NCBI GenBank assembly: GCA_001792115.1 | Contig: MGFX01000006.1 | Coordinates: 146,537 to 210,536, forward strand | DNA length: 64,000 bases | Direction of reading: 5' to 3' | From: Candidatus Woesebacteria bacterium RBG_16_42_24 | GTDB taxonomy: Bacteria; Patescibacteriota; Microgenomatia; UBA8517 | Shown here: piece by piece, positions 1 to 64,000 of the stretch | Layout: each line of letters begins with the position of its first letter | How positions within the stretch are numbered: the first letter of the stretch is position 1 | Made by a program: the position numbers and the translations under genes | Notes under the pieces: model-generated | Database searches by the model: none | What the model was told of the DNA's origin: nothing | The model's input: only the letters and a program-made list of their open reading frames with translations

Positions 1-207
1 CGATTGGAAGCTATTTCTGTATTAAGTAAAAGATTAAGTAGGGAGGATTATCCCAGGAGAATTATCTTTGAATCTAAAATATTGCTAAAGCAGATCTATT
101 TTTGAGGCTAGAATGAAGTCGTTTTGGTGGAGGCCTCCAATTTTGTGGGTCCAGAGTTCAATCCTGACCTATTTTAGCTAAAAAATTCAAGTTAATTCTT
201 ATGGGGG

Positions 208-465
208 CTATCTTACCTTTTGATATTCTTCGTAGGCAGTTGTAAAAGCGGAATTTACCGCCTTCATCAGTTCAATAACTTTAGCCTTGACGTCTACAGA
301 TTTCACTACATCGTTTTCAGCAAATCTGTGGGCCCAGACCTCAATCAATTTGGTTATTGATTCTCCCTCTTCAGTCGTACCCCCCGAGCTGACTATAGAG
401 CGACGAACCTTTTCTGAGTCCCAGTCCTCGGTTGTACCGTCTCTTTTTAGTACAGCAAGCGTCAT
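208..465 (-). CDS. Standalone ATP-cone domain protein (NrdR-like ATP cone without zinc ribbon)
   Basis: 85 aa; VLKRDGTTEDWDSEKVRRSI matches the ATP-cone consensus (V.KRDG..E.F...KI..SI). Confidence 0.55.
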   Translation of the reverse strand: MTLAVLKRDGTTEDWDSEKVRRSIVSSGGTTEEGESITKLIEVWAHRFAENDVVKSVDVKAKVIELMKAVNSAFTTAYEEYQKVR

Positions 466-475
466 ATATTCATTT

Positions 476-548
476 TAGATCATTTATAACAGATTTCAAG
501 AACACCGCGAATTATTAATTCGCGGATGAATTGAAACTGATATGTCAT
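476..548 (-). repeat. Structured repeat element R, core copy 1 (reverse orientation), immediately 3' of the DUF2207 gene
   Basis: Reverse complement reads ATGACATATCAGTTTCAATTCATCC-hairpin(CCGCGAATTaatAATTCGCGG)-GTGTTCTTGAAATCTGTTATAAA, near-identical to 8343-8410. Confidence 0.6.
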
Positions 549-565
549 GGGAAACTTCTTAAGTC

Positions 566-2341
566 CTACCAACTTCCTCCTCCCCCTCCGCCAAAACCAC
601 CTCCAGAGCCTCCCCCACCTCCAAAACCTGATCCCCCACTCGCGGCACCCTTTGGCCTTGAGGCAGAAATTCCCGAGCCGAGTCCGGTATTAATATAGCC
701 AAGAGAGGCGTTAAAGTGAACGATATTTAAATTAGTTCCATGATACCAATTCAAGTTTTTAATATCAGCGTCTTTGAAGGCTTGAATAAACTTTTCGGTT
801 ATGCCAAAGGCGATAGCGTAAGGAAGAACCTCCTCAAAAAAGTTGTGTTTCTCATAGATTTTCGTTCGCCAGGAGCCTAAGTTTAGAACTTCTTTAAAAC
901 CTACTATTTCGGCTAAAGCCTTTCTTCCTTTACCAGTCCTTGCCGGCATAAAAAATGAGAAGGCGATGATAATAAGTCCTGAACCTATAAAAGCAATGAA
1001 AAAAGAGGCGGGGCTTACGATAAATGGTGCAATTCCGCCTCCCAAAAAAAATCCCGCAAAAATAGTGATTATTCCCACTGCCAAGTACTTATTTCTAACC
1101 TCGTCCGGCCGGCCCTCAAAATAGCCATTCATAGTTAGATCTTCATATAGATTCTTTTCCGCCTCTTTCAAGCTTTGGTAGGCTTTTGGATGGAGTTTGG
1201 TTAGTACCGCGGGAATATCTCGCTTTTCGCTAAATAACATATCAAGAACTGAAAGCTCGTAGGGCTTTAAGACCCCCTCATCTTTTTTGGTATAGTGAAG
1301 GGTAAACTTAGTTTTTCCGAAAAGCCCTTTTTTTGATTCCTCTTCGATTTTTATAAATCCTCGCCTCGCCAAATCTATGACTGTCGCCGTAATGTCTCGA
1401 AGGTGTGCTTTCTCGTCTACCAAGGTTCCAACTTCTCCCGGAGATAAATTCCTAGGGGGACTCACGCTTGTTGATATTGCGTTCAGGTTCTCCAAAAGTG
1501 GAACAGGCTCCTCCCCCAGTTGCTCGTTGAAGATGTCGATGAATTTTTTATCACGACCCTTTAGCATATAAAGCCTAAACATGATTATTAAGACCGCAAT
1601 CGGGACCAAATAAAGCCAATTGTCCAAAAGAAAAATGAGGAGTTTTTGGGCTGATGTGGGGAAAGTTAAGGCGGATTTATCAAGGGCAACTGCAACTGTT
1701 AAACCTTGTTGGGGGTCAACATTTTTTGTAGTGAACGTGGCGGTATCTCTCTCCGAGGTCTTTGTGCAGTTTTCTTCTTGACTACCGAAATAGCCGGTAA
1801 AACAGGCGGTATTTATGAGGCTTCCGTCTGGAGTATAGACGTTGGCAGTTGCAGAAAGTATCGAGACAGGCCAATCGTTACCGGTTACATTCCAATAGAG
1901 CTCGGCAGACTCACCTGGCGTGGTAATAACCTGGCTAACTTTGTAGGTGATTACGTAGGTATTTCTCCCTGTTATTGTCAGATCCGGATCGCCGATTCTA
2001 ATTTTTGTGTTATTTCCTTCCTTGGTGATTTTTGTTTCTAACTTCTTCCCACCGGAATCCGTGACAGAGAGAAGGTTGAGGCGAATATTTAAGTTATTGC
2101 CATATTGTGTTTGGTATTTGACGGGGATTGTCCGATAAATTCCATGCTTTTGCAACCCCGCAAAGTCCACGATTATCGTTTCCGTGACGCCAACCGTGGT
2201 GTCTTGATTAACTCTAATGTCCGCCTTAAAGCTTTCAATTATCCAACCAGTATCATCTTGGGCATAGACTTTTCCTTGGGTTGCAAGAAAGAAAAGAAGA
2301 AAAACACTAAACACGCTAAAAATTTTCCTTAAAAGGAGCAT
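566..2341 (-). CDS. DUF2207-family membrane protein with Gly-rich C-terminal tail
   Basis: 591 aa; signal peptide, central TM segments, terminal GGSGFGGGGGSGGGFGGGGGGSW tail typical of DUF2207. Confidence 0.6.
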   Translation of the reverse strand: MLLLRKIFSVFSVFLLFFLATQGKVYAQDDTGWIIESFKADIRVNQDTTVGVTETIIVDFAGLQKHGIYRTIPVKYQTQYGNNLNIRLNLLSVTDSGGKKLETKITKEGNNTKIRIGDPDLTITGRNTYVITYKVSQVITTPGESAELYWNVTGNDWPVSILSATANVYTPDGSLINTACFTGYFGSQEENCTKTSERDTATFTTKNVDPQQGLTVAVALDKSALTFPTSAQKLLIFLLDNWLYLVPIAVLIIMFRLYMLKGRDKKFIDIFNEQLGEEPVPLLENLNAISTSVSPPRNLSPGEVGTLVDEKAHLRDITATVIDLARRGFIKIEEESKKGLFGKTKFTLHYTKKDEGVLKPYELSVLDMLFSEKRDIPAVLTKLHPKAYQSLKEAEKNLYEDLTMNGYFEGRPDEVRNKYLAVGIITIFAGFFLGGGIAPFIVSPASFFIAFIGSGLIIIAFSFFMPARTGKGRKALAEIVGFKEVLNLGSWRTKIYEKHNFFEEVLPYAIAFGITEKFIQAFKDADIKNLNWYHGTNLNIVHFNASLGYINTGLGSGISASRPKGAASGGSGFGGGGGSGGGFGGGGGGSW

Positions 2342-2389
2342 AATACTAATTTATCATATAATCTGATACTCTAAAGGCATAATCTTTGG

Positions 2390-3157
2390 ATGAAAGCCAT
2401 TAAAATCCTATTTTTATTTCTTCTACTTATAGCAGTCGGGGTAGTAATGTTTAAAATAGGCAACGCAGTTCCTAAAAAAGAAACACCACTCCCCGCTCCT
2501 AAAGTAATGGGGGTATCGGAAGTTGTAGTGGCCGGCGAAGAATATTCCTTTACGACCATTAAAGTGACAGATGCTTCAAGAGTAAAACTTTTGCCGAACT
2601 TTTTGGAACAAAAGACGTCAGAAGAAATTATTAATGAAGGAAGATGTAAAAATTTGGTGAACGGAGGATTCTATTCGGAGAAATTTACACCCATTGGACT
2701 TTTTATAAGTGAGCGAGAAGAAATACAAAAGAGACAGATAAATGCAACATTTAACGGATTTTTTCTAGTAAGCGAAGGAAATATTCCTGAGATTTTAAGA
2801 GAGACTCGGGATGAGGAATATAGAATTGGTCTTCAAGCTGGCCCTATCCTCATTTTGAATTCCACCCCTTTAATACTTAAGCTTAAAGAGGAAGAGCAGG
2901 AGAAAGATAGAAGGGTTATTGTCGCGCTAAATGATAAAGGAGAGACATTTTTTATTGTCGTATTTACACAAAACTCTGTTTTTTCAGGACCGACCCTAGC
3001 ATCTCTACCTGAACTTTTACAAGAAGTTCAAAATTCCTTAGGCGAAAATTTTGTTTCTGCGCTAAACCTGGACGGAGGTGCTGCATCAACTTTTTGGGGT
3101 GAGGGGGCAAGACTCAAAGAGCTATCCCCTATCGGAAGTTACTTCTGTATAAACTAA
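2390..3157 (+). CDS. Phosphodiester glycosidase family protein (DUF2233/NAGPA-like)
   Basis: 255 aa; N-terminal signal anchor; C-terminal LNLDGGAASTFW motif resembles the DUF2233 LDGGGSS signature. Confidence 0.5.
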   Translation: MKAIKILFLFLLLIAVGVVMFKIGNAVPKKETPLPAPKVMGVSEVVVAGEEYSFTTIKVTDASRVKLLPNFLEQKTSEEIINEGRCKNLVNGGFYSEKFTPIGLFISEREEIQKRQINATFNGFFLVSEGNIPEILRETRDEEYRIGLQAGPILILNSTPLILKLKEEEQEKDRRVIVALNDKGETFFIVVFTQNSVFSGPTLASLPELLQEVQNSLGENFVSALNLDGGAASTFWGEGARLKELSPIGSYFCIN

Positions 3158-3160
3158 TAT

Positions 3161-3178
3161 CTCGCGCAGGAAATGGGG
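3161..3178 (+). repeat. Intergenic motif family 1 copy a (CTCGCGCAGGAAATGGGG), abuts stop of the SET gene
   Basis: Core CGCGCAGGAAATGGGG read directly; followed immediately by TTA (reverse-complement stop of 3179..3679). Confidence 0.7.
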
Positions 3179-3679
3179 TTAGTGTTTTCTTGTCAATCTG
3201 TCTATTTCGTTTTCGTGTTCCTTAACAAACCAGTTGTCTAAATATGGCAGATACCTAATCTGTAAATCTTTCGGCAACTTGAAAAAATTGCCTTGATATA
3301 CTCCTCTACAATTTTTACTTCCACAATGACAATCAAAAGTTCCATCGTTATATCCATTTATAGAATAATCATAAGTAATTTCATCGCCTTTTTTAATATC
3401 TTTCATCGCAAAAACTTTCCTTTTACCTTCTATTGTTTTTACATAAGTTGAGGAGTCACAAGAGTGATTGATGTGTCTTTCCGGAGGTTGCATCAAAACT
3501 ATTTTCCCATCGGCTAAATAGTCGCATTCATACTCATGTTGGTATTTTGTTAATTTGGAAGGATCTTTTACTGCGTGCGAGTCATTAATTTCTAAAACAA
3601 TTTCTCCTTTTTTGATGTTTTCTAAAGCATATACGCCTTTTCCTTGAATTTTAGAAACTTTTACTGTAACCCTTTTCAT
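3179..3679 (-). CDS. SET-domain protein (lysine methyltransferase fold) with post-SET Cys cluster
   Basis: 166 aa; NHSCDSS, GDEITYDY and CHCGSKNCRG motifs. Confidence 0.7.
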   Translation of the reverse strand: MKRVTVKVSKIQGKGVYALENIKKGEIVLEINDSHAVKDPSKLTKYQHEYECDYLADGKIVLMQPPERHINHSCDSSTYVKTIEGKRKVFAMKDIKKGDEITYDYSINGYNDGTFDCHCGSKNCRGVYQGNFFKLPKDLQIRYLPYLDNWFVKEHENEIDRLTRKH

Positions 3680-3707
3680 AATTGAAGTATATTTAGAAAT
3701 TTTTAAA

Positions 3708-3728
3708 CACCCGAAGGAAATGGGCCCC
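3708..3728 (+). repeat. Intergenic motif family 1 copy b (CACCCGAAGGAAATGGGCCCC)
   Basis: Degenerate copy of the GCAGGAAATGGGGCC core, 12 nt from the stop of 3741..4070. Confidence 0.55.
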
Positions 3729-3740
3729 TATGTTTGTCTT

Positions 3741-4070
3741 TTAGAACAGCTTGCCACCAAGCGGAACATCTTTGTCTGGTACAACAAGAATTGCTTTTCC
3801 TTCTTCATCAGGAAAACCCAAAGTTAGGACTTCTGATACTGCGGGTCCCATCTGAAAAGGTGGAAGGTTCACAACTCCTGCAATTAACCTTCCTTTAAGT
3901 TCTTCTTTTTTGTAATGAGTGAATTGACCGATTGATTTTTTGACTCCGATTTCCGGGCCAAAATCTACCTCCATCTTGTAACATGGTTTACGCGCCTCGG
4001 GGTAATCCTCAACCTTTACAATTTTTCCCACCCTTATGTCAAGTTTATTGAAGTCGTCAATAGTAGCCAT
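3741..4070 (-). CDS. csaA: tRNA-binding protein (CsaA/Trbp111-like OB-fold, EMAP domain)
   Basis: 109 aa; LDIRVGKIVKVEDYPEARKPCYKMEVDFG is typical of CsaA/YgjH tRNA-binding domains. Confidence 0.7.
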   Translation of the reverse strand: MATIDDFNKLDIRVGKIVKVEDYPEARKPCYKMEVDFGPEIGVKKSIGQFTHYKKEELKGRLIAGVVNLPPFQMGPAVSEVLTLGFPDEEGKAILVVPDKDVPLGGKLF

Positions 4071-4100
4071 TTCGAATATTATAGCAGTTTAATTTTTAGA

Positions 4101-4132
4101 GCCCACGCAGGAAATGGTTTTGAAATTGGGGG
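4101..4132 (+). repeat. Intergenic motif family 1 copy c (GCCCACGCAGGAAATGG...GGGGGC)
   Basis: ACGCAGGAAATGG core with flanking GCCC/GGGC arms; lies in the divergent region upstream of 3741..4070 and 4228..5091. Confidence 0.55.
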
Positions 4133-4227
4133 CCTGCTTACAGGGACGGTCCTTGTAAGCGACTACCAAAGCTGACGGTTGCATATCTGAATTTTTCCTA
4201 AACACCGGAAAAGATATAATAATAACT

Positions 4228-5091
4228 GTGATTATAAAAGGCAAAAAAGAATTTATTGACCAGATAACGAAATTCGACATAAAGACCAAATATGCAGTTG
4301 TAAAACCTAATTGGAAAAGTAACCATGAAGGCGAATTCACCGAGCCAGAAATACTTAGCTGGCTTTTTGAGGCTCTGCCAAACCAGAAAAAGATTGTCGT
4401 AGAAAGCTATACTCCCTGGAGAGGATTAAAATTTATTGAATCCGATTCTCATAAAGGAAAGGGAGTAACTCTTGATGGTGGTAAGGCTCACTGGGATTTC
4501 TACAAGGAGCAAGACCAGCATTTTTTAGGTACAACAGGAATAGGTAACGTATTAAAGAAACACAAAGTAGACTATATAAATATTACAAACGAAGTTTGGG
4601 GTGGAAAATGTATTGGTCCGGAGGTTATAAAAAAGGAAGTTACTGATAAGAAAGAAAGGATTACGTGGGAGGAGCTCTACTCCTATATACCTCAAAAACT
4701 TTATCAAATACGAAAATCGTCAACGCTAATCAGCTTGTCCAAAATTAAAATTGAGGAGGGTATCCAGGCAATCTATATTAGTATGTCAATAAAAAATCTT
4801 TTTGGACTTATTCCCCATCCATCTCGCTGGATACCTTTCCACGGAGAAAATCACGAGTCGGTATCAGAGGTAACGCGCGATATTTACACACTCTACACGC
4901 TTTTATTCGATAAGACCCTCTGGGTTGCTGAAGGCATTAAAACTTTAGTTAGAAATTATTGTGAGCCTCACCAAAAGGTGGTCGAAAATCAAAACTTATT
5001 ATTCGTTGGTCGGAGTGCAAAACAAGTTGATTCTGAAGCCTGCAAAATTCTTGGAATAGACCCCGCTAAGGTTCCCCATCTCCACTTATAA
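4228..5091 (+). CDS. Hypothetical protein, possibly DUF362-like
   Basis: 287 aa; N-terminal YAVVKPNW resembles the DUF362 start; otherwise unrecognised. Confidence 0.3.
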   Translation: MIIKGKKEFIDQITKFDIKTKYAVVKPNWKSNHEGEFTEPEILSWLFEALPNQKKIVVESYTPWRGLKFIESDSHKGKGVTLDGGKAHWDFYKEQDQHFLGTTGIGNVLKKHKVDYINITNEVWGGKCIGPEVIKKEVTDKKERITWEELYSYIPQKLYQIRKSSTLISLSKIKIEEGIQAIYISMSIKNLFGLIPHPSRWIPFHGENHESVSEVTRDIYTLYTLLFDKTLWVAEGIKTLVRNYCEPHQKVVENQNLLFVGRSAKQVDSEACKILGIDPAKVPHLHL

Positions 5092-5113
5092 CTACGTAAG
5101 AAAATTCACACTA

Positions 5114-5129
5114 CTCGCGCAGGAAACGG
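5114..5129 (+). repeat. Intergenic motif family 1 copy d (CTCGCGCAGGAAACGG)
   Basis: Between the convergent stops of 4228..5091 and 5139..5819. Confidence 0.6.
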
Positions 5130-5138
5130 TCTTCGTCT

Positions 5139-5819
5139 TTATGCTAAGACATAATCCGCGTAAGCGATTGTAAGAAGCTCGTCTTCGACTATTTGCATCT
5201 CTGCAAGCCTTATGTCCTCTTCGCTGTACTCTTCATCTGGCCCGAGCTCTAAACGGTCTCTAACCATAAAATCTGTTGGTTTGTAGTGGTCTGGAAACAC
5301 GCGTTTTGCAACAAGAATGTCTTTCAGAAAAGCCGACCATTCCACCGTCTCACTACTTTGGGTCAAACTGCTTTTCTCGATGGAACCAACCTCTTTTGCC
5401 AAGTCTCTAAGTGGTTGAGGAATCCTATGCCACCCTGCGGGCTGCCTGCTATTTCGTATTACCTTTTCACCGCCGCCTAAATCTTTACCAATGAGTATTG
5501 TGGGGAAACCTCTGGCATTAACCGGAGTTAGAACAAACCCGACTGAAATTCCGCCGTCAGGCGTTTTGACGGAGAACTGCTTAGGATCTGTTTGCACAAT
5601 TCGAATTGCAAGGAGTTTGTTATCGATTGTCGGAATGGAGAAAAACTTTTCTCCCAAAACCCAGCCGCCAAACTGCCTAAAGTCGTAGCCCGGCCAGTCG
5701 CTAAAATCCCAATCACTACCTTCAGGTTCGGCTCCGGTAAGATAGTCCTTATTGGACATAATTTCACCAAGGATATCCGAAAACGAAAGCGTGGTTTCCT
5801 CTTCTTCTTTCCCTGCCAT
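5139..5819 (-). CDS. Hypothetical protein
   Basis: 226 aa ORF, acidic N-terminus, no recognisable motif. Confidence 0.4.
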   Translation of the reverse strand: MAGKEEEETTLSFSDILGEIMSNKDYLTGAEPEGSDWDFSDWPGYDFRQFGGWVLGEKFFSIPTIDNKLLAIRIVQTDPKQFSVKTPDGGISVGFVLTPVNARGFPTILIGKDLGGGEKVIRNSRQPAGWHRIPQPLRDLAKEVGSIEKSSLTQSSETVEWSAFLKDILVAKRVFPDHYKPTDFMVRDRLELGPDEEYSEEDIRLAEMQIVEDELLTIAYADYVLA

Positions 5820-5863
5820 ATATTTTTAGAAAAAGTGAGGGAAATTATAACATAAATAATTCG

Positions 5864-5886
5864 GAGGCCGCGCAGGAAATGGGGCC
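5864..5886 (+). repeat. Intergenic motif family 1 copy e (GGAGGCCGCGCAGGAAATGGGGCC), abuts stop of 5887..6165
   Basis: Full core flanked by GGCC arms; TTA stop follows directly. Confidence 0.7.
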
Positions 5887-6165
5887 TTATGCCGAAGATT
5901 GAATTTGGAGTTTCTTTTCAACTTTTGAAATTCTAGGTTCGTGATCTTCATAAACTTTATGAGTTAATATTTCCTGCCCTTCTCTTATTACCTTGAGCTC
6001 GCCCATTACCTCATCCATTTTTCCATAAAATTCATCTTTTGTTGGAAGGTGACTGATATCATCTTTAGTTGCGATTCTGTTTTCAATAGCATCATCCAAC
6101 CGTTCGTCAAATGTAACTTCCATTAAGTCTTTAATCGCCATGAGATCTTTGTTTGTAAGTGCCAT
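5887..6165 (-). CDS. Hypothetical small protein
   Basis: 92 aa, charged and helical, no known motif. Confidence 0.35.
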   Translation of the reverse strand: MALTNKDLMAIKDLMEVTFDERLDDAIENRIATKDDISHLPTKDEFYGKMDEVMGELKVIREGQEILTHKVYEDHEPRISKVEKKLQIQSSA

Positions 6166-6211
6166 AGCGCTATTTAACTATAGAACGCCTATTTCGTCAA
6201 GCAAAAGATAT

Positions 6212-6235
6212 GTGGCCCGCGCAGGAAATGGGGCC
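6212..6235 (+). repeat. Intergenic motif family 1 copy f (GTGGCCCGCGCAGGAAATGGGGCC)
   Basis: Full core with GGCCC/GGGCC arms in the divergent region between 5887..6165 and 6263..7255. Confidence 0.7.
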
Positions 6236-6262
6236 TCAATGTATCCAATTTGGTAAACTTAC

Positions 6263-7255
6263 TTGATGGATAAAAATATAAAGCCGGGTTACAAAAAATA
6301 TTTGGCTTCAATGCACGGAAAGTTTATTACCCCCGATGATGTGATTAGAGAGGTTGTAAAAGAGGGGGCTGGTAATTTGGTATCGAAAAAACGAATTATT
6401 GCAGGCGAAGTGAGTGAGGTATACAACATTATTTTAGAAAACAAAAAGCCCGTAATCCTTCGAATTTCAAGAAGTCCACGGCCAAACTTTCTTCAAGATA
6501 AGTGGGCAATGGAGCAAGTCAAAAAGCTGGGTGTTCCTGTTCCTGAAATCCTACTTATTAAATACCTAATTGTTGGGAATCAAGAACTTTCCTTTTGTTT
6601 AATGGAGAAAGCGGAAGGAAAATCACTCGAGAGGGGGGGCATAAATTTTGAATCGCTTCCCGAAGCAATAAGGAAATCGTATATCTTACAAGCTGGAGAA
6701 ATTCTATCCAAAATTCACTCCATTGAAACCCTAGGTTTTGGATGGATTATTGGAGAGGGAAAGGCGGAATACAACACCTCTGAAGAAATTATTGACGAAC
6801 TGTTAAAAAGAAAAGAGAGGATATATAAGGTCGCTGATGCTCAAAAGTTTGATCGACGGCTTGTCGACGAAGCCCTGGACATTGTAGGCAGATTCAGGGA
6901 AAGATATTCTCACATTAACCCCCACCTAAACCATGCAGACTACGGGCACAAGCACTTTATGGTAAAGAAGGGAAAAATTGTGGCTGTTTTGGATTGGGGT
7001 GGAGTACGAAGCGATTCACCAATATATGATTTCGCTAATTGGGATTATTGGTACGGGCATTACATTCCGACCAATTGGTTAAAAGAAGGCTACCAGAACA
7101 AACAACTATTTGACGAGAATTTTGAAGACACCCTTCACGTTATGAGAATCATGAAAGGGATAGAAATAGCCGATTGGTACGAGTCGCAAAACTATGGAGA
7201 GGCAGTTGAAAAAGCACTTGCCAAGTTGACCGATGACTTGAATTACTTCAAGTGA
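6263..7255 (+). CDS. Phosphotransferase-family protein (APH/choline-kinase-like fold)
   Basis: 330 aa; LNHADYGHKHFMV (Brenner-like HxD motif) and VLDWGG (DxG) arrangement of the APH/kinase-like family. Confidence 0.55.
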   Translation: MMDKNIKPGYKKYLASMHGKFITPDDVIREVVKEGAGNLVSKKRIIAGEVSEVYNIILENKKPVILRISRSPRPNFLQDKWAMEQVKKLGVPVPEILLIKYLIVGNQELSFCLMEKAEGKSLERGGINFESLPEAIRKSYILQAGEILSKIHSIETLGFGWIIGEGKAEYNTSEEIIDELLKRKERIYKVADAQKFDRRLVDEALDIVGRFRERYSHINPHLNHADYGHKHFMVKKGKIVAVLDWGGVRSDSPIYDFANWDYWYGHYIPTNWLKEGYQNKQLFDENFEDTLHVMRIMKGIEIADWYESQNYGEAVEKALAKLTDDLNYFK

Positions 7256-7276
7256 TTATTAGCATTTAAGCGCTTA

Positions 7277-7295
7277 CAGCGAAGGAAGTGGGACC
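7277..7295 (+). repeat. Intergenic motif family 1 copy g, degenerate (CAGCGAAGGAAGTGGGACC)
   Basis: Matches copy b (CGAAGGAAaTGGGcCC); sits 2 nt from the RidA stop. Confidence 0.45.
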
Positions 7296-7297
7296 AT

Positions 7298-7648
7298 TTA
7301 GCCTTTTGAAGCTATCAAACTAATTTCAATTTTCGCACCCATTGGCAGCTCCTTCACACATACAGTTTCTCTGGCTGGATAAGGTTCCGAAAAATAACTT
7401 CCATAAATTTCGTTAACATCCCCGTATAAGGACATGTCTGTTACATAAATCGTGGTTTTAACAACGTCGGCAAAAGTCACACCCGCTTTTTCAAGTACCC
7501 CTTTCAAATTTTTCATTACCTGATGGGTTTGCTCTTTTATACTTCCCTCCAAAAGTTTTCCCTCCGGAGTCAAATAAACCTGACCTGATGTAAAGACAAA
7601 ATTGTCTTTTGTAACGGAGGGAGAAAAAGGGAGTTTTGGGTGACCCAT
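7298..7648 (-). CDS. ridA: RidA/YjgF-family protein (reactive intermediate deaminase)
   Basis: 116 aa; C-terminal PARETVCVKELPMGAKIEI matches the RidA signature. Confidence 0.8.
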   Translation of the reverse strand: MGHPKLPFSPSVTKDNFVFTSGQVYLTPEGKLLEGSIKEQTHQVMKNLKGVLEKAGVTFADVVKTTIYVTDMSLYGDVNEIYGSYFSEPYPARETVCVKELPMGAKIEISLIASKG

Positions 7649-7670
7649 ACGAGCTGATTATATCAAAACC

Positions 7671-7689
7671 TGTGTGCAGGAAGTAGGTT
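7671..7689 (+). repeat. Intergenic motif family 1 copy h, degenerate (TGTGTGCAGGAAGTAGGTT)
   Basis: 13/18 match to copy a; just 3' of the stop of 7697..8242. Confidence 0.4.
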
Positions 7690-7696
7690 CTTGTAA

Positions 7697-8242
7697 TTAT
7701 TCCAGAAGATATTCCCAGCCTGGTTGCCAAGCTTTTTTCTTTCTCCAATCCTCGGCAAAAGCTTGCTTCCAAGTTTTTCCTTTTATAAGTACATCCAAAG
7801 CCAGCTGAGGTGCTTTATGGGCAACAATGGCGACATGTTTTCCATCGTAATTTTCTTTTAAGAAATCCAAAAAATCCTGAATTCTTTTCTCAACATCTTC
7901 GTAGCTTTCACCATTGGGAAACCTTTTTGTAATATTTTCTTCTTGCTTCGGCTCGACAATCTTCGATGGTTTGCCGTTTAAATCCCCATAATTACACTCA
8001 CGTAATCTCTTATCGTAAATAATTTCAACAATCCCGCCAAAAGTGAGATTTGCTGAATCTGCCGATCTTTTCAAATCAGAACAGAAGACAACATCAAATT
8101 TCTTGCCCTTTACTTGCTTTCTCAGCTCTTTCGACTCCCGTACTCCTTTTTCAGAAAGTTCTGCATCCGACCAACCAGAAGATATCCCCGTCTCATTATC
8201 GGTAGTTGTCCCATGAACAAAATATGTAATTTTTACAGGCAT
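7697..8242 (-). CDS. Histidine phosphatase family protein (phosphoglycerate-mutase-like)
   Basis: 181 aa; N-terminal FVHGTTTDNE (RHG-like) and SDLKRS motifs. Confidence 0.6.
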   Translation of the reverse strand: MPVKITYFVHGTTTDNETGISSGWSDAELSEKGVRESKELRKQVKGKKFDVVFCSDLKRSADSANLTFGGIVEIIYDKRLRECNYGDLNGKPSKIVEPKQEENITKRFPNGESYEDVEKRIQDFLDFLKENYDGKHVAIVAHKAPQLALDVLIKGKTWKQAFAEDWRKKKAWQPGWEYLLE

Positions 8243-8261
8243 AAATAAATTTATGACATCC

Positions 8262-8412
8262 TCCGCGGACTAAAAGTCCGCGGTTTCCCTTCAAAGGAGG
8301 ATGATACTTCGACAAGCTCAGTATCATTCTGAGTATTATCGAAGAATGACATATCAGTTTCAATTCATCCCCGATTTAATCGGGGTGTTCTTGAAATCTG
8401 TTATAAACTTGA
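8262..8412 (+). repeat. Structured repeat element R, full copy 2 (nested hairpins + conserved core)
   Basis: CATCCTCC-[GCGGAC...GTCCGC]-GGAGGATG nested hairpin, then the CTTCGA...TCGAAG hairpin, then core ATGACATATCAG...CCCCGATTtaaTCGGGG...TGTTATAAA. Confidence 0.6.
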
Positions 8413-8421
8413 TTTATTCTA

Positions 8422-8450
8422 CTTCGGGGCTAATTTGAAGACAAATTATT
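8422..8450 (+). repeat. Intergenic motif family 2 copy a (CTTCGGGGCTAATTTGAAGACAAATTATT), abuts stop of the HAD gene
   Basis: Read directly; ends 1 nt before the CTA (TAG) stop of 8452..9102. Confidence 0.7.
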
Positions 8451-8451
8451 T

Positions 8452-9102
8452 CTACAATATTTTCTTAATTTCTTTTAATTCTTTAATCATTTTGAAGGCT
8501 AGTGACTCCAGCTCGGGGTGGGGATCTTTGTTGACGGCAATGCCGTAGTGAAGTTCTCGGAAAAGTGCTATGTCGCTATCACCGTCTCCGATTACGGAAC
8601 ATCTCTCTTTCTCTATATTATTTCTTGAAATAAATTCGTTAAATTGCTCAAGCTTTTTTGCCGCCTGGTCAGCATAATAATTAAGATCCACTAGGTTGCC
8701 CTCTTTATCCCAAATTAAATCTGTATTTGCATACCAGTGGGGTATACCCAGCCTTTCTGCAATGGCCTCGACATAAAGGTCAACAGATCCGGAAATTAAA
8801 CACAGTCGGTAGAACTTTTTAAGATACTCTACAATTTCAACTACATCCTTTTTAAATTTCCAAGATCTAAACATTTTTTCCATATATTTTTTATTCGCGT
8901 TTCGCGTACTTCTCCAAAGACCAATTAATTCTTTCTTTGCGTCAAGGTAAGACAACTTACCTTTTCTGAAACGTTCTTCAAATATATCAACATGGGTAGC
9001 ACGGGAAGCTCCCAACCCTTCGGTGATTTCGTACCAGGAAATGGTTTCAGTCAAAGTCCCGTCTATATCTAAAATAACTGTATCAATTTTTTCTTTTAGC
9101 AT
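8452..9102 (-). CDS. HAD-superfamily hydrolase (HAD-IB / phosphoserine-phosphatase-like)
   Basis: 216 aa; ILDIDGTLT motif I and IGDGDSDIALF motif IV. Confidence 0.75.
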   Translation of the reverse strand: MLKEKIDTVILDIDGTLTETISWYEITEGLGASRATHVDIFEERFRKGKLSYLDAKKELIGLWRSTRNANKKYMEKMFRSWKFKKDVVEIVEYLKKFYRLCLISGSVDLYVEAIAERLGIPHWYANTDLIWDKEGNLVDLNYYADQAAKKLEQFNEFISRNNIEKERCSVIGDGDSDIALFRELHYGIAVNKDPHPELESLAFKMIKELKEIKKIL

Positions 9103-9138
9103 TCTTTTTCAAAATTTTATCACGATCCTGAGTTTTAC

Positions 9139-9175
9139 CGAAGGACTCCGAAGCTACTTTGAAGACAAATTATTT
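9139..9175 (+). repeat. Intergenic motif family 2 copy b (CCGAAGGACTCCGAAGCTACTTTGAAGACAAATTATT), overlaps stop of the VOC gene
   Basis: GAAGACAAATTA runs into the TTA stop of 9170..9589. Confidence 0.7.
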
Positions 9176-9589
9176 TATGGATTCTTCGAATTTTTTGTGA
9201 GGAGAGTCCGGCTGAGCTTGGACCATTTCTAATTTATTTCCCTCTGGGTCAAAAAGAAATGCTGTAAGATTATTGTCTCGCAGTTTTAAAATTTCAGAAT
9301 CAAAAGCCACCCCCCTCCCCTCCATTTCTTTCTTGGTATTGGCTAGATCATCAACAGTGAAGCTTATGTGACGAACTCCCAGACTTTTTGTATCATCGAA
9401 GACTGGTCTTTTTTCGCCGCCTAAGCAAAGTTCTAAATATTGTCCTTCGGAGATATGAAGAAAGACTATTCTTAAAGACCCGTCGTCATTCGTAATTCGG
9501 AAAGCCTCGGTCAATCCCAATCCCCTGCAATAATAATCCAGCATCTTATCAATGTCTTTTACTCTTATAGCGACGTGTCCAAATCTCAT
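9170..9589 (-). CDS. VOC-family protein (glyoxalase/bleomycin-resistance/dioxygenase fold)
   Basis: 139 aa; MRFGHVAIRVKDIDKMLDYYCRGLGL N-terminal VOC pattern. Confidence 0.7.
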   Translation of the reverse strand: MRFGHVAIRVKDIDKMLDYYCRGLGLTEAFRITNDDGSLRIVFLHISEGQYLELCLGGEKRPVFDDTKSLGVRHISFTVDDLANTKKEMEGRGVAFDSEILKLRDNNLTAFLFDPEGNKLEMVQAQPDSPHKKFEESIK

Positions 9590-9605
9590 AGATTAATTCT
9601 AAGTT

Positions 9606-9630
9606 GGAACCGATCTCAAGACAAATTTTA
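9606..9630 (+). repeat. Intergenic motif family 2 copy c (GGAACCGATCTCAAGACAAATTTTA)
   Basis: AAGACAAATT core overlapping the TTA stop of 9628..10083. Confidence 0.55.
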
Positions 9631-10083
9631 AAATCTGCTTTCGAGCCAGAGCTTGGTGAAGAAGATTGTAAAAATTATAGAAACTACAGTGACACACTGC
9701 CAGATTATTTGGTGTATAAACCAAACAGAATCATTATGGAAAATGGAATGAAACGGAAGCTTTTCGGGCGGATTTCTGTTTATAGTGGAGAATTGCTGGT
9801 TAAACCAATAAATAGTTTCACCCAGACTTCTAACCACCCAAAAAACGGAGATAATTAGAAGGAATAAATACCAGTCGTTTAGCAAATAAGAAACCAGCGA
9901 AGAAGCAATCCAAAATGGGCCAAAAACGACCGCATCTCCCCAAGCGATAATTCCTAATAGATTAAGGTTTGGAGTAAGGCCGTAAGCGTTTTTGCGATAT
10001 TTACATTCATAATATCCCTTCACAAATACCCCAAGATTTACCAGAGCGTAGGCCCAAATAACGAGTTGCTGCCAATTCTCCAT
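9628..10083 (-). CDS. Hypothetical integral membrane protein
   Basis: 151 aa with 4 predicted hydrophobic helices; no known motif. Confidence 0.45.
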   Translation of the reverse strand: MENWQQLVIWAYALVNLGVFVKGYYECKYRKNAYGLTPNLNLLGIIAWGDAVVFGPFWIASSLVSYLLNDWYLFLLIISVFWVVRSLGETIYWFNQQFSTINRNPPEKLPFHSIFHNDSVWFIHQIIWQCVTVVSIIFTIFFTKLWLESRF

Positions 10084-10095
10084 ATCTGAATTGTA

Positions 10096-10124
10096 CCTCG
10101 GAGCTAATTTGAAGACAAATTATT
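10096..10124 (+). repeat. Intergenic motif family 2 copy d (CCTCGGAGCTAATTTGAAGACAAATTATT), abuts stop of 10123..10488
   Basis: Near-identical to copy a; ends at the TTA stop. Confidence 0.7.
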
Positions 10125-10488
10125 AAGTCTGATTTGCGGTTTCTTTATAAGCAGAAAATAAATGGTTTATAGCTTGCTTAGCCATACGTTTATCTTGAAT
10201 TAACTCCCACATAACAATAGCTCCTTGGAGACCAAGTAATAATTTGTATAATGAATACGGGACGGTCTGCGGATTACCCATTATCTCCTGTCTTGCCTGT
10301 GCCCAACTGATAGCGATTTCCCTGGGTGATATATGCTTATCCGCTATTCTTTCGACAAGGACTCTACAAACATCGTAAGGGTATCCACTAGCCAGTGAAC
10401 TATGCTTCCTGAGACGGTGCATTAACTCGCCAGAAGATGGCATATTTATTACCTCTTCCACCTCTCCGACCCTTTTTGCTTCAATCAT
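10123..10488 (-). CDS. Hypothetical protein
   Basis: 121 aa ORF without recognisable motifs. Confidence 0.4.
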   Translation of the reverse strand: MIEAKRVGEVEEVINMPSSGELMHRLRKHSSLASGYPYDVCRVLVERIADKHISPREIAISWAQARQEIMGNPQTVPYSLYKLLLGLQGAIVMWELIQDKRMAKQAINHLFSAYKETANQT

Positions 10489-10520
10489 GAAAAGAATTAT
10501 ATCACTATTTAGAGTGAATT

Positions 10521-10772
10521 CTATTTTTTGCCATCGAGACGGGCAACTGGTTTTACCCCCTTAAAAGTGCCGTTTAAAAATTGAGTTACTAGCCGGTTTA
10601 CTTTTTCTCTATATAACCAGGCGTAAGCGGAACTAAGTGTTACCTTGGATGAATGTAAAGAGCTTCCGGAAATTAGACGTACATCTTCAACGGTAGGATG
10701 GATACCTCTTTTTATGGTTTGGACAACCAAAATAATATCATCTCGAGATGGTAAATGACTTCTCTCGTGCAT
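10521..10772 (-). CDS. Hypothetical protein (start moved to internal ATG, MHERSHLP...)
   Basis: ORF track begins at a TTG; an in-frame ATG at 10770-10772 is the more plausible start. Confidence 0.35.
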   Translation of the reverse strand: MHERSHLPSRDDIILVVQTIKRGIHPTVEDVRLISGSSLHSSKVTLSSAYAWLYREKVNRLVTQFLNGTFKGVKPVARLDGKK

Positions 10773-10799
10773 AATTTTTGCGGGCAATGGCTAATTCTA

Positions 10800-10828
10800 C
10801 TCCGAAGCTAATTTGAAGACAATAATTT
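10800..10828 (+). repeat. Intergenic motif family 2 copy e (CTCCGAAGCTAATTTGAAGACAATAATTT)
   Basis: In the divergent region between 10521..10787 and 10903..11595. Confidence 0.65.
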
Positions 10829-10902
10829 AGCTTAAGTCTAAAATTGGTTAAGTAGGCTTCACTAGACATTTAACAATCTAAGGTAAATAATTGCTCTGAA
10901 AT

Positions 10903-11595
10903 ATGGAACTAAAAATACACGATTTTCAATTATCAATTCTGCGGGAGCTTCTTTTTAGACCCAACGCGCGCTTTCGGGATTTAAAGAAAGTAGATATTAC
11001 GAATGACCACTTTACTTTTCATTTAAAACAGCTGGTTAAGGAAGGATTGGTTATAAAACAAAACAAGGTTTACAGTCTTACAGACGAAGGAAAAGAGTTT
11101 GCAAATAGAATGGATACTGAGGCACTTAGGATTGAGAGACAGGGGAAAATAGCAGTCGGGCTTCATGCGGTAAGACTTAGAAATGGTAAGACGGAACACC
11201 TTGTACATCAAAGGCTTAAAGAACCCTTTTATGGCTGGTACGGATCCCAGAGCGGAAAAGTAAGGTGGGGAGAAAATCCTTTGGACTGCGCTAAAAGAGA
11301 ATTTAGAGAGGAAACCGGGCTTACAGGAAAATTTACACTTAAGGGAATTGTTCACTACCACCACTTTCATCAAGACGGAAGGTTGCTTGAAGATAAATAT
11401 TTTTGGATTTATAAGGTGGAAAACACAAAGGGAGATTTTATGGAAGAGGTCCCAGAGGGTAAAAATATATGGATAAGTGAGGCCAAATATCGAAAACTGA
11501 AAAACGTTTTTGCAACTTTTGACGAAGTTCGCGAGGTATTAAATAGTAAAAAGCTACTTTATTTAGATAGAGCAAGATTTGTTAAGAGCTACTAA
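10903..11595 (+). CDS. Winged-helix / NUDIX hydrolase fusion protein
   Basis: 230 aa; Nudix box GKVRWGENPLDCAKREFREETGL (GX5EX7REUXEEXGU); N-terminal HTH-like region. Confidence 0.7.
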   Translation: MELKIHDFQLSILRELLFRPNARFRDLKKVDITNDHFTFHLKQLVKEGLVIKQNKVYSLTDEGKEFANRMDTEALRIERQGKIAVGLHAVRLRNGKTEHLVHQRLKEPFYGWYGSQSGKVRWGENPLDCAKREFREETGLTGKFTLKGIVHYHHFHQDGRLLEDKYFWIYKVENTKGDFMEEVPEGKNIWISEAKYRKLKNVFATFDEVREVLNSKKLLYLDRARFVKSY

Positions 11596-11624
11596 AAAGC
11601 TCTCGGTGAGGTTTTAGGTCTTTT

Positions 11625-11650
11625 CCCCGAAGCTACTTTGAGGACAACCC
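11625..11650 (+). repeat. Intergenic motif family 2 copy f, degenerate (CCCCGAAGCTACTTTGAGGACAACCC)
   Basis: CCGAAGCTACTTTGA-GGACAA matches copy b; abuts the CTA stop of hppA. Confidence 0.55.
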
Positions 11651-13890
11651 TAGCTGGTGACCGAGACTCGGTATTTTTTGCTCTGCCAGATTCCCCAGAC
11701 GAAAATCGCGATAAGAACGGCAATTGCCACTTTTGCCCCAAAAGTTCCGTGGTACTGGACGATAACCGGCGCGGCAATAAGGCTGACCAGGTTCACAACT
11801 TTAATCATAGGGTTAAGCGCAGGTCCGGCAGTATCCTTTAGTGGATCCCCTACCGTATCTCCCTCAACCGAAGCCTTGTGGGCGTCAGATCCCTTACCTC
11901 CAAAGTGGCCGTCCTCGATAAACTTCTTGGCATTATCGAGTGCGCCTCCGGCAACAGACATATAAACTGCTAAAAGTTGTCCCGTGAGTATTACTCCCGC
12001 AAGAAATGCTCCCAAAGCCTCAACTTCGAAAATAAGTCCCACAAGCAGTGGCAGGGAAACCGAAATAGCCACCAAACTTATTAAGTCTTTTTGGGCTGCG
12101 GCGGTTGTGATACTCACAACCTTTTCGTATTCGGGAGTTTTGGTCCCTTCCATTACCCCAGGAACCTTAAACTGTTTTCTTACTTCTTCAACCACCTTAA
12201 TGGCTGCTCTTGCAACAGCCTTAATGGCAATTGCGGCAAAAAGAAGGGGCAAGGCTCCCCCCAGCAAAAATCCAATTACGGTTGGAAGAGAAGAAATTCG
12301 AATTGATTCAAGAACCTGAACTCCTATTCTTTCCTGTACGATCCCCACGTCTGTTATGAATGAAAAGAAAAGGGCGGTTGCCGCAATAACCGCGGAAGCA
12401 ATTGCCAGCTGTTTGGTTATCGCTTTGGTGGTATTTCCAACAGAGTCCAAGTCCGCCATTATTTTTGCTGCGCTTTCGGGAACCCCAGCCATCTCCCCTA
12501 TTCCGTTGGCATTATCTGCAATTGGTCCGAATGCATCCATCGCTACGTTATTTCCGGTCAGGGACAACATTCCAATTCCGATCATCGCTACCCCGTATAA
12601 CATGTAAATGGGCGGCATTCCCCAGTAGATAAGAAGGCTTGAGGCAAGGGCCGCGCAAATTACGAATACGCTCCAGACCGAAGATTCCATACCAACCCCG
12701 AGACCCGAAAGGATTGTGGTTGCACTTCCGGTTTTGGTTGACTCCGCAATCTCAAGAACGGGCCGCCTCTTGTAAGAAGTGAAGTAAGAGGTAAGAGGAT
12801 TAAATGCAACCGCCAGGGCGATTCCGACGGCATTAAGAAGAGCTAGTTTCCACTCCCCCGCATAAAACATTGCAAAGGCAAAAGCCGAAAGAACCGTAAA
12901 AACACTTGAGAGTTCATAGCTTCTAAACATGGCTTCTTCCGCGTCTTTAGCACGCAGCCATTTCGCTGGAAATTTTTCCCAAATGGGAACGGCTAGCGTT
13001 CCGATGATTGAGGAAACAACTCCAATTGCGCGGACCACTAAGGGGTAAACTATCCAGAAAGACTGACCCGTTAAGTGATAAAGAACAAGCCCTAAAATTA
13101 AAGAAGAAACAATTGTTACTTCGTAAGACTCGAAGATATCGGCTGCCATTCCGGCGCAGTCCCCGACGTTATCCCCGACAAGGTCTGCTACAACCCCCGC
13201 ATTTCTCGGATCATCCTCGGGTAAGTTTTTCTCGACTTTACCCACAAGGTCTGCTCCCATGTCAGCGGCCTTGGTATAAATTCCTCCCCCTATTCTCATA
13301 AAAAGGGCAACGAGTGTTCCTCCGAAACCAAAACCCAGAAGTGCGTCGGGCGCAGCTTTGCCAAAAACCATAAATATAATTGTTCCCCCGAGAAGCCCGA
13401 GTCCGTCCGTAAGCATTCCGGTAAATGTTCCCGCCCTGTAGGCTGTAGTTAAGGCGCCGTTATAATCCCCTTTTACTGCCTTTGCGGTGACCCTCACATT
13501 TCCCTCAATGGCAACCCTCATTCCGAGTTGTCCGACAAGAGTGGAGAAAGTTGCACCAACAATAAAGGCGATAGTTCGGCCTAAAGCGACTATCAAAGTT
13601 GCATTGTCGCCAAATCTGGCAACTGCTTCGCTAGACGGCGGAACAACGTAGACGCTTAAGAAGAGGATCACAATTAATGCAAGAAGCACAAGAGTAATTG
13701 TTTTTAGTTGTTTTCTAAGGTACCCCTCCGCTCCCCGCTTAATAGCTTTCCAGACGGTTTGCATTTTTTCGGTGCCCTTATCCTCTGAAGAAGTTTTCTT
13801 CCAAAGCCAGAGGGCATAGATAAGGGCCGAAAAGGCAACGCCTATTACTCCCCAAATCATCATTTGCTCAAAAGCGGCTAATTCATTCAT
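11650..13890 (-). CDS. hppA: Membrane-bound K+-dependent H+/Na+-translocating pyrophosphatase
   Basis: 746 aa; multiple TM helices; GDNVGDCAGMAADIFESYEV and DLVGKVE motifs diagnostic of V-type PPases. Confidence 0.93.
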   Translation of the reverse strand: MNELAAFEQMMIWGVIGVAFSALIYALWLWKKTSSEDKGTEKMQTVWKAIKRGAEGYLRKQLKTITLVLLALIVILFLSVYVVPPSSEAVARFGDNATLIVALGRTIAFIVGATFSTLVGQLGMRVAIEGNVRVTAKAVKGDYNGALTTAYRAGTFTGMLTDGLGLLGGTIIFMVFGKAAPDALLGFGFGGTLVALFMRIGGGIYTKAADMGADLVGKVEKNLPEDDPRNAGVVADLVGDNVGDCAGMAADIFESYEVTIVSSLILGLVLYHLTGQSFWIVYPLVVRAIGVVSSIIGTLAVPIWEKFPAKWLRAKDAEEAMFRSYELSSVFTVLSAFAFAMFYAGEWKLALLNAVGIALAVAFNPLTSYFTSYKRRPVLEIAESTKTGSATTILSGLGVGMESSVWSVFVICAALASSLLIYWGMPPIYMLYGVAMIGIGMLSLTGNNVAMDAFGPIADNANGIGEMAGVPESAAKIMADLDSVGNTTKAITKQLAIASAVIAATALFFSFITDVGIVQERIGVQVLESIRISSLPTVIGFLLGGALPLLFAAIAIKAVARAAIKVVEEVRKQFKVPGVMEGTKTPEYEKVVSITTAAAQKDLISLVAISVSLPLLVGLIFEVEALGAFLAGVILTGQLLAVYMSVAGGALDNAKKFIEDGHFGGKGSDAHKASVEGDTVGDPLKDTAGPALNPMIKVVNLVSLIAAPVIVQYHGTFGAKVAIAVLIAIFVWGIWQSKKYRVSVTS

Positions 13891-14007
13891 TAGTATTAAA
13901 ATCGACCCGCGAAGGGGTCACATGCCTTATTCTAAAAAAAGTTTGGAGAATTTGCAATATTTATTTATCTAGTAGAATTTAAGACAGATTTCTTAACGAG
14001 GTAGTTC

Positions 14008-14038
14008 TTGACAAAACTTTACTACGATACTATATAGT
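14008..14038 (+). promoter_or_regulatory. Sigma70-type promoter of the TrpR-like gene (TTGACA-17 nt-TATATA), overlapped by a palindrome
   Basis: TTGACA at 14008-14013, 17-nt spacer, TATATA at 14031-14036; ATG at 14050. Confidence 0.55.
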
Positions 14039-14046
14039 ATCGTAGT
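14021..14046. promoter_or_regulatory. 26-bp perfect palindrome ACTACGATACTATATAGTATCGTAGT (candidate operator)
   Basis: Perfect dyad read directly; embeds the -10 element of the promoter. Confidence 0.5.
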
Positions 14047-14049
14047 GAG

Positions 14050-14499
14050 ATGACTAAGGTGTCTAGATTACCATTAAGAAACGATGTTTGGGGTAGGATT
14101 TTCAAACTCTTTATAGAAACACTTGCAGGAGTTAAAGAAGAAACCAAACTAGAGATGTTTGTACGAGACTTTTTTTCGCCCACCGAAAGAATAATGTTTG
14201 CAAAGCGTCTCGCTGCCTCCGTACTTTTGTCTAAGGGTCATAACTATCAAAATATTAGACAAATATTGAGGATAAGCCCCTCGACAATTGCTAGAATAAA
14301 CTTGAAAGTAAAATATGAAGGCAAGGGGCTAAATGTTGTTATTGCAGATATATTGAGAAAACAAGATGCAAGAATTATTTGGAAAGAGATTGAAGATCTG
14401 TTCGATCTTCCCACTAAAGCTAGCTTAAAGTCCCCCGAAAGGTTTAAGAGAGGGCTTGCCCGCCAGCAAGAGATCACCGAACTTAAAGAAAGATTTTAG
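14050..14499 (+). CDS. TrpR-like / YerC-YecD family DNA-binding protein
   Basis: 149 aa; FFSPTERIMFAKRLAASVLLSKGHNYQNIRQILRISPSTIARIN matches the TrpR/YerC HTH region. Confidence 0.6.
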   Translation: MTKVSRLPLRNDVWGRIFKLFIETLAGVKEETKLEMFVRDFFSPTERIMFAKRLAASVLLSKGHNYQNIRQILRISPSTIARINLKVKYEGKGLNVVIADILRKQDARIIWKEIEDLFDLPTKASLKSPERFKRGLARQQEITELKERF

Positions 14500-14502
14500 C
14501 AG

Positions 14503-14530
14503 CACTACAATACTATATAGTATTGTAGTG
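14503..14530. promoter_or_regulatory. 28-bp perfect palindrome CACTACAATACTATATAGTATTGTAGTG (second operator copy or bidirectional terminator hairpin)
   Basis: Near-copy of the 14021-14046 palindrome, 4 nt after the stop of the TrpR-like gene, between convergent genes. Confidence 0.45.
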
Positions 14531-14589
14531 TGAGATTAGTGCGTATCTTTAAAAGTTGTGTTTGATTGTCGAAGTAGCGGTAAGCAGAT

Positions 14590-15195
14590 TTAGATTTTCT
14601 TTAGAGAGGAAAGGATTGAGTCCATTTCATCGAGCATGGTTTTGGTTTTCCCTGCTGGAGTAATGTAAGCAATGTGGCCATAGAGAGTTGGGGCCCCCCA
14701 GCCGTATTGGGTTTTGTGACAAATCCCAAAGCCGCTTGAAGATAACTCCTCCCCGGTCCAGCTTCGTCTAAATAAGTCCGAGCTTTGGATGGTGATTTCT
14801 TTAAATGCGTCGTAGCGGGCGCTTGGGCCTTCAGTATCCGCATCCCCCGGGTAAAGGCAGACCGCTCCCCCAAACCCTCCCTGGGTGATTGAGATTTGAT
14901 AAGCGCCTTTTGTAAGAATAATTTTTTCATCGTCGGCCCCCGAGGACTCTCGGGTATCTTGCCAGTCATCAGGAACGCTTAATTCGTACTTGGGGAAGGA
15001 AAGAATCCCGCCTCCGGTAACTTTTTTTGTATTTTTTGCAGGAGTTGTAGGGGTTAAGGTAGGTGAATTTAGGGATGTTTGGGGAGAAGTTGTTTCCGGT
15101 TTCTTTAACGAAAATCCAAATTTGCCTATGCCAAAAGAAAGAGCTGCAACGAGGATGATTATGATTGCTATTAAGATTGGGACAAGATATTTCAT
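14590..15195 (-). CDS. Hypothetical exported/anchored protein
   Basis: 201 aa; N-terminal TM helix then Ser/Thr/Pro-rich linker; no known domain. Confidence 0.4.
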   Translation of the reverse strand: MKYLVPILIAIIIILVAALSFGIGKFGFSLKKPETTSPQTSLNSPTLTPTTPAKNTKKVTGGGILSFPKYELSVPDDWQDTRESSGADDEKIILTKGAYQISITQGGFGGAVCLYPGDADTEGPSARYDAFKEITIQSSDLFRRSWTGEELSSSGFGICHKTQYGWGAPTLYGHIAYITPAGKTKTMLDEMDSILSSLKKI

Positions 15196-15196
15196 G

Positions 15197-17197
<2,001 letters not shown>

Positions 17198-17317
17198 TTA
17201 TACCCCAAAATGAGGGTAAATGGAAGGAAAAAATCAGTATTCCGGTACTCCGGTATTCCAGTTTTCAGTTTATCGGTTTACCGGTTGACCAGTCTGACTG
17301 GACTACTGGAATACTGG

Positions 17318-17923
17318 TCAACTGATTCTTATAACAAAATTAGTAAGCTGCAAAAGGACATTTCCGTTGGCGTAAAGTGCATTAAGGACTTTAACAGCCT
17401 TTTTTAAATTCTGCGCGTTTTTTACCCAATCCCCATTTCCTTTTACGAGATCTTGGTGCCAGGAGGATATTAATTCATCCAAGAAATTTACGGCCTCCTC
17501 TCTTTTTTTAATGCTATCCACAAATAGTAATTTTTCTGGAGTCTTAAGTCTTAAGAATTCTGATACCTTTTCACTTTCCACTTTTAACTTTTTACTTTTC
17601 ACTCGTATAACCTGGCACCTCGATAAAATGGTGGGAAGGACCTTTTTGGAGGAGGTTGCAGAGAGAACATAATAGAGATTATCCTGAGGCTCCTCCAGAG
17701 CCTTCAAGAAGGCGTTTTGGGCCTCGATGGTCGCCTCATCTATACTCTTAATATATATAGCGCAAGGTCTATCTTGCGAGAGCCTGCTTATGCGAGAAAG
17801 GGCCCGGACATCTTCTATTTTTGCCAGTGGAAAGGGGGTTAGTTGGGCTTTAACCTTTTTTGATAGCTTCTCCACCTCTTTGACTAGGTCCGGGTCACTA
17901 CCTATTAGCAAAAATGAATGCAC
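17318..17923 (-). CDS. holB: DNA polymerase III delta-prime subunit-like clamp-loader protein
   Basis: 201 aa; AFLKALEEP and TILSRCQ motifs without Walker A. Confidence 0.55.
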   Translation of the reverse strand: MHSFLLIGSDPDLVKEVEKLSKKVKAQLTPFPLAKIEDVRALSRISRLSQDRPCAIYIKSIDEATIEAQNAFLKALEEPQDNLYYVLSATSSKKVLPTILSRCQVIRVKSKKLKVESEKVSEFLRLKTPEKLLFVDSIKKREEAVNFLDELISSWHQDLVKGNGDWVKNAQNLKKAVKVLNALYANGNVLLQLTNFVIRIS

Positions 17924-18030
17924 GGCAAGAGAAGTATTATGAAAGCTATCCCGCTTGTCAATAGTTCGACTTCGCTCACTATGATACTTCTCTTGCGGGC
18001 GACATCGCCATGAGGCATAATAGTTAAAGT

Positions 18031-19770
18031 ATGGCTGCCCAAATGGCGGTTTCTTCGGCGGTAAATGGAGACAGTGCCAAGACCTTGGCTGACATTCTAG
18101 TTACCCAGGGGGCTTTTAGCGTAGATCTAGCCAAGCAAGTAAAACTCGCGGAGGTCCAAACGGGCAAATCCCAAGAAGAGATATTAAAGTCTCAGAATCT
18201 TGTGTCTGAAACCGACCTGGTTAAGGCCAAAGCTGCACTTTATAACATTCCCTACGTCGATTTGGCAAATTTACCCGCTTCTCCCGAAGCTCTCGCGGTC
18301 CTTCCTCAAGAAGTTGCAGAAAAGTTTAAGGTATTCCCTATTTCGGTAGATTCTGCTCAAAAACAACTGATACTTGCGATGACAGATCCGATGGATCTTA
18401 CCGCCATCGAATTTATTGAACAAAAAGCGTCATTAAGAGTTAAACCAGTAGCTGCAGAACCAACCAAAATTGCTGAATTTATCGTCTCCCGTTATTCAAC
18501 CTCCCTGGCCGAAGAGGTTACGGAGGCCCTGAAAGAAGTTGGCCCAGAGGGAGGAAATCTAAAGATTTTTGATACTACAAGGGTGGGCCTAATCAGGGAG
18601 GAGAAAATTGCCGAAATAGTTTCTCATATCCTGGAATTTGCCATGAAATCTCGCTCCTCCGATGTACATATAGAACCCCAGGAAAAGTCGACTAGAGTGC
18701 GCTATCGAATAGATGGAATATTGCAGGAAAAGCTTACTACTCCAAAAGATTTGCACGAAGCATTAGTTTCGAGGATAAAAATTCTATCTGGAATGAAGAT
18801 CGACGAAAGAAGGATTCCTCAAGATGGGAGGTTTAATTTTAAAGCCGGGGGGGAGGAAGTCGACCTTCGTGTTTCGTCTCTTCCCACCGCCTGGGGAGAA
18901 AAGATGGTTTTAAGGCTTCTTAAAAAATCCGGGGGGGTACCGTCTTTACCCGAACTTGGACTCCGCGGTCGCGCTCTTAAAAATTTAGAAGATGCAATTT
19001 TGCGCCCCCATGGAATTATTATCCTTTGTGGCCCCACAGGAAGCGGGAAAACAACGACTCTTTATTCAGTTATTACAAAAATCTCAACGCCCAAAGTAAA
19101 TATTATTACCCTGGAAGACCCTATCGAGTATAAGATTGCGGGGGTAAATCAGGTTCAGATTAATCCTGCGGCCGGACTGTCTTTTGCCTCGGGACTAAGG
19201 AGTTTTTTAAGGCAAGACCCGAATATTATTTTGGTCGGAGAAATTCGTGATAAAGAAACCGCAGATTTGGCAATACAGGCCTCATTAACCGGTCACTTGG
19301 TTTTTTCTACGCTTCATACTAACGATGCCTCGGGTGCCCTCCCCAGACTTATTGATATGGGAGCAGAGCCCTACCTTCTGGCTTCGTCGATAACCGCAAT
19401 TGTTGGTCAAAGAGTCGTCAGGCAAATACACAAAGATTGTAAAGTAGGATATTCCCCAGACCCTAAGGTGCTAGCCGATATGAAGGCGGTACTTGGGAGC
19501 TTGTGGCCGGTGGGGCGCGATGGACAGCTTTATAAAGGCGGAGGAGACGCGGAATGTGACAATTCAGGGTATTTCGGAAGAATCGGAATTTTTGAGGTAT
19601 TGCCAGTCAGCGAAAAAATTAGTAGGCTAATATTGGAGAGGGCAGCGAGTTCCGCCATTGAGCGTGAAGCCCGCGAAGAGGGAATGATTACTCTTAAACA
19701 AGACGGGTATTTGAAGGTCTTAGAGGGGCTCTCAACAATTGAAGAGGTTCTTAGAGTCGCCCAAGAATAA
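18031..19770 (+). CDS. pilB: Type IV pilus assembly ATPase PilB (GspE family, with N-terminal T2SSE_N domain)
   Basis: 579 aa; Walker A GPTGSGKTT, Asp box, His box HTNDA. Confidence 0.9.
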   Translation: MAAQMAVSSAVNGDSAKTLADILVTQGAFSVDLAKQVKLAEVQTGKSQEEILKSQNLVSETDLVKAKAALYNIPYVDLANLPASPEALAVLPQEVAEKFKVFPISVDSAQKQLILAMTDPMDLTAIEFIEQKASLRVKPVAAEPTKIAEFIVSRYSTSLAEEVTEALKEVGPEGGNLKIFDTTRVGLIREEKIAEIVSHILEFAMKSRSSDVHIEPQEKSTRVRYRIDGILQEKLTTPKDLHEALVSRIKILSGMKIDERRIPQDGRFNFKAGGEEVDLRVSSLPTAWGEKMVLRLLKKSGGVPSLPELGLRGRALKNLEDAILRPHGIIILCGPTGSGKTTTLYSVITKISTPKVNIITLEDPIEYKIAGVNQVQINPAAGLSFASGLRSFLRQDPNIILVGEIRDKETADLAIQASLTGHLVFSTLHTNDASGALPRLIDMGAEPYLLASSITAIVGQRVVRQIHKDCKVGYSPDPKVLADMKAVLGSLWPVGRDGQLYKGGGDAECDNSGYFGRIGIFEVLPVSEKISRLILERAASSAIEREAREEGMITLKQDGYLKVLEGLSTIEEVLRVAQE

Positions 19771-19775
19771 TACAG

Positions 19776-20840
19776 ATGAGTAATATAAAACATTTGCTTG
19801 AGCTCACGGTCGAAAGGAATGCTTCCGACCTTCACGCAATTAACGGTATTCCGCCAACCTTAAGAATAGAAGGCCAACTCCACCCCGTACCTAATGAGGC
19901 TGTTTCAACGCCCGACACAATCTATTCCTATCTTAAAGAGATTCTTTCTACGGAGATGCTCGAGAGGCTCGTTGTCAATAAAGAAATAGACTTTTCCCTT
20001 GCCTTTTCCGAGAAAGCCAGATTCAGGGTAAATGCCTACTCAACAAAGGGGTCTTTTGCAATTTCATTTAGAAAAATTCCGCTTGAAATACCCGAAATAG
20101 ACTCTTTGGGGCTTCCGAAAATTCTGCATTCGTTCACTTCCCTACGCCAAGGATTTATTTTGGTGACAGGCCCAACCGGACACGGAAAGTCGACGACAAT
20201 TGCTGCCGTACTTGATGAGATAAACCATACTCGGGAAACTCACATCATCACAATTGAGGACCCCATCGAATTTATCTTCAAATCTCAAAAATCGATAATT
20301 TCCCAAAGGGAGATGGGGGTCGACACGCACTCTTGGCAGATTGCCTTAAGAAGTGTTCTTAGAGAAGACCCCGACGTAGTTTTAGTCGGGGAAATGAGGG
20401 ATTATGAGACCATTGCGGCGGCTCTCACCGTAGCTGAAACGGGCCATTTAGTTTTTGCCACATTACACACAAACTCCGCTGCTCAGACGATAGATAGAAT
20501 TGTAGACGTGTTTCCGGACGAGCAACAGGAGCAGGTGCGCCTCCAGCTTTCAAACGTCATTGAGGCCGTATTTTCCATGAGACTTGTTCCCGGTACTACT
20601 GGAAACAGGGTTGTTGCCTATGAAATGATGTTGGGTTCCCCGGCAATCAAAACTGCCATTCGCGATGGCAAGACCCACCAAATAGACAATATTTTACAGA
20701 CTTCACAAGAGATTGGCATGAACACCCTGGAAGTATCCCTCGCCTCTTTAATCAAAAGCGGGAAGGTAAATCTTGAGACCGCCCAATCCTACTCCTTAAG
20801 ACCGGAAGAGTTAAACAGACTTATCCGCTCCGCCAGATAG
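19776..20840 (+). CDS. pilT: Twitching-motility retraction ATPase PilT
   Basis: 354 aa; GPTGHGKSTT Walker A; PilT-type AIRDGK region. Confidence 0.85.
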   Translation: MSNIKHLLELTVERNASDLHAINGIPPTLRIEGQLHPVPNEAVSTPDTIYSYLKEILSTEMLERLVVNKEIDFSLAFSEKARFRVNAYSTKGSFAISFRKIPLEIPEIDSLGLPKILHSFTSLRQGFILVTGPTGHGKSTTIAAVLDEINHTRETHIITIEDPIEFIFKSQKSIISQREMGVDTHSWQIALRSVLREDPDVVLVGEMRDYETIAAALTVAETGHLVFATLHTNSAAQTIDRIVDVFPDEQQEQVRLQLSNVIEAVFSMRLVPGTTGNRVVAYEMMLGSPAIKTAIRDGKTHQIDNILQTSQEIGMNTLEVSLASLIKSGKVNLETAQSYSLRPEELNRLIRSAR

Positions 20841-20845
20841 TCAAT

Positions 20846-22057
20846 ATGCAAAGGTATAGATATAAAGCCAAGAATAGAAATGGGGACATAGTAGCCGGGG
20901 AGGTAGAAGCCTCCACCTCGCTTTTGGCCGCAAAACTCGTTCGTCAAAAAGGCTTGGTAGTTATTTCTATAACGCCTATATCAAAAGGCATACTGGATCT
21001 ATTTGCCAAAGTAAGAGACAACATTTCCTATGGAGACCTGGCTGTATTCACCAGACAGCTTGCAACCATGATCAACGCGGGCCTTCCTCTTACCGAGGCA
21101 CTACTTATATTAAGAGCTCAGTCAAAGCCCGCTTTACAAAAAATTGTTGCTCAGGTTTTGGCAGACGTTGAGGGCGGAACAGCTCTCTCCTCGGCTTTCG
21201 CTAAACACTCGAGGGTTTTTTCTCCCTCGTATATTGCCTTGGTACGCTCGGGTGAGGTAGGAGGACTTTTAGATACTGTTTTGGTAAGACTCGCCGACAA
21301 TATGGAAAAAGAGCAAGAGTTTAGAGGTAAGGTAAAGGGGGCACTCATTTACCCCGCAATTATTGTGGCCGGAATGTTTATTGTGGGGTTTATTATGATG
21401 GTCTTTGTCATCCCCAGACTTCTTAGCCTATACACGGAATTTGGCGCAAAAATTGAGCTTCCGTTTCCGACACGGGTGTTAATGTTTGTTTCTGGAGCAT
21501 TGTCGAAATTCTGGCCAATTCTTCTTATCTTAACCGGCGCGGCAATATATGGATATGGGTTATATAGAAAGTCCCCGAAAGGAAGAAGAAAAACCGATGA
21601 GCTTCTTTTTAAAATTCCTATTTGGGGGGAGCTTCAAAGACAAATTATATTAACCGAGCTAACCAGGACCCTTTCTTTGTTAGTTGGAGCGGGAGTTTCT
21701 ATTCTTGAGAGCTTGCAAATAACCTCTGAAGTTGTACCGAACGTAGTCATATCCGATGCCCTTAAAGACGTCTCCAAGCAGGTAGAAAAAGGATTTCCTG
21801 TCGCCTATTCTTTTGCCAAACACCCCGACGCTTTCCCTTTTATTCTCTCCCAGATGATCTCGGTCGGAGAGGAAACGGGGAAAATGGACGAGGTATTATC
21901 AAAAGTTTCCCACATTTTTGAAGTTGAGAGCGATCAAAAAGTTAAAACCCTAACCAGCTCAATCGAGCCTATAATTATGATTTTCCTCGGGGTCGGAGTC
22001 GGATTTTTGGTAGTAGCCATTATTTTGCCGATTTACAACCTGACGACCCAATTATAA
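20846..22057 (+). CDS. pilC: Type IV pilus platform protein PilC (GspF family)
   Basis: 403 aa; two T2SS-F repeats, 3 TM helices. Confidence 0.85.
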   Translation: MQRYRYKAKNRNGDIVAGEVEASTSLLAAKLVRQKGLVVISITPISKGILDLFAKVRDNISYGDLAVFTRQLATMINAGLPLTEALLILRAQSKPALQKIVAQVLADVEGGTALSSAFAKHSRVFSPSYIALVRSGEVGGLLDTVLVRLADNMEKEQEFRGKVKGALIYPAIIVAGMFIVGFIMMVFVIPRLLSLYTEFGAKIELPFPTRVLMFVSGALSKFWPILLILTGAAIYGYGLYRKSPKGRRKTDELLFKIPIWGELQRQIILTELTRTLSLLVGAGVSILESLQITSEVVPNVVISDALKDVSKQVEKGFPVAYSFAKHPDAFPFILSQMISVGEETGKMDEVLSKVSHIFEVESDQKVKTLTSSIEPIIMIFLGVGVGFLVVAIILPIYNLTTQL

Positions 22058-22255
22058 AGGATAGTAAAGATTGCTCGGAGAACGCCTTTCTCAAAAACAC
22101 TCGTCGAGTTAGTTCTCGTTCGGCAGTTTTGCCCACTCCTCACTTAGCGTCTCGCCAGCCCGAATTCTCTTACTAGATTTAGGCTCTTTCTGGGGCTGGT
22201 TCGACATATTTTTCGAAAGGGCCCTCCTCGCTCACTCGCTATTGGTATAGGGTAC

Positions 22256-22290
22256 TTGACAGGGGCGTAAACTTATTTGATACTGAATAT
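22256..22290 (+). promoter_or_regulatory. Candidate sigma70 promoter for the major pilin (TTGACA-17-GATACT) inside a 288-nt leader region
   Basis: TTGACAggggcgtaaacttatttGATACT read directly; strong SD GAGGGGGTG precedes the ATG at 22345. Confidence 0.4.
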
Positions 22291-22344
22291 AGACTACTTT
22301 TTGTTTCCTTTAAGAAGCGAGAGGGGGTGAAATTTGACTAAAAT

Positions 22345-22899
22345 ATGACTGCCCGATTTAAAGGTTTTACACTCGTAGAACTTCTTATTGTTATCGCAAT
22401 CATCGGAGTTTTGGCGGTTGTAGTTCTTATCGCCATTAACCCGGTGGAGCAATTAGCCAAAACCAGGGATGCGGGAAGAATTTCGACTGTCACCCAGCTT
22501 GGACACGCTGTACAGGCGTATTACACGTCACATGCAACCCAGACAGACCCATATCCTTTGGCGGCTACCTGGAACGCTGATTTGACGGCATCTGGAGAAC
22601 TTACCGTATTTCCGAGTGGAATAGCTTATACCGGAAGCCCTGACGTTTGTACTGAGAACGACGAACCTGGGACTGACGCAACCTACTGCTACGACTTGGA
22701 TTTATCAGGAGCAATACCTCCCGGGGCAATTGTTTACTCTCGATTGGAATCACTGAACCAGAACAACAAGTGTACTAGTCCGGATATAGCTTTTGTTCTA
22801 TTCTCAACTGCAGACGGACGTGGAGGAGTTGTGTGTGCTGCTGATGCACTCCCGGGAAGCATTAACCCACTAAACTCTGGACTCTTTGATTACAAGTAA
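22345..22899 (+). CDS. Type IV major pilin candidate (class III signal peptide)
   Basis: 184 aa; MTARFKG/FTLVELLIVIAIIGVLA prepilin leader and N-terminal helix. Confidence 0.85.
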   Translation: MTARFKGFTLVELLIVIAIIGVLAVVVLIAINPVEQLAKTRDAGRISTVTQLGHAVQAYYTSHATQTDPYPLAATWNADLTASGELTVFPSGIAYTGSPDVCTENDEPGTDATYCYDLDLSGAIPPGAIVYSRLESLNQNNKCTSPDIAFVLFSTADGRGGVVCAADALPGSINPLNSGLFDYK

Positions 22900-22981
22900 A
22901 GGTTGCTTGGCTAGGAGTTTATACGAAAGCGCCAGAAGAGCTACTTAAAGTATAAGTGGCAGCTGGCGCTAGCGTATTGAA

Positions 22982-23773
22982 ATGGAACTAATTTATACTT
23001 TTTTAGTCCTCATCTTGGGCCTAGCCGTGGGTTCATTCGTCTCGGCTCTCACCTATAGAGTCCCCAGGGGAATAAGTATTGCCAAGGGTCGCTCATTTTG
23101 CCCCAAATGCAGCGCCAAAATTTCCTGGTATGACAATATTCCCCTTCTCTCCTATTTGGCCTTAGGGGGAAAATGTAGGAGATGCAAAGAGAAAATTTCC
23201 CTGCGCTACCCCCTGATAGAGGGAGCGACTGCTCTCGGTTTCCTATACCTTTTTTCCTATAGCTGTCCCCCGGGAAGCTTTGAAGTAGCCTGTCTTTGGA
23301 AGAGTGCTACCGGAAGCCTTTATTTGCCATTTTTACTTTTTATTTTTACCTTAATGACGGCCATTTTCGTCATCGATTTGGAGAGTCAAATTATTCCTGA
23401 CAGCTTGGTTTTTACCCTTTTTATCTCAACTTTTCTAATTTTAATCAGCACAGACCTTCCAATCTTTACCCACCTTGTATCTGGATTTAGCGCGGCGCTT
23501 TTTCTTCTTGTTCTTTTTTTAATCACCAAACAAAAAGGAATGGGGTTGGGAGATGTTAAACTCGCCCTTTTTGCTGGGGCCTTTTTAGGATGGCCCCACA
23601 CGGTTACTTGGCTTTTTGCTAGTTTTGTACTTGGAGCAGTGGTGGGAGTTATCTTAATACTTCTTAAGAAAGCCTCTTTCGGAAAACACATTCCCTTCGG
23701 ACCCTTTTTGGTAGTATCCTTTTTTGTAAGCGTGTTTTTTGGAGAAAGGATTTTAGCCTGGTTAAATTTCTAA
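22982..23773 (+). CDS. pilD: Prepilin peptidase PilD (A24 family)
   Basis: 263 aa; tetra-Cys CPKC...CRRC zinc motif, polytopic, GLGDVKL catalytic region. Confidence 0.85.
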   Translation: MELIYTFLVLILGLAVGSFVSALTYRVPRGISIAKGRSFCPKCSAKISWYDNIPLLSYLALGGKCRRCKEKISLRYPLIEGATALGFLYLFSYSCPPGSFEVACLWKSATGSLYLPFLLFIFTLMTAIFVIDLESQIIPDSLVFTLFISTFLILISTDLPIFTHLVSGFSAALFLLVLFLITKQKGMGLGDVKLALFAGAFLGWPHTVTWLFASFVLGAVVGVILILLKKASFGKHIPFGPFLVVSFFVSVFFGERILAWLNF

Positions 23774-23780
23774 ATAAGGA

Positions 23781-24395
23781 ATGAAATTTTTCACTAAACA
23801 AGAACTGTTCGCGATTTTTGCCATTCTTCTTGTAATAATTTTAATCTCTCTTGCCAACTTTAAGGTTTCTTTAAGACGAGCCCGGGATGCCCAAAGAAAA
23901 AATGACATCGGGGCAATAGCAGACGGGCTTAATCGCTACGCAAATGATTTTGCCAAATATCCTCTCGCCTCCCCCGATGGGAAAATTTTAGCTTGTCGGC
24001 CGGTAATTTCTGAAGATAAAAACAAAAGAAAAATAGTCGAATTTGAACCTTGTGAATGGGAGAAAGACGCACTTGCCGACGCCCTGGACCCTACTTTCCC
24101 CAGCTATATCAAAAATTTGCCATCCGATCCACAAGACGATCTGGGCGTAAGCTATTTATATTTATCAAATGGAGCCAGATTTCAAATTTATGCGGTTCTT
24201 GAGGGAGTGGACGAGGACGAATATGACCCTAAAATAGTTGCCAGGAACTTAATGTGCGGGATAAGGATTTGTAATTTTGGCCGCTCAACAGGAGTTCCTC
24301 TTGATAAATCTATTGAAGAATACGAAAATGAATTAATAATAGAAAATTCCAAATTCCAACGACAAAGTCGGTTACTCTTTCCAAATGCCAAATAA
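23781..24395 (+). CDS. Pseudopilin / minor pilin-like protein (GspG-like helix)
   Basis: 204 aa; N-terminal hydrophobic helix then RARDAQRKNDIGAIADGL typical of T2SS/T4P pseudopilins. Confidence 0.65.
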   Translation: MKFFTKQELFAIFAILLVIILISLANFKVSLRRARDAQRKNDIGAIADGLNRYANDFAKYPLASPDGKILACRPVISEDKNKRKIVEFEPCEWEKDALADALDPTFPSYIKNLPSDPQDDLGVSYLYLSNGARFQIYAVLEGVDEDEYDPKIVARNLMCGIRICNFGRSTGVPLDKSIEEYENELIIENSKFQRQSRLLFPNAK

Positions 24396-24936
24396 ATATC
24401 AAAATTCTAAATTCATATTTGCTAGTTTGAAATATAAATTTAACTGGAAATTGGAAACTGGAAATTGGAAACTGGTTCGCGGTTTCACCTTAATAGAACT
24501 TTTGCTGGTTATATCTATTATCGGGATATTGGCCACATTCACCCTCTTTTATTATCCCTCAGCCCAAAAGCAGGCCAGAGACGCACAGAGAAGGTCGGAT
24601 ATTAAACAATACCAGACACTTCTTGAAACTTTTGCGGGAAGTAATAACAATCTTTATCCATCAAGAACTACCATTCGGCGCCCCGACGAGCTTTGCGGCA
24701 GCTGTGGTGCTGCTTGCCCCCTTGGACAGCTCAGTTGTCCCCGGGATCCTTCAAGTACTACTTATGAATATTCCTACCTAAGTAACGGGACAGGAAGCCC
24801 CAACAACACAGCAACGCAATATGTCTTGTGGACTACTTTAGAAAATATCCCCATTACAACTTATTGGATTGTTTGTTCCAGCGGAAGGACCGGTACCAGC
24901 ACAGTCGTTCCCCCTAATTCTGACTGCCCAATATGA
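24385..24936 (+). CDS. Pilin-like protein with prepilin leader ...WKLVRG/FTLIELLLVISIIGILA
   Basis: 183 aa; canonical GFTLIE motif; leader partly encoded by heptanucleotide repeats. Confidence 0.75.
   Translation: MPNKYQNSKFIFASLKYKFNWKLETGNWKLVRGFTLIELLLVISIIGILATFTLFYYPSAQKQARDAQRRSDIKQYQTLLETFAGSNNNLYPSRTTIRRPDELCGSCGAACPLGQLSCPRDPSSTTYEYSYLSNGTGSPNNTATQYVLWTTLENIPITTYWIVCSSGRTGTSTVVPPNSDCPI
24444..24475 (+). repeat. Heptanucleotide tandem repeat (YTGGAAA)x4 inside the leader-peptide coding region of 24385..24936
   Basis: ctggaaa ttggaaa ctggaaa ttggaaa ctgg read directly. Confidence 0.9.
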
Positions 24937-25442
24937 TTAACAGAAACTCAAAACTCAAAACTCAAAACTCAAAATTCCTGCGTGCGCAGGCAGGCAAAAC
25001 TAATTCTACATTCGGTTTTACCCTGATTGAGCTTCTCGTGGTTATATCGATAATTGCCGTTTTGGCCGGGATATCTATTTTCGGACTCCAGGGAGCCCGG
25101 GAGTCTGCAAGGGACGGTCGCAGGAAAGCCGACCTCGAACAAATTCGTGCCGGACTTGAATTATATAAGGCTGACTGCGGCGACTACCCGGCCACGTTAC
25201 CGCCCCCCCCAAATCCGCTTCTTGGAGATAATTCTCCTTCTTCTTGCTTGGCAACCAATACCTATATCTCAAGCGTTCCCGACGACCCCAACCCGGGGCG
25301 GGACTATAATTACGCAAGATTGACTTCTAGAACTTATGAACTTTGTTCAGCCCTTGAGAGAGTAACGTCGCCCAGTGTTTCTTGCGGCGGAGATTCCACC
25401 TGCGGTACGCCAGATTGTACTTATAAAGTAGTAAACCCCTAG
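24933..25442 (+). CDS. Pseudopilin-like protein (GspG-like), leader ...TNSTFG/FTLIELLVVISIIAVLAG
   Basis: 169 aa; GFTLIE motif; QGARESARDGRRKADL pseudopilin helix. Confidence 0.75.
   Translation: MINRNSKLKTQNSKFLRAQAGKTNSTFGFTLIELLVVISIIAVLAGISIFGLQGARESARDGRRKADLEQIRAGLELYKADCGDYPATLPPPPNPLLGDNSPSSCLATNTYISSVPDDPNPGRDYNYARLTSRTYELCSALERVTSPSVSCGGDSTCGTPDCTYKVVNP
24944..24964 (+). repeat. Heptanucleotide tandem repeat (AAACTCA)x3 at codons 4-11 of 24933..25442
   Basis: aaactca aaactca aaactca read directly, 9 nt after the ATG. Confidence 0.9.
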
Positions 25443-25453
25443 AGGACAAAATT

Positions 25454-25474
25454 TAATGACTAATGACTAATGAC
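25454..25474 (+). repeat. Heptanucleotide tandem repeat (TAATGAC)x3 creating three ATGs in three successive frames at the start of 25470..25958
   Basis: taatgac taatgac taatgac; SD AGAGGA at 25441-25446; only the third ATG (25470) is in frame with the pilin. Confidence 0.9.
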
Positions 25475-25958
25475 AAATGAAAGAAAAGGCTATACCCTTG
25501 TTGAAATTTTGGTAGTGATTTCCATCGTCGGCTTACTTTTTGGCGTAGGCTTCGTAAGTTATAGAGAGTTTTCGCGAAGACAAGCACTTGCCGGCGCTGC
25601 GCGGCAGGTTGGGGGCGACCTTAGGCTTGCACAGGAACTTGCCCTTGCCGGGAAAAAGCCAGCCGTTTGTGGAGCAAACGCCTTGGACGGGTACCAGTTC
25701 GTAGTCACCCCCCCCAATTCATACCGGGTCAGAGCCGTATGTAATCTTACTACGGCTATTGAGAAAACCGTTGTTGTCAGTTCCGGGGTGAGCATATCGG
25801 GCTTAGTCCCCGATCTTACTCCGTCCAACACGATTCTCTTTAAGACTTTGAGCGGGGGCACAAATATTCCCGCGGGTACAACAGTAATTACCCTTACCCA
25901 AGATGTAACTGCCGACACTCGTCGAATCACCGTAACTGCAGGAGGAGAAATACGATAA
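25470..25958 (+). CDS. Pseudopilin-like protein (GspH/FimT-like), leader MTNERKG/YTLVEILVVISIVGLL
   Basis: 162 aa; prepilin motif and N-terminal hydrophobic helix. Confidence 0.7.
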   Translation: MTNERKGYTLVEILVVISIVGLLFGVGFVSYREFSRRQALAGAARQVGGDLRLAQELALAGKKPAVCGANALDGYQFVVTPPNSYRVRAVCNLTTAIEKTVVVSSGVSISGLVPDLTPSNTILFKTLSGGTNIPAGTTVITLTQDVTADTRRITVTAGGEIR

Positions 25959-25959
25959 T

Positions 25960-25987
25960 AAACTCAAAACTCAAAACTCAAAACTCA
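25960..25987 (+). repeat. Heptanucleotide tandem repeat (AAACTCA)x4 directly after the stop of 25470..25958
   Basis: Four perfect units read directly. Confidence 0.9.
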
Positions 25988-25996
25988 AAATTATTT

Positions 25997-26017
25997 GGAA
26001 ACTGGAAACTGGAAACT
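25997..26017 (+). repeat. Heptanucleotide tandem repeat (GGAAACT)x3 upstream of / in frame with the 26039 pilin-like gene
   Basis: ggaaact x3 followed by ggaaatt; in-frame translation gives WKLETGN, as in the 24385 leader. Confidence 0.9.
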
Positions 26018-26038
26018 GGAAATTCCTCGCGAAGCGAG

Positions 26039-26467
26039 GTGGGTCAGTCTCTTTTTGAGGTAATTGTAGCCATCGGAGTTATCGCAGCAGTCATTGTGGG
26101 GGTTGTCGTTTTGGCCACGAATTCAATAAGAAATACTACTTTTACGCGAAATAATTCATTAGCAACCCGCTATGCCCAAGAGGCCATTGAGTGGTTGAGA
26201 GGAGAAAGGGACGCAGACTGGGCTACTTTTCGGGCTAATGCAGGGGTTTCCGGTAATAAGTATTGCCTCGATGCCCTTAACTGGACAAAGCCTCAAGCCT
26301 GTAATGCTACCGAAGTAATAAGCGATACTATACTTACCAGAAGTGTAACGTTTTCCAATATTCTTGCGACCCAAGTTAATGCTAACGTCACGGTCTCCTG
26401 GAACGATTCCCAAGGGGCGCACCAGGTGGCAACCAGCACTGTATACACCGATTGGAGGTCGAGGTAA
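26039..26467 (+). CDS. Pilin-like protein (GspI/PilV-like); apparent GTG start, may start upstream
   Basis: 142 aa; G/QSLFEVIVAIGVIAAV prepilin-type N-terminus; no upstream in-frame ATG. Confidence 0.6.
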   Translation: MGQSLFEVIVAIGVIAAVIVGVVVLATNSIRNTTFTRNNSLATRYAQEAIEWLRGERDADWATFRANAGVSGNKYCLDALNWTKPQACNATEVISDTILTRSVTFSNILATQVNANVTVSWNDSQGAHQVATSTVYTDWRSR

Positions 26468-26950
26468 ATGGGAAAAAGGGAAACTGGCGGCTTTTCGGTG
26501 ATTGAGATACTGGTTGTAGTTTTAGTATTTGTAACTCTTGCGGTTTTGGCCACCGAAAGCTTACTTCTTTCACTTAGGGGTTCAAAAAGGTCCGAGTCTT
26601 CAATCGGTGTTAGGGAGAACTTAAACTATGCGCTTTCGATTATGGAGAGACAATTGCACAATGCGGAGAGTATTACCCTTTGTACCCCGACAGAAATTAC
26701 CTATACTGATACCAACGCCCTGACTGCCAAGTTTTCCTGCGACCTTACTAATGGATTTGTAGCATCATCGTCTGCCCAGCTAACCTCAAGCGAAGTAAGA
26801 ATCACTGCCTGTAATTTTACTTGTACTACGGGAAGCGCGGGAATTCCAGCGTCCGTTTCAATTTCGCTTACGGCGGAGGACGCCGACTCGGGAGGCCTTG
26901 AACAGCAACAGGTAACCACCAATACCCAAATAATGCTCAGAACTTATTAG
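26468..26950 (+). CDS. Pseudopilin-like protein (GspJ/PilW-like), leader MGKRETG/GFSVIEILVVVLV
   Basis: 160 aa; GFSVIE prepilin motif. Confidence 0.7.
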   Translation: MGKRETGGFSVIEILVVVLVFVTLAVLATESLLLSLRGSKRSESSIGVRENLNYALSIMERQLHNAESITLCTPTEITYTDTNALTAKFSCDLTNGFVASSSAQLTSSEVRITACNFTCTTGSAGIPASVSISLTAEDADSGGLEQQQVTTNTQIMLRTY

Positions 26951-26994
26951 CTGGTGTTGACCTGGGTTTGTCCCATTGGTAAGATTAATTAGTA

Positions 26995-27900
26995 ATGATG
27001 AAAAACCTGTCCGGACCCCGAGAGAAGGGTCAAGCTCTTTTGGTAGTACTTCTTTCGATGGCCGTAATTCTAACTGTTGTACTCTCGATTATTTCCCGTT
27101 CTATAACCGATATTTCTCTGACTTCTTATTCAGAAGATGCTTTAAGAGCTTTCTCTGCAGCCGAGGCGGGAGTGGAGCGGGCTTTGATAGTCGGTACAGA
27201 CGTCAGCGAGGCAATTGGAGATGCATCCTTCATAGCAAACGTATCGGGGCTAGGAGAGGGCTCTAGCTTCTTCAATTATCCAGTCGAAATTTACTCTGGG
27301 GAGAGCGTTTATATTTGGTTCGTCTCCCATAATCCGACAACAGGTGCTCTGACTTGTTCGGGACAACCTTGTTTTACGGGAAATAGCGCAGAATTTTGTT
27401 GGGGAAAACCAGGCACGCCTCCTGATGATTCAAGTCCGGCAATAGAGGTTTCTTACTTGATAGATATGTCGCAGAGGGGCGTATTAAATGGAAATTTTGT
27501 AGACGCGCTTATTGGAAGGAGTGTTCATGATCCGAACTCCGGAAGACAATCAATTAACAAGTTTCAATTAGCTCAATCATCTGGGTGTAGTATGCCCGAT
27601 GGTACGAATTACGCTTTCACAAGCGGCAGCATTCCTTTGACGGGTATTCCTTGTTATCAAACTCCCGGGTGTATGCTAGCTGTTAGAGTCCGCTCGCTAT
27701 ACAATCCGGTTTCCAGCCCAAATCCAATAGGGATTAAGGTTGGGGGTGGACTTCTGCCAGCCCAAGGAAAATTAATCAAGTCTCAAGGGACCACTTCTTC
27801 CCAATCTTCGGTCAGGAAAATAGAAGCTTACAGGACATTCGGTGGGCCAGCGCCAATCTTTGACGCGACAGTATTCAGCCAGGGCAGTGTTAGCAAATAA
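26995..27900 (+). CDS. PilX/GspK-like minor pilin
   Basis: 301 aa; N-terminal GQALLVVLLSMAVILTVV hydrophobic segment; large Ser/Gly-rich periplasmic part. Confidence 0.55.
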   Translation: MMKNLSGPREKGQALLVVLLSMAVILTVVLSIISRSITDISLTSYSEDALRAFSAAEAGVERALIVGTDVSEAIGDASFIANVSGLGEGSSFFNYPVEIYSGESVYIWFVSHNPTTGALTCSGQPCFTGNSAEFCWGKPGTPPDDSSPAIEVSYLIDMSQRGVLNGNFVDALIGRSVHDPNSGRQSINKFQLAQSSGCSMPDGTNYAFTSGSIPLTGIPCYQTPGCMLAVRVRSLYNPVSSPNPIGIKVGGGLLPAQGKLIKSQGTTSSQSSVRKIEAYRTFGGPAPIFDATVFSQGSVSK

Positions 27901-27905
27901 TACAA

Positions 27906-28919
27906 ATGAGTGTTGGACTCGATATTGGCTCCAAAACAATCAAAATTGTCGAGCTAGCAAGGGACGCTAGCGGTTTTAAATTGCGTGGTTCGGGTGTAAT
28001 TGGCTATTCAGGCAATCCGCCAGAGCACGCTCAAGACGATAAGGAACTTGGTAGCCTTGCAACCGCTATTAAAAAACTGCATAGAGAGGCCAATATTTCC
28101 TCAAGAGAAATCGCCGTAGCACTTCCCGAACCGCAAGTTTTTACCCGGGCAATAAAATTTCCACCTTTAAATGACCAGGAGGTAGCTTCTGCGGTTAAAT
28201 GGGAGGCCGAACAATATATTCCCATTCCAGTGTCTGAAGCCGTAATTCAGCACCAGATACTGGAAAGAAGAGAAGCCGAGTCTCCCCCTGAAGTTTTGGT
28301 TCTATTGGTAGCCGCTCCGAAGGCGCTCATTGAGAAGTACATCAGAGTAATTGAATTGGCTGGGTTAAATGTGGTTGCGGTTGAAACCGAACTCATGGCA
28401 TTGGTGCGCGCACTCGCTCCACCAGATCAGACTGTGTTACTCGTTGATTTTGGTGCTCGCTCCACAGATATCGCTATAGCTAAAAATGGCCAACTTGCGT
28501 TCACCCGTTCAATTCCCACAGCGGGAGAAGCTTTCACCAGGGCCGTCGCACAGTCACTTGGAGTTCAGGTCGCCCAAGCAGAAGAATATAAAAGAGCCTA
28601 TGGGTTTTCGGAATCACAACTCGAGGGTAAAATTAAGAGCGCCCTCGATCCTGTATTTACAATAATTAATGAGGAAATTAAAAAAGCAATCCACTTCTAT
28701 CAAGCTGAGGAGAAGGGCGAGACTCCAAAGTCAGTAATCGTTTCGGGTGGAAGTTCGGGACTACCGGAAATGATTGGGGCAATGACCAGATCCCTCAATC
28801 TTGAGGTTGTAATCGGAAATCCCTTTGCAAAGGTGCTAGTTGACCCTGCGGTTGCAAAAACGGTAGCTCCTTATGCTCCGCTTTACCCTATTTCAGTAGG
28901 ACTGGCAATGAGGAGATAG
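27906..28919 (+). CDS. pilM: Type IV pilus assembly protein PilM (actin-like ATPase fold)
   Basis: 337 aa; MSVGLDIGSKTIKIVEL N-terminal actin-fold motif. Confidence 0.8.
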   Translation: MSVGLDIGSKTIKIVELARDASGFKLRGSGVIGYSGNPPEHAQDDKELGSLATAIKKLHREANISSREIAVALPEPQVFTRAIKFPPLNDQEVASAVKWEAEQYIPIPVSEAVIQHQILERREAESPPEVLVLLVAAPKALIEKYIRVIELAGLNVVAVETELMALVRALAPPDQTVLLVDFGARSTDIAIAKNGQLAFTRSIPTAGEAFTRAVAQSLGVQVAQAEEYKRAYGFSESQLEGKIKSALDPVFTIINEEIKKAIHFYQAEEKGETPKSVIVSGGSSGLPEMIGAMTRSLNLEVVIGNPFAKVLVDPAVAKTVAPYAPLYPISVGLAMRR

Positions 28920-28922
28920 GCT

Positions 28923-29450
28923 ATGGTCCAAATTAACTTGCTGCCCACCGATTTAGCCCCAAGGCCGTCGGTAATAAGAGTTTCGGGTATTGTCAAAAGG
29001 ATTTTGGTTGTGGGATTTATTATTTTTATTTTGGCGGGGGCAATAGCGGCAGCTTTATATTTGTTTTATTCAAGAGAGCTTTCGGACTCGAAGGCAAAAG
29101 TCAGTGAACTTAAAACAAACATTAAAGCCCTTGAGGTGACAGAGACAAGACTCATTTTGGTTCGGGATAGATTAGAAAAAGCCGGGCTCATTTTGGGGGC
29201 GGAGAGTTCGATGGACGAGGTGGAGTCAGCTGCAAAATTGGTTACAAATTTCCCGCAGGGAGTAATCCTCTCTGACGCAAAATTTCAAAAGGAAACCTCT
29301 GATCTTACGTTAAATTCTCCAAATACAACGGTCCTTAGAGAACTTTTTAAAGTTCTTACGGGAAGCAGTTTATATAAAAACATCGACATGACCTCATTCT
29401 CTTTCTCACCACAAGGAGGTTTTGACATTAAAATCCAACTTATTAAATGA
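28923..29450 (+). CDS. pilN: PilN-like inner-membrane pilus assembly protein
   Basis: 175 aa; short cytoplasmic INLLP start, single TM, coiled coil. Confidence 0.6.
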   Translation: MVQINLLPTDLAPRPSVIRVSGIVKRILVVGFIIFILAGAIAAALYLFYSRELSDSKAKVSELKTNIKALEVTETRLILVRDRLEKAGLILGAESSMDEVESAAKLVTNFPQGVILSDAKFQKETSDLTLNSPNTTVLRELFKVLTGSSLYKNIDMTSFSFSPQGGFDIKIQLIK

Positions 29451-30136
29451 AAATATTTGATCCCGGAAGTATTCTGACAAATGTGAGGGTCCTGATCGGA
29501 CCGACAGCTTTCTTAGGGGCTTTGGTGATTCTTTCAGTTATTGCCCTTAGGGTCGGAGTTTCCCGGGTCGTTTTTCTGCGAACCCAAGTAGCAGAATCCA
29601 AAAATGAAGAAAGACACTTAACCGAGAAGCTCGAAGTTCTTAAGTCTTCTGAGGCAAGTGCCCTACCCCTTGCGGACTTAAGCCTAATTGCAGTGCCTTC
29701 CGATAATCCTGCACTTACAATAATTTCCCAGGTAAAAGCTTTAGCGAGTCAGAAAGGTATTGCTATCACGTCTTTCGAGGCTAAACAGGCTTCTAGCGTA
29801 GAAGAGGATATTTCTAAAACGGAAATTGAACTGGTTCTTGCCGGCGAAATGCGTTCCTTATTAGACTTTTTACAGGCCCTCAAAACTATTTCTCCGCTTG
29901 TAACTTTAGATCAAACGACACTTCGTCAGGAATCAGGGGCAGCAAGAGTAGACGTACTTCTTTTGGGCAATTTTGCTTCCCTGCCGCAAACGCTTCCTTC
30001 GCTATCGTCTCCCTTTAATGAGCTAACCGCCGAGGAAAAGGATATTTTGGCGAAGATTTCGTCTTACTCTCAGCCCCAATTTACCGAGGTTTTACCGTCC
30101 GGGCCTTACGAGAGAACGGACCTCTTTAATTTCTAA
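29447..30136 (+). CDS. pilO: PilO-like inner-membrane pilus assembly protein
   Basis: 229 aa; single N-terminal TM, coiled coil; follows pilM and pilN. Confidence 0.5.
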   Translation: MKIFDPGSILTNVRVLIGPTAFLGALVILSVIALRVGVSRVVFLRTQVAESKNEERHLTEKLEVLKSSEASALPLADLSLIAVPSDNPALTIISQVKALASQKGIAITSFEAKQASSVEEDISKTEIELVLAGEMRSLLDFLQALKTISPLVTLDQTTLRQESGAARVDVLLLGNFASLPQTLPSLSSPFNELTAEEKDILAKISSYSQPQFTEVLPSGPYERTDLFNF

Positions 30137-30366
30137 TCCAGTTCTTCTATCAAGAGGTTAATAGACTTTTTTTCAAGAGTTGCCCTTACCTTAACAAGAT
30201 TTCTTATTGTTTTTATTGTTTTGCCTTCCTTGCCGATTATAAGGCCCATATATTCGGGTTTGGCTCGTATTGTAAAAACAATGAGTGAGTCCTCATTTTT
30301 TTCATCGACCTCAAAATCCTCGTTTCCGGTAATATTTTTTACCAAATAAGAGATTAAATCTTTCAT
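30133..30366 (-). CDS. KH-domain RNA-binding protein (YlqC/UPF0109 family)
   Basis: 77 aa; GLIIGKEGKTIKTIRNLV KH GXXG loop; directly downstream of rpsP. Confidence 0.65.
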   Translation of the reverse strand: MKDLISYLVKNITGNEDFEVDEKNEDSLIVFTIRAKPEYMGLIIGKEGKTIKTIRNLVKVRATLEKKSINLLIEELD

Positions 30367-30593
30367 TTGTGTAATTGAGAAATAAGAGCAGTCACCCCTT
30401 TTGAGAGCTTAGCCCCTTGAGCTTGCCAACTTTTTACTTTTGTAGTATCAATTTTTTTGTAGTCCTTAGAGGGTTGCCAAAATCCCAGAATATCCAAATT
30501 TTTGCCGCCCTTTTTGACTTTTTTGTCGACCACTACAATACGATAAAAGGTCTTTCGTCTGACTCCTACCCGATGTAATTTTATTACCAACAT
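30363..30593 (-). CDS. rpsP: 30S ribosomal protein S16
   Basis: 76 aa; MLVIKLHRVGVRRKTFYRIVV matches bS16. Confidence 0.9.
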   Translation of the reverse strand: MLVIKLHRVGVRRKTFYRIVVVDKKVKKGGKNLDILGFWQPSKDYKKIDTTKVKSWQAQGAKLSKGVTALISQLHK

Positions 30594-30624
30594 AGTAAAA
30601 GATTGTACCTATTTTTCGGCTAAT

Positions 30625-31329
30625 TTACAAGAGAGATTTTAGGGCCATCTCGGCAGCCTTCTGTTCGGCCTCGCTTTTATTTTTACCCTGCCCACTAGCT
30701 AACGCTTGATTCTCAACTACCACTTCAACTATAAAGCTCTTGGCGTGGTCGGGTCCCGATTCATGGGTAACTACGTATCTTGGAGCAGGTTTGCCCTTAG
30801 CCTGAATCAATTCTTGTAGTCTACTTTTTGCGTCTTTCAAGTCGTGTTTCGCCTTTTCTGAAATTTGGGAGAAAAGATGTAACTTAAGAAATTGATAAAC
30901 CTTGATGACTCCTTGGTCGATGTATAAAGCTCCAATTATTGCCTCAACTGTATCCGCAAGGAGCGAGGAATTTTCCCGACCACCCCCCTCTTCCTCCCCC
31001 TTAGAAAGGTAGAGTTTCGCTCCAACTTTTAGTTTTTCGGCAATTCCGGCCAAATTTTGGGTATTTACCAGGTTTGCGCGAAGTGCGGTTAAATACCCTT
31101 CGGGTTTATCGGGATATCGCTCGTAAATCTCTTTTGAGACTAAAAATTCTAAGATTGCGTCTCCCAAGAATTCTAGGCGTTCATTTGAACCTCGAACTTT
31201 TGGGTTTTCGTTGACCCAAGAACGATGTGTCAAGGCTTGAGTCAAGAGCTCTCGGTTAGCAAATAAAGAGCTTAACTCATCCAGGTTTTTCATTTTATTT
31301 GATTTCTTCGTGAGAGGAGAGAGCTTCAA
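30625..31329 (-). CDS. rnc: Ribonuclease III
   Basis: 234 aa; ERLEFLGDAILEFLVS RNase III signature plus C-terminal dsRBD. Confidence 0.9.
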   Translation of the reverse strand: MKLSPLTKKSNKMKNLDELSSLFANRELLTQALTHRSWVNENPKVRGSNERLEFLGDAILEFLVSKEIYERYPDKPEGYLTALRANLVNTQNLAGIAEKLKVGAKLYLSKGEEEGGGRENSSLLADTVEAIIGALYIDQGVIKVYQFLKLHLFSQISEKAKHDLKDAKSRLQELIQAKGKPAPRYVVTHESGPDHAKSFIVEVVVENQALASGQGKNKSEAEQKAAEMALKSLL

Positions 31330-31543
31330 TTAAATCCCCTACGGTTTCTAGTTCGGTAAAATCAAGATGAGTAGTATTAAATCCTTCTTTTTCCAGCAAA
31401 TGGGTGAAATCTGTCAAATCTGTAGGAGTCATATGCAGGTCTTCGCTAAAAAAATCCTCTTCGTCTATATCCTCTGGCTCAACTCCTATATGGGAAGACA
31501 AGAGTTCCTTAATTTTGGTTTTACTGTCGGATACCTCATCCAT
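31295..31543 (-). CDS. Acyl-carrier-protein-like small acidic protein (non-canonical: DSL serine replaced)
   Basis: About 82 aa from the internal Met; ACP-like helix pattern EDLHMTPTDLTDFTHLLE where ACP has EDLGADSLDTVELVMALE. Confidence 0.4.
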   Translation of the reverse strand: MDEVSDSKTKIKELLSSHIGVEPEDIDEEDFFSEDLHMTPTDLTDFTHLLEKEGFNTTHLDFTELETVGDLIEALSSHEEIK

Positions 31544-31910
31544 CGGATTTTTTCTCCTTTTCAATATTAGAATAAATAGTACCCAATACGCCATTTACGA
31601 ATGCGGCCGAGGATTCAGCGCCGAACTCCTTGGCCAGCTCAACCGCTTCGTCAATTACCACTTTTGGAGGCGTATTTTCGTTTTCCATTTCATAGATTGC
31701 GAGTCTTAAAATTGCCAGGTCGATTCGATTTAACTTGTCGACCGGCCAAGCAGTTGCGGCTTTCTCGATCTTATTATCAATTTTTGGAAGTTTTGCGACG
31801 ACGTTCTTGGCCATTTGATTTAAATTTGGCTGGTGAGTAAAGTCTTCTGCAAAAAGATATTTAAGCGTCTCTCTTCTTTTGAGGTGGCGGGGGTCGAAGG
31901 CAGTCTTCAT
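31536..31910 (-). CDS. nusB: Transcription antitermination factor NusB
   Basis: 124 aa; NusB fold residues (RRETLKYLFAED..., DLAILRLAIYEM). Confidence 0.8.
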   Translation of the reverse strand: MKTAFDPRHLKRRETLKYLFAEDFTHQPNLNQMAKNVVAKLPKIDNKIEKAATAWPVDKLNRIDLAILRLAIYEMENENTPPKVVIDEAVELAKEFGAESSAAFVNGVLGTIYSNIEKEKKSDG

Positions 31911-32062
31911 TTATAGAATCCACAGTATGGGCAAGCCCTGTGAGGCTCTTTAAGTTTTTTACAGTTTGGACAGGGTGTTAGATTTGGGAGCCTAAAGACT
32001 TTTTTACCTTGCCTTCTTCCGGACCTACCCTTCGTACTTTTCTTTTTTGGTACTGGTGCCAT
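31907..32062 (-). CDS. rpmF: 50S ribosomal protein L32 (start placed at MAPVPKKK)
   Basis: PVPKKKSTKGRSGRR...CPNC...CPYCGFYK zinc-ribbon bL32. Confidence 0.8.
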   Translation of the reverse strand: MAPVPKKKSTKGRSGRRQGKKVFRLPNLTPCPNCKKLKEPHRACPYCGFYK

Positions 32063-32125
32063 ATTTATCTCTAGTAACTCACGCACAATTTTAACCGAAG
32101 GCAACCATACTTGGCAACCACCAGA

Positions 32126-34147
32126 TTAGTTTGGGGCGATTCCTTTGTCTTTTAGCATTTTAGTTAGTTCTGGATAATCGTTGGGGTTTTGAGAGATAGC
32201 AAGGGCAACCTCTTTTGCCTTTTTAATGAGTTTGCTATCTTGCCAAGAAGCTATTTTTAGGTTAAGAAAACCACTTTGTTTTACCCCAAAGACTTCACCC
32301 GGGCCACGAAGTTTAAGATCCAACTCCGCCAGTTCAAAACCGGATAAAGGTCTAGTCAATGCATTTAGGCGTGTTGCGACGTTTCTTCCCGTATTTTGGG
32401 CAAAAATTAGACAATAAGACTTTTGAAAGCTTCTGCCGACCCTACCACGTAGCTGATGAAGTTGAGCCAACCCAAATCGCTCTGCTCCTTCTATGACCAT
32501 AACAGCCGCGTTTGGAATGTCTATTCCAACTTCAACAACAGGGGTTGCAACCAATACTTGTGTAAAGTTTCTGGTAAAATTTTCTATAGCCAGATTCTTA
32601 TCCTTAAGAGACATTTTGCCGTGAATTAAGCCCAATTTGACTTTGGGCATTAATTTTTGAAGGTTATCAAACTCCTTGGTCGCTGCCTTAACTTGGACAA
32701 AAGTTTCGACTTGCGATTCTTCAATTAGGGGGCAAATAACAAAAGCTTGTACTTTATCTTTTAGAATCTTTTCTTCCATCCATCCATAAGCAGCTTCGCG
32801 CTTTTTGAGCGGAACAATCCAGGTGGTTATTTTTTTGCGTCCGATTGGTAATTCACGCAAGGCGCTTAAATCAAGGTCTCCATAAACAGTCAGGGCGACG
32901 GTTCGTGGAATGGGTGTAGCAGTCATGGTGAGAACATGAGGCGAGATTTTTCTACTCCCAACCTTTCGGATTAAATGTGCTCTTTGCTCGACGCCGAACC
33001 TATGTTGTTCATCAATTACAACTAAGGCGACCTTGTCAAAATCAACTTTTCGGTGAATTAAAGCATGTGTGCCAACGAAAACGTCTGTTTTACCAATGTC
33101 TTTTTTAATTCCTTCGGATGTAACCAACGTAACCCTGACTTTATAGGGAGAGAATAACTTACTTAGTGTTTCGTAATGTTGTTGAGCAAGAATTTGAGTC
33201 GGAGCCATAAAAACAGACTGATAGCCGTTTGAGAAAGAAACAAATGATGCCAAAGCCGCGACCACGGTTTTGCCGCTCCCGACATCTCCCTCAAGAATCC
33301 TATTCATGGGAAAGTCGTTTGTAAGATCCTGTAAAATCTCTTCAGTTGCTTTAGTTTGCGAGGATGTGAGAGTAAAAGGTAGCGAGCTTGCGAATGCCTC
33401 CACTTCTTTTTGATCGACAATTAGTTTATATGCAGCTTCGTTTTTTAACCATTCCTCTTTACGATAAAGACTCGAAAGTTGAAGAAAAAGTAATTCGTTA
33501 AAGGAAAGTCGGAGCTTTCCTTTTTGAGCATCCTCCAAACTTTTGGGGAAATGAACCGCTTCAATCGATTGAGCTAAAGAAAGAAAACCAAAGGAATTAA
33601 GAAGTTTCTGGGGCAAAAATTCTTCAAATCCTTGTTTTATAAGAGGGTAAGCTAGCGCAATCTTTGTTCGTAACCATTTTGACGAGACTCCAGCAGTTTC
33701 GTGATAAATGGGGATGAGTCTTCCGGTATGAACTCCGGGAGCGGTCTTTGCAATCTCATATTCTGGAGAGATTAAGGTCTTTTTCCTTGAAAACCACCCT
33801 ATTTTCCCGGCCAGAAGAACCATTGTTCCTTCAGGCAGATTCTTAACTAAAAAGGGTTGGTTGAACCAGACAACATCAATTGTCCCCGTCCTATCCTGGA
33901 CTTTAGCCAATTGAAGCTTCCTGCCCCATTTGGTGTAGATATTTTTGATTGAAATTATTTCGCCTCCGACTGTGGCCAGCTCATCGGGGATGAGAGATGA
34001 AATTTTCTTTGTGTTTCTAAAGTCTAAATATCTAAAAGGCACATGCAGGAGAAGATCCTCGATTGTGAATATCTCGAGCTTTTCTAAGCGTCTAGTGTAT
34101 GCAGGGCCGACTGAAGGTAACGAAATAATCGCTGACGTAAGTTTCAT
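32126..34147 (-). CDS. recG: ATP-dependent DNA helicase RecG
   Basis: 673 aa; wedge/OB N-terminal domain, GDVGSGKT Walker A, DEQHRFGV, QLRGRVGR. Confidence 0.9.
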   Translation of the reverse strand: MKLTSAIISLPSVGPAYTRRLEKLEIFTIEDLLLHVPFRYLDFRNTKKISSLIPDELATVGGEIISIKNIYTKWGRKLQLAKVQDRTGTIDVVWFNQPFLVKNLPEGTMVLLAGKIGWFSRKKTLISPEYEIAKTAPGVHTGRLIPIYHETAGVSSKWLRTKIALAYPLIKQGFEEFLPQKLLNSFGFLSLAQSIEAVHFPKSLEDAQKGKLRLSFNELLFLQLSSLYRKEEWLKNEAAYKLIVDQKEVEAFASSLPFTLTSSQTKATEEILQDLTNDFPMNRILEGDVGSGKTVVAALASFVSFSNGYQSVFMAPTQILAQQHYETLSKLFSPYKVRVTLVTSEGIKKDIGKTDVFVGTHALIHRKVDFDKVALVVIDEQHRFGVEQRAHLIRKVGSRKISPHVLTMTATPIPRTVALTVYGDLDLSALRELPIGRKKITTWIVPLKKREAAYGWMEEKILKDKVQAFVICPLIEESQVETFVQVKAATKEFDNLQKLMPKVKLGLIHGKMSLKDKNLAIENFTRNFTQVLVATPVVEVGIDIPNAAVMVIEGAERFGLAQLHQLRGRVGRSFQKSYCLIFAQNTGRNVATRLNALTRPLSGFELAELDLKLRGPGEVFGVKQSGFLNLKIASWQDSKLIKKAKEVALAISQNPNDYPELTKMLKDKGIAPN

Positions 34148-34276
34148 TATTTAGAACAATGATACTACAATCTAGAAAGCGCTTAAGAAGGGAATAATCG
34201 AGGTAAATATTAGAGCCAAGCTGGCTATAACCACCAAAATGACAAATAATTTCCTTTGTTTATTAGAAAGTAGCAT

Positions 34277-35425
34277 TTATTTAACTTTAAGAAAATTTTT
34301 TTTGCCGACTTTGATTTCATCTCCAGATTTTGGTTTATAGTTAGTATCTTTTATCACTTTTCCACCAATTTCTACCGCCCCCGCGTCGATGAGCCTTTTT
34401 GCATCGCTAATACTTGCGAGAGAGGTATATGGCGCAATTGTTAAAGCCAGGGTACCCCTTGTATCAACTTCTGTATTATATTTTGGTTTTCTCTCTTGAA
34501 ATGTTGTTTCGAAATATTCTTGACTAGGTTCAACCGAGTCGTTGCCCCAAAGCATATCTACTATTTCCGAAGCAAGACGTTTTTTCTCTCCCATTGGATC
34601 TTTTCTTATTTTCTCTTCAAGACCCACTAAATCTTCTTCCGTAAGAAGCTCAAACCCGGGCAGAATTGTTTCGTCCGGGAAAGATAAGATACCTGCATAG
34701 AAATTTTCGGGAGTGGAATCCAAAAATAGTGCGTTTCCTGTTGTTTTCCCAACCTTATTCCCATCTTTATCTACGAGCAGTTTTGTCGCTAATACATATT
34801 TTTCTCTACCTTTGAAGGTTTTTAAAAGAGTTCTTCCCGCAAGCATGTTAAAAATTTGGTCAGATCCCCCAACTTCAAGGTCAACCTCCATTTCCAGAGA
34901 GTCGATTCCTTGGGCTATCGGGTAGAGAAACTCGCTCAAATAGATTGGCTCATTTTTCTTGAGTCTTAAGTCAAACATGTCCCTTTCTATCATCTGTTGC
35001 ACAGTGAAGTTTGAGGCTATATCTATGAGGTCTTTAAATGTCTTTTTGTCGTTCCATTCGGAGTTGTAGAGTATCTTTGCAGGATTTTCTCCTCCAAAAT
35101 CTAACACTTTCGAGATTTGTTCTTTCCATTTTTCGGTGTTTTTGATTACCTCTTCCCGATTTAGTTTTTTTCTTGCAATGAGCTTGTCGGAAGGGTCCCC
35201 AATCATTCCTGTGAAATCCCCGATAAGAAAAATTACCTCGTGGCCAAGTTTTTGGAATTGTCTAAGTTTAAATAGACCTACCAGGTTTCCCAGGTGGAGG
35301 GATGGCATAGAGGGGTCGAAACCTTGGTAGAGCTTGATTTTGCGAGAGGACATTAACTTAATAAGTCCATCCCGTGAAGGTAGAATTTCGGCAACTCCCC
35401 TGGTTAAAACTTGATCAATGTCCAT
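34277..35425 (-). CDS. tyrS: Tyrosine--tRNA ligase (with C-terminal S4 domain)
   Basis: 382 aa; HLGN (HIGH) and KVGKT (KMSKS) motifs, GFDPSMPSLHLG. Confidence 0.9.
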   Translation of the reverse strand: MDIDQVLTRGVAEILPSRDGLIKLMSSRKIKLYQGFDPSMPSLHLGNLVGLFKLRQFQKLGHEVIFLIGDFTGMIGDPSDKLIARKKLNREEVIKNTEKWKEQISKVLDFGGENPAKILYNSEWNDKKTFKDLIDIASNFTVQQMIERDMFDLRLKKNEPIYLSEFLYPIAQGIDSLEMEVDLEVGGSDQIFNMLAGRTLLKTFKGREKYVLATKLLVDKDGNKVGKTTGNALFLDSTPENFYAGILSFPDETILPGFELLTEEDLVGLEEKIRKDPMGEKKRLASEIVDMLWGNDSVEPSQEYFETTFQERKPKYNTEVDTRGTLALTIAPYTSLASISDAKRLIDAGAVEIGGKVIKDTNYKPKSGDEIKVGKKNFLKVK

Positions 35426-35465
35426 TTATACCTATTTTAGGCATACTTTGCTACAATGACAAGTA

Positions 35466-38039
35466 ATGTGGAGAGATAGGGTAAGAAAAAGAAGGCTATC
35501 CCGTATAAGTAGCCTGGGAGCCCTCAATAGCCGAAAAATATTAAAGATTGTCAAATTTGCCTTTTTGGGAGTGATTGGACTCTTTTTTGCGACCTTTTTG
35601 CTACTTCCCGTTTTTGCATTTAATTTGCCCTCCCCCGACCAAGTGGTCAGGCGGGAGGGATTTTCTACCAAGATTTTAGATAGAAACGGTGAGGTCCTCT
35701 ATGACATTTTCTTAGACCAAAGAAGAACATTGGTTCCCTTGGACGAAGTGCCGCTTTACATGAGACAAGCAACTATCGCAATTGAAGATAAAAACTTTTA
35801 CAAGCACCAGGGTTTTGATCCAACGGGATACTTGCGCGCAATCTACAATATCGTCGTCAATAGAAGGCTCCAAGGAGGCTCGACCCTTACCCAACAGCTG
35901 GTCAAAAATGTCCTCCTCTCTCCCGAAAGAACGATATTTAGAAAAGTGAGAGAATTCATTCTTGCTATCCAGATCGAGAGAAAATACACAAAAGACGAAA
36001 TTTTACAGATGTATCTTAATGAGGCTCCTTATGGAGGAACAGCTTGGGGGGTGGGGTCTGCCGCTGAAATTTACTTTGGTAAAAAAGTAAAAGACTTGAC
36101 GCTTATTGAATCAGCGGTTTTGGCCGGTATGCCCCAAAGACCCTCGGTTTACTCTCCCTATTCATCGACTCCCAATGCATATATGGGGCGCACGCAGGAA
36201 GTTTTAAGAAGAATGCGAGAGGATGGATATATCTCCAAAGACCAAGAGGAGTCTGCCAAACGTGAGCTTGATAATGTCAAGTTTCAAGAAAGAGGAGCCA
36301 GTTTCAAAGCTCCGCACTTTGTTCAATATGTACAGAAGGTTCTTTCTGAAAGGTATGGAGAAGTAGTGGTTGAACAAGGGGGGCTTAAAGTTACAACTAC
36401 TCTTGATTTAGAACTACAGGAAAAAGCCGAAGATATAATTAAGGAAGAAATTGATAAAGTCGAGAAGCAAAATATTACAAATGGCGCGGCAGTTGCACTA
36501 AATCCCGAAACAGGGGAAATTTTGGCTATGGTTGGGTCAAAAGATTTTAACGCCCCCGACTACGACGGTCAATTTAACACCGCGGTTCAAGCCCTCAGAC
36601 AACCGGGAAGTTCTATTAAACCTGTTACTTATGTAACCGCTCTTAAGGAGGGCTACACGGCTTCTACACTTTTAATGGACGTTGAGACTACTTTCCCCGG
36701 TGGAGAAGGCCAGCCTGATTATAAGCCAGTAAATTATGACGGAAAATTTCGAGGCCCTATGCAAGTACGCTTTGCCCTAGCCAATTCTATAAACATGGCT
36801 GCAGTTAAGATGCTCGCAATGGTTGGGATTGAGGATACGTTAGAGACCGCCTATGACCTAGGAATTTCGACTCTTGAACCTACAAAGGAAACTTTAAGCC
36901 GAGTTGGGCTTTCATTAACGCTTGGTGGGGGTGAGGTCAGGCTGTATGAGCTAACTAGCGCGTACGCAGCGTTTATGAACGGCGGATTTAGGGTCGACCC
37001 TGTGGCTATTCTCAAAGTAGAAGATTCTAAGGGTAAAGTGCTCGAGGAGATAAAGCCCAAAAAAGGAAAAAGAGTATTAAGTCCCGAGCAGGCTTTCGTT
37101 ATTGCCGATATTCTTTCTGATAATAATGCCCGTTCCGAAATTTTCGGGACAAATTCACTTCTTAACATTCCCGGTAAAACCGTGGCGGTTAAGACCGGAA
37201 CTACTAACGATAAACGCGACAACTGGACCATTGGAGGAAACTCGCAGGGCGTTGTAGGAACATGGGTCGGAAATAACGACTACTCCCCCATGCTACAAGT
37301 CGCATCCGGTGTTTCAGGCGCTTCTCCGATTTGGAGAAGGGTACTTCTGGAACTTTTGAAGGATAAGCCGGCAGTTAAATTTGAAATTCCCTCAGGTATA
37401 GTCACAGCTTCTGTAGATAGCATTTCTGGATACCGTGCTCACGACGGGTATGCTTCAAGGAGCGAATATTTTATTAAGGGTACAGAACCCGGCGAGGATT
37501 CGGTGCATGTCAAATTAAAAGTTTGTAAATCAGACGGAAAATTGGCGACACCCAGCGATATTGCCAGTGGAAACTTTGAGGAAAAAGAGTTTTTCGTTTT
37601 CAAGGAAGAGGATCCTTTCGCCGGCCCCGGCGAACCTAATCGTTGGCAGGAAGGAATATTGGCCTGGTTGAGTACTCAGGGGGATTCACGCTACCATCCT
37701 CCAGGAGATTACTGCGGCACGTCAACTCCAGTAAACGTGGAGTTTGATACTCCGGCTGACCATACTTCGGGCTTACCCAACACCTTTAAGGTCAAGGTTA
37801 GAGCCGATTCCACTTCTGATATTGTCCTGATCGAGCTTGAAGTGGACGGAACCAAAATTAGGACTTTTACGGGGCCGCCATATGAGCAGGATGTGACGCT
37901 TTCCGATGGAGTTCATACAATCAGGGCTAAGGCCAGAGACGCCAACGGCAAGGAATCTGATAGAAGTATTACAATTGGAGTAAATGTTGCTTGGGACTAC
38001 TCCCCTTCTCCTACTCCAAGCCCTACACCAACCCCTTGA
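35466..38039 (+). CDS. Class A penicillin-binding protein (PBP1A: GT51 transglycosylase + transpeptidase) with C-terminal Ig-like/PT-rich extension
   Basis: 857 aa; GT51 EDKNFYKHQGFD, RGGSTLTQQL; transpeptidase SSIKP, SNS-like, KTGT. Confidence 0.9.
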   Translation: MWRDRVRKRRLSRISSLGALNSRKILKIVKFAFLGVIGLFFATFLLLPVFAFNLPSPDQVVRREGFSTKILDRNGEVLYDIFLDQRRTLVPLDEVPLYMRQATIAIEDKNFYKHQGFDPTGYLRAIYNIVVNRRLQGGSTLTQQLVKNVLLSPERTIFRKVREFILAIQIERKYTKDEILQMYLNEAPYGGTAWGVGSAAEIYFGKKVKDLTLIESAVLAGMPQRPSVYSPYSSTPNAYMGRTQEVLRRMREDGYISKDQEESAKRELDNVKFQERGASFKAPHFVQYVQKVLSERYGEVVVEQGGLKVTTTLDLELQEKAEDIIKEEIDKVEKQNITNGAAVALNPETGEILAMVGSKDFNAPDYDGQFNTAVQALRQPGSSIKPVTYVTALKEGYTASTLLMDVETTFPGGEGQPDYKPVNYDGKFRGPMQVRFALANSINMAAVKMLAMVGIEDTLETAYDLGISTLEPTKETLSRVGLSLTLGGGEVRLYELTSAYAAFMNGGFRVDPVAILKVEDSKGKVLEEIKPKKGKRVLSPEQAFVIADILSDNNARSEIFGTNSLLNIPGKTVAVKTGTTNDKRDNWTIGGNSQGVVGTWVGNNDYSPMLQVASGVSGASPIWRRVLLELLKDKPAVKFEIPSGIVTASVDSISGYRAHDGYASRSEYFIKGTEPGEDSVHVKLKVCKSDGKLATPSDIASGNFEEKEFFVFKEEDPFAGPGEPNRWQEGILAWLSTQGDSRYHPPGDYCGTSTPVNVEFDTPADHTSGLPNTFKVKVRADSTSDIVLIELEVDGTKIRTFTGPPYEQDVTLSDGVHTIRAKARDANGKESDRSITIGVNVAWDYSPSPTPSPTPTP

Positions 38040-38044
38040 CATTG

Positions 38045-38053
38045 GTATGGTAT
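38045..38053 (+). promoter_or_regulatory. Extended -10 promoter element TGGTATAAT upstream of 38081..38464
   Basis: TGnTATAAT read directly; RBS AAAAGAGG 1 nt before the ATG at 38081. Confidence 0.4.
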
Positions 38054-38080
38054 AATTTGCTAACCCGCCCACAAAAGAGG

Positions 38081-38464
38081 ATGGCAGTAAGAGAAAGAGA
38101 CTTTCAATATTGCACTCCGGAAGCCCTTCCTGAGAGTTGGGAGATTACCCGTGTCGAGATTCGAAGGGGCCACAAGACATATATTCCCACCAAAATCCGA
38201 AGAGACGGTAGCGGTCCTTACTCACATTTTGTGCTAGAAGAGATCCGTTGGCTTCATACGCGTATAGAAGCTCTTAGAGGAGGATCGACTGAATTAAACC
38301 AAGCTGAAACAATGTCTAATGAGGAACGCAGGAGGAGTTATATTAATGTAATAAATACGTTTTGTGGTCACGAGAATGCTACTATAGAATTTATTCCAAT
38401 TAAAGGCGGGAGTTTTAATTATCGGCTCGCTTTGAAAAATGGTAATGGTAACAACGGCCATTAA
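38081..38464 (+). CDS. Hypothetical protein (start moved to MAVRERDF...)
   Basis: 127 aa from an ATG with a strong RBS; no recognisable domain. Confidence 0.4.
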   Translation: MAVRERDFQYCTPEALPESWEITRVEIRRGHKTYIPTKIRRDGSGPYSHFVLEEIRWLHTRIEALRGGSTELNQAETMSNEERRRSYINVINTFCGHENATIEFIPIKGGSFNYRLALKNGNGNNGH

Positions 38465-40410
38465 CCCTTAATAACGCCGCCAAATTTTTCATTGAGTCTT
38501 CTGATTACTAATTTACGGATTTCATCTACTTCACCATCAGTTAAGGTTTTGCTTGGGTGTTGATACCAGAGGCGGAATGTGTAGGAATCTTGAAAGGTGT
38601 CAGTAAGCTCTACCCTAGCTATTAACTTATCTGACGATTTTATAGAAGAAATTACTTCGCCAATCTTGGTTCTTCCAGGAAATGATAAAGTAATATCCTC
38701 AATTTGGGCCGGATATTTGGGAATGGCCGTAAAGCTTCCAACCTCCTTACTGTCTGCTCTTAATTCTTCTACATCAATTTCGTAGTAAAAGGAGCCTTCT
38801 TCTAACTCTCCGAAGGAGCCAATCTCTCTTGGGCCAGATTTGACGCTCAATCTCCGGCTGGGCAAGTAGTGTGGCCCCTCCTCGGGTGTGAGTTTTCCTT
38901 CAAATTTCAGTTCCGCAAGCAGGCCTTCAATCATACCTTTAGCTTCTCTAAAGGAGCTACCAACGAATATTCCGGCAAGAGTCATTTTCTCTTCTGGTAA
39001 ATCCTGCCTGCCGGCCGGCAGGTATATATTTGCCATTTCGAAAAGATGATACGGCTCTTTCTCTCCGGAGTTTTCCTTAGCCGCTTTGACAAGAGAAGGC
39101 ATTAAGGAAGTTCTTAGGTACTCCCCTTCAGGACCTAGGGGATTTTTTAGTTTTAGACCACTTGGGGCTTCACCGGAAGAAACTAAAGAAAGCGTGTAAA
39201 CTTCGGCTGCCCCGTAGCCCTTCAGAATGCTTTTGATTTTGCTTTCGAATTCAAATGGAGAATTAACCAACGGTTCTGGTATTGCCCCCTCCATTAATTT
39301 GCTTGGAAGCTTGTGGTAGCCATAAATTCTGGCAATCTCTTCAACAATGTCTTCAGGAAGGGACACGTCGTTTGCTCTCCATGAAGGAACAAGGACTTCT
39401 AGAGTGCCTCCTCTCCAGTTTGCCTCGAATCCTAAAGACCCGAATATTTGTGTTATGTTACTTTTAGAAAGCGAAATACCCAACCTACTATTTATGAAAT
39501 CGAGGTTAGTTTGAACCTTCATGGGTTTATAGGGATTGGGATAGATATCAAGTATTTCTTTTTCTGCCTTACCCTTGGTGAGACTTTCAAATAAATCAAT
39601 TCCGCGAGAAATACCTAGACTAACCAATTCCGGGTCGAGACTTTTTTCGAAAAGAACCGCCGCCTCGGTTCGGTGAGCCAAGCTCATAGAAGTTTTTCTA
39701 ATGTTTACTGGATTATAAGTTTGGACAAAAAGAAGAATATTTTTGGTAGTTTCGTCGACTGCTGAATTTTCCCCTCCCATAATTCCGGCAAGGTCAATGA
39801 GTCTTCCCTTTCCATCCTCAATTACAATATCGTCTCCGAAAAGAGCGTGGGTCTTTCCGTCAAGAGTTGTTAGCTTCTCTACTCTTCTACTTTTGCGTAG
39901 TACCATTTTTGCTCCTAAGATTTTGTCATAGTCAAATGTATGAACCGGTTGTCCAAGCTCGTGCATAATGTAGTTTGAAATATCAACAACGTTATTTATC
40001 GGTCTTACTCCGCATAAGCTAAGCCTTTCCTTCATCCAATCTGGAGACTGGGCGATACTAACATTTCTTATTAAAACAGCAGAGAATCTGGGACACAAAC
40101 TAGAATCAACATTAACTTCTAAGTAATTCACCTTGCTAACAAATTTAAGATTACCTACTTTTATCGGATAAAGTAAGGCCTTGACGCCAAATTGGGGCAA
40201 GATTGCGCAAGCTTCTCTGGCTATACCAAATACCGAGGCAGAGTCGACCCTATTGGTAGTTACTTCAATCGAATAGATTGAGTCGCTGCCTACCCTTTCG
40301 ACCTTTTCAACAGAAGGCCCGCACAGGGAGAGGTCCTCCGCAATTTTATTTGTGGATGCCTTAGTCTGCAAAAAGTCTCTCAGCCAGTTGTCCGGCACTA
40401 ATATATTCAT
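38461..40410 (-). CDS. pheT: Phenylalanine--tRNA ligase beta subunit (compact form lacking N-terminal tRNA-binding domain)
   Basis: 649 aa; B3/B4, B5 and catalytic-like domains; adjacent to pheS. Confidence 0.85.
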   Translation of the reverse strand: MNILVPDNWLRDFLQTKASTNKIAEDLSLCGPSVEKVERVGSDSIYSIEVTTNRVDSASVFGIAREACAILPQFGVKALLYPIKVGNLKFVSKVNYLEVNVDSSLCPRFSAVLIRNVSIAQSPDWMKERLSLCGVRPINNVVDISNYIMHELGQPVHTFDYDKILGAKMVLRKSRRVEKLTTLDGKTHALFGDDIVIEDGKGRLIDLAGIMGGENSAVDETTKNILLFVQTYNPVNIRKTSMSLAHRTEAAVLFEKSLDPELVSLGISRGIDLFESLTKGKAEKEILDIYPNPYKPMKVQTNLDFINSRLGISLSKSNITQIFGSLGFEANWRGGTLEVLVPSWRANDVSLPEDIVEEIARIYGYHKLPSKLMEGAIPEPLVNSPFEFESKIKSILKGYGAAEVYTLSLVSSGEAPSGLKLKNPLGPEGEYLRTSLMPSLVKAAKENSGEKEPYHLFEMANIYLPAGRQDLPEEKMTLAGIFVGSSFREAKGMIEGLLAELKFEGKLTPEEGPHYLPSRRLSVKSGPREIGSFGELEEGSFYYEIDVEELRADSKEVGSFTAIPKYPAQIEDITLSFPGRTKIGEVISSIKSSDKLIARVELTDTFQDSYTFRLWYQHPSKTLTDGEVDEIRKLVIRRLNEKFGGVIKG

Positions 40411-40438
40411 ATATGTATGATAAGATGATATATCATCA

Positions 40439-41464
40439 TTAGAATTGCCTAAGGAATTGAAGGCCAGAACTATATAAAAGGCGTATATCTGGGATGGAAA
40501 GACCAGACTTCATCATGTACGTTCTCTCAACTCCCCAGCCAAAAGCGAATCCTGTATATTTACTTGGATCGATACCCCCATTTTTGAGAACGACAGGGTG
40601 AACCATCCCGGCCCCACCCAATTCAAGCCAGCCTCCTTTGCAGACTTTACAACCCTTCCCTTCGCAAATCCCACAGGTAATGTCTACTTCGAAGGAAGGC
40701 TCAGTGAATTGAAAGTGGAAGGGACGTAGTCTTGTTTTTCTTTCTTTCCCAAAGAAATTTCGGGCGAAGTAATCAAGCGTTCCTTTTAGGTGAGCAATCG
40801 ATATCCCCTCATCTATGACCAAACCTTCGAATTGATGAAACATTGGAAAGTGTGAGACGTCGATTTGTCTTCTATAACACTTGGCAATATTTATCATCCT
40901 TATTGGAGGTGTTTTTACTCGCTGCATTTCCCTTAACTGACCGGATGATGTTTGAGGAGTCAGTACCATTTCGCCGAACTTTGGATGATTGAGGCCTTCC
41001 ACAAAAAACGTTTCCCACTCATCCCGCGCCGGGTGGTCTTTGGGCATATTAAGTCCCCCAAAAGCAAACCAGTCCCACTCAACTTCAGGATAGCGAACTC
41101 TGACAAAACCAATTTGGGCAAATGTATTTGCGATTTCATCAATTGCATGAGTTACGAGATGGAGATGGCCTCGAGGAGGTTTTATCCCCGGAATTGTGGG
41201 GTCAAACCAATCACGGGCAGATTCTTTGAGAGAATTTTTTCTTTCAGAAAGAAGTGAGGTAAGTGCATTTTTGGCCTCGTTGATCAAAACTCCGACGAGC
41301 TTTTTTTCCTCACTAGGGACTGACTTTATCCTCTTAAATAACTCCGTTAATTTCCCGCTTCTTCCAAGGTAAGCAATTCTTAATTCTTCCAAGTCTTCCG
41401 CCGACTTCGCGGCAGAAATTTGGGCTATTGCCTGATTTTTTAGACTAAGTATTTCTTCTCTCAT
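40439..41464 (-). CDS. pheS: Phenylalanine--tRNA ligase alpha subunit
   Basis: 341 aa; class II motifs, FPMFHQFEGL, GWGVER. Confidence 0.93.
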   Translation of the reverse strand: MREEILSLKNQAIAQISAAKSAEDLEELRIAYLGRSGKLTELFKRIKSVPSEEKKLVGVLINEAKNALTSLLSERKNSLKESARDWFDPTIPGIKPPRGHLHLVTHAIDEIANTFAQIGFVRVRYPEVEWDWFAFGGLNMPKDHPARDEWETFFVEGLNHPKFGEMVLTPQTSSGQLREMQRVKTPPIRMINIAKCYRRQIDVSHFPMFHQFEGLVIDEGISIAHLKGTLDYFARNFFGKERKTRLRPFHFQFTEPSFEVDITCGICEGKGCKVCKGGWLELGGAGMVHPVVLKNGGIDPSKYTGFAFGWGVERTYMMKSGLSIPDIRLLYSSGLQFLRQF

Positions 41465-41550
41465 AAGTTGATACCCATTTTATAGTATAGGCTTGATTGA
41501 GAAAATAGCATTGTTAAATTACGTTCCTGTCTTCAGGTTACGATTTAGTT

Positions 41551-41850
41551 CTAACAATTTTCCCAAGCTTCAAGACTAGGCCCCTTCAGGTATATAGTTG
41601 CGTCAGGATGTTCCTCCCGAACATTAGGATTATTCTCACGGGGGGCTAGGATTTTTGCCGCTTCTGTTTGTGAATTGTGTTTTGCATGTAAATCTAGAAC
41701 TTCCTGGTCCGAAAGACCTGCAACACTAATATTGCGATTGGCTAAGGCTAAAGTAGCGCGAGTTACTTCTAGACCAGATTTCCATGGGGAGCCACCCCCA
41801 CATACATCTGAATGTGAATGATAAATTTTTATTTCTTTCATATGTATCAC
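41551..41850 (-). CDS. Hypothetical protein inserted between rplT and pheS
   Basis: 99 aa ORF with RBS GGGGTGA 5 nt before the ATG; no known motif. Confidence 0.4.
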   Translation of the reverse strand: MIHMKEIKIYHSHSDVCGGGSPWKSGLEVTRATLALANRNISVAGLSDQEVLDLHAKHNSQTEAAKILAPRENNPNVREEHPDATIYLKGPSLEAWENC

Positions 41851-41865
41851 CCCATTTCTTTACCA

Positions 41866-41895
41866 ATAAAAAACCTCCCCTTCGGGAGGTTATTC
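41866..41895 (-). terminator. Rho-independent terminator (AACCUCCC-GAAG-GGGAGGUU + UUUUUUAUU) between rplT and the 99-aa ORF/pheST
   Basis: 8-bp GC-rich perfect stem with GAAG loop followed by a U tract on the minus strand. Confidence 0.7.
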
Positions 41896-41986
41896 CCAAC
41901 AGAGCTTCAACCTCCCTACTTAAGAGAGGGTAAAGCTAAAGAATGTAACTGATAAAACTTTTGTCATTAGAGTGATTTTAACTTGT

Positions 41987-42325
41987 TTATTTGACTATTT
42001 CAACAATTTTCTTAAATGTGTTAGGGTCATTCACTGCAATGTCGGCTAAAATTTTTCTATCTAGTTCAATTTCGGCTTTTTTGAGACCTGCCACGAATTT
42101 TGAATAGGATAACCCTTCTTCCCTCACTGCTGAATTGAGTCTGATAATCCAAAGACTTCTTAGATCTCGCTTCCTTAATTTTCTTCCGTGGTACGCATAT
42201 TGCCCAGCATGAAGTAAAGCTTCTTTTGCGGCTTGGATTCTTACCCTTCGAGCCTGCTTAAAGCCCTTAGCCCTAGCAAGAAATTTTCTGTGGCGCCTAG
42301 CCGATGTTGATTTTACTCTTGCCAT
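41987..42325 (-). CDS. rplT: 50S ribosomal protein L20
   Basis: 112 aa; [22 protein letters not shown]... Confidence 0.93.
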
Positions 42326-42349
42326 GGTTTGATTTTACTAAGGACAAAA

Positions 42350-42544
42350 TTACTTGCCAAGTACCTTTCTAATTTTTCTGGCATAAACATTTTTTACCTT
42401 GGTCGGCCTTCGGAGGCGTCTAAGCCTTTTAGCCGATTTCCCCACACTTAAGTGTCGGGCGAAAGCCTTGCGTCTTAAGACTTTCCCATTCTTTGTAATT
42501 CTAAATCTATTAGTTAACGACTTTCTTGTCTTTGCCTTCGGCAT
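42350..42544 (-). CDS. rpmI: 50S ribosomal protein L35
   Basis: 64 aa; MPKAKTRKS... Confidence 0.9.
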   Translation of the reverse strand: MPKAKTRKSLTNRFRITKNGKVLRRKAFARHLSVGKSAKRLRRLRRPTKVKNVYARKIRKVLGK

Positions 42545-43067
42545 ATATCTGCTCTACTCTCTTTTTCCCTAATGGTGAAATTATAGTTATTAAGTGTCGG
42601 CCAAAAAATTTTGGCTCCATATCGGTGATAACAGTACCCCCTAAAATGTCTAAGATTCTTTTTATCAAAAGGTAACCGAACCTCGTACTCCCCATTTGGC
42701 GTCCTGTGAAAACTACCACGACCTTGACTTTATCTTTATCGCTTAAAAATTCTCTGATTCTTTCAATCCTAAAGTTGAAATCATTCTCAGCAATAAAAGG
42801 CGAAAATCTTATTTCTTTTATCTCTCCGCCTTTGGCTCTCTTTTGCTGACTCCTTAGTTTTTTCTCTTCTTGATAGCGAAACTTACCCAGGTCAACTATC
42901 TTGGCAACGGGCGGGTTGGCAGCGGGAGCAATTTCGATAAGCGCGAGTTTCAAACTTTTTGCTTTGGCTAAGGCAGTCTCCCTTGTAAGAATTCCAAGTT
43001 GCTTTCCAGCGCCATCTATGACTCGAAGCTTCTCGGCTCTAATTTGGTCGTTGATTCTATAACTCAC
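42510..43067 (-). CDS. infC: Translation initiation factor IF-3
   Basis: 185 aa; RINDQIRAEKLRVIDGAGKQLGIL N-domain, C-domain KVKVVVVFTGRQM. Confidence 0.9.
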   Translation of the reverse strand: MSYRINDQIRAEKLRVIDGAGKQLGILTRETALAKAKSLKLALIEIAPAANPPVAKIVDLGKFRYQEEKKLRSQQKRAKGGEIKEIRFSPFIAENDFNFRIERIREFLSDKDKVKVVVVFTGRQMGSTRFGYLLIKRILDILGGTVITDMEPKFFGRHLITIISPLGKKRVEQIYAEGKDKKVVN

Positions 43068-43113
43068 CTGAACTTGTTAAATTGTAACATCCTTGAAGCT
43101 ATTTCACAAATCA

Positions 43114-44865
43114 TCATAAACTCTTGGTTTCAATCTCTTTTCTTATATTACCAATAAATTTGTCAATTGAAAGTGCTCCGGAATCTTTACCGCTTCTACC
43201 ACGCACAGAAACCGTTTTTTCCTTCTCTTCTTTATCTCCTAAAATGAGCATGTATGGAATTTTTTGAATTTGAGCGTCTCTTATTTTGGCTTGCAACCTT
43301 TCGTTTCTTTCGTCTAGCTCTGCTCGAATACCATTTTCTTTGAGTTTCTCCCAAACGCTCTTGGCATAGGAGAGATTTTTGTCGGTAATTGGAAGTACTT
43401 TAACTTGAACCGGAGAAAGCCAAACGGGAAAGTTTCCTCCCCAGTGCTCGATGAGGAAGGCAATAAAGCGCTCGTGCGACCCAAGGGGCGCGCGGTGGAT
43501 AATAACGGGAGTTTCTTCTTTGCCGCTTTTATCAACATATTTTAAGTTGAACCTTTTTCCCATAAATAGGTCAATCTGGTTTGTTGAAATTCCGAATTCT
43601 CTACCAATTGAGGAGCGGATTACGAAATCAATCTTTGGGCCGTAAAATGCGGCGCTTCCGATGTCCTCGACCATTTTGATATCAACTTTACCTGCAGCCT
43701 CACGCATCAGCCCCTCTGCGAGTTTCCACATATCCTCGTCTCCATGGTATTTTTTCTTGTTTGTTGGATCCCTTAATGAAAGAACCAAATGGTATTCAGT
43801 AATCCCTAAGGTTTTATAATAGTATTCGTGAAGCCTCATGACGTTCACAAATTCCCCGACAGCTTGCTCTGGGGTACAGTAGATGTGGGAGTCGTTTTGG
43901 CTGAACCCCCGCACCCTCATCATACCGAAAAGCTCTCCTGAGGCCTCATAGCGGTAGCAAGTCCCGTACTCTGCAAGCCTTAAAGGGAGTTCTTTATAGC
44001 TTCTTACCTTCGACTTATAAATCATGTGGTGGTGCGGGCAGTTCATGGGTTTGAGATAATATTCCTCTCCCCCCTCCCCCTTCATCGGAGGGTACATGTC
44101 GTCTTTATAATAAGGGAGGTGGCCGGATGTAAAGTAAAGACCCGACTTTGTGATATTGGGAGTGGTGACCCTCTGATATCCCCAGGCTTCTTCGGTTTCC
44201 TTGGCCCACTTTTCAATCTCCTCTTTAATGATGTTGCCTTTGGGGAGCCAGAGGACGAGTCCGGGTCCTACTTCCTCGGAAATGGTAAAAAGCTCGAGTT
44301 CTTTACCAATTTTTCTGTGGTCGCGTTTTTTTGCCTCCTCAAGGTCGGCCAAATATTTGTCTAATTCTTTTTGAGTCGCAAAAATAGTTCCGTAGATACG
44401 CGTAAGCATGGTGTTTTTCTCGCTTCCTCGCCAATATGCCCCCGCGACAGAAAGAAGTTTGAAGTATTTAATTTCTTTGGCTGGATTATCTATGTGGCCA
44501 CCCCGACAAAGATCAATAAAATTTCCGGATTGATAAACCGTTATGTCCTGGTTATCTTTTTCAAATTCCCTAATTAGTTCGAGCTTATATTGGTTGTCCT
44601 TGAATCTTTCCTTGATCGCATGAATCGATTCATGAAAGCGCCTGAATTCCTTCCAATCTTTTACAAGCTGGTGCATTTTTTCCTCTATTTTTACTAAATC
44701 TTCCTCCGAAATTTTGGTATCAGCGAAGTCAAAATCATAGTAAAAACCATTCTCTATTGGAGGCCCGAGGGTAGGCTTAGCATTTGGCCACAATGAAGTT
44801 ACCGCCGCAGCCAAGAGGTGCGAAGTTGAATGTCTCAAATTATCTAAATTATTCTTCGTTGCCAC
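43114..44865 (-). CDS. thrS: Threonine--tRNA ligase (compact; N-terminal TGS domain reduced/absent)
   Basis: 583 aa; second additional domain, class II core, HRAPLGSHERFIAFLIEH, C-terminal anticodon-binding domain. Confidence 0.93.
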   Translation of the reverse strand: MATKNNLDNLRHSTSHLLAAAVTSLWPNAKPTLGPPIENGFYYDFDFADTKISEEDLVKIEEKMHQLVKDWKEFRRFHESIHAIKERFKDNQYKLELIREFEKDNQDITVYQSGNFIDLCRGGHIDNPAKEIKYFKLLSVAGAYWRGSEKNTMLTRIYGTIFATQKELDKYLADLEEAKKRDHRKIGKELELFTISEEVGPGLVLWLPKGNIIKEEIEKWAKETEEAWGYQRVTTPNITKSGLYFTSGHLPYYKDDMYPPMKGEGGEEYYLKPMNCPHHHMIYKSKVRSYKELPLRLAEYGTCYRYEASGELFGMMRVRGFSQNDSHIYCTPEQAVGEFVNVMRLHEYYYKTLGITEYHLVLSLRDPTNKKKYHGDEDMWKLAEGLMREAAGKVDIKMVEDIGSAAFYGPKIDFVIRSSIGREFGISTNQIDLFMGKRFNLKYVDKSGKEETPVIIHRAPLGSHERFIAFLIEHWGGNFPVWLSPVQVKVLPITDKNLSYAKSVWEKLKENGIRAELDERNERLQAKIRDAQIQKIPYMLILGDKEEKEKTVSVRGRSGKDSGALSIDKFIGNIRKEIETKSL

Positions 44866-45002
44866 TTAAGCTGATTTTATCTTATTCAGGGCTAGGCTGC
44901 AAAGGAGATTAGCGACTTTTTGTATCAGGTTGAAGAACGCCGAAAATATTTCCTTCAGCATCTTTGAAATATTGGTGCCAACCGACTCCGTGAATTAGAT
45001 TT

Positions 45003-45533
45003 TTAGGGAAAACAGTTTGGCCAGAGATTTCCTTTGCCGATTGAGACGACATAGGCTGCTGTTTGGGCCGATTCTTCGGCATTGTAACGAAGGTCCAAAT
45101 TTGTATCTTCTCCTATTGCCTGTCGGTTACTTGTCCAGCTGGATTTACCAAACTGGTAAAGACCGACATAGGGCCCGTTTACCGCCAGAGGATTAAAACC
45201 CGATTCACAAGTTGCGATGTGCCGCATTACATTGGGGTCTACTCCATATTGGGCGGCAAAGCGCTCAATATATGCGTGGATTTGCTCGGGAGGTATTGTT
45301 GGAACGGGGATTGGGGTAGGAATGGGACTTGGGCTTGGGGTCGGAGAGGGTGTTGGAGTAGAAGTAGGCGTAGGGGTTTGAGAAGGAGAAGGGGTGACGG
45401 TTGGAGAAGTGGTGGGTGTTGTCACTAAGCTCAAAACTTCCCCTTTGATACCTCCCTTAAAAAACCAGAGAATCCCAGCGATCCCCAAACCCAAAATTGC
45501 AAGAAATATGTATTTCCGAACATTTCTCATCAC
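45003..45533 (-). CDS. Secreted transglycosylase-like (Rpf-like) domain protein with Pro/Thr/Ser-rich linker
   Basis: 176 aa; signal anchor, TPSPTP linker, C-terminal IATCESGFNPLAVNGPYVGLYQFGKSSW matches the transglycosylase-like CESGG...GLQF motif. Confidence 0.7.
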   Translation of the reverse strand: MMRNVRKYIFLAILGLGIAGILWFFKGGIKGEVLSLVTTPTTSPTVTPSPSQTPTPTSTPTPSPTPSPSPIPTPIPVPTIPPEQIHAYIERFAAQYGVDPNVMRHIATCESGFNPLAVNGPYVGLYQFGKSSWTSNRQAIGEDTNLDLRYNAEESAQTAAYVVSIGKGNLWPNCFP

Positions 45534-45604
45534 GCAAGATTATATCATTCGGGTTATCTTGGCTCTAAGGAGTAAGAAGACCTAGTTTTTAGATAGTAAT
45601 ATTG

Positions 45605-45676
45605 TGGACCCGGGGGGAATTGAACCCCCTACTCTTCCATGCCATGGAAGCATGTTACCGGTATACCACGGGCCCT
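45605..45676 (-). tRNA. tRNA-Ala (anticodon GGC), G3:U70 present, CCA not encoded
   Basis: Reverse complement GGGCCCGTGGTATACCGGTAACATGCTTCCATGGCATGGAAGAGTAGGGGGTTCAATTCCCCCCGGGTCCA folds as a cloverleaf. Confidence 0.85.
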
Positions 45677-45701
45677 TTTAACAAAACTAGTATAGCAAAA
45701 A

Positions 45702-47516
45702 TTATCGGCTTTTAAGAACAAAGTGGCTTCTTCTGGCTTGGGTTTCGTCAAGAATTATTTTCCTTATCCTGACACTTTTTGGTGTAACCTCGACGAGTTC
45801 GGTTTCGTCGATGTATTCAAGTGCATTTTCCAAAGACATGGCTTTAGGGGTATTAAAGTGAATCGAAGTTCCATCGCCTTTTGATCGCATATTGGAAAGC
45901 TGTTTTTCTTTACAAACATTAACCCAGATATCGTCGTATCTTGAATTTTGCCCAACAACTTGCCCTTTGTAGACTTTTTCGGCCGGTCCGTAAAACATTT
46001 CTCCTCTATCCTGAACGTTAACCAGTCCATAAAGCCTTGTTTCACCCGTTTCAAAGGCAACCAAGGAACCCCTGTCTCTTGTTTTTTGAAAGCCGTCGTC
46101 GGGTAAAAAGGCCTCAAAAGAAGCGTTTATGATCCCTAATCCTTTCGTATCGGTAATAAATTCGGATCTAAAACCGATTAATTCCTTAGTCGCCACTAAA
46201 TATTCCAAGTAAACGATTCCTTCGACATTGTCCATATCTTTAAGTTCGGCATGTCGCTGACCCATTTTGTTAATTACCTTTCCGGAGTATTCTTCGGGAA
46301 CTTCGATAAAGACTTTCTCATAAGGGGTATGGGTTTTGCCGTCAACTATCTTGGTAATAACTTGCGGTCGGCTAACTTGTAATTCATATCCTTCACGTCT
46401 AAGTCTTTCGATAAAAATGGCCAAATGAAGTTCCCCCCTTCCGGAAATAGTCCAAGTGGTGTTGACGTTTTCTTCAACTCTTAGGGCAACGTCTGTTTCT
46501 AATTCTTTAAAAAGCCGCATCCTTATTTGGCTTGAGGTTTTGAATTGGCCTTCTTTTCCTCCGAAGGGAGAATTATTGACCATGAAGATCATTTTGACCG
46601 TAGGTTCTTCAATATCAAGTAAAGGTAGCGCAACCGGACTTTCGATATCGGCTATCGTTTCCCCGATATTAATATCGGAAATTCCCGATACAGATACAAT
46701 ATCGCCGGCTTGGGCTTCTTCGACATATATCTTCCCCAAACCCTTAAAAGTAGCAATCGAGGTAATTTTGGCCGTATTGATATTTCCTTCCCGATCGATT
46801 TGAGCCACATCCTGACCGTTTTTAACAACACCGTTTGAAATTTTTCCTGTCGCGATACGGCCTTTATAGTCGTCTTTTCCCAAAGTAGAGATTCTTAACT
46901 GCAGAGGCTTAGTGCTGTCACCTATCGGTTCGGGGATATATTCCAAAATAGCTTCAAAAACCGGCCCAATTCCGGTCATTTCGGAAAGATCGGACTTGAC
47001 TCCGGCCCGACCGTTTCGGCCCGATGCGTAAACAATCGGAAAAATAGCGTTATCTTCATCGGCCCCAAGTTCCAAAAACAAATTAAAAGTTTTATCGATG
47101 GCATAATCCGGCCGTGCATCTTTTCTGTCTATTTTATTGATAACTACAATAATTTTTAATCCCATTTTTAATGCCTGCTTTAAAACAAAACGGGTTTGGG
47201 GCATTGGGCCTTCTTTGGCATCAACCAAAAGTAAAGCTCCGTCGGCCATGGATAAAACACGCTCTACCTCTCCGCCGAAATCGGCGTGGCCAGGTGTATC
47301 GATGATGTTAATCTTAACGCCTTTGTATAAAATTGAAGCGTTTTTGGAGAATATTGTGATACCCCTTTCTCGTTCAAGGTCGTTTGAATCCATTATCTGC
47401 TTAACCTCATCAAGGTCTTTTTTAAGTTCTGTATGGGATTGGCGCAATAGAGCGTCAACCAGGGTAGTTTTACCGTGGTCTACATGAGCGATAATGGCAA
47501 CGTTTCTTATATTCAT
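45702..47516 (-). CDS. typA: Translational GTPase TypA/BipA
   Basis: 604 aa; AIIAHVDHGKTTLVDALL G1, DTPGHADF G3, TypA-specific C-terminal domain. Confidence 0.93.
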   Translation of the reverse strand: MNIRNVAIIAHVDHGKTTLVDALLRQSHTELKKDLDEVKQIMDSNDLERERGITIFSKNASILYKGVKINIIDTPGHADFGGEVERVLSMADGALLLVDAKEGPMPQTRFVLKQALKMGLKIIVVINKIDRKDARPDYAIDKTFNLFLELGADEDNAIFPIVYASGRNGRAGVKSDLSEMTGIGPVFEAILEYIPEPIGDSTKPLQLRISTLGKDDYKGRIATGKISNGVVKNGQDVAQIDREGNINTAKITSIATFKGLGKIYVEEAQAGDIVSVSGISDINIGETIADIESPVALPLLDIEEPTVKMIFMVNNSPFGGKEGQFKTSSQIRMRLFKELETDVALRVEENVNTTWTISGRGELHLAIFIERLRREGYELQVSRPQVITKIVDGKTHTPYEKVFIEVPEEYSGKVINKMGQRHAELKDMDNVEGIVYLEYLVATKELIGFRSEFITDTKGLGIINASFEAFLPDDGFQKTRDRGSLVAFETGETRLYGLVNVQDRGEMFYGPAEKVYKGQVVGQNSRYDDIWVNVCKEKQLSNMRSKGDGTSIHFNTPKAMSLENALEYIDETELVEVTPKSVRIRKIILDETQARRSHFVLKSR

Positions 47517-47613
47517 ACCCTAAAAAAATAAAAAGCCGCTTTTTTGCAGCTTTAATAAAGAAAGCTTTAAAACTAAGTTAAGTATAAACCTATAGGATTA
47601 TTTAAGCAATTTA

Positions 47614-47689
47614 GGTGGACGGTAAGGGACTCGAACCCCTGACCTCTTACACGTCAAGTAAGCGCTCTAGCCAACTGAGCTAACCGTCC
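47614..47689 (-). tRNA. tRNA-Val (anticodon GAC)
   Basis: Reverse complement GGACGGTTAGCTCAGTTGGCTAGAGCGCTTACTTGACGTGTAAGAGGTCAGGGGTTCGAGTCCCTTACCGTCCACC. Confidence 0.85.
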
Positions 47690-47721
47690 AGGTACGGATA
47701 TTATACATTCTGAAGAAAACT

Positions 47722-48354
47722 TTAACCAGCTGAACGTTGAAGGTAATGGTCTGGGGAAAGAAGGAACTTGCTTCCGTGCTTTTTGTATATAGACCAATAG
47801 TTTTTCTTGTCCGCCCTTTTATTTACTGCAGAGAGCCAGTGACTGGCATGTTCGATCTTCTTTCTAAAGGAGGTAATAAACTCCAGTAACCTTTCAAAAA
47901 ATACCAGATGGTAGACTCCCGGATTTGCCGGAGCCTGGATGACGGCTATTTCAACCTCTTGAGCCAAATCCTGGGTAGATTGGGCCAGAGTTAATGTTTC
48001 TTGCATTATGGCGTGGAGCTGGAGTTTGAGTTTGTTACTTTCTCGCTCGATAAGAGCCACCTCTTCTTCTCTAAGCTTTCGCTCAAGTGCAAGTTGGTTT
48101 TTTAATTTTTTGTTTTCTTCGAACTTACCAGAAAAAACTTCATCAAACTCTAAGCTTTCTCCAGGAGCCATTTCAGCTTGGTATTTCTTGGGTTCACGAA
48201 ATCCGAATATCTGATCGAGGGCGTCTTTTGACGACCCTTCTAAAAGGTCCTTTTTTAGGCTCATTGAGGTTCCGGAGCCAATATCCTTAAGCGCCTCGAG
48301 CACATTTTGGCGCCTGACTTGCTTTTGAAATTTGGATTTTTGAGTTTTATCCAC
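47722..48354 (-). CDS. Hypothetical coiled-coil protein
   Basis: 210 aa; heptad-rich central region; basic N-terminus. Confidence 0.4.
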   Translation of the reverse strand: MDKTQKSKFQKQVRRQNVLEALKDIGSGTSMSLKKDLLEGSSKDALDQIFGFREPKKYQAEMAPGESLEFDEVFSGKFEENKKLKNQLALERKLREEEVALIERESNKLKLQLHAIMQETLTLAQSTQDLAQEVEIAVIQAPANPGVYHLVFFERLLEFITSFRKKIEHASHWLSAVNKRADKKNYWSIYKKHGSKFLLSPDHYLQRSAG

Positions 48355-48368
48355 TCTAATTCGGAATC

Positions 48369-49253
48369 TTATAATAAGGAAGTTAGGGAGTCAAGCGCGC
48401 TTCGCTTTTTTAGGATTGAAGCTATAAGTCTCCTTCTTTCGGGGGTGTTCAGGTTTTCAAAGGATTTTTCGTCAGCGGCGTTTTCTTTAAGGGCGGCGTC
48501 GATTTCGGTTTCGCTAACTTTGATATCCTTTTCTTCCGCAATTCTAGAAAGAACCAAGTCGAGCTTCAAGGCTTCCCTGGCTTGGACTTGGTATTCGCCC
48601 CTTAATGTTTCAGGAGTTTTCCCGATTGAGGCCAGATATTTTTCAAGAGATAGCCCTAATCTCTCTGTTCGCTCCAATAGTCCAGCGAGTCTCGTGTCAA
48701 CCTCCTCATCTATTAAAGGTCTGGGTACATTTACCTCGCTTGTTGAAATCAGGACTTTTATAACTTCCTGCTCCTTTTCTTCTTTTGTTTTTTCTTTTGG
48801 CTTTTCCGATTTGCCCTTGTCTGGAGTCCAGATTGATCCAACTTTGGCAGTACTTGCGATAGCATTCTGATAATCCCCCAACTTTATCTCGGGCATTTCA
48901 CAGGTAGTCGCCCTTATTTGCCAATCCTCGTCTTCTTTTGCGCTAACTAGCTCAAACCTCGGGTAAATAAGGGGTTTTATGCTGAATTTTGTAATTGCAT
49001 CACCTAAAGCCTTAGGCAGAAGTTTTGCCAGAGTTTTCTCTATTAAGGTCGATTCTGAAATCCGTTCTTTGACTTTTGTAATAGGAGCCCTACCCTTGCG
49101 GAATCCGGGGATCTCGGTGTCATGGGCTAGCTCGGCCAAAGCTTCTTCTTTTGAGCTTTTAATCACGGCAAACGGAATTTTAAATGTAATCTGAATTGTT
49201 CCGTCGGCCTCGCGTGCAAGAACTGAATCAATTTGTTGGTCCGCCTTTGTCAT
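48369..49253 (-). CDS. tig: Trigger factor (compact form; start placed at MTKADQQ)
   Basis: About 294 aa; ribosome-binding signature IPGFRKGRAPITKV (TF PGFRxGKxP) in the N-domain. Confidence 0.7.
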   Translation of the reverse strand: MTKADQQIDSVLAREADGTIQITFKIPFAVIKSSKEEALAELAHDTEIPGFRKGRAPITKVKERISESTLIEKTLAKLLPKALGDAITKFSIKPLIYPRFELVSAKEDEDWQIRATTCEMPEIKLGDYQNAIASTAKVGSIWTPDKGKSEKPKEKTKEEKEQEVIKVLISTSEVNVPRPLIDEEVDTRLAGLLERTERLGLSLEKYLASIGKTPETLRGEYQVQAREALKLDLVLSRIAEEKDIKVSETEIDAALKENAADEKSFENLNTPERRRLIASILKKRSALDSLTSLL

Positions 49254-49289
49254 TTTTACAAAAATATCCACGCACAATGCGTGGGATGC

Positions 49290-49432
49290 CTATTTTACCA
49301 GAGGAGTAACAAAAATGCTATGACATTCCCCCCGCCCTAAAAGGCGGGTCTTCTTCTGTAAGAGAATGACATATCAGGATTCGATCCCTCCCCGATTAAA
49401 TCGGTGTTTCCTTGAATGATGTTATGAACCCC
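49290..49432 (+). repeat. Structured repeat element R, full copy 3
   Basis: CCGCCCtaaaagGCGGG hairpin, then GAATGACATATCAGGATTCGATCCCTCCCCGATTaaaTCGGTGTTTCCTTGAATGATGTTATGAA, about 75% identical to copy 2. Confidence 0.55.
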
Positions 49433-49732
49433 CTTTGTGTTGGGTTTTGAATTGAGTCGCATTAAATTTCCCCTGTTGGCCTTTAGCCCCAAATTTGCTC
49501 TGTTTGAAAAAATCTGGAGTCCTAAAACCTAAAGAAGGTCCTGCTTTCTTCTTTACAAAGGAACTTTTCTGTTTCATATATCATAATTGTAAATTGTAAA
49601 TTGATAATTGTAAATTTATGTTTTATACTTTAATTGCCAAAGTGTGTTTAATGGATAGTCTTCGAGTAAGCTTCCGTTAATCCTCGAGGCGTTCGATGCT
49701 TTCAATCGTTAGAAAGGAGGTAATTAAAATAC

Positions 49733-49996
49733 ATGGCTACCAAGCTATTTGTAGGTAATCTTGACTATACTGTTACGTCCGACGATCTTAAGGCGGCATT
49801 TGCAGGAGTAGGCACAGTTGTAGACGCCGTAGTTATTTCAGACAAAATGACCGGCAGAAGTAGGGGTTTCGGATTTGTGGAAATGAGCTCTGAAGCAGAG
49901 GTTAAAGATGCAATCGAGAAACTGAATGGATCCGACCTTAAGGGTAGAAAGATAAACGTAAACGAAGCTCGCCCTCCCAGAGAAACCCAAGCCTAA
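49733..49996 (+). CDS. RRM-type RNA-binding protein
   Basis: 87 aa; RNP2 LFVGNL and RNP1 RGFGFVEM motifs. Confidence 0.85.
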   Translation: MATKLFVGNLDYTVTSDDLKAAFAGVGTVVDAVVISDKMTGRSRGFGFVEMSSEAEVKDAIEKLNGSDLKGRKINVNEARPPRETQA

Positions 49997-50001
49997 TTTT
50001 T

Positions 50002-50340
50002 TTAGTCGCTTGCGAGTTTGTGAAGAAACCACGATACTAGCGATAGTACAATCGAGGCAAGTATTGCTGTGGTGAAGGTGCTTATAGAGAAACCTGGTAC
50101 GATTTTGCTTACCACCCAAAGCAGGAACACGTTAATTAAGAAAGCCGTAATACCAAAAGTAAGAATCGATATCGGAAGCGCTATAAGCTGAACAATAGGA
50201 CGGATAAAGGTATTGACGATTCCGATTACGATAGCGGCAACAAGAGCCGCCCATACACCTGTGAGAGTAAATCCTGGGACCAAGTAGGCTACAACAAAAA
50301 GTGTAAAAACGTTGATCGCAAGACGTACAACAAGTTTCAT
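50002..50340 (-). CDS. YvlD-like membrane protein (phage holin family 4, PF04020)
   Basis: 112 aa; aligns with B. subtilis YvlD (AYLVPGF...AALVAAIVIGIVNTFIRPI...LTFG...IVPGF). Confidence 0.7.
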   Translation of the reverse strand: MKLVVRLAINVFTLFVVAYLVPGFTLTGVWAALVAAIVIGIVNTFIRPIVQLIALPISILTFGITAFLINVFLLWVVSKIVPGFSISTFTTAILASIVLSLVSWFLHKLASD

Positions 50341-50358
50341 TACTTCATATTGAACGAT

Positions 50359-51369
50359 TTAGAAAGTATTTGTCAAATGCTTATGAAAAAAAACAATATT
50401 TCTCGCTACAACAACATCCCAAGAAAGATTTAAGTTGTGGTCTGCTTTCTGATAAACGTAATAGTTTAAGTCCAATTTTAGGTTTAGAAGAGAATTAGCC
50501 AACTCTTCGGACCAAATAGCCGGTACGGCATCATCATTAGTCCCCTGGTGAAGTTCAATGGGTGCTTTGATTTTATGATAATTCAAATCAATAGCATAAA
50601 GGTCTGGATCGTATAATTCCTCAAACTTTGCGAGCTCTCTGCGTATCAGTTTGCCTCTATCTTCAGATTCATCAGTGTAATAAAGGATTGAATAAGGGAA
50701 AGGTTTGGAAACCGGGGCCCAAAGTACAGTTGGATAAGGCTGTTGTGTAACTTCTAGGACCGTGAGAGCTATTTGTCCCCCGTTTGAGTGTCCCCAGATT
50801 AATGTATTTTTCTTATCCCACTTGTCAATTGAATCCAACGATTTTAACAATGTCAGTGCTGTAGTGTAGGTCTGGAATCTTGATTCAAAAATACTTCCGG
50901 CTTCTGCGTCAGATCCCCCATAGCCTAGGAAGTCAGGTGCGATAGTAATATACCCGTTTGAAGCAAAATACTCCCCGGCGCGTTTAGTGCCGTCACCAGT
51001 CTTATAGATTTCTTGGTCGACGTAACCTCGGAACATTACAACTAAGGGGAATGGTCCCTCACCCTTGGGGATGTTAAGAAGCCCTGTTACTTTCTTCTTT
51101 TCCTTCCCGGTGAGTGCGGGATCTAAATTGAAAGAGAAGGTGAGTGAGCTGAACCCGACTTCGTCCTTAACGGTCTCTGCTATTTCTATTTGAGACATGG
51201 GAATATCACTATAGGAAAGATTTTCAATCGTATATTTATCGAGGGGACGTGGTTTAATTTGATTGATAAAAGGTGGAGCTTGGGTTTCTTTTGGGAAGAA
51301 ATTTAGTAATAAATATACTGATCCCGCTCCGAGTACAAATATAAAAATGGCTGAAAGAATCCTTTTCAC
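50359..51369 (-). CDS. Alpha/beta-hydrolase fold esterase/dienelactone-hydrolase-like protein
   Basis: 336 aa; signal anchor; nucleophile elbow GHSNGG; downstream Asp/His. Confidence 0.65.
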   Translation of the reverse strand: MKRILSAIFIFVLGAGSVYLLLNFFPKETQAPPFINQIKPRPLDKYTIENLSYSDIPMSQIEIAETVKDEVGFSSLTFSFNLDPALTGKEKKKVTGLLNIPKGEGPFPLVVMFRGYVDQEIYKTGDGTKRAGEYFASNGYITIAPDFLGYGGSDAEAGSIFESRFQTYTTALTLLKSLDSIDKWDKKNTLIWGHSNGGQIALTVLEVTQQPYPTVLWAPVSKPFPYSILYYTDESEDRGKLIRRELAKFEELYDPDLYAIDLNYHKIKAPIELHQGTNDDAVPAIWSEELANSLLNLKLDLNYYVYQKADHNLNLSWDVVVARNIVFFHKHLTNTF

Positions 51370-52790
51370 TTAAATAACATTTGTACTGCCGTAAAGGCCG
51401 AGAATCCTCCGTAGAAGACAAATGCTAATCCTACAAAAAACATTCTTATGACGGAGGGCCTGAGTTCTTTGGCAATGGCTGTTAGATTGAGCCAAAGGAT
51501 TAAACCGGTGTATATAAACATGGACATCGCATTTAGGACAGCTCCGGTGACTACAAGAGAAAGAGGTTCAGTAAATCCCAAAGCGAAAATTATTATACCT
51601 GCCAGAATCTGGAACGCTAAAAAGGCGAAAAAGAATAAATGTAGCCTACTCACCTTGAAGCGGTTAGGTGAGAGGAGCACCAGATTCTCACTCATTATCC
51701 TGGCATTCGAGCCAAATACAGAGAATTGAGTACCAAAAAGCATCAATGCTGCCATTAGGAGAAAAAATGTACCCATAAAAGCGAATGTTTTTTCTGCGAT
51801 CACACCCGACTCAAAAATAACAAAATTTATGCTCGTTTCAACACCTTTCGAACCGTGAACTGTTGAGTAAGCTAGAAGAGAAAGAAGAAGCATAGTGAAG
51901 GCTCCGGTTGCCCAAAATATAATTGCGTGCTCGATATTAATCCTTCTCCACCAGGTTTTAAATTTAGTAAGATTTTCGTTGGTTGTATCAAAAGTTGTCC
52001 CTGTCAAAACTATGCTCTCTTTCTTTCCTGCTAAAATATTTATGATGTGGCCGGAATAGGAACCCATTCCATAACCTTTCTCTTTTACATAAAGAGATTG
52101 GGCAAGGTTAAGATTTCCGCCTGCTCCGGCGTAGGCTAAAGCGGCCAAGAAGGTGGCGAAAGGCAGCCCCGCGGGCAGAAACCAGAAGTTTTCTCCTTTT
52201 CCGATTACGCCCTGGGTTAAAGCTGCCCAGTCGCTCCCTTTTGCTAAAAATAAGGTAATTATAAGTACGAAAGGAATGCCTACTAAAATTATTGCTTTTT
52301 GTACCCTTTCTTGTGTTTTATAGACGACGCGACCAAGACTATATAGAACGCCTATTAGGAGAAGAAAAAGTATGCCGATAAGACCCGAATAAGGAATTCC
52401 AACCCCTTTTGCAAAGACGGTTGCGGAAGCTGCGATTATTCCGGGCCACATCCAAGGAATGAATGTGGTCAAGATAAACCAAACCGGCGCTAAGTTGCCG
52501 AATTTTCGGGTAAGCCCTACAAATATACTCTCGCCAGTGACAAGCGTATAACGTTCAATTTCCATATTTATGAAGAATTGGAAGGTGATTCCAAGAATTG
52601 CGGCCCAGATAATTCCGAGGCCAAAATTTGAGGAAAGATACGGCCAAAGTATTAGTTCGCCACTTCCCAATCCTACACCAAGAATAATAAAACTCGGACC
52701 AATAAGCTTAAGTAAGGGTGGCGCTGGGGGTAATTCATTTTTTGCAAGTGGGGAAAGTGCTGACATTAACTTTAGTGTACAAGATTTCAT
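51366..52790 (-). CDS. Polytopic membrane protein, putative transporter (Nramp-related fold?)
   Basis: 474 aa; at least 11 hydrophobic helices; weak resemblance of GPSFIILGVGLGSGE to the Nramp TM1 region, but no DPGN motif. Confidence 0.3.
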   Translation of the reverse strand: MKSCTLKLMSALSPLAKNELPPAPPLLKLIGPSFIILGVGLGSGELILWPYLSSNFGLGIIWAAILGITFQFFINMEIERYTLVTGESIFVGLTRKFGNLAPVWFILTTFIPWMWPGIIAASATVFAKGVGIPYSGLIGILFLLLIGVLYSLGRVVYKTQERVQKAIILVGIPFVLIITLFLAKGSDWAALTQGVIGKGENFWFLPAGLPFATFLAALAYAGAGGNLNLAQSLYVKEKGYGMGSYSGHIINILAGKKESIVLTGTTFDTTNENLTKFKTWWRRINIEHAIIFWATGAFTMLLLSLLAYSTVHGSKGVETSINFVIFESGVIAEKTFAFMGTFFLLMAALMLFGTQFSVFGSNARIMSENLVLLSPNRFKVSRLHLFFFAFLAFQILAGIIIFALGFTEPLSLVVTGAVLNAMSMFIYTGLILWLNLTAIAKELRPSVIRMFFVGLAFVFYGGFSAFTAVQMLFK

Positions 52791-52817
52791 TTATACGCTC
52801 CAGATGTGTAATATTAG

Positions 52818-53927
52818 TTGACAATGAAAACCGTGATTCATCAGATACGAACGCCAGTAAAGAGAGAAGGAGCGGGTAGATACCTTATGCTCACTCTAAT
52901 CAGTTTTGCGCTATCCGTAATAGTAACCAGAGTCATCTTGCAGGTCACTAATTATCCTCAGCTAGCTTGGGGAGAGTTTCATATTGCGCACATACTTTTT
53001 GGCGGCCTCATGCTATTTGTGGCTGCACTTTTGCCTTTAGTTTTGGCTAATCGCTCAATTTATGTAGCCAGCGCAGTACTATCCGGAGCGGGAGTAGGCT
53101 TATTTATTGATGAAGTAGGAAAATTTATAACACGCCAAAATGACTACTTTTATGCGCCAGCTATGCCGATAATCTATGCTTTTTTCCTTTTGACAGTACT
53201 CGTCTATTTTCAGGTAAGGAAAAGACCTAGAAAGGATGCAAGGGCAGAGCTCTATCGGTCTCTTGATTCCATGGCCGAGATTCTTGACTATGATTTAGAA
53301 CCGCACGAGTTCGCTTCCCTCAAAAGAAGATTAAAATACGTCTCCCAGAGGAAAGAATCACCGGCATTGGCAGATCTGGCTGGTAAGCTTTTAAAATTTC
53401 TGGATTTTCGGCAGCTAGATATAGTTCCAAGAAGTCATAATTTAATTGAAAGAGTGGGAGTAAAACTTGAGAAGTTTGAAGAGAAATATATTCGCAAAGG
53501 GTTATATAAAGCAGCGCTTATATTGTGGCTGACTGCCTCCGGGATAATTGCGATCTCGGATCTAGCAAGGAGCTATGTGGCATTTTTCTCGTATGAGGCT
53601 CTTTATGAACTAGTTTCTAGACTGATTTCTTCAGGTATTTTAGTAAGTGATGCGAGTATCTACTGGTTTTTAGTAAGACTTAGTCTTGAGGCACTCGTGG
53701 GGGTCGCTTTAGTAGTATCTGCATTTCTTTTAGCTAAAGGTTCGGAAAAAACCGGCGTATCGATTGCCTACTACGGTATTCTTCTTTCCTTAACTACGGT
53801 CAATCTGTTAGTCTTCTACTTCGACCAAACAAGAGCTTTTCTTTCAACCGCTGGCCAACTTACACTTCTTCTTATGATTATCCATTTCCAGCATAGATTT
53901 TTATATTCTTCAGAAACCATCTCTTGA
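52818..53927 (+). CDS. Hypothetical polytopic membrane protein
   Basis: 369 aa; 6-8 hydrophobic helices; no known motif. Confidence 0.4.
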   Translation: MTMKTVIHQIRTPVKREGAGRYLMLTLISFALSVIVTRVILQVTNYPQLAWGEFHIAHILFGGLMLFVAALLPLVLANRSIYVASAVLSGAGVGLFIDEVGKFITRQNDYFYAPAMPIIYAFFLLTVLVYFQVRKRPRKDARAELYRSLDSMAEILDYDLEPHEFASLKRRLKYVSQRKESPALADLAGKLLKFLDFRQLDIVPRSHNLIERVGVKLEKFEEKYIRKGLYKAALILWLTASGIIAISDLARSYVAFFSYEALYELVSRLISSGILVSDASIYWFLVRLSLEALVGVALVVSAFLLAKGSEKTGVSIAYYGILLSLTTVNLLVFYFDQTRAFLSTAGQLTLLLMIIHFQHRFLYSSETIS

Positions 53928-54015
53928 TCCTTCGACTAACGCTCAGGATCTGCGTACTCTTCAGGAGTTAATAAGGTACTTGACTTCGGGTTTTCTTCGG
54001 TAGTATAAAGGGTAG

Positions 54016-54276
54016 ATGCTTGAGAAAATCTCCGCTCCTGTATCGGTTGGATTCACCTTCGACCACACTACTCGTAGGGTAATCCCTAAATGGGTAATCT
54101 GGGAAGGGCGCACTTACCCTATTGAGAAAGTCGGGCTTCACCACACTTATAGAGCTGGTAGAACTCTATTCCATGTCTTTTCAGTTGCCTCAAAAACCCT
54201 TTTTTTTAGGCTTGTACTTAATACAGATACCTTGCATTGGAGATTGGAGGAGATTTCCGATGGAATGTCAGACTAA
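54016..54276 (+). CDS. Hypothetical small protein
   Basis: 86 aa ORF, no motif. Confidence 0.25.
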   Translation: MLEKISAPVSVGFTFDHTTRRVIPKWVIWEGRTYPIEKVGLHHTYRAGRTLFHVFSVASKTLFFRLVLNTDTLHWRLEEISDGMSD

Positions 54277-54391
54277 AAATCGGTTTATCGGTTTCTCGGT
54301 TATCAGATATCGGTGGATCGGCTTGTCAGATTACAAAATCCGAAAATCCGAAAAACTGAAATCAGAAGACTGATGACCTGACAAACTGAAT

Positions 54392-55639
54392 ATGTTGGCT
54401 TTCAATCCCAAACCCTCAACCATAATGCACCTGGACCTTAATTCCTGTTTTGCGACGATTGAGCAACAGGCAAATCCGCAGCTTCGGGGCAAACCCATCG
54501 CGGTTGCCGCCTACACCACCCCATCCGGTTGCATCATTGCCCCTTCGGTTGAGGCCAAAAGATATGGGATCAAGGTCGGAATGAGGGTCAAAGACGGCAA
54601 ACTTCTCTATCCAGGCTTGATAGTTCTTTCTCCCGACCCATGGAAATATAGAAACGTACACCTTGCCCTTCGAAGAATCGTTTCCGATTATACCGACAAA
54701 TTTGTGCCGAAGAGTATTGATGAATTCGTTTTAGACCTAGAAGGATACCCCTGTTTAGTAGCAAGTAGTATGCAGCAAGTAGCAAGGGAGATTAAGGAGA
54801 GAATCAAGGAGGAGATCGGAGAATGGCTGACGGTTTCAGTGGGAATTGCCCCAAACAAATTTCTTGCCAAAACTGCAGCCTCCCTCCATAAACCCGACGG
54901 GTTGGATGAGATTGATAAAGAAAACTTTGCCAAAGTTTATTCGGGCCTTAAACTTACGGAGCTATGTGGGATAAAACTTCGAAACGCAGTTCGGCTAAAC
55001 AACATGGGCATATTTAGCGTTTTGGATTTCTTCGAGGCACCATATCCTAAGCTGAAGGCTGCCTTTGAATCGATCCTTGGATACTATTGGTATTTGCGCT
55101 TGCGAGGTTGGGAAATAGACGACGTTGTTTTTGGCAGACGCTCATATGGCAATTCTTTCGCCCTGCCTAGGCCATTAGTAACAGTTGAAGAGCTCTCTCC
55201 TGTTCTTTCTAAACTCGTTCAAAAAATGGGAGCAAGATTTAGGCGGGCTGGATATAAAGCCAAAGGAGTTCATTTGGCAATCGCCTACCGGGACGGAACA
55301 TTTTGGCACCAGGGAGTTACAACCACAAGAATCTTATTCGACAGCAGGGACATTTATAGAGTCGCATTTAGACTTCTTAATCGAAGTCCCTATAGAAAAG
55401 CTGTCAGGGAGCTCGCCGTATCGGTTTTTAACTTGATAGATGAGCCGTCTTTGCAGCTTGAACTATTTGACGACCTAAGGAAAAAGGAGCGAATAGTGAA
55501 TGCGGTCGATGCCGTAAATGAACGCTGGGGAGACTTTGTCATAACTCCAGCTCGCATGCTTGGAACTAAAAATGCCGTAATTGACAGAATCGCCTTTGGC
55601 GGAGTCAAGGAACTCGAGGAATTTACCCTTCGATATTAG
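54392..55639 (+). CDS. dinB: Y-family DNA polymerase IV
   Basis: 415 aa; MHLDLNSCFATIE (UmuC motif I), SVGIAPNKFLAK. Confidence 0.85.
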   Translation: MLAFNPKPSTIMHLDLNSCFATIEQQANPQLRGKPIAVAAYTTPSGCIIAPSVEAKRYGIKVGMRVKDGKLLYPGLIVLSPDPWKYRNVHLALRRIVSDYTDKFVPKSIDEFVLDLEGYPCLVASSMQQVAREIKERIKEEIGEWLTVSVGIAPNKFLAKTAASLHKPDGLDEIDKENFAKVYSGLKLTELCGIKLRNAVRLNNMGIFSVLDFFEAPYPKLKAAFESILGYYWYLRLRGWEIDDVVFGRRSYGNSFALPRPLVTVEELSPVLSKLVQKMGARFRRAGYKAKGVHLAIAYRDGTFWHQGVTTTRILFDSRDIYRVAFRLLNRSPYRKAVRELAVSVFNLIDEPSLQLELFDDLRKKERIVNAVDAVNERWGDFVITPARMLGTKNAVIDRIAFGGVKELEEFTLRY

Positions 55640-56153
55640 TTAAATCGACGGCCGTTCCTACTCCAACTTTGTTTTTTTCAGAGAACCCTCCCGCGACCTC
55701 TAAGACATAATCGACTAATCCGTCAGGAATTAGTAGGGGTAATTCGCGGTCCGCTGTTCCTTCTGCGGGAGGTTGAACTTCCTTTGTGATTTGGGTAATT
55801 TTTCCGTCATTTATCCAAATTATGTCAATGGGAATCAGCATTCCCTTCATCCAAAAGGATGGTTTAAAGTCTTTGTTTGCAAATACGAAGAGCATCCCTT
55901 CATTTGGGGCTAAAGATTTTCTTCCGGAAAGTCCCTTAGAGCGCTCGCTATCCTCATCGGCTACCTCAACTAAAAGTTCAACCTCACCTACTTTAAGGAC
56001 TTTCTTATCCCCTATTGTGGTTTGGACAGTTTTTGAAGCATATGAGCCAGGATTGGAAAGAGCCTTCTGGGCCTCTTGTGGGTATTTAGTGAATACTCCC
56101 AGAATAACAATTAATGCCGCAACAGCTGCAAGGAGTAAAAACGTCTGCTTCAT
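55623..56153 (-). CDS. DUF192-family protein (COG1430)
   Basis: 176 aa; signal anchor; IPIDIIWIN...YVLEVAGG pattern typical of DUF192. Confidence 0.55.
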   Translation of the reverse strand: MKQTFLLLAAVAALIVILGVFTKYPQEAQKALSNPGSYASKTVQTTIGDKKVLKVGEVELLVEVADEDSERSKGLSGRKSLAPNEGMLFVFANKDFKPSFWMKGMLIPIDIIWINDGKITQITKEVQPPAEGTADRELPLLIPDGLVDYVLEVAGGFSEKNKVGVGTAVDLTNIEG

Positions 56154-56407
56154 TATCTAACAGTTTGTATCAGATCCTGCGAAGGGGTAGAATCCTGCCT
56201 TCTAGGGTTCTTCAAAGAGAAAAAATAACTAATAAGGCCCAAAAGAATTACAGCCATACAGGCTAAAATTAAGAAATTATTGTTGTCCTTAAATTCCTTC
56301 ATAATAGATTTCAAGGAAACCCTAGATTTTTATCTAAGGAGGAATTGAACCTACTATATCATCCTCCCTCAGGGAAACCGCAAACTTTAGTTTGCTTAAG
56401 GATGTTA

Positions 56408-56611
56408 TTAGAATCCTTGGTATTCCCAGGTTTCCTGATTAAAAGCTTCGTCACCTAAAATTTTCGGACTATCACCCCAGGAGGTGGTACTAAGAAAAGT
56501 GTAAGACATAGCTACTAAAAGAGCAAAGACGAAAACGGGCAAGAGAAAAAGGAGAATGTTAAGGGAATTGTTGAGACGGTTTTTGTGGAGATGTAAGATT
56601 TCTGGCAGCAT
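56408..56611 (-). CDS. Small hydrophobic protein
   Basis: 67 aa, one TM helix. Confidence 0.25.
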   Translation of the reverse strand: MLPEILHLHKNRLNNSLNILLFLLPVFVFALLVAMSYTFLSTTSWGDSPKILGDEAFNQETWEYQGF

Positions 56612-56715
56612 ACTTCTATTTTACACGAGATTGCAAATAGGTGAAAATAGGTTAAGATTTCTTAGATGGTAAGAAAGTACCCTAAATACCCTAGATTATT
56701 TAGTCAGCACTTCTA

Positions 56716-57792
56716 ATGCCCGACCTGTTTATCCGTTCAAAATTAAATCCCATTTTAAGAAATATCCCGGGCCATGATTGGGAGGCAGTTAAAGTCTACA
56801 ATCCGGGTGTTATTTTCCACGAAGGGAATTTCCATCTTTTCTACCGTGCGGTTGGTAGAGGCAAGGGACGGCATTCGGCGATTGGCTACGCTATTTCAAA
56901 AGATGGAGAACATTTTAAAAGATTAGCAAAACCACTATTAGATAGAGATGAAGGAAACCCCCATGAATATCGAGGGTTAGAAGATCCCCGACTTACAAAA
57001 ATTGATGACACTTTTTATATGGCTTATGCTGCTTATGATGGTAGTTCAGTTAGATTGTCGATCGCAACTTCTAAAGATCTCAAAAAATGGGTAAAACATC
57101 CTCCGGCTTTTAAAGACTTTCTTTTAACAAAAATGGGTGGAGTTTTTGTGAAGTGGATAGAAGGAAAGCCAATTGATCTATATAAGCCCAAAACACCCGA
57201 GCGTGATATTAGAACAAAAGCAGGTGGTATTTTTCCAGAGAAAATCGGCGGTAAATACTGGATGTTATTTAATGAGTTTCGCATTTGGCTTGCTCAATCA
57301 GACGACTTGATAACATGGAACGCCCTCCCCGGACCTTATATTGGGCCCAGGAAGGGAAGTGAATTATTTGACAACGTATTTGTAGAGATGGGACCTCCTC
57401 CCATAAAAACCGACAAAGGGTGGCTAGTTCTTTATCACGGTATAGACTTAAAAGACATTTATCGCTTGGGCTTTATTCTACTAGATATTAATGATCCAAA
57501 AAAAATTATATACCGCTCAGATCAAGCGATATTTGAGCCAAGCGAGCGTTATGAGAAAGAAGGTATTTACGATATCCTTCCTGGTGGACTAGACAAAATT
57601 TTAAATATGAATACATTCGAATTAAGACAGTATTTAGGGAATCTAACCAATAAGGGAATTATGCCGGAAGTAATTTTTTGCTGCGGAGCAGTAGTGGTAG
57701 AAAATGATTTAAGAATCTATTATGGTGCTGGAGACACATCTATTTGTACTGCTACCGTTTCTCTTGAGAAAATTCTGTCTTTAGCAAGTTGA
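56716..57792 (+). CDS. GH130-family glycoside phosphorylase/hydrolase (DUF377, beta-mannoside-type)
   Basis: 358 aa; NPGVIFHEGNFHLFYRAVG and LEDPRLTKIDDTFYMAY five-bladed propeller motifs of GH130. Confidence 0.7.
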   Translation: MPDLFIRSKLNPILRNIPGHDWEAVKVYNPGVIFHEGNFHLFYRAVGRGKGRHSAIGYAISKDGEHFKRLAKPLLDRDEGNPHEYRGLEDPRLTKIDDTFYMAYAAYDGSSVRLSIATSKDLKKWVKHPPAFKDFLLTKMGGVFVKWIEGKPIDLYKPKTPERDIRTKAGGIFPEKIGGKYWMLFNEFRIWLAQSDDLITWNALPGPYIGPRKGSELFDNVFVEMGPPPIKTDKGWLVLYHGIDLKDIYRLGFILLDINDPKKIIYRSDQAIFEPSERYEKEGIYDILPGGLDKILNMNTFELRQYLGNLTNKGIMPEVIFCCGAVVVENDLRIYYGAGDTSICTATVSLEKILSLAS

Positions 57793-57867
57793 AATTGTAA
57801 ATCCCTACGTATACGATCCTTAATTTGACTATTAACACCTGGACCACTACAATACTGATCCAAAGCT

Positions 57868-58203
57868 ATGAGTAAAGCAGAATTAAAAGCAGAATCATTA
57901 GATACTTTTAGAAATTGGTGGTTCGTTAATCAGGGAGATCCGGATATACCATATAACCCACAGGATGAGTGGACTATAGCACTCAGACGAAGACATAGAC
58001 TTCCTATCGATGCCACATTAATCGATGTTCTAAGAGTAGCCATGGAACTTGTAGAAAAACCCGGTTGGGAACATGAGGCCTCTGAACTAGTTCTTAATCG
58101 TCGACTTGAAACTTCAGAATTCAGGGCTTTATTACCTTTCCCTGAAGGAAGTACACCTGAACAAAAAATTATAATTCTTCTGCAGAAAACACTTCGAAAA
58201 TAA
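57868..58203 (+). CDS. Hypothetical protein
   Basis: 111 aa ORF. Confidence 0.35.
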   Translation: MSKAELKAESLDTFRNWWFVNQGDPDIPYNPQDEWTIALRRRHRLPIDATLIDVLRVAMELVEKPGWEHEASELVLNRRLETSEFRALLPFPEGSTPEQKIIILLQKTLRK

Positions 58204-58215
58204 ATATTTCTTTTG

Positions 58216-58301
58216 TGCCAGGGACAGGACTCGAACCTGCACTCCCGTTAAAGGGAACACGGCCCTAAACCGTGTGTGTCTGCCAATTTCACCACCCTGG
58301 C
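58216..58301 (-). tRNA. tRNA-Leu (anticodon TAG), long variable arm
   Basis: Reverse complement GCCAGGGTGGTGAAATTGGCAGACACACACGGTTTAGGGCCGTGTTCCCTTTAACGGGAGTGCAGGTTCGAGTCCTGTCCCTGGCA. Confidence 0.85.
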
Positions 58302-58312
58302 TTTAGGCTATA

Positions 58313-58942
58313 TTATACCAGTTTGGGTCTTTTTGAGGCCTTCGGTTTGCCTAAATAAATGTTCAATGTCTTATACCCCGATAAAACTAGAGCTATTGCA
58401 CGCATGGAACCGTCGTCTATATCTCCGGCCATCTTTTTTAGACACCAAGTTCTACCTTTAGTGCCGGTTCCACCCTCAAATACAATTGGGAATAAATATT
58501 CATCGGAGCTTATAATATCTGCAAAATCCATAATTCTGGGTATTGCTCTTTTGGACCTTGCACGCATACGTTTGGAGTTATTTTTTATCGCTTTTTTGAC
58601 ATAGGCAGCTGTTTGTTCGAGCGAGCAACAAGTCCAAGCCGAAGGCAAGCCCCCTGCTTGTCTCCACACTCCGAGCTCATTTATAGTAGCACTAGCCAGC
58701 CACCAATTACTATTGTTATATGCTTTTAATCTCCCTTTCGAACCTTCAGCTACGATATCATCCAACTGCTTCTGACTGAGCTTATTTGTAGAGTATTTTG
58801 AGTGACTAAGTTTACTTAAAAATTGAGATCTCGCAAGCTTAGGTAAAAATTTCGTCCCTTTCCGACGAGAAAGTTTAAGCTTGTCTGCTGCTACAAAGGC
58901 ACGTTTTACATTTAGAGGAGGAACTCTTTTTAAAAGGTTCAT
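58313..58942 (-). CDS. Hypothetical basic protein
   Basis: 209 aa; K/R-rich N- and C-termini; no recognised motif. Confidence 0.4.
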   Translation of the reverse strand: MNLLKRVPPLNVKRAFVAADKLKLSRRKGTKFLPKLARSQFLSKLSHSKYSTNKLSQKQLDDIVAEGSKGRLKAYNNSNWWLASATINELGVWRQAGGLPSAWTCCSLEQTAAYVKKAIKNNSKRMRARSKRAIPRIMDFADIISSDEYLFPIVFEGGTGTKGRTWCLKKMAGDIDDGSMRAIALVLSGYKTLNIYLGKPKASKRPKLV

Positions 58943-58967
58943 GCCTAGCAGTCAATTATACCTCAAC

Positions 58968-59495
58968 TTAGCCTTCCAGGTCGAAGTATATAGGGAGAGA
59001 TTCGATTTTTTGCATGAAAAATTTTACCTTCCAAGCCCAAGTTGAGCTAGGAGGAGCGTAGCGCCTGGCGATACGATTGATAGTTGGTGCTCCCCTATCT
59101 ATATACTTTTCCCTAAGGGCTTTGCCTACAACTTCAATCGATTCGTCCCAAGAACTAAATTGATAGTTCCCGTTTGCCCATCCATAAGCGTTAAACGAAT
59201 TTTTGGGAATTCTTTTACCGAATGTTGATTCTACCCCGGTGATTGCCGGAATAAGCCTCCAGTCGAGGTTATAGGTGTCGGCTACCTCAATAAATTTATC
59301 GGAGTAGCCAGCCAAAGGAGAATTATGAGATTCAAGATAACTCTTAAGAATCTCGGCTCTAGGGTCTTGCCCATTAACAACTTTAACCCTTAGAGAAGCA
59401 GAAGGGTCAGCCACGTAAGAAGCGGCCGCGACATGTCCGGCAAAAGAAAAAGTTAACAAAGCTAAGACTATAAGTATAGATAATATTTTTGACAT
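58968..59495 (-). CDS. Secreted glucosaminidase-like (FlgJ/LytD-type) domain protein, paralog A
   Basis: 175 aa; signal peptide; IPAITGVESTFGK...NAYGW resembles the PF01832 glucosaminidase core (ESgwG...N.fG). Confidence 0.5.
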   Translation of the reverse strand: MSKILSILIVLALLTFSFAGHVAAASYVADPSASLRVKVVNGQDPRAEILKSYLESHNSPLAGYSDKFIEVADTYNLDWRLIPAITGVESTFGKRIPKNSFNAYGWANGNYQFSSWDESIEVVGKALREKYIDRGAPTINRIARRYAPPSSTWAWKVKFFMQKIESLPIYFDLEG

Positions 59496-59510
59496 ATATC
59501 CTTTTCAACA

Positions 59511-59534
59511 AAAGAGGGTCGCCTGTTGGCGACC
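59511..59534 (-). terminator. Rho-independent terminator downstream of the methyltransferase gene (GAGGGUCGCC-loop-GGCGACCCUC + UCUUUUGUUG)
   Basis: 10-bp perfect stem, 4-nt loop, U-rich tail on the minus strand. Confidence 0.65.
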
Positions 59535-59675
59535 CTCATATATGTGAGTAGAGCCTTGCGGCACTACTCGAAAAATTCCAACGCTCGATACTGCAAAGCA
59601 GATCTTGCCTCGGAATCTAGGTAGTACTATATCATATACTTATAGGTCTTGTCAAGGGTGGGGATGTTTTTTAAG

Positions 59676-60446
59676 CTAATGAGGTCTCTTTTGCGCAAGA
59701 AGAAAAATAGAAGGACCGAAATTTATGAACCCAAAAGGAATTTGCAGTTTTTTTTCAATTGATATAAGCGTATCCAAGGGAAGGAGGCTTTTTAGTCTTG
59801 GGCTACGTATATTAGAGACGGAGCGCACCTCTAATATATCAAAGTCACATTCGATAAGTTTGTGTTTAATTACTTCAGGGTGGTAATTAAGAAAAGGCAG
59901 GGCAGCATCTCTAATTGATTTTTTACTGCGCAGGTCCTTCGGAAAAATGTCTAAGGGGAATGTCAGATTGCCTTTAAAAAATTCAGAAACTGTTGCTTTG
60001 AAGTGTTTTTTGTTGGCAAACTCTAAGATTAGGTATCCCCTATTTTTTAAAAGATTGCACATAATTTCTATTGCCCCCTCAATATCTTTTATGTGATGGA
60101 AGACTCTAACGCAGACAATTAAGTCCATACTTTTTGGCTTTATTTTCCCAGGTAAGTTTTCAATAGCGGAGTGGACGAAATAAAAGTTTTTAGAATTAAA
60201 TTTTTGTCTGGCTTGCGAGAGTAACTTGGAAGAGGGGTCGGAAAGGGTTATTTTTTTGGCTCGAAATGCGTATGAAGAAGTAAGCCTGCCGTAACCCGCG
60301 CCAATTTCTAAAATTGTTTTGGTCTCAGGAATTTTATTTAAGAAAGCCTTTATAGCTTCAACTTCCGATTGGTGCTCGTACTGCCTGCCTTCCCAGTAGG
60401 ACGGATAGTCGTAAGTATCGTAGTGTGCGCCCATAAACTTACTCAA
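59676..60446 (-). CDS. Class I SAM-dependent methyltransferase
   Basis: 256 aa; motif I ILEIGAGYGRLT; motif post-I LSDPS. Confidence 0.75.
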   Translation of the reverse strand: MSKFMGAHYDTYDYPSYWEGRQYEHQSEVEAIKAFLNKIPETKTILEIGAGYGRLTSSYAFRAKKITLSDPSSKLLSQARQKFNSKNFYFVHSAIENLPGKIKPKSMDLIVCVRVFHHIKDIEGAIEIMCNLLKNRGYLILEFANKKHFKATVSEFFKGNLTFPLDIFPKDLRSKKSIRDAALPFLNYHPEVIKHKLIECDFDILEVRSVSNIRSPRLKSLLPLDTLISIEKKLQIPFGFINFGPSIFLLAQKRPH

Positions 60447-60540
60447 ACTTTCTTTATTGAAGAAAGTTTGGCAAAGAAAAATTACAAAAATTTTGGAATA
60501 ACTGGTATTTTAGCACGAGGACATAAGAAAGGAGTCTGAT

Positions 60541-61185
60541 TCACTCCATTTCGGCCATGAATTTGCCCACTCCCTCTGACCACGAACCGGGAGAAAGAGG
60601 CGTGTATTTACTCATTATTTCCTCTAAGCTCTTATACCCTTTGTCTAAATACTCTTCTCTGATACCTTTCGACACTAGTTCAATTCCCTCTTGGAAAGAA
60701 GAAAAGCCCAAGGTTCCCTCGCTATGGATTCCCCAACCCCAACAGTTGTTTGATTCGGGAGGGATTTTCTTACAAAGGTTCGATTCCTGTTGGGCAATAG
60801 CCGTAGTTAAACGAAAATCAAGGCCATATTTATCGGCAGTATCTACGATAGATGGAGCGTAAGGCTCTAGCGGTGAGTCATAATAGGCAAGATACTGACG
60901 AACTAATTCATGTCTGGCATCTTCCTTGTTTACATACCCAGAAACGCTTGGGAAACTTGTGGGAAGTGAAGCATAAACTCGTACACCGGATTTGGGCGAA
61001 TCAAGGATATTTGTCTGTTTTTCAATACTGCCCACTTTAGTAATATCCGAAAGAGAAAATAAAGATACTAAACTAGCAATAATTACTACCGGGGTTATTG
61101 TAAAAAATAAAGAGGCGAGAATCATATTTTTCCAGAAGGAAAAATTTTCTCGCCCATCGTTAATATTTTCCATCTTTGTCAGCAT
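60541..61185 (-). CDS. Secreted glucosaminidase-like domain protein, paralog B
   Basis: 214 aa; TM anchor; LTTAIAQQESNLCKKIPPESNNCWGWG paralogous to 58968..59495. Confidence 0.5.
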   Translation of the reverse strand: MLTKMENINDGRENFSFWKNMILASLFFTITPVVIIASLVSLFSLSDITKVGSIEKQTNILDSPKSGVRVYASLPTSFPSVSGYVNKEDARHELVRQYLAYYDSPLEPYAPSIVDTADKYGLDFRLTTAIAQQESNLCKKIPPESNNCWGWGIHSEGTLGFSSFQEGIELVSKGIREEYLDKGYKSLEEIMSKYTPLSPGSWSEGVGKFMAEME

Positions 61186-61283
61186 GACATAGTTTGAAGC
61201 TGAAAGTCAAGCTATGGAAGCTGAAAGTTAGGCTCAAATAATGTATAATGTGATTCTGGCGGACCGCTTTTTAGATCGAAAAT

Positions 61284-61355
61284 GGGCCTGTAGCTCAATG
61301 GTAGAGCAAATCCCTCTTAAGGATGAGGTTGAAGGTTCGAATCCTTCCAGGCTCA
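61284..61355 (+). tRNA. tRNA-Lys (anticodon CTT)
   Basis: GGGCCTGTAGCTCAATGGTAGAGCAAATCCCTCTTAAGGATGAGGTTGAAGGTTCGAATCCTTCCAGGCTCA folds as a cloverleaf. Confidence 0.8.
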
Positions 61356-61384
61356 CAACGCCATTTTCGAACGCCGCATAGGGG

Positions 61385-61421
61385 GAGGAAGAGGTTGGAG
61401 GTTCGAGTCCTCCTGGGCTCA
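61385..61421 (+). other. tRNA-Lys-derived 3' fragment (variable loop + T-arm + 3' acceptor), diverged with compensatory T-stem changes
   Basis: GAGGTTGGAGGTTCGAGTCCTCCTGGGCTCA vs tRNA 3' half GAGGTTGAAGGTTCGAATCCTTCCAGGCTCA; no matching 5' acceptor strand upstream. Confidence 0.6.
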
Positions 61422-61448
61422 CTCAAAAATCTCCGCGGAGATTTTTGA
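61421..61448. terminator. Perfect palindrome CTCAAAAATCTCCGCGGAGATTTTTGAG (bidirectional terminator) after the tRNA fragment
   Basis: 13-bp perfect inverted repeat with A/T runs. Confidence 0.6.
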
Positions 61449-61556
61449 GTGCAAGCACACTATCAAACAGATTAGACGGTTCGAGGGATAAGAAGTTTAC
61501 CCTGAAAACGAAGTTTTTAGGGAATCCCCTGGGCTAACAATCTATGTTTCGTTCTC

Positions 61557-63638
61557 TTGACAATGAGTGAAAAAGCAGGCATTATATCCGTTGTGAAAAC
61601 AAAAAGGAGATCCTCGAGAGTTAGAAAATCGGAAGGTCGCTCAACATGGCTCATGGCTCTTTGGACATTAGTGGTTGTAGCTGTGTTGTTTGTGGGGATA
61701 CAAGTGTTAGGTAAGATAAAGGCGGCCTTTGGAGGATCAGTGCAGGCCGCCGGAACTGCAAATATTCAGGCTTCGGCTGATACTTATCTGCGAGAGGACG
61801 TGGCTGCTTCACCCGGAAATTTTAAGATTATTAATATTTCAAACGTAAGAAACAAGAAACATTGGGGTTTGGTGCGCTTTACGGTGGTCGGTTTGGATTC
61901 GACTGCTACAGTTGTATCAGCTAACATAAAGTTTTACGTGTCTAATGGTGTTAATAAAAACGGTTCGACCGTTTCGGCAGGGTATTTGTGTAAAGCGGTG
62001 GGGGGAAGTTGGAGCGAAGGATCTACAACATGGAACTCGACCAATAATCCGGTAGCTGATTGTAGTGCCACTTTTAATTTAGACACTCCAGGTGCGCCAG
62101 GGGCGGTGCCAGGGGAGACTAAGATCTCAGGAGATGTTTCATCGGTGGTGACTGGTAATGGAACATACGATTTCTATATCATGACAAATGTTTTAGATGA
62201 CGTGACATATTCATCTAAAGAGGCTGATACGACTTCTGCGGGGGGTGCGTTTGTGATCCCGGATAATTATCCGACATTGACTATTAATTGGCAGATGGAA
62301 GGCCAGATTACACCTACTCCGACTCCTACGGTACCGCTTACCCACGGGCCATTTGTGGGAGGAGTGACAGATACCGTAGCCAAAGTGTTTGTGAGAACTT
62401 CGTCTGCTACGTCGGTACAGCTTGAGTACAGCACGGTCCCTGATTTGTCTTCGGGAGTGATGCAGAGTGAAGTGAAGAATACGACTTCGAGTGCGGATTA
62501 CACAACAATTTTGGGACTGTCAGGATTGTCGGCCGGAACGACGTACTATTATTCGGTAGTGGGAAACAGTACTATCTATCACTTTACGACTTTCCCCTCC
62601 CAGCTTTCTTTACCGACCAGTTTGCAGTTTGCGGTATTCGCCGATTTGTCTTCTCAAGATGTTACTGCCCCTGGGTATATGACTGCGGCAAACATGAATC
62701 CTGCGTTTGTCGGACAAATTGGAGATTTAGGTCATCAGCCCGACCCAGGAGCGAGACCATTACCCATTGTTATTGAAAATTGGCGCAAGAGATTTAAGCA
62801 GGCTTATGGTGATTATGATCCCATGAGACCAGATGGTAAAGATTTTGCTAGTGCATTTAGGAACATTCCACTCTTTCACATTTGGGATGACCACGACTAT
62901 GGTAAGAACAATGCTGACAAAACTACCTTTTCAGGATCGGATGCTTATATAAGACCGCTTGTTGTGAATTCCTTCCTGGAGTACAACCCATTGTACGAAT
63001 TGGCTTCGGGCGATCCCTTGAACAAAGGTATGTGGTACAGCTTTAGGTATGGTAAGCTGGCTGAGGTTTATGTACTTGATGTAAGGTCTCAAAGATCACC
63101 GAATTCGACTTCTTTTTCAGATCCAACTAAGGCAATGTTGGGAACCGAACAAGAGGATTGGCTAAAGAATAGGTTGAGTACTGCTCAGGCCGATGGGGTG
63201 GTATGGAAAGTGATTGTGTCTCCGTCGAGTTGGAACCCGCTTGGGAAGGGTTACAACAATACTCCTAAAGGAGAGGACAACTGGGCGTTGTTTCCTATAG
63301 AACGGACTGAGTTGATTAACTATATTAACGATCCTGTGAATCCAATTCGAAATGTGTTTGTAGTGACGGGAGATATGCACACGGGGGGTGCATATGATGA
63401 CGGAACACATGGGGTTATTCCGGAGCTTACGGTACCCCACACTAATATCAACCAGCAGAACTATTGTACAGGTACAAACGTAAAGAGCATAGCTGATTGT
63501 GGACTGTGGACTCAGATATTGCCAGGGAAGAATAATGCAGGGTTTGGGTGGTTTGATTTGACTCCAACTAGCGCAAATCTCAAAGTTATCCGTGCCGACG
63601 GTTTCCAGCAGTTCTCTTATACCAGAACGGCACAATAA
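61557..63638 (+). CDS. Secreted PhoD-like metallophosphatase with N-terminal DNRLRE-type domain and Pro/Thr linker
   Basis: 693 aa; TM/signal; ADTYLRED...LVRF...ANIKFYV (DNRLRE-like); PTPTPTV linker; FAVFADLS, GDLGHQ, IWDDHDYG (PhoD WDDHE signature). Confidence 0.6.
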   Translation: MTMSEKAGIISVVKTKRRSSRVRKSEGRSTWLMALWTLVVVAVLFVGIQVLGKIKAAFGGSVQAAGTANIQASADTYLREDVAASPGNFKIINISNVRNKKHWGLVRFTVVGLDSTATVVSANIKFYVSNGVNKNGSTVSAGYLCKAVGGSWSEGSTTWNSTNNPVADCSATFNLDTPGAPGAVPGETKISGDVSSVVTGNGTYDFYIMTNVLDDVTYSSKEADTTSAGGAFVIPDNYPTLTINWQMEGQITPTPTPTVPLTHGPFVGGVTDTVAKVFVRTSSATSVQLEYSTVPDLSSGVMQSEVKNTTSSADYTTILGLSGLSAGTTYYYSVVGNSTIYHFTTFPSQLSLPTSLQFAVFADLSSQDVTAPGYMTAANMNPAFVGQIGDLGHQPDPGARPLPIVIENWRKRFKQAYGDYDPMRPDGKDFASAFRNIPLFHIWDDHDYGKNNADKTTFSGSDAYIRPLVVNSFLEYNPLYELASGDPLNKGMWYSFRYGKLAEVYVLDVRSQRSPNSTSFSDPTKAMLGTEQEDWLKNRLSTAQADGVVWKVIVSPSSWNPLGKGYNNTPKGEDNWALFPIERTELINYINDPVNPIRNVFVVTGDMHTGGAYDDGTHGVIPELTVPHTNINQQNYCTGTNVKSIADCGLWTQILPGKNNAGFGWFDLTPTSANLKVIRADGFQQFSYTRTAQ

Positions 63639-64000
63639 TCTAGTCTTCTTTAAACGAGGCTAAATTCCCAGCGAGAAAATATTGAAACTTCTTTGATTAG
63701 AAATTGACTTGTCCCCTTCATTTAATACGAAAGTTAACTTCAAAAGCCCTGAAACGCCCGGTGCTTTCAGCTTAAAAATCATTAGAGCGGAATGGAAAGG
63801 CTCAATAAGCGGAGCATAAACAAGCCGGGTAGTTTCGGTGGACTCCCCCACCTCGTTAAGAGTTAGGATTGTCTCCTCATTAAGTATAGTTTGGCCAAGG
63901 TTACTAACTACTAAAGCTACATAAAATTCACTACCCGACCTAATAATAAGAGGTCTAAATGTGGCTGCAATACGGGCCGAAGCGACTCTCTCTGGTTGCC

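Follow-up and report, generated by a model that had tools for sequence, protein, structure and literature searches.

Within the window, by which we mean the whole 64-kb stretch of DNA analysed here, a short oriented repeat recurs at gene boundaries next to hppA, and the question that this locus raises is whether such a repeat separates genes, promotes their transcription or marks the points at which they are exchanged. We refer to the repeat as M, and our preferred reading, to which a probability of roughly 0.6 is assigned, is that M bounds the units of a hypervariable array of accessory genes in Candidatus Woesebacteria, always with the same polarity, and additionally supplies part of a promoter and acts as a joint for the exchange of units.

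M as a boundary element of constant polarity

Read on the minus (gene) strand, M has the consensus aaaTAATTTGTCTTCAAATTAGCTYCGGAG, i.e. aaaT-AATTTGTCTTCAAATTAGC-TYCGGAG when the core is set apart, and spans 27-33 bases. Two 7-nt inverted arms (TAATTTG and CAAATTA) flank the asymmetric centre TCTT in a near-perfect 7-4-7 inverted repeat, with pairing at six of the seven arm positions in 173-197 of 199 copies, and in the family alignment the centre is conserved at least as well as the arms. The conserved stretch runs without a break from position -4 to +31 (~35 nt), and the flanks outside it hold zero information. The 199 non-redundant copies were obtained from public scans, mostly from Candidatus Woesebacteria and ahead of unrelated genes; no copy was found in viral contigs. 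Only six of 219 copies lie within ORFs of at least 100 aa, as against 69% of bases being coding.

All six copies listed in the initial annotation were recovered at their positions (a-f, Table 1) and none elsewhere in the window. A 22-mer search allowing up to three mismatches identified three window sites (none in 100 shuffles), while a weight matrix derived from M copies of the window and of other genomes identified five, all on the minus strand within 8.4-11.65 kb (none in 10 shuffles), and no M in the other ~60 kb. As a short, partly palindromic, extragenic and multi-copy sequence, M might be regarded as a selfish, self-spreading miniature repeat akin to REP/REPIN or MITE sequences. We consider this highly doubtful, given that the copies are clustered in arrays and lacking from the ~60 kb of window backbone, that inverted pairs never occur and that viral contigs yielded no copies; REP/REPIN sequences were rejected on the first three of these grounds. 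Additionally, the absence of any information in the flanks means that the 30-nt M is not accompanied by terminal inverted repeats or target duplications.

Table 1. Features of the array and its surroundings (positions within the window)
Feature	Position	Strand	Details
hppA (H+-pyrophosphatase)	11650..13890	-	Conserved anchor gene; array starts after it
M-bounded units, whole span	7697..11595	mixed	
Unit His_Phos	7697-8242	-	
Unit HAD	8452-9102	-	
Unit VOC	9170-9589	-	
Unit 151-aa protein	9628-10083	-	No Pfam match
Unit 121-aa + 88-aa pair	10123-10787	-	No Pfam match
Unit wHTH-NUDIX	10903-11595	+	Reversed
Copy a	8416..8450	-	AATAATTTGTCTTCAAATTAGCCCCGAAG-TAGAAT; core AATTTGTCTTCAAATTAGC
Copy a, predicted promoter parts	8444-8439 (-35); 8421-8416 (-10)	-	-35 TTGTCT, 17-nt spacer, -10 TAGAAT
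Copy b	9132..9174	-	Core intact; 8-nt insertion TCCTTCGG after ...GCTTCGGAG
Putative extended -10 downstream of copy b	9114..9122	-	TGATAAAAT; sequence reading
Copy c	9596..9629	-	Degenerate; AAAATTTGTCTTGAGATCGGTTCCAACT-TAGAAT; right core arm lost
Copy d	10090..10124	-	TTGTCT, 17 nt, TACAAT, 6 nt, ATG of 151-aa gene (10083)
Copy e	10794..10828	-	Divergent gap; no co-oriented gene upstream
Copy f	11611..11650	-	First array site; degenerate: TTGTCC, AAAG, 8-nt insertion; abuts hppA stop TAG
M-less junction inside two-gene unit	10496..10546	-	Ordinary promoter-like sites upstream of 121-aa gene

The bracketed genes are those named at the outset (HAD, VOC/glyoxalase, the 151-aa and two further proteins without Pfam match, wHTH-NUDIX and H+-PPase), and in five of the gaps (a-d and f) M touches the stop codon of the upstream minus-strand gene or comes within a few nt of it; at copy b, the stop TAA of the VOC gene is itself the TAA of the left arm. 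The duplicated half that had been noted in this copy corresponds to its 8-nt insertion, a variant also present in locus L011, and the small gap described as motif-free (32 nt, 10489-10520) indeed lacks M.

Across the family, M occupies one strand per locus in 75 of the 75 loci with at least two copies (mixed-strand loci, 0/75), these polarity counts covering short loci. Genes are less uniform in direction, with 35 of 171 ORFs inside arrays (~20%) reversed. M occurs at junctions of every type at similar rates: tandem, 95 of 139; convergent, 26 of 32; divergent, 23 of 31; and reversed-tandem, 9 of 16. These counts use ORFs chosen simply as the longest open frame, a crude rule under which certain junctions have probably been assigned to the wrong type. 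Where a tandem junction lacks M, the median gap is 1.5 nt, and such pairs are therefore taken as operonic. At junctions without a downstream co-oriented gene the cores are mostly exact, and where the upstream stop is fused to the left arm, the final base of that stop is located at +1 (21 cases) or at -3 (13 cases). M thus marks unit boundaries regardless of the direction of the flanking genes and is always aligned with the array.

The abutment of most copies on the stop of a co-oriented gene, together with the occupancy of convergent junctions, could be taken to indicate a 3'-end RNA element, i.e. a terminator or stabilising hairpin of the upstream gene. This is very improbable: M is equally frequent at divergent junctions, which have no co-oriented gene ahead of the repeat, and is found between reversed genes. 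Furthermore, M is predicted to fold into an AU-rich hairpin that is weak (-3.5 kcal/mol) and lacks a U-tract, no compensatory changes were seen among copies in the seven arm pairs, and an Rfam search of the window returned tRNAs only, with nothing at M. An intrinsic terminator was rejected on these same hairpin features.

A predicted promoter shared between M and the unit

In four of the six window copies (a, c, d and e), a spacer of exactly 17 nt separates TTGTCT from a downstream TAGAAT or TACAAT, and an independent consensus scan returned this arrangement on the minus strand at 8444, 9624, 10118 and 10822. A co-oriented gene starts just downstream of copies a-e but not of copy f, which serves no such gene because the wHTH-NUDIX gene that comes next is reversed and presents its 3' end. 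The start codon lies 6 nt past the -10 at copies c and d and, if its TTG start (10787) is used, at copy e, where TTGTCT, 17 nt and TAGAAT are alternatively followed by an ATG (10772) at 21 nt. Copy c, despite its degeneracy, retains AATTTGTCTT, the 17-nt spacing and the -10 TAGAAT, and the ATG of the VOC gene (9589) follows. The promoter of copy d and the 151-aa gene are orthologous in L056, L074 and L100, each time behind different upstream neighbours, while copy a is a predicted promoter for a leader holding repeat R and then the His_Phos gene. At copies b and f the -10 is out of register; the insertion in copy b shifts the next -10-like hexamer (TAAAAC) to 25-nt spacing, and the extended -10 further downstream is likely to be the working promoter of the HAD gene. 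The M-less junction carries TTGCCC, 17 nt and TAGAAT (10546-10518) as well as TGATATAAT (10504-10496).

The same layout recurs in the family as a whole. The -10-like hexamers peak at core index 26, equivalent to a 17-nt spacer, in 60 of 199 copies (background, ~5 per offset), with a second peak at index 37 (24 of 199 copies, most with a TGn-extended -10), and start codons peak at index 38-39, which is 6-7 nt past the -10. An in-register -10 is present in only ~42% of copies, and about a quarter have no co-oriented gene downstream. Judged by this layout, M together with the -10 of the unit is a predicted sigma-70-type promoter. M would bring the -35 (TTGTCT) and a fixed 17-nt spacer, while the next unit would open with its own -10 (TAGAAT or TAAAAT); in the second register, TTAGCT of M may serve as the -35, paired with the TGn-extended -10. 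With the start codon only 6-7 nt past the -10, the mRNA of each unit would be leaderless, a geometry that is frequent in this genome, where a -10 begins 11-14 nt before the start codon in 15 of the 71 window genes. The initial annotation had likened M to gene punctuation, which holds as far as an oriented boundary element is concerned; the predicted role as -35 and spacer of a promoter, with the -10 and start codon directly behind, was missed, since the motif had been read on the non-coding strand.

The genes downstream of M are mutually unrelated, and a single promoter ahead of unrelated genes is already known (PMC3488235). M could accordingly be a mere propagated ("mobile") or regulon promoter that moves with its downstream gene, in which case mosaicism would reflect ordinary gene gain and loss, and copies without a co-oriented downstream gene would be relics. 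The strict -35/-10 phasing and leaderless starts agree with this, as do orthologous genes that retain M, -10 and ATG behind differing upstream neighbours. However, no M is aligned with any of the 35 reversed array genes and no locus is mixed-strand, the occupancy of convergent and reversed-tandem junctions resembles that of junctions with a downstream gene, and the mostly exact cores at gene-less junctions are unlike decaying relics. Moreover, the spacer (index 9-18) is as strongly conserved as the -35 (index 3-8), whereas the columns of the -10, not being part of the pattern used for searching, are far less informative. A promoter of this kind is therefore judged unlikely, if the most credible of the four alternatives weighed here.

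It is improbable that M is the operator of a dimeric regulator binding TAATTTG-N4-CAAATTA, which would either cover part of the -35, with its centre near -30.5, or bind near -41.5, and would co-regulate the array or insulate its units as a roadblock. The near-perfect arms would suit such a protein, as would the two -10 registers 11 nt apart (approximately one helical turn) and the HTH genes at the array, namely the wHTH-NUDIX gene and a Trp-repressor-family gene that adjoins hppA. Yet a symmetric operator needs no polarity, and both the asymmetric TCTT in the middle and GCTYCGGAG on the 3' side keep to one direction throughout, the former being no less conserved than the arms. No candidate regulator co-occurs with the arrays across loci, and the two -35-like hexamers in M explain both registers equally well.

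Mosaic arrays and the proposed exchange of units

The array of this genome begins at the stop codon of hppA and sits between gyrB and gyrA. hppA is co-oriented with M in six of six hppA-bearing loci, and the junction of its stop with the first M is orthologous in the window, L012, L042 and L056. Beyond this anchor, arrays consist of units of one or two genes (median 675 nt) whose cargo includes toxin-antitoxin pairs and NUDIX, SET, HIT, SRPBCC, VOC and HAD proteins, and unit order varies from locus to locus and between species. The reversed MFS gene, for example, is followed by four different first units, and NUDIX family F0 is preceded by at least seven different neighbouring units. Homology blocks common to different genomes start and stop at M: in blastn comparisons between loci their starts cluster at M index -5 to +4 and their ends at 15-34. 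Gene order in relatives is hence not conserved but cassette-like, with breaks at M, and array GC is 4-5% below that of the backbone. The outcomes that the initial annotation had named as refuting it, namely abundant copies within ORFs and blocks conserved across relatives, are thus not what was observed. Among five near-identical strain contigs (L001-L004 and L006), the region 8200-11700 matches at 100% wherever sequence is present, L001 having an assembly gap at copy c and L006 ending inside the region; gene order is unchanged in the other strain contigs, and therefore no ongoing shuffling is seen within the population.

A second motif (family 1) meets family 2, i.e. M, close to a copy of repeat R, which was located as described at ~8331-8400. 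The proposal that the two families mark blocks of independent origin was not borne out, as they share arrays in many Woesebacteria (same orientation for 47 family 1 copies, opposite for three), and this co-occurrence makes both look native to the lineage. The claim that they behave identically survives only in part, since family 1 shows no fixed distance to a -10 among the window copies read and is biased to the 3' side of co-oriented genes.

In the joint reading, M would be the point at which units of one or two genes are inserted, lost or exchanged, and any unit so captured would gain a complete promoter, provided that a -10 and an ATG stand at its beginning. Two routes may be envisaged: a site-specific recombinase, Xer-like or other, could act on M as a site with symmetric arms and an asymmetric centre, or short-homology recombination could occur between M copies following natural DNA uptake. 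The ~690 kb of array loci contain no recombinase adjoining an array and no homologue of tyrosine recombinases; the nearest tyrosine recombinase, ~4 kb past the array, is of ordinary Xer type, with 250 bits for XerC/XerD models and, for the integron-integrase model, 126 bits (cut-off 265). As a tentative extension, which we deem possible rather than probable, the joint may represent integron-independent capture of gene cassettes in Woesebacteria, and perhaps in other CPR bacteria, by means of a ~28-nt polar site that is both recombined and promoter-active. If so, each site would double as -35 and spacer, captured units would be expressed at once as leaderless mRNA, and family 1 would be a second type of site for the same arrays.

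Comparison with known systems

Putative mobile promoters, whose definition asks for 50 nt or longer, no less than 80% identical, ahead of non-homologous CDSs (PMC3488235), likewise place near-identical promoters ahead of non-homologous genes within and between genomes. M falls outside this definition, being conserved over only ~27-36 nt, and differs in its array-level polarity and in occupying junctions without a downstream gene. A DNA uptake sequence, which would be spread over the genome and also within genes, was rejected too, as M is confined to arrays and kept out of ORFs.

An outward-facing -35 at the end of an insertion sequence (IS) forms a hybrid promoter with a resident -10. M is comparable in that one junction partner would give the -35 and the other the -10, a promoter existing only at the joint; in contrast to IS ends, there is neither a transposase nor an element body, and the -35 lies inside a 30-nt repeat.

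Neighbouring pdif sites alternate in orientation, whereas all M copies are direct; furthermore, M arrays lie on chromosomes, no locus having been identified as a plasmid. The pdif modules of Acinetobacter plasmids and the tandem IMEX elements that Xer recombinases integrate at dif nonetheless share with M a ~28-nt site with partly symmetric arms and an asymmetric centre, small accessory modules and a genome that encodes an Xer-type recombinase. In the dif/pdif case the recombinase acts at a 28-bp site built as 11-6-11; M can formally be parsed as aaATAATTT-GTCTTC-AAATTAGCTYC, conservation being highest in the centre and right arm, although this is a parse only. Two reports (PMC6449649, PMC13141974) describe pdif and IMEX modules as including toxin-antitoxin pairs and being shuffled between replicons.

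The M array resembles an integron in layout without possessing any integron part. An integron was rejected, there being no IntI beside the arrays (~690 kb of loci) and no attC architecture: attC is a structured imperfect palindrome of 57-141 nt with R''/L''-L'/R' boxes (GTTRRRY), whereas M is a conserved sequence of 27-33 nt whose sole palindrome is 7-4-7 and whose consensus lacks GTTRRRY. The host also differs, being a CPR bacterium, and M units, unlike those of an integron, are not promoterless, because every M site has its own -35. The likeness to the cassette arrays of sedentary chromosomal integrons, including attC clusters without an integrase (CALINs), resides in units of one or two genes of ~0.5-0.85 kb, separated by a repeat of constant orientation, with ~80% of genes co-oriented and the rest reversed within their unit; in a cargo rich in toxin-antitoxin pairs and in NUDIX, VOC and acetyltransferase-type enzymes; in content that varies among relatives and breaks at the repeat; and in a first site that adjoins a fixed anchor.

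M copies in the window and their distribution

The initial annotation placed six copies of the oriented boundary repeat M at gene boundaries, all of which were recovered there; the bracketed genes are those for His_Phos, HAD and VOC proteins, three proteins without Pfam hits, wHTH-NUDIX (plus strand) and the H+-PPase. Read on the minus strand, which is the gene strand, the window M is aaTAATTTGTCTTCAAATTAGCYYCGRRG. A search with the 22-mer GCTAATTTGAAGACAAATTATT at up to three mismatches identified three window sites versus none in 100 shuffles, and a weight matrix trained on M copies from the window and other genomes identified five, all on the minus strand within 8.4–11.65 kb; neither the other ~60 kb of the window nor any of 10 shuffles gave a site. 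Copy c represents the sixth, degenerate copy; in public assembly GCA_001792155.1 a run of N falls exactly at this copy (strain contig L001, 10460–10478), leading to the VOC protein being called as 138 aa, not 139 aa.

Table. Repeats and flanking features of the window.
Feature	Position	Strand	Remarks
M, copy a	8416–8450	−	
M, copy b	9132–9174	−	8-nt insertion
M, copy c	9596–9629	−	degenerate
M, copy d	10090–10124	−	
M, copy e	10794–10828	−	
M, copy f	11611–11650	−	8-nt insertion
Family 1	3163–3176		
Family 1	3708–3725		
Family 1	4104–4117		
Family 1	5116–5129		
Family 1	5869–5882		
Family 1	6218–6231		
Family 1	7278–7295		
Family 1	7672–7690		
Repeat R, first copy	481–548	+	GC hairpin between partly complementary arms
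Repeat R, second copy (opposite)	~8331–8400	−	with further sequence as far as 8243; GC hairpin between partly complementary arms
Tandem repeats	~25960–26038		AAACTCA x4 then GGAAACT x3, ahead of ORF at 26039
Tandem repeats	~54300–54391		AAAATCCG-type, ahead of ORF at 54392
gyrB	15197–17161		

The array region occurs in identical form in a groundwater CPR bacterium, both in GCA_001792155.1 and in many metagenome contigs. Scanning one genome per species with TTGTCTTCAAANTAGCYYCGRRG gave matches in four Candidatus Woesebacteria genomes, one Patescibacteria MAG and two MAGs labelled Gammaproteobacteria; most of these copies were followed by TAGAAT, TAAAAT or TAATAT and the start codon of an unrelated gene, and with looser matching these loci yielded many more, up to 8 per 8 kb. 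The 19-nt core returned 97 loci from metagenomes, and the total at up to three mismatches was 271 copies, of which 199 were non-redundant. Their flanks are unrelated, with no information content beyond positions −4 to +31. The two last-named MAGs, labelled 'uncultured Gammaproteobacteria', carry the Woesebacteria motif on contigs L012 (CAYNFU010000052.1) and L016 (CAYSZS010000007.1), and the hppA 3' end of L012 is the same as in loci L042 and L056; both contigs probably represent CPR sequence that was binned or labelled wrongly. Searches of the literature with the M motif strings produced no relevant full-text match and no paper was found joining Patescibacteria, leaderless and promoter, while papers joining integron, candidate phyla radiation and attC concern other topics according to their titles and abstracts.

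Promoter geometry and predicted leaderless starts

TAGAAT or TACAAT is located immediately 3' of M in copies a, c, d and e, and an independent generic consensus scan returned TTGTCT (the −35 in M), 17 nt and TAGAAT/TACAAT at minus-strand positions 8444, 9624, 10118 and 10822. The same scan identified TTGCCC, 17 nt and TAGAAT in the gap described as motif-less, and TTGCAA, 17 nt and TAGAAT upstream of hppA. The insertions in copies b and f break the promoter register, and copy b displays a TGn-extended −10 further downstream. In copies c and d the −10 is separated from the start codon by 6 nt, and so it is in copy e if the TTG start is taken; the mRNAs of these three copies would be leaderless.

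Among the 199 non-redundant copies, the offset of −10-like hexamers peaks sharply at index 26 of the M core, exactly 17 nt past TTGTCT (60 copies), with a second peak at index 37 (24 copies), 17 nt past a second −35-like hexamer, TTAGCT; the −10s at index 37 are mostly TGn-extended (e.g. ...GAAATCGTGGTAAAAT), and each other offset accounts for approximately 5 copies. Start codons peak at index 38–39. Furthermore, the orthologue of a 151-aa window gene retains M, the −10, 6 nt and ATGGAGAATTGGCAG in loci L056, L074 and L100, among which its upstream neighbours differ. At the sequence level M thus has promoter geometry, which the initial annotation missed, and TTGTCT, 17 nt, TAnAAT and a further 6–7 nt to the start codon may be proposed as a Woesebacteria promoter consensus.

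In the window, 15 of the 71 ORFs possess a TAnAAT-type −10-like hexamer starting 11–14 nt upstream of the start codon. Such starts often combine a TGn extension with the lack of a Shine-Dalgarno sequence. Leaderless gene starts appear widespread across the whole window, and even a conservative reading would provide evidence for widespread leaderless expression. The His_Phos leader is only ~23 nt in loci L022, L039 and L077 (TAGAAT aagtcaagtttataaattcattt ATG), as against ~180 nt from the copy a −10 to the ATG of the window His_Phos gene; because the leader of these relatives is so short, the ~180 nt look like a MITE-like or structured element inserted into a 5' leader.

M as a polar boundary element

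All ORFs were clustered into families and the loci were then read as family strings. The loci proved to be strings of M-bounded units in an order that differs between loci, in agreement with the cassette-like variability that the initial annotation anticipated. In all-against-all blastn comparisons, the mosaic blocks between genomes were bounded by M, with homology starting at index −5 to +4 and ending at index 15–34. The left arm of M is fused to the stop codon of the gene upstream, whose last base falls at +1 (21 cases) or −3 (13 cases), so that the M joints are precise to the nucleotide. The median M-to-M spacing is 675 nt (interquartile range 522–841), and the units encode NUDIX, SET, His_Phos, HIT, SRPBCC, MFS and GDSL proteins together with many type II toxin-antitoxin pairs (Gp49/HTH_3, DUF4258/CopG, DUF433/DUF5615 and BrnT/BrnA), to which the window array adds HAD, VOC and wHTH-NUDIX. 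These toxin-antitoxin and small-enzyme genes form a hypervariable array, and it is the conserved 30-nt M that organises it. Frameshifted or truncated genes were observed between two M copies at L018 1871–2363, L043 3855–4171 and L067 383–992, examples being a NUDIX gene split into ORFs of 54 and 68 aa and a broken Gp49/HTH_3 pair; since the M cores on either side are intact, decaying cassettes stay M-bounded.

The first M adjoins the hppA stop codon in the window, L012, L042 and L056, and NAGPA and DUF2207 genes are shared at the far array end. The whole window array lies between gyrB and gyrA, the latter located just outside the window, beyond position 1, and the ~18 kb of accessory genes between them comprises two arrays, hppA and a Trp-repressor-family gene. 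The GC content of the array is lower than that of the backbone, being 0.39–0.40 versus 0.43–0.455 in the adjacent pilus and housekeeping region.

None of the 75 loci with at least two M copies has copies on both strands, and 35 of the 171 ORFs within array spans are reversed. Inside arrays, M was present at 95 of 139 tandem junctions; where a tandem junction lacks it, the median gap is 1.5 nt, and the two genes are therefore an operonic pair, e.g. toxin-antitoxin genes. M also occupies convergent (26/32) and divergent (23/31) junctions, as well as those between two reversed genes (9/16, six of the nine being clean on inspection); over whole loci its occupancy is 26–40% at every junction type. 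A promoter or terminator tied to its gene is contradicted by the rates at convergent and reversed-reversed junctions. ORFs of 100 aa or more make up 69% of bases but contain only 6 of 219 copies, and abundance within ORFs would have counted against the initial annotation. M is thus more than a promoter, being a polar boundary element, and its role as gene punctuation is borne out.

Family 1, the other oriented repeat (gene strand aGAACCCATTTCCTsCGCGGgttc), is a second punctuation repeat of the M arrays and also occurs in L013, L014, L016, L040, L050, L061, L101 and other loci. Where it shares a locus with M, it has the orientation of M in 47 copies and the opposite one in 3 (shuffles 0), and the proposal that the two repeats mark independent donor blocks is not supported. 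Family 1 is mostly an alternative to M, both occurring together at only 7 junctions. Its copies lie preferentially 3' of co-oriented genes, and in the window copies read their distance to a −10 is not fixed. A possible 6-bp stem of family 1 is not supported by pair counts, as it is paired in only 66.7% of cells, a value reached by 60 of 500 shuffles.

Possible mechanism and comparison with known systems

Several identities of M were considered and rejected. An RNA hairpin or terminator is contradicted by a fold of only −3.5 kcal/mol without a U-tract and by seven arm pairs without compensatory changes, and an Rfam scan of the whole window identified only four tRNAs, with no match in the gaps. 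The conserved stretch of M is too short for an attC site, is contiguous and is without R boxes, and the array is without the IntI of an integron. REP, MITE or DNA-uptake sequences do not fit copies that are clustered, uniformly oriented and kept out of ORFs, while a phage origin is disfavoured as no viral contig of IMG/VR matches the core.

The units may be exchanged at M itself, which can be parsed as symmetric arms (TAATTTG/CAAATTA) around an invariant asymmetric centre (TCTT), or as 11-6-11. Symmetric arms with an asymmetric centre are the look of tyrosine-recombinase core sites, and such a centre would explain the polarity of M. The only recombinase near the array is a housekeeping-type Xer, a tyrosine recombinase of 318 aa past gyrA (contig L119, 14487–15443, beyond the left window edge); tblastn and phmmer searches with this protein gave no match in any array locus, and among the Pfam families with at least two members in 130 of the larger proteins of these loci none was a recombinase, although a lone one may be present. 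Alternatively, homologous exchange might occur between the ~30-nt M copies after DNA uptake, and type IV pilus genes are encoded in the window. Left and right arm variants would not locate the exchange point within M, because a promoter-plus-gene model and a site-specific one predict the same linkage. Wherever they have sequence for the region, the five strain contigs under comparison match it at 100%, and gene order does not differ in the other strain contigs; the identity of the strain contigs indicates that exchange is infrequent on the population timescale sampled. That M constitutes a new cassette-capture system is proposed tentatively, at a probability of roughly 0.3.

M fixes the polarity of the array and provides it with putative ready-made expression signals. 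How the tiny genomes of CPR bacteria gain and express accessory genes is poorly known. The sequence tag AATTTGTCTTCAAATTAGC serves to find arrays of such genes in metagenomes. By its layout and cargo the M array comes closest to a sedentary chromosomal integron or an integrase-less attC cluster; M itself comes closest to the dif/pdif module in site anatomy, and in expression logic to propagated promoters and the hybrid promoters at IS ends; the defining tests of the integron/attC, dif/pdif, propagated-promoter and IS-end systems each exclude it. If M is a recombination site, it would represent a second, independently evolved answer to the integron problem of gene capture and expression, with a design unlike that of the integron in that the two parts of the promoter would lie on either side of the recombination joint.

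Follow-up and report, generated by a model that had tools for sequence, protein, structure and literature searches.

Why should four adjacent minor-pilin genes each begin with a tandem repeat of seven nucleotides? The genes lie in a 64,000-nucleotide stretch of DNA (hereafter the window) from an uncultured groundwater bacterium, a member of Candidatus Woesebacteria. Tiny genomes are typical of CPR bacteria, Woesebacteria included, as is a presumed dependence on other cells, and type IV pili are their main candidate tools for attachment and DNA uptake. If almost all classes of minor pilin had a hypermutable site at the start of the gene, the pilus tip could be varied cheaply, without extra genes, and the CPR radiation would have its first hint of localised hypermutation in a surface structure. 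We ask what these repeats are, what they could do to the genes that carry them, and how they behave in related genomes.

Repeat arrays and pilin genes in the window

Five perfect or near-perfect 7-nt arrays lie between positions 24442 and 26022, at the 5' ends of the minor-pilin genes g1 to g4 (Table 1). All of the heptamer repeats that a first-pass annotation had described at the starts of four consecutive pilin-like genes were recovered with TRF. Every perfect period-7 or period-8 array with at least three copies in the 64-kb window belongs to the set at g1-g4, and no such array arose in 100 second-order Markov simulations of the window. The YTGGAAA ×4 that the annotation placed in the g1 leader can equally be read as a perfect 14-mer ×2.4. 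The AAACTCA repeat of g2 was rightly placed and is longer than the three copies over codons 4-11 that had been given. Nine contigs, derived from different samples and assemblers (ENA, JGI and Logan), match the window at 99.96-100% identity through every array that they cover; the arrays in the window are thus not assembly artefacts. At the consensus level, they show no variation in these nine assemblies.

Table 1. Repeat arrays, inverted repeats and genes of the minor-pilin region (positions in the window; arrows mark cleavage sites).
Feature	Position	Strand	Description
PilD prepilin peptidase	22982-23773		PF06750 and PF01478; 0.6 kb upstream of g1
AAATTCC ×2.3	24344..24359	+	Short or decayed heptamer array (TRF); g0 3' end, just upstream of g1 start
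g1, minor pilin, N_methyl motif	24385..24936	+	Leader MPNKYQNSKFIFASLKYKFNWKLETGNWKLVR, then GFTLIELL after cleavage; ATG overlaps g0 end
AACTGGA/AATTGGA, alternating	24442..24475	+	Period 7 ×4.9, equal to perfect 14-mer ×2.4; g1 leader-coding region
g2, GspG-like minor pilin	24933..25442	+	Leader MINRNSKLKTQNSKFLRAQAGKTNSTF, then GFTLIELL after cleavage
AAACTCA ×4.4, perfect	24944..24974	+	About codons 4-14 of g2; translation NSKLKTQNSK, g2 leader
Inverted repeat CCTGCG tg CGCAGG	24977..24994	+	Small, GC-rich; directly 3' of g2 array
TAATGAC ×3 perfect plus 1 imperfect	25454..25480	+	Spans g3 start
g3, GspH/FimT-like minor pilin	25470..25958	+	Short leader, MTNERK↓GYTLVEIL
ATA ATA	25955..25960	+	Where relatives have g4 start codons; 7 nt after GGAGGAG; overlaps g3 stop
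AAACTCA ×4.4, perfect	25960..25990	+	Between g3 stop and mature part of g4; identical to g2 array
TGGAAAC ×3.9, perfect	25996..26022	+	Unit family is that of g1 array
Inverted repeat CCTCGC gaa GCGAGG	26024-26038	+	Directly 3' of TGGAAAC array, before g4
g4, PilV-like minor pilin	26039..26467	+	V↓GQSLFEVIVAIG; first canonical start is GTG, two codons before cleavage site, without Shine-Dalgarno

The genes were annotated as prepilin-type minor pilins of a type IV pilus cluster, and both the domain motifs and the nearby PilD and PilM genes bear this out. N_methyl, T2SSG and GspH motifs occur in the cluster, g1, g2 and g3 match PF07963, and the features of type IV prepilins with a class III signal peptide are present (an N-terminal G↓(F/Y/Q)xxxE, a hydrophobic helix after it and a nearby prepilin peptidase). 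The protein encoded by g4 has the motif G↓QSLFEVIVAIG and no Pfam match. PilB, PilM and a PilX-like gene are encoded in the same cluster.

Start codons and reading frames

Between the array of g2 and its cleavage site there is no ATG, GTG or TTG, and the same holds in about ten relatives. Because no alternative start lies between array and cleavage glycine, these arrays are translated. In g1, in-frame TTG codons at 24427 (upstream of the array) and 24451 (inside it) are possible alternative starts. Array units that lie within leaders are free of stop codons, unlike the TAATGAC unit that overlaps the g3 start.

In both g1 and g2, a repeat whose unit is not a multiple of three separates what is apparently the only usable start codon from the cleavage site and the functional part of the ORF, as is characteristic of contingency loci. 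Simulated gain or loss of one or two units gave products of 33-75 aa for g1 and 18-35 aa for g2. For these two, the proposal that a single unit switches the gene agrees with the simulations, in which truncation leaves 18-75 aa; it fails for g3, and for g4 it requires an ATA start. The array of g3 precedes or contains the start codon. Its ATGs at 25456, 25463 and 25470 fall in three different frames, as first annotated, and the third is the pilin start. AGAGGA lies 9 nt before the first ATG, and the TAA that ends the first mini-ORF (MTND) shares bases with the true ATG (TAATG). Because this array duplicates the start codon itself, its copy number leaves the g3 frame unchanged; each unit would lengthen the distance between ribosome-binding site and true ATG by 7 nt and add decoy ATGs. 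The earlier suggestion that copy number here sets translational efficiency, and not frame, fits this anatomy as a candidate role.

No canonical start precedes the arrays of g4, and a repeat would lie between start and ORF only if ATA at 25955 is the start codon. The counterparts of the ATA ATA in related loci are ATG ATG (L113) and GTG (L091 and L027), and g4 homologues have short canonical leaders, for example MKK↓GQSLFE. The g4 arrays had also been described as in frame with 26039. The frame is indeed open back to 25844, but this argument carries little weight, because a 7-mer in three copies reads as the same heptapeptide in all three frames. We consequently set aside the same-frame argument for g2 and g4 as near-trivial; only the register is informative, and it would agree by chance in one case out of three.

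Leader arrays in related Woesebacteria

We surveyed 80 related pilus loci, sampled over ±10 kb (1.456 Mb), defining as the leader window the 100 nt before each prepilin cleavage site, which amounts to 3.1% of the sequence. Period 7 accounts for 30 of the 50 arrays in these Woesebacteria loci, and 19 of those 30 fall in leader windows (binomial p = 8.5e-22), where period-7 arrays are about 50 times as dense as elsewhere. None of the 10 arrays with a period of 6, 9 or 12 is in a leader window (Fisher p = 5e-4), and arrays are never present in the major pilins of the surveyed loci. Judged from this distribution, heptamer arrays characterise minor-pilin leaders throughout the Woesebacteria lineage. 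Most units are rich in A and poor in G; several, namely GAATACC, TACAGAC and TGGAAAC, are not A-rich. An array of TGAATTA duplicates the ATG of a gene in L047, arrays also occur within the PilD gene of L085, and many leaders contain decayed “fossil” arrays. In most homologues the leaders are 3-10 aa long.

Array copy number differs within one related population, of the RIFOXYB1_FULL_40_26 type. Loci L095 and L107-L112 carry AAATTTC ×4 plus a terminal AAATTTT, and L091-L094 and L096 carry a single AAATTTC plus AAATTTT; the 5-copy and 2-copy alleles therefore differ by 21 nt, in frame. Both alleles occur on both backgrounds of a nearby amino-acid polymorphism, and four scaffolds are interrupted exactly at this array, with the 2-copy or the 5-copy version to the left of the gap. 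No 3- or 4-copy AAATTTC allele was found among about 30 contig records, which are consensus assemblies in which minority variants are invisible. In two other pairs, each of near-identical strains, most differences cluster in the leader array: L097 and L098 differ in 22 of 3465 aligned columns, 21 of them within one leader array, and between L115 and L116 the leader has about 35 differences per 100 nt, compared with 1-6 elsewhere. In L113, the orthologue of g2 carries a degenerate version of the g2 array, of AAACTC type, and lacks a 36-nt leader segment that in the window contains the inverted repeat at 24977-24994. Units are common to paralogues within one genome in the window (g2 and g4), in L091 (genes 1 and 2) and in L030 (three genes), and clusters vary in gene presence and absence. 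The change from 2 to 5 copies and the array replacements could stem from gene conversion between paralogous leaders instead of stepwise slippage. Comparison of repeat counts between strains, proposed as a check in the first-pass annotation, gave a divided answer: the arrays of the genome studied here are invariant in nine assemblies, and near-identical strains among related Woesebacteria have arrays that differ in copy number or have been replaced.

All 12 arrays that lie between a canonical start and a cleavage site are in frame, for which random phase gives (1/3)^12 = 1.9e-6. No OFF allele was seen among these 12 testable arrays, in consensus assemblies that hide read-level minorities. The out-of-frame switching that had been proposed thus finds no out-of-frame allele anywhere, and in the one polymorphic population the only copy-number alleles are those with 2 and 5 copies. 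Protein clusters of g1, g2 and g4 at 90% identity contained no length variants, and a metagenome search with g3 returned only three distant loci, with no useful arrays. Two apparent OFF alleles (P0146 and P0151; 138 aa, start MVISIIG) were rejected, since they come from scaffolds with a 100-N gap at the array. We also rejected P0125 (L090) as a leader variant: the DNA upstream of its cleavage-site codons is the end of pilC and another promoter, and the sequence is a recombinant or a chimera. Arrays of this kind break assemblies and lead to wrong start-codon and truncated-gene calls in MAGs, such as the “138-aa” artefacts.

Candidate roles and known repeat systems

We favor, with a probability of roughly 0.55, the reading that these are genuine heptanucleotide microsatellites, made by slippage in translated and discarded minor-pilin leaders, and potential low-rate frameshift switches. 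Replication slippage would create arrays in the leader peptide that PilD removes. In g1 and g2, and in g4 if ATA at 25955 is the start, the array would be read as a hydrophilic, lysine-rich heptapeptide repeat before a G↓FTLIE-type cleavage site. Gain or loss of one or two units would shift the frame and abolish that pilin, and a change of three units (21 nt, 7 aa) would merely lengthen or shorten the discarded leader. Arrays would be born, homogenised, shared between paralogues, replaced and decayed much faster than the flanking DNA. On this view the arrays are hypermutable and built like contingency loci, and they very probably passed through frameshifted states while growing. For the sampled populations, the best reading is that they act as low-rate switches kept ON by selection, in contrast to the rapid ON/OFF switching of neuO. 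Copy numbers are only 3-5, at the lower threshold used for heptanucleotide SSRs (PMC2651432), so intrinsic mutability is expected to be weak.

The most serious rival, which we consider unlikely, holds that the arrays are a tolerated by-product with no switching role: a general 7-nt slippage bias produces arrays everywhere, arrays survive in cleaved and nearly unconstrained leaders, and selection purges out-of-frame variants, leaving only net three-unit changes or conversions from a paralogue ever visible. The uniformly in-frame alleles, the three-unit difference that is the sole copy-number polymorphism, the fossil arrays and the low copy numbers all agree with it, and period 7 is also the commonest period outside leaders (11 of 30 arrays). 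A slippage bias toward this period is known: heptanucleotide units are the most abundant SSR class in repeat-rich prokaryotic genomes, attributed to DNA polymerase slippage, according to the account of Mrazek et al. (2007) given in PMC4679880. On that account period 7 reflects a widespread bacterial slippage bias and loses the standing of a contingency-locus hallmark that the first reading had given it; for the same reason, we rejected period 7 as proof of selection for frameshifting. Tolerance alone, however, predicts still more intergenic arrays and more leader arrays with a period divisible by three, whereas period-7 arrays are some 50 times denser in leaders and arrays of the 3n periods are absent there versus 10 of 30 elsewhere. 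Unit-step growth from 1-2 to 4-5 copies must also cross frameshifted states, and OFF states must therefore at least have been survivable. The arrays in the PilD gene of L085, moreover, lie in a segment that is not discarded. Even if neutral, the arrays strongly indicate which places tolerate the products of slippage.

Tuning of translation is a still less probable role. Here, A-rich and unstructured repeats would keep the initiation regions of internally coupled genes unfolded, and copy number would act as a rheostat instead of a switch, with leader length or the distance from Shine-Dalgarno to ATG setting the amount of minor pilin or the speed of PilD processing. The g3 array suits this idea, as its copy number affects just the Shine-Dalgarno distance and how many decoy ATGs there are: with one copy the spacing would be an ideal 9 nt, and with three the TAATG stop-start overlap arises. 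The ATG-duplicating array of L047 and the A-rich, G-poor composition of most units point the same way, as does the fact that g1 and g2 lack a Shine-Dalgarno and overlap the upstream gene. Folding of the g2 and g3 array RNAs is weaker than that of shuffled sequences (z = +0.7 and +1.0), but these scores are not significant. Furthermore, an unstructured or lysine-rich leader requires no perfect DNA repeats, several units, the three named above, are not A-rich, and leaders of 3-10 aa suffice in most homologues. Fold z-scores range overall from -1.7 to +1.0 against shuffled sequences, with no stable fold, and no Rfam match at E<=1 was found in 22000-28000. An RNA element, terminator or promoter was rejected on these grounds and because promoter- and terminator-like sites are at chance level; CsrA-type GGA sites were rejected because GGA occurs in just two units.

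It is very improbable that the arrays serve as recombination substrates, short stretches of homology through which deletion or gene conversion would reshuffle mature pilins behind starts and leaders. In favor of this role, the AAACTCA arrays of g2 and g4, 31 nt each, agree in sequence and register, so that their simulated in-register recombination yields an in-frame g2-leader::g4 fusion with a proper ATG; paralogues share units in three genomes, genes come and go in the clusters and L090 may hold a leader swap. Against it, no array-to-array recombinant was observed, L090 is possibly an assembly chimera, a shared register arises by chance in one case out of three and 31 nt is short for RecA-dependent exchange. 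The corresponding g1-leader::g4 recombination was discarded as out of frame in the register tested.

The favored reading of the arrays as low-rate switches can be taken further, tentatively, to the idea that Woesebacteria, and possibly further CPR bacteria, have a dedicated “pilus phasome”, in which independent frameshift switches in leaders (occasionally in PilD) and exchange of arrays between paralogues would generate varied pilus tips in a clonal population. If this is true, varied tips might equip host-dependent cells for different hosts or for escape from pilus-binding phages, placement of the switch in a discarded leader would make in-frame length drift cost-free, and CPR bacteria would gain their first described contingency-locus system. 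We found no paper on SSR contingency loci, or on repeats within prepilin leaders, in CPR bacteria or Patescibacteria, which is weak evidence of novelty given the incomplete literature coverage.

The nearest counterpart within type IV pilus biology is the pilC gene of Neisseria, for a type IV pilus accessory protein, in which a poly-G tract in the signal-peptide coding region reportedly acts as a frameshift switch of a pilus-associated adhesin. As there, a simple repeat occupies the signal-peptide-coding part of a type IV pilus protein gene; pilC, however, has a homopolymer, a Sec-type signal peptide and well-documented ON/OFF variants, whereas the repeat here is a heptamer in a prepilin leader.

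The unit length is that of neuO, in the E. coli K1 prophage CUS-3, whose 5' coding region contains AAGACTC repeats subject to slipped-strand mispairing; copy numbers range from 3 to 53, the OFF state is found in about 66% of sequenced genomes, and cultures contain measurable minority lengths (PMC13001214). Both systems have a 7-nt unit in the 5' coding region that is read as a heptapeptide repeat, with full-length protein only in frame. In contrast to neuO, the arrays here have 3-5 copies and every allele is in frame, the repeat lies in a cleaved-off leader instead of being kept in the mature enzyme, and several paralogues of one operon carry arrays instead of a single gene. As phase-variable loci of the neuO type, the arrays here are candidates.

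Other heptanucleotide repeats act outside coding sequence. In H. influenzae, hmw1A and hmw2A have a heptanucleotide SSR of 13-38 copies in the promoter, about 100 bp upstream, with a transcriptional effect on the adhesin (PMC2651432); those repeats modulate expression from an adhesin promoter, whereas the arrays described here are at the 5' ends of pilin genes. Beggiatoaceae, Cyanobacteria and Bacteroidetes have direct repeats of TAACTGA just before start codons, in 2-6 copies at about 170 non-coding sites genome-wide, with 7-nt indel steps between related strains and a proposed role in translation initiation (PMC4679880). The TAATGAC array of g3 resembles them as a start-adjacent 7-mer with stop codons in the unit. 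TAACTGA is one conserved and reused unit, however, whereas here each gene has its own unit and most arrays are coding; with no tandem TAACTGA in the window and units that differ from gene to gene, membership of that family was rejected. Finally, the survey of SSRs of 5-11 nt by Mrazek et al. (2007), as represented in PMC4679880, concerns a genome-wide property, whereas these Woesebacteria have heptamers enriched about 50-fold in a single short gene segment of a single system.

Heptanucleotide arrays in the minor-pilin genes

All perfect arrays in the 64-kb window that have a 7- or 8-nt period and three or more copies are among those of the pilin genes in the type IV pilus cluster (table below), and Markov simulations of the window produced none. 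All of the arrays named in the first-pass annotation were recovered, the one in g2 having 4.4 copies rather than three. Nine contigs, obtained from different samples and with different assemblers, match the window at 99.96-100% identity across every array that they cover, and thus the arrays are not assembly artefacts.

Pilus cluster, repeat arrays and related features (window coordinates unless a relative's locus, L-number, is given)
Feature	Position	Remarks
Complete type IV pilus cluster	18.0-30.1 kb	
pilB, pilT, pilC, pilM, pilN, pilO		cluster members
Major pilin	22345	
Prepilin peptidase PilD	22982	
g0	23781	degenerate pilin-like gene
g1	24385	minor pilin
g2	24933	minor pilin
g3	25470	minor pilin, GspH/FimT-like
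g4	26039	minor pilin, PilV-like
g5	26468	minor pilin
g6	26995	PilX-like
AAATTCC x2.3	24344	short array
AACTGGA/AATTGGA	24442-24475	array
AAACTCA x4.4	24944-24974	array, g2
TAATGAC x3	25454-25480	array, g3; plus one imperfect copy
AAACTCA x4.4	25960-25990	array, before g4
TGGAAAC x3.9	25996-26022	array
CCTGCG tg CGCAGG	24977-24994	inverted repeat
CCTCGC gaa GCGAGG	26024-26038	inverted repeat
Similar inverted-repeat segments	L027, about 6070-6110; L091, about 540-590	relatives' leaders
TATTCAT x4.1	L085, 4738-4766	within PilD gene
CATCAAT x5	L085, 4903-4937	within PilD gene
Leaders with decoy cleavage motif	L066, 6473-6560; L045, 7554-7620; L034, 5651-5740; L024, 6342-6460	
AATTGTA x4.6	49585-49616	degenerate, intergenic
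CTTTTCA x5.3	17540-17603	degenerate (83% matches), within holB-like ORF
GTATTCCG, GTTTACCG, ACTGGAAT	17237-17317	three adjoining degenerate 8-nt arrays, overall dyad symmetry; between holB-like gene (17318-17923, minus) and gyrB start (15197-17161, minus)
ATCGGTTT then AAAATCCG	54279-54361	8-nt arrays directly upstream of Y-family (ImpB/DinB-type) DNA polymerase gene (54392-55639)

The g1 array lies inside a 32-residue leader (the prepilin segment removed by PilD); TTG codons in the same frame, shortly before the array and within it, are possible alternative starts. For g2, ATG 24933, overlapping the stop codon of g1, is the sole in-frame ATG, GTG or TTG, so translation runs through the array (NSKLKTQNSK), which falls within the 27 residues that precede G↓FTLIELL (the arrow marks cleavage). 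Small GC-rich inverted repeats lie directly 3' of arrays in leader-coding sequence, and the one in g2 belongs to a stretch of 36 nt inserted in comparison with the orthologue in L113. In simulations, g1, g2, or g4 when read from ATA, with one or two units added or removed yielded products of 18-75 aa, and a three-unit change restored the full protein. The proposal that gain or loss of a unit shifts the frame thus holds for g1 and g2, and for g4 if ATA is its start, and fails for g3, whose array contains the start codon.

No canonical start for g4 was found from the g3 stop to GTG 26039, a codon without a Shine-Dalgarno sequence and only two codons before the cleavage site. In relatives, g4 starts 7 nt after GGAGGAG, which encodes the C-terminal GGE of g3, and overlaps the g3 stop, with ATG ATG in L113 and GTG in L091 and L027. 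The same position reads ATA ATA in the window (region 25955-26041) and in L022 (region about 7019-7065), because TGATGA in the g3 stop region became TAATAA; in L022 a heptamer array likewise follows. Among the 69 g4 homologues, almost all have a short canonical leader, for example MKK↓GQSLFE. Translation of g4 might begin at AUA, by termination-reinitiation, or at GTG 26039 with a leader of two residues; the gene may also be silent.

Leader arrays across Woesebacteria

We scanned species-representative genomes with PilM and recovered 80 pilus loci (1.39 Mb) of Woesebacteria, which belong to the Microgenomates within the CPR. Period 7 accounts for 14 of their 18 perfect arrays with at least three copies; the units are all different, and about ten of the arrays sit between the start codon and the prepilin cleavage motif. 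TRF was then run on all loci plus the window (1.456 Mb), with leader windows defined as the 100 nt upstream of cleavage sites (3.1% of the sequence). These hold 19 of the 30 period-7 arrays (binomial p = 8.5e-22), one of nine with period 8 and none of ten with period 6, 9 or 12 (period 7 versus 3n periods, Fisher p = 5e-4). Period 7 is also the commonest outside leaders and, according to a passage in PMC4679880 summarising Mrazek et al. (2007), in many bacteria heptanucleotides form the most frequent class among longer simple repeats, attributed to polymerase slippage; the period is thus not in itself diagnostic of phase variation.

The array-bearing genes are orthologues of g1, g2, g4, g5 and g6, plus g0-type pilins. 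Among 415 prepilin-like genes surveyed, most have ordinary leaders of 3-12 residues, and major pilins never carry arrays. In the distant relative L085, two perfect in-frame heptamer arrays lie inside the PilD gene, in poorly conserved membrane segments.

Several leaders have further peculiarities. In L030, three paralogues have GAATACC-type (NTEYRIP-like) leader arrays in common, decayed to differing degrees, and at 5508-6656 of that locus a single 382-aa ORF consists of two fused pilin genes. In many proteins the leader carries a decoy of the cleavage motif and, after it, an inverted copy (e.g., MKITKRGFTLIRTIRKNLVSVK↓AFTLIELL). The cleavage site of L066 is spanned by a perfect palindrome of 24 nt, TCAGTGTGAAAGCTTTCACACTGA, and in L034 a 16-nt direct repeat covers both decoy and real motifs.

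Variation between strains and reading frame

The comparison of repeat counts between strains that had been suggested gave a divided answer: the arrays vary among relatives in three independent cases, and the window's own population shows no array variation across available assemblies and protein clusters. A Rifle population of RIFOXYB1_FULL_40_26 type is polymorphic at its g1 orthologue, with one AAATTTC followed by AAATTTT in L091-L094 and L096, and four followed by AAATTTT in L095 and L107-L112. These 2-copy and 5-copy alleles differ by exactly 21 nt, with only about 16 other variable sites in the surrounding 3.4 kb, and each is found with either variant of an amino-acid polymorphism close by. 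In four scaffolds, each from a different sample, a 100-N gap falls at the array; the allele before the gap has two copies in L103 and five in L104 and L106, while in L105 the gap begins within the array; these breaks suggest that both alleles coexist within samples.

Between L097 and L098, 22 of 3465 aligned columns differ, 21 of them in one pilin's leader array, where perfect AATCTCA x4-5 replaces a degenerate ACTAAGT-type array common to more distant relatives. Between L115 and L116, a leader and its upstream spacer differ at about 35 positions per 100 nt, versus 1-6 per 100 nt elsewhere, and clusters of proteins at 90% identity include near-identical mature pilins with wholly different leaders. 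L113, the nearest relative whose g2 leader is array-like, has a degenerate AAACTC-type array at the orthologous site, and hence this unit family is old and the window copy freshly homogenised.

Whole genes vary as well. A 187-aa pilin gene flanked by a direct repeat of about 50 nt is present or absent within one population (L107-L110 versus L111-L112, positions 1-720), and the downstream pilin has mosaic haplotype blocks. In L090 (1-1000, compared with L091), everything upstream of the minor-pilin G↓FTLIE codons has been replaced by the last part of pilC together with another promoter and leader; either the contig is an assembly chimera, or a deletion or recombination took place in the conserved segment that encodes the N-terminus.

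All 12 arrays between a canonical start and a cleavage site are in frame (random phase, (1/3)^12 = 1.9e-6), and about 30 contig records of the Rifle population contain 2-copy and 5-copy alleles only, none out of frame. Truncated "138-aa" proteins considered as OFF alleles proved to be assembly-gap artefacts. No OFF genotype was found at the consensus level, and membership among phase-variable loci is thus not established. Of the contingency-locus claim in the first-pass annotation, the architecture fits; the pattern that a fast switch would leave is absent, all alleles found being in frame.

Readings and known systems

We favor, at a probability of roughly 55%, the reading that the arrays are hypermutable sites of the contingency type, low in rate, which selection keeps ON in the populations sampled. 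They would be microsatellites generated by slippage in a leader that is translated and then discarded; three-unit changes would be phenotypically silent because of that location, and a single-unit change would silence one minor pilin. The main rival, that the arrays are tolerated as a neutral by-product, is unlikely though a serious competitor. Under it, arrays should be more frequent in intergenic DNA and 3n periods more frequent in leaders, the opposite of what we observed, and growth from 1-2 to 4-5 copies in single steps must cross frameshifted states; a purely neutral model does not fit well.

Tuning of translation is improbable for all arrays taken together and is probably the right reading for g3 specifically. 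The ATGs of the g3 array (25456, 25463 and 25470) fall in three different frames, as originally described; AGAGGA lies 9 nt before the first, and the mini-ORF that begins there (MTND) has a TAA stop sharing bases with the true ATG, in the form TAATG. Recombination between the arrays of paralogues is very doubtful. The two AAACTCA arrays are identical and in register, and an exchange between them would supply g4 with a canonical ATG start.

In full-text searches, no paper connected CPR or Patescibacteria with SSR contingency loci or with prepilin-leader repeats. Among the nearest analogues of the leader arrays is Neisseria pilC, where a simple repeat lies in the sequence coding for the signal peptide; heptanucleotide simple repeats in general are another, and the g3 array resembles the TAACTGA repeats that adjoin start codons. 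Like the leader arrays, the repeat of neuO, a proven heptanucleotide switch of the E. coli K1 prophage CUS-3, is a heptamer array within the 5' coding region, with 3-53 copies and measurable minority lengths (PMC13001214). The two systems differ in phase: about 66% of genomes are OFF at neuO (PMC13001214), whereas in Woesebacteria every testable array is in frame.

Follow-up and report, generated by a model that had tools for sequence, protein, structure and literature searches.

A complete operon for type IV pili is present in the stretch of DNA analysed here (64,000 nt, hereafter the window), which comes from an uncultivated member of Candidatus Woesebacteria; the operon proteins are identical to OGM15377-OGM15384 of the bins RBG_19FT_COMBO_42_9 and RBG_16_42_24. 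PilB-, PilT- and PilC-like genes come first, followed by the major pilin, a prepilin peptidase, seven pilin-like genes and PilM/N/O-like genes. A search of the window against Rfam returned four tRNAs only, and a scan for promoters and terminators between 22000 and 30500 gave no more than chance level. The genes referred to below are the following:

18031-22057: PilB-, PilT- and PilC-like genes
22345: major pilin
22982..23773, + strand: prepilin peptidase of the PilD type (Pfam A24_N_bact and Peptidase_A24 on the identical gene in locus L001)
24385..24936, + strand: g3, pilin-like (N_methyl/TIGR02532 match, residues 31-54)
24933..25442, + strand: g4, pilin-like, GspG-like, whose ATG overlaps the g3 stop (ATGA)
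25470..25958, + strand: g5, GspH/FimU-like minor pilin (GspH Pfam match of 22.8, above the cut-off of 21)
26042..26467, + strand: g6, codon of the glycine at -1 and mature PilV/GspI-like minor pilin (QSLFEV...) up to the stop
26468..26950, + strand: g7, GspJ/PilW-like minor pilin (weak GspJ/PilV matches)
26995..27900, + strand: g8, GspK/PilX-like minor pilin (weak PilX_N and GspK matches)

The gene g6 encodes a protein with the class III signal known from PilV/GspI proteins of type IV pili and type II secretion, namely Gly at -1, Glu at +5 and a helix-forming N-terminus of about 20 hydrophobic residues (G/QSLFEVIVAIGVIAAVIVGVVVLA), and G-Q-S-L-F-E around the cleavage site is invariant in an alignment of 55 homologous sequences. 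Unlike in PilV/GspI, the residue at +1 is Q instead of F or M. The best NCBIfam match is TIGR02523 (PilV), with 28.5 bits and E = 1.7e-6, which lies below the family cut-off of 52.2, and TIGR01707 is matched with 18.9 bits, also below its cut-off (44.35); g6 is at best a distant PilV/GspI relative, although some of its JGI homologues carry the name PilV. Synteny and a confident structure model speak for the assignment, weak as it is by HMM score. The gene is placed between the GspH/FimU-like g5 and the GspJ/PilW-like g7, which has a GGAGG before its ATG and begins immediately after the g6 stop, with the GspK/PilX-like g8 coming next; g5 to g8 are the conserved tip/priming set of minor pilins in H-I-J-K order, with g6 as its second member. 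Genes resembling T2SSF/PilC, PilM_2 and T2SSM_b in the same operon, together with the PilD at 22982, link g6 to pilus assembly. An AlphaFold2 model (pLDDT 94.9) predicts an N-terminal helix of 55 residues (5-59) and a beta-sheet with strands at 100-137, so that g6 is predicted to adopt the lollipop fold, in which a long N-terminal helix packs on a beta-sheet. Foldseek found no significant match of this model in the PDB, which means that the fold assignment is drawn from architecture only, and searching PDB sequences with a profile brought up merely weak matches to pilin N-termini (TcpA, CFA/III).

The region between the end of g5 and the mature part of g6 contains the following features:

25941..25947, + strand: Shine-Dalgarno GGAGGAG, within the last codons of g5 and 7 nt 5' of ATA 25955
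25955..25960, + strand: ATA ATA, the first of which (25955-57) corresponds in position to the start codon of orthologues and is the proposed near-cognate start
25960-25990, + strand: (AAACTCA)4.4 array (TRF, 100% matches)
25960..25992, + strand: (AAACTCA)4.4 plus AATT, 33 nt, encoding NSKLKTQNSK
25995..25997, + strand: TTG, out of frame by +1 (from the simulation of unit changes)
25996..26022, + strand: (TGGAAAC)3.9 array (TRF, 100% matches), encoding GNWKLETGN and holding an in-frame CTG at 26009-11
26025..26039, + strand: hairpin CCTCGC-GAA-GCGAGG, pairing up to and including the G of GTG 26039 (-10.4 kcal/mol in a 31-nt context, z = -2.3)
26039..26041, + strand: GTG, start in the public annotation, giving a product of 142 aa (OGM15383.1)

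The frame of g6 is open from 25844 and reads TIINSKLKTQNSKLFGNWKLETGNSSRSEVG/QSLFEV upstream of the cleavage point, the in-frame translation 5' of 26039 being ...RRRNTIINSKLKTQNSKLFGNWKLETGNSSRSEVG/QSLFEV. TRF and translation confirm the repeats and their in-frame reading as described in the initial annotation, which was also right in stating that the gene is devoid of an in-frame ATG: GTG 26039 is the sole ATG, GTG or TTG in frame before the cleavage-site glycine. A change in repeat number could not bring an ATG into frame, as there is no ATG in any frame from 25936 to 26038.

Related arrays are found in the neighbouring genes, with units that differ from gene to gene in the window (AAACTCA, GGAAACT, TAATGAC). 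The leader of g3 (33 residues, MPNKYQNSKFIFASLKYKFNWKLETGNWKLVRG/FTLIE) holds a (GGAAATT/GGAAACT) array at 24442-24475; that of g4 (28 residues) holds (AAACTCA)4.4 at 24944-24974, followed by a GC hairpin (CCTGCG-TG-CGCAGG); and the ATG of g5 is itself carried by a (TAATGAC)3.9 array (25454-25480). Six copies of GGAAACTGGAAA were counted against 0.81 expected from shuffled sequence, and six of AAACTCAAAACTCA against 0.07. The 33 nt at 25960-25992 are 100% identical to 24944-24976 in the g4 leader and are read in the same codon phase; neither this identity nor a comparison of the g5-g6 junction had been mentioned in the initial annotation. It had pointed to the peptide WKLETGN as common to the leaders of two pilin-like genes. 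The peptide is present in both, but it follows automatically from the DNA: since 7 and 3 have no common factor, a heptamer array of at least 21 nt encodes one cyclic heptapeptide in all three frames, and the shared peptide therefore reflects the shared DNA repeat and is silent on frame and translation. We consequently rejected it as a sign of translation or of a common frame. All three frames are open across the g6 arrays, which fold less than 195 of 200 shuffled versions.

A homology search with g6 yielded 103 relatives, all of which have G/QSLFE, with leaders such as MKKG, MNKG and MKG. For comparison of the gene junction, the loci of the closest relatives were retrieved, and then 69 genome loci and 80 metagenome loci. 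In the relatives the upstream GspH-like gene ends in ...GGAGGAGAAATAAGA-TGA, and at most loci the orthologous start overlaps this TGA, 7 nt past GGAGGAG. Such an overlapping start is present in 47 of the 59 loci with an identifiable upstream gene among the 66 genome loci examined (ATG in 37, GTG in 8 and TTG in 2). In the window g5 ends in GGA GGA GAA ATA CGA TAA (stop codon at 25956-58), that is ...GGAGGAGAAATACGA-TAA, with GGAGGAG and the 7-nt spacer unchanged, and because the stop is TAA and not TGA, the overlapping homologous codon reads ATA (25955-57). The junction thus is gcaGGAGGAGaaatacgaTAAtaa in the window versus acaGGAGGAGaaataagaTGAaaa, gcaGGAGGAGaagtgagaTGAgag and gccGGAGGGGagataagaTGAgaa in L019, L021 and L022, respectively. 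The nearest lineage with arrays, represented by L021 and L106 (62-63% identity), starts at the junction ATG, and its leader of 38-42 residues opens with the translation of a AAAACTCA-type array (MRENSKTQKLQNSK...); the two strains differ by an in-frame indel of 12 nt. A joint g5-g6 product made by -1 frameshifting or read-through was tried as a candidate and rejected, as there is no slippery site, the orthologues use plain NTGA coupling and the cleavage site would fall after an exported domain.

The window is not alone in this junction. L033, a single-cell genome of a different lineage (49% identity), has ...GAAGGAGAAATAAAA-TAA-TAA with ATA ATA in frame, a typical basic leader (IIKKRNIKG/Q) and an intact conserved N-terminus, before which there is no canonical start (ATG, GTG or TTG) at all; canonical starts are likewise missing from a third orthologue, L146. 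In a survey of 633 distinct pilin-type sites, the only startless ones, for which no canonical start would leave a leader of 3 residues or more, are g6 of the window, L033, L146 and one dubious site.

From these comparisons we tentatively favour, at slightly less than even confidence, a low-level translation of g6 from ATA 25955 through a repeat-encoded leader. The homologous position, the Shine-Dalgarno at normal spacing and the open frame come together at this codon, which is in frame with G/QSLFEV. The initial annotation had suggested a non-canonical start, for example the CTG at 26009; the suggestion of such a start agrees with what appears the most likely reading, but the candidate site lies upstream of both repeats. 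Ribosomes would initiate at ATA 25955 at a low level, with help from the strong Shine-Dalgarno and from coupling to the termination of g5, and the product would carry the leader (M)INSKLKTQNSKLFGNWKLETGNSSRSEVG, with 30 residues, five K/R, two E and a net charge of +3, comparable in length to the leaders of g3 and g4, which hold the same arrays. The PilD-type peptidase (22982..23773), the enzyme expected to cleave the leaders of g3, g4 and g6, would cut it before QSLFEV, and the two heptamer arrays would be part of a translated and cleaved-off leader, as in the two upstream pilin genes. A low yield may be tolerable in a subunit of the tip complex, needed at about one copy per pilus. Some caution is nevertheless appropriate. 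As the arrays are stop-free in all frames, finding the ATA in frame is only a 1-in-3 coincidence, and AUA is a weak initiator wherever measured: in E. coli, AUA and CUG initiate at about 1-2% of AUG, with a range of 0.02-3% (bioRxiv 10.1101/063800). Furthermore, orthologues in which the junction stop is TAA or TAG mostly begin at an ATG of their own (L036, L075, L079, L091, L095), normally situated a few codons 3', which speaks against the ATA and in favour of a downstream start. Near-cognate AUU start codons are known from infC and pcnB of E. coli. Like these genes, g6 has a one-base variant of AUG behind a good Shine-Dalgarno where its relatives have AUG, and low expression is to be expected; unlike them, the codon is AUA and not AUU, its use is deduced from comparison, and it arises as a by-product of a synonymous TGA-to-TAA stop change in the overlapping g5.

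The downstream start seen in the TAA/TAG-junction orthologues appears to be the usual evolutionary repair, and GTG 26039 could be the repair here. Translation would then begin at the annotated GTG, leaving 80 nt with the arrays and the hairpin as an untranslated spacer, and the prepilin would either carry an fMet-Gly leader or be used without normal processing. It is the sole canonical start in frame, an array lies upstream of the start codon in 7 of 53 repeat-bearing pilin sites, and leaders of 3 residues (MKG) do occur in relatives (P0008, L066, L074). Against this stand the absence of a Shine-Dalgarno at a usable distance from the GTG, the pairing of its G in the GC hairpin and the leader itself, whose two uncharged residues (MG) the initial annotation had rightly called implausible: the leaders of 118 homologues span 3-42 residues, none being as short as MG, and 117 of the 118 contain K or R before the cleavage site. 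By the positive-inside rule, an uncharged leader with arginines following the helix runs counter to expectation. Archaeal prepilin peptidases, too, fail on so short a leader, with a minimum of 3 residues for PibD and 5 for FlaK (PMC4187195). Taken together, we regard a start at GTG 26039 as unlikely.

The CTG at 26009 inside the GGAAACT array, which would give the leader METGNSSRSEVG, is in frame and belongs to the same class of near-cognate codons as judged from the E. coli measurements cited above. It would parallel a possible TTG-initiated METGNWKLVRG in g3, and one pilin gene of L074 has its sole canonical start, a TTG, within a (GGAAATT)5 array. This CTG, however, is preceded by GGAAA only and not by a Shine-Dalgarno, has no positional homology to the orthologous starts and lies 60 nt downstream of the strong conserved Shine-Dalgarno, which stands before the ATA, for which reasons we consider initiation there very unlikely.

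Additional copies of the locus were sought by an exact look-up of the flanking proteins, and 18 loci, 99.94-100% identical to the window, were found in independently assembled Rifle-type groundwater metagenomes (ENA, JGI, Logan). Thirteen contigs span the end of g5 to QSLFEV and are identical base for base, one partial contig agrees, and all 14, coming from separate samples, have ACGATAATAA and the same arrays; the contigs differ by SNPs elsewhere, forming at least three haplotypes. A sequencing or assembly error that removed an ATG was worth considering, as repeats are error-prone in assemblies and the contigs L007, L017 and L018 end in or next to arrays. These ends are due to the 33 nt that occur twice without a difference, at 24944 and at 25960, and the agreement of repeat numbers across different samples and assemblers excludes such an error; sequence error as the cause of the missing ATG is thus effectively refuted, and we assign it almost no weight. 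An exact-pattern scan of the metagenome_contigs collection with the hairpin and the N-terminus gave no match, this collection evidently being without the population.

The same contigs bear on the proposal of the initial annotation that g6 is phase-OFF and depends on a change in repeat number, or recombination, to acquire a start. More generally, g6 may at present be untranslated, either as an early pseudogene after recent loss of its start or as a phase-OFF copy, which would be switched ON by gain of one or loss of two GGAAACT units or by recombination between the g4 and g6 arrays, grafting the ATG of g4 onto g6 in frame. The two perfect 7-nt arrays at 25960-26022, with a unit not divisible by 3, have the layout of a contingency locus, and a simulation of unit changes showed that one GGAAACT unit more, or two fewer, would bring TTG 25995 into frame with a leader of 19 or 12 residues, respectively. 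On paper the switch is thus possible. TTG 25995 is the only start recruitable by repeat change, an ATG brought into frame in this way being rejected given the lack of ATG in the region, and any change by a single unit in either array puts ATA 25955 out of frame. Further points in favour of a silent g6 are the 33 nt shared by the arrays of g4 and g6 without a mismatch and in one codon phase, the prevalence of frame-shifting over frame-keeping unit lengths in related loci (see the counts below) and the wholly different leaders of strains with nearly identical mature PilV-like proteins (P0098, P0106, P0107). On the other hand, no copy-number difference in the g6 arrays was seen among the 14 contigs with their three or more haplotypes, which are consensus assemblies of one clonal population, and database cluster members of g2 to g5 and g7 each have a single length. 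The arrays count merely 3-5 units, TTG 25995 has no Shine-Dalgarno, and 78 of 80 array-bearing pilin genes of relatives possess an in-frame canonical start, that is, they are ON, unlike classical contingency loci. Finally, the ORF is intact, and as a core pilin of the tip complex its loss should cripple an otherwise intact operon, judging from P. aeruginosa and type II secretion systems. Phase variation of g6 is unsupported, and a presently silent g6 seems to us improbable on the whole. Repeat contingency loci such as opa of Neisseria with its CTCTT repeats, or the hmw promoters of Haemophilus, for which 7-bp repeats have been reported, resemble g6 in having non-triplet tandem units, in the present case placed after the start codon and ahead of the functional part, in a gene for a surface structure; they differ in that the g6 arrays are short, show no copy-number polymorphism and are almost always in frame in relatives.

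Returning to the preferred start at ATA 25955, the public model of 142 aa (MGQSLFEV) is probably truncated at its N-terminus, and, as the recurrence in L033 and L146 demonstrates, gene callers will miss or shorten similar genes. Compared with known PilV/GspI proteins, g6 would stand apart by lacking a canonical start at the conserved position and by a putative leader that is very long and repeat-encoded. If true, initiation at AUA in a core priming pilin would add to the few natural candidates for an AUA start, and the next gene could be throttled by a silent change in the stop codon that overlaps it. In the ultrasmall CPR bacteria, type IV pili are believed to play a central part in host attachment and DNA uptake. 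Even so, the startless g6 is a modest curiosity, with no demonstrated on/off switch.

More interesting, and broader than the start of g6, is the enrichment of arrays before prepilin cleavage sites across Woesebacteria. In 778 kb of their pilin loci, arrays of at least 2.8 copies were distributed by unit length as follows:

6-nt unit: 12 arrays
7-nt unit: 98 arrays
8-nt unit: 26 arrays
9-nt unit: 14 arrays

In a smaller first survey of 473 kb, the shuffled control gave about one period-7 array, and 55 of the 76 period-7/8 arrays ended in the 80 nt before a prepilin cleavage site, a zone making up about 7% of the sequence, which corresponds to an enrichment of about 11-fold. In 35 of 53 such genes the array follows an in-frame canonical start, so that it is translated as leader, and leaders with an array have a median length of 17 residues versus 9 without. 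Copy numbers in relatives are about 3-7. Orthologous genes keep the position of the array while the unit differs, dozens of units being found in relatives, as exemplified by g4:

Window: leader start MINRNSKLKTQNSKF, unit AAACTCA
Orthologue L021: leader start MIIKNSKIQKLKNSKF, unit AAAAACTC
Orthologue L022: leader start MIIKNLKFKINNF, unit AATTTAA
Orthologue L082: leader start MILISKIKNKESKIE, unit ATCAAAG

How this pattern should be read is a matter of interpretation. The arrays could be selected, for mutability or for unstructured A-rich initiation regions, but they could equally be merely tolerated, the leader being discarded after cleavage, and reflect mutational bias in a disposable peptide. 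A more far-reaching proposal, to which we attach a rather low probability, is that the arrays are no debris of slippage but a selected, lineage-wide module tuning or switching minor pilins, with the startless g6, L033 and L146 as parked or low-expression states using AUA or AUU. The arrays would then be kept just after the start codon, in the cleaved leader, across deep divergence, and would act by slippage, by recombination between the identical arrays of neighbours or as A-rich unstructured initiation tracts; the pattern could in this case point to an undescribed regulation or diversification of pilus composition in Patescibacteria.

Heptamer arrays at gene starts are known as a kind, namely as TAACTGA repeats (PMC4679880), as STRR and from work cited in PMC4692102, and an over-representation of heptameric repeats in bacteria is likewise on record. 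A search of the literature on repeat-encoded pilin leaders in CPR gave nothing directly relevant, and we found no description of a concentration of arrays in translated pilin leaders of these bacteria. The arrays described here share with the TAACTGA-type and STRR families the short 7-nt repeats (2-6 copies) at or just before gene starts, the translation of some arrays at protein termini, a possibly translational role and a length that varies between relatives. They differ from them in that the unit varies by gene and by genome, instead of a single heptamer occurring at many loci, and in that they are concentrated in the leader-coding parts of pilin genes of CPR/Patescibacteria, where most of them are translated.

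In strains represented by three sets of loci (L064, L093/L094 and L095/L096; proteins P0098, P0106 and P0107), the mature PilV-like proteins are nearly identical, and their leaders and 5' regions are wholly different: in one of the three, a GTG junction, where the stop of the upstream gene overlaps the start, is accompanied by (CATTTTC)4 and (ATGGAAG)4 arrays; a second encodes a distinct, repeat-rich leader of 39 residues; and in the third, the junction is TAA, the ATG is new and the leader is 14 residues long. In another fetched locus, L146 (positions 100-200), five copies of AGTATWT and then four of AAATACT, heptamers that are mutually reverse-complementary, stand ahead of the PilV-like orthologue and extend up to its glycine codon; at this locus, the orthologue has no in-frame ATG, GTG or TTG, and the upstream pilin gene is absent. 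In some relatives, at L074 (1476-1518) and L077 (3445-3498), the sole canonical start of a pilin gene is a TTG within an array of repeated GGAAATT or GAAATTG units. Every unit of these arrays carries a TTG, whose frame rotates from unit to unit, and an in-frame start is therefore provided at any array copy number. As judged from their repeat units, such start arrays are the opposite of a phase switch.

In the window itself, within 25441-25480, the GspH/FimU-like gene g5 is preceded by a (TAATGAC)3.9 array, each unit of which holds one ATG, one TAA and one TGA. The array's first ATG (25456) begins a mini-ORF of four codons, MTND, whose stop TAA (25468-70) shares bases with the real g5 ATG at 25470 (TAATG). 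The ribosome-binding motif lies upstream:

25441-46: Shine-Dalgarno sequence AGAGGA, 9 nt ahead of the ATG at 25456

On sequence grounds, this arrangement looks like a termination-reinitiation relay made of repeats.

Two further pilin leaders, those of the GspG-like g4 and of the PilV/GspI-like g6, carry GC-rich palindromes:

24976-24990: CCTGCG-TG-CGCAGG, in the g4 leader, 3' of an A-rich array
26025-26039: CCTCGC-GAA-GCGAGG, in the g6 leader, 3' of an A-rich array

The motif CCTCGCGA is found too in the leader of the orthologue in L021 (about 2870-2900), where it is read as CCT CGC GAG, whereas the codons in the window are TCC TCG CGA; this difference in codon phase hints that CCTCGCGA is conserved as nucleotides rather than as peptide.

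The ends called for two other genes in the operon are provisional. The first gene, whose processing is only putative, is pilin-like:

23781-24395: g2, beginning MKFFTKQELFAIFAILLVII

Its N-terminus has no glycine ahead of the hydrophobic helix, and its family matches are to GspG and weak only; the C-terminal tail traverses a (AAATTCC)2.3 repeat (24344-24359), and the 3' end overlaps the start of g3. The start of the GspK/PilX-like g8 (26995-27040) is also uncertain, since no obvious Shine-Dalgarno sequence precedes its ATGATG at 26995; gene calls vary across assemblies (301, 300 and 286 aa) despite identical DNA.

Heptamer arrays also exist outside the pilin cluster, as one example demonstrates:

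49585-49616: (AATTGTA)4.6 array, about 115 nt 5' of the gene for a small RRM-type RNA-binding protein (ATG near 49733)

Tandem arrays of 8-nt units form both arms of two long intergenic hairpins, for example GTATTCCG in three copies opposite three of ACTGGAAT:

17228-17322: intergenic hairpin, -37.7 kcal/mol, z = -5.8
54272-54390: intergenic hairpin, -36.5 kcal/mol, z = -4.6

The folding of these hairpins was matched by none of 200 shuffles. The second lies directly 5' of a gene beginning at 54392.
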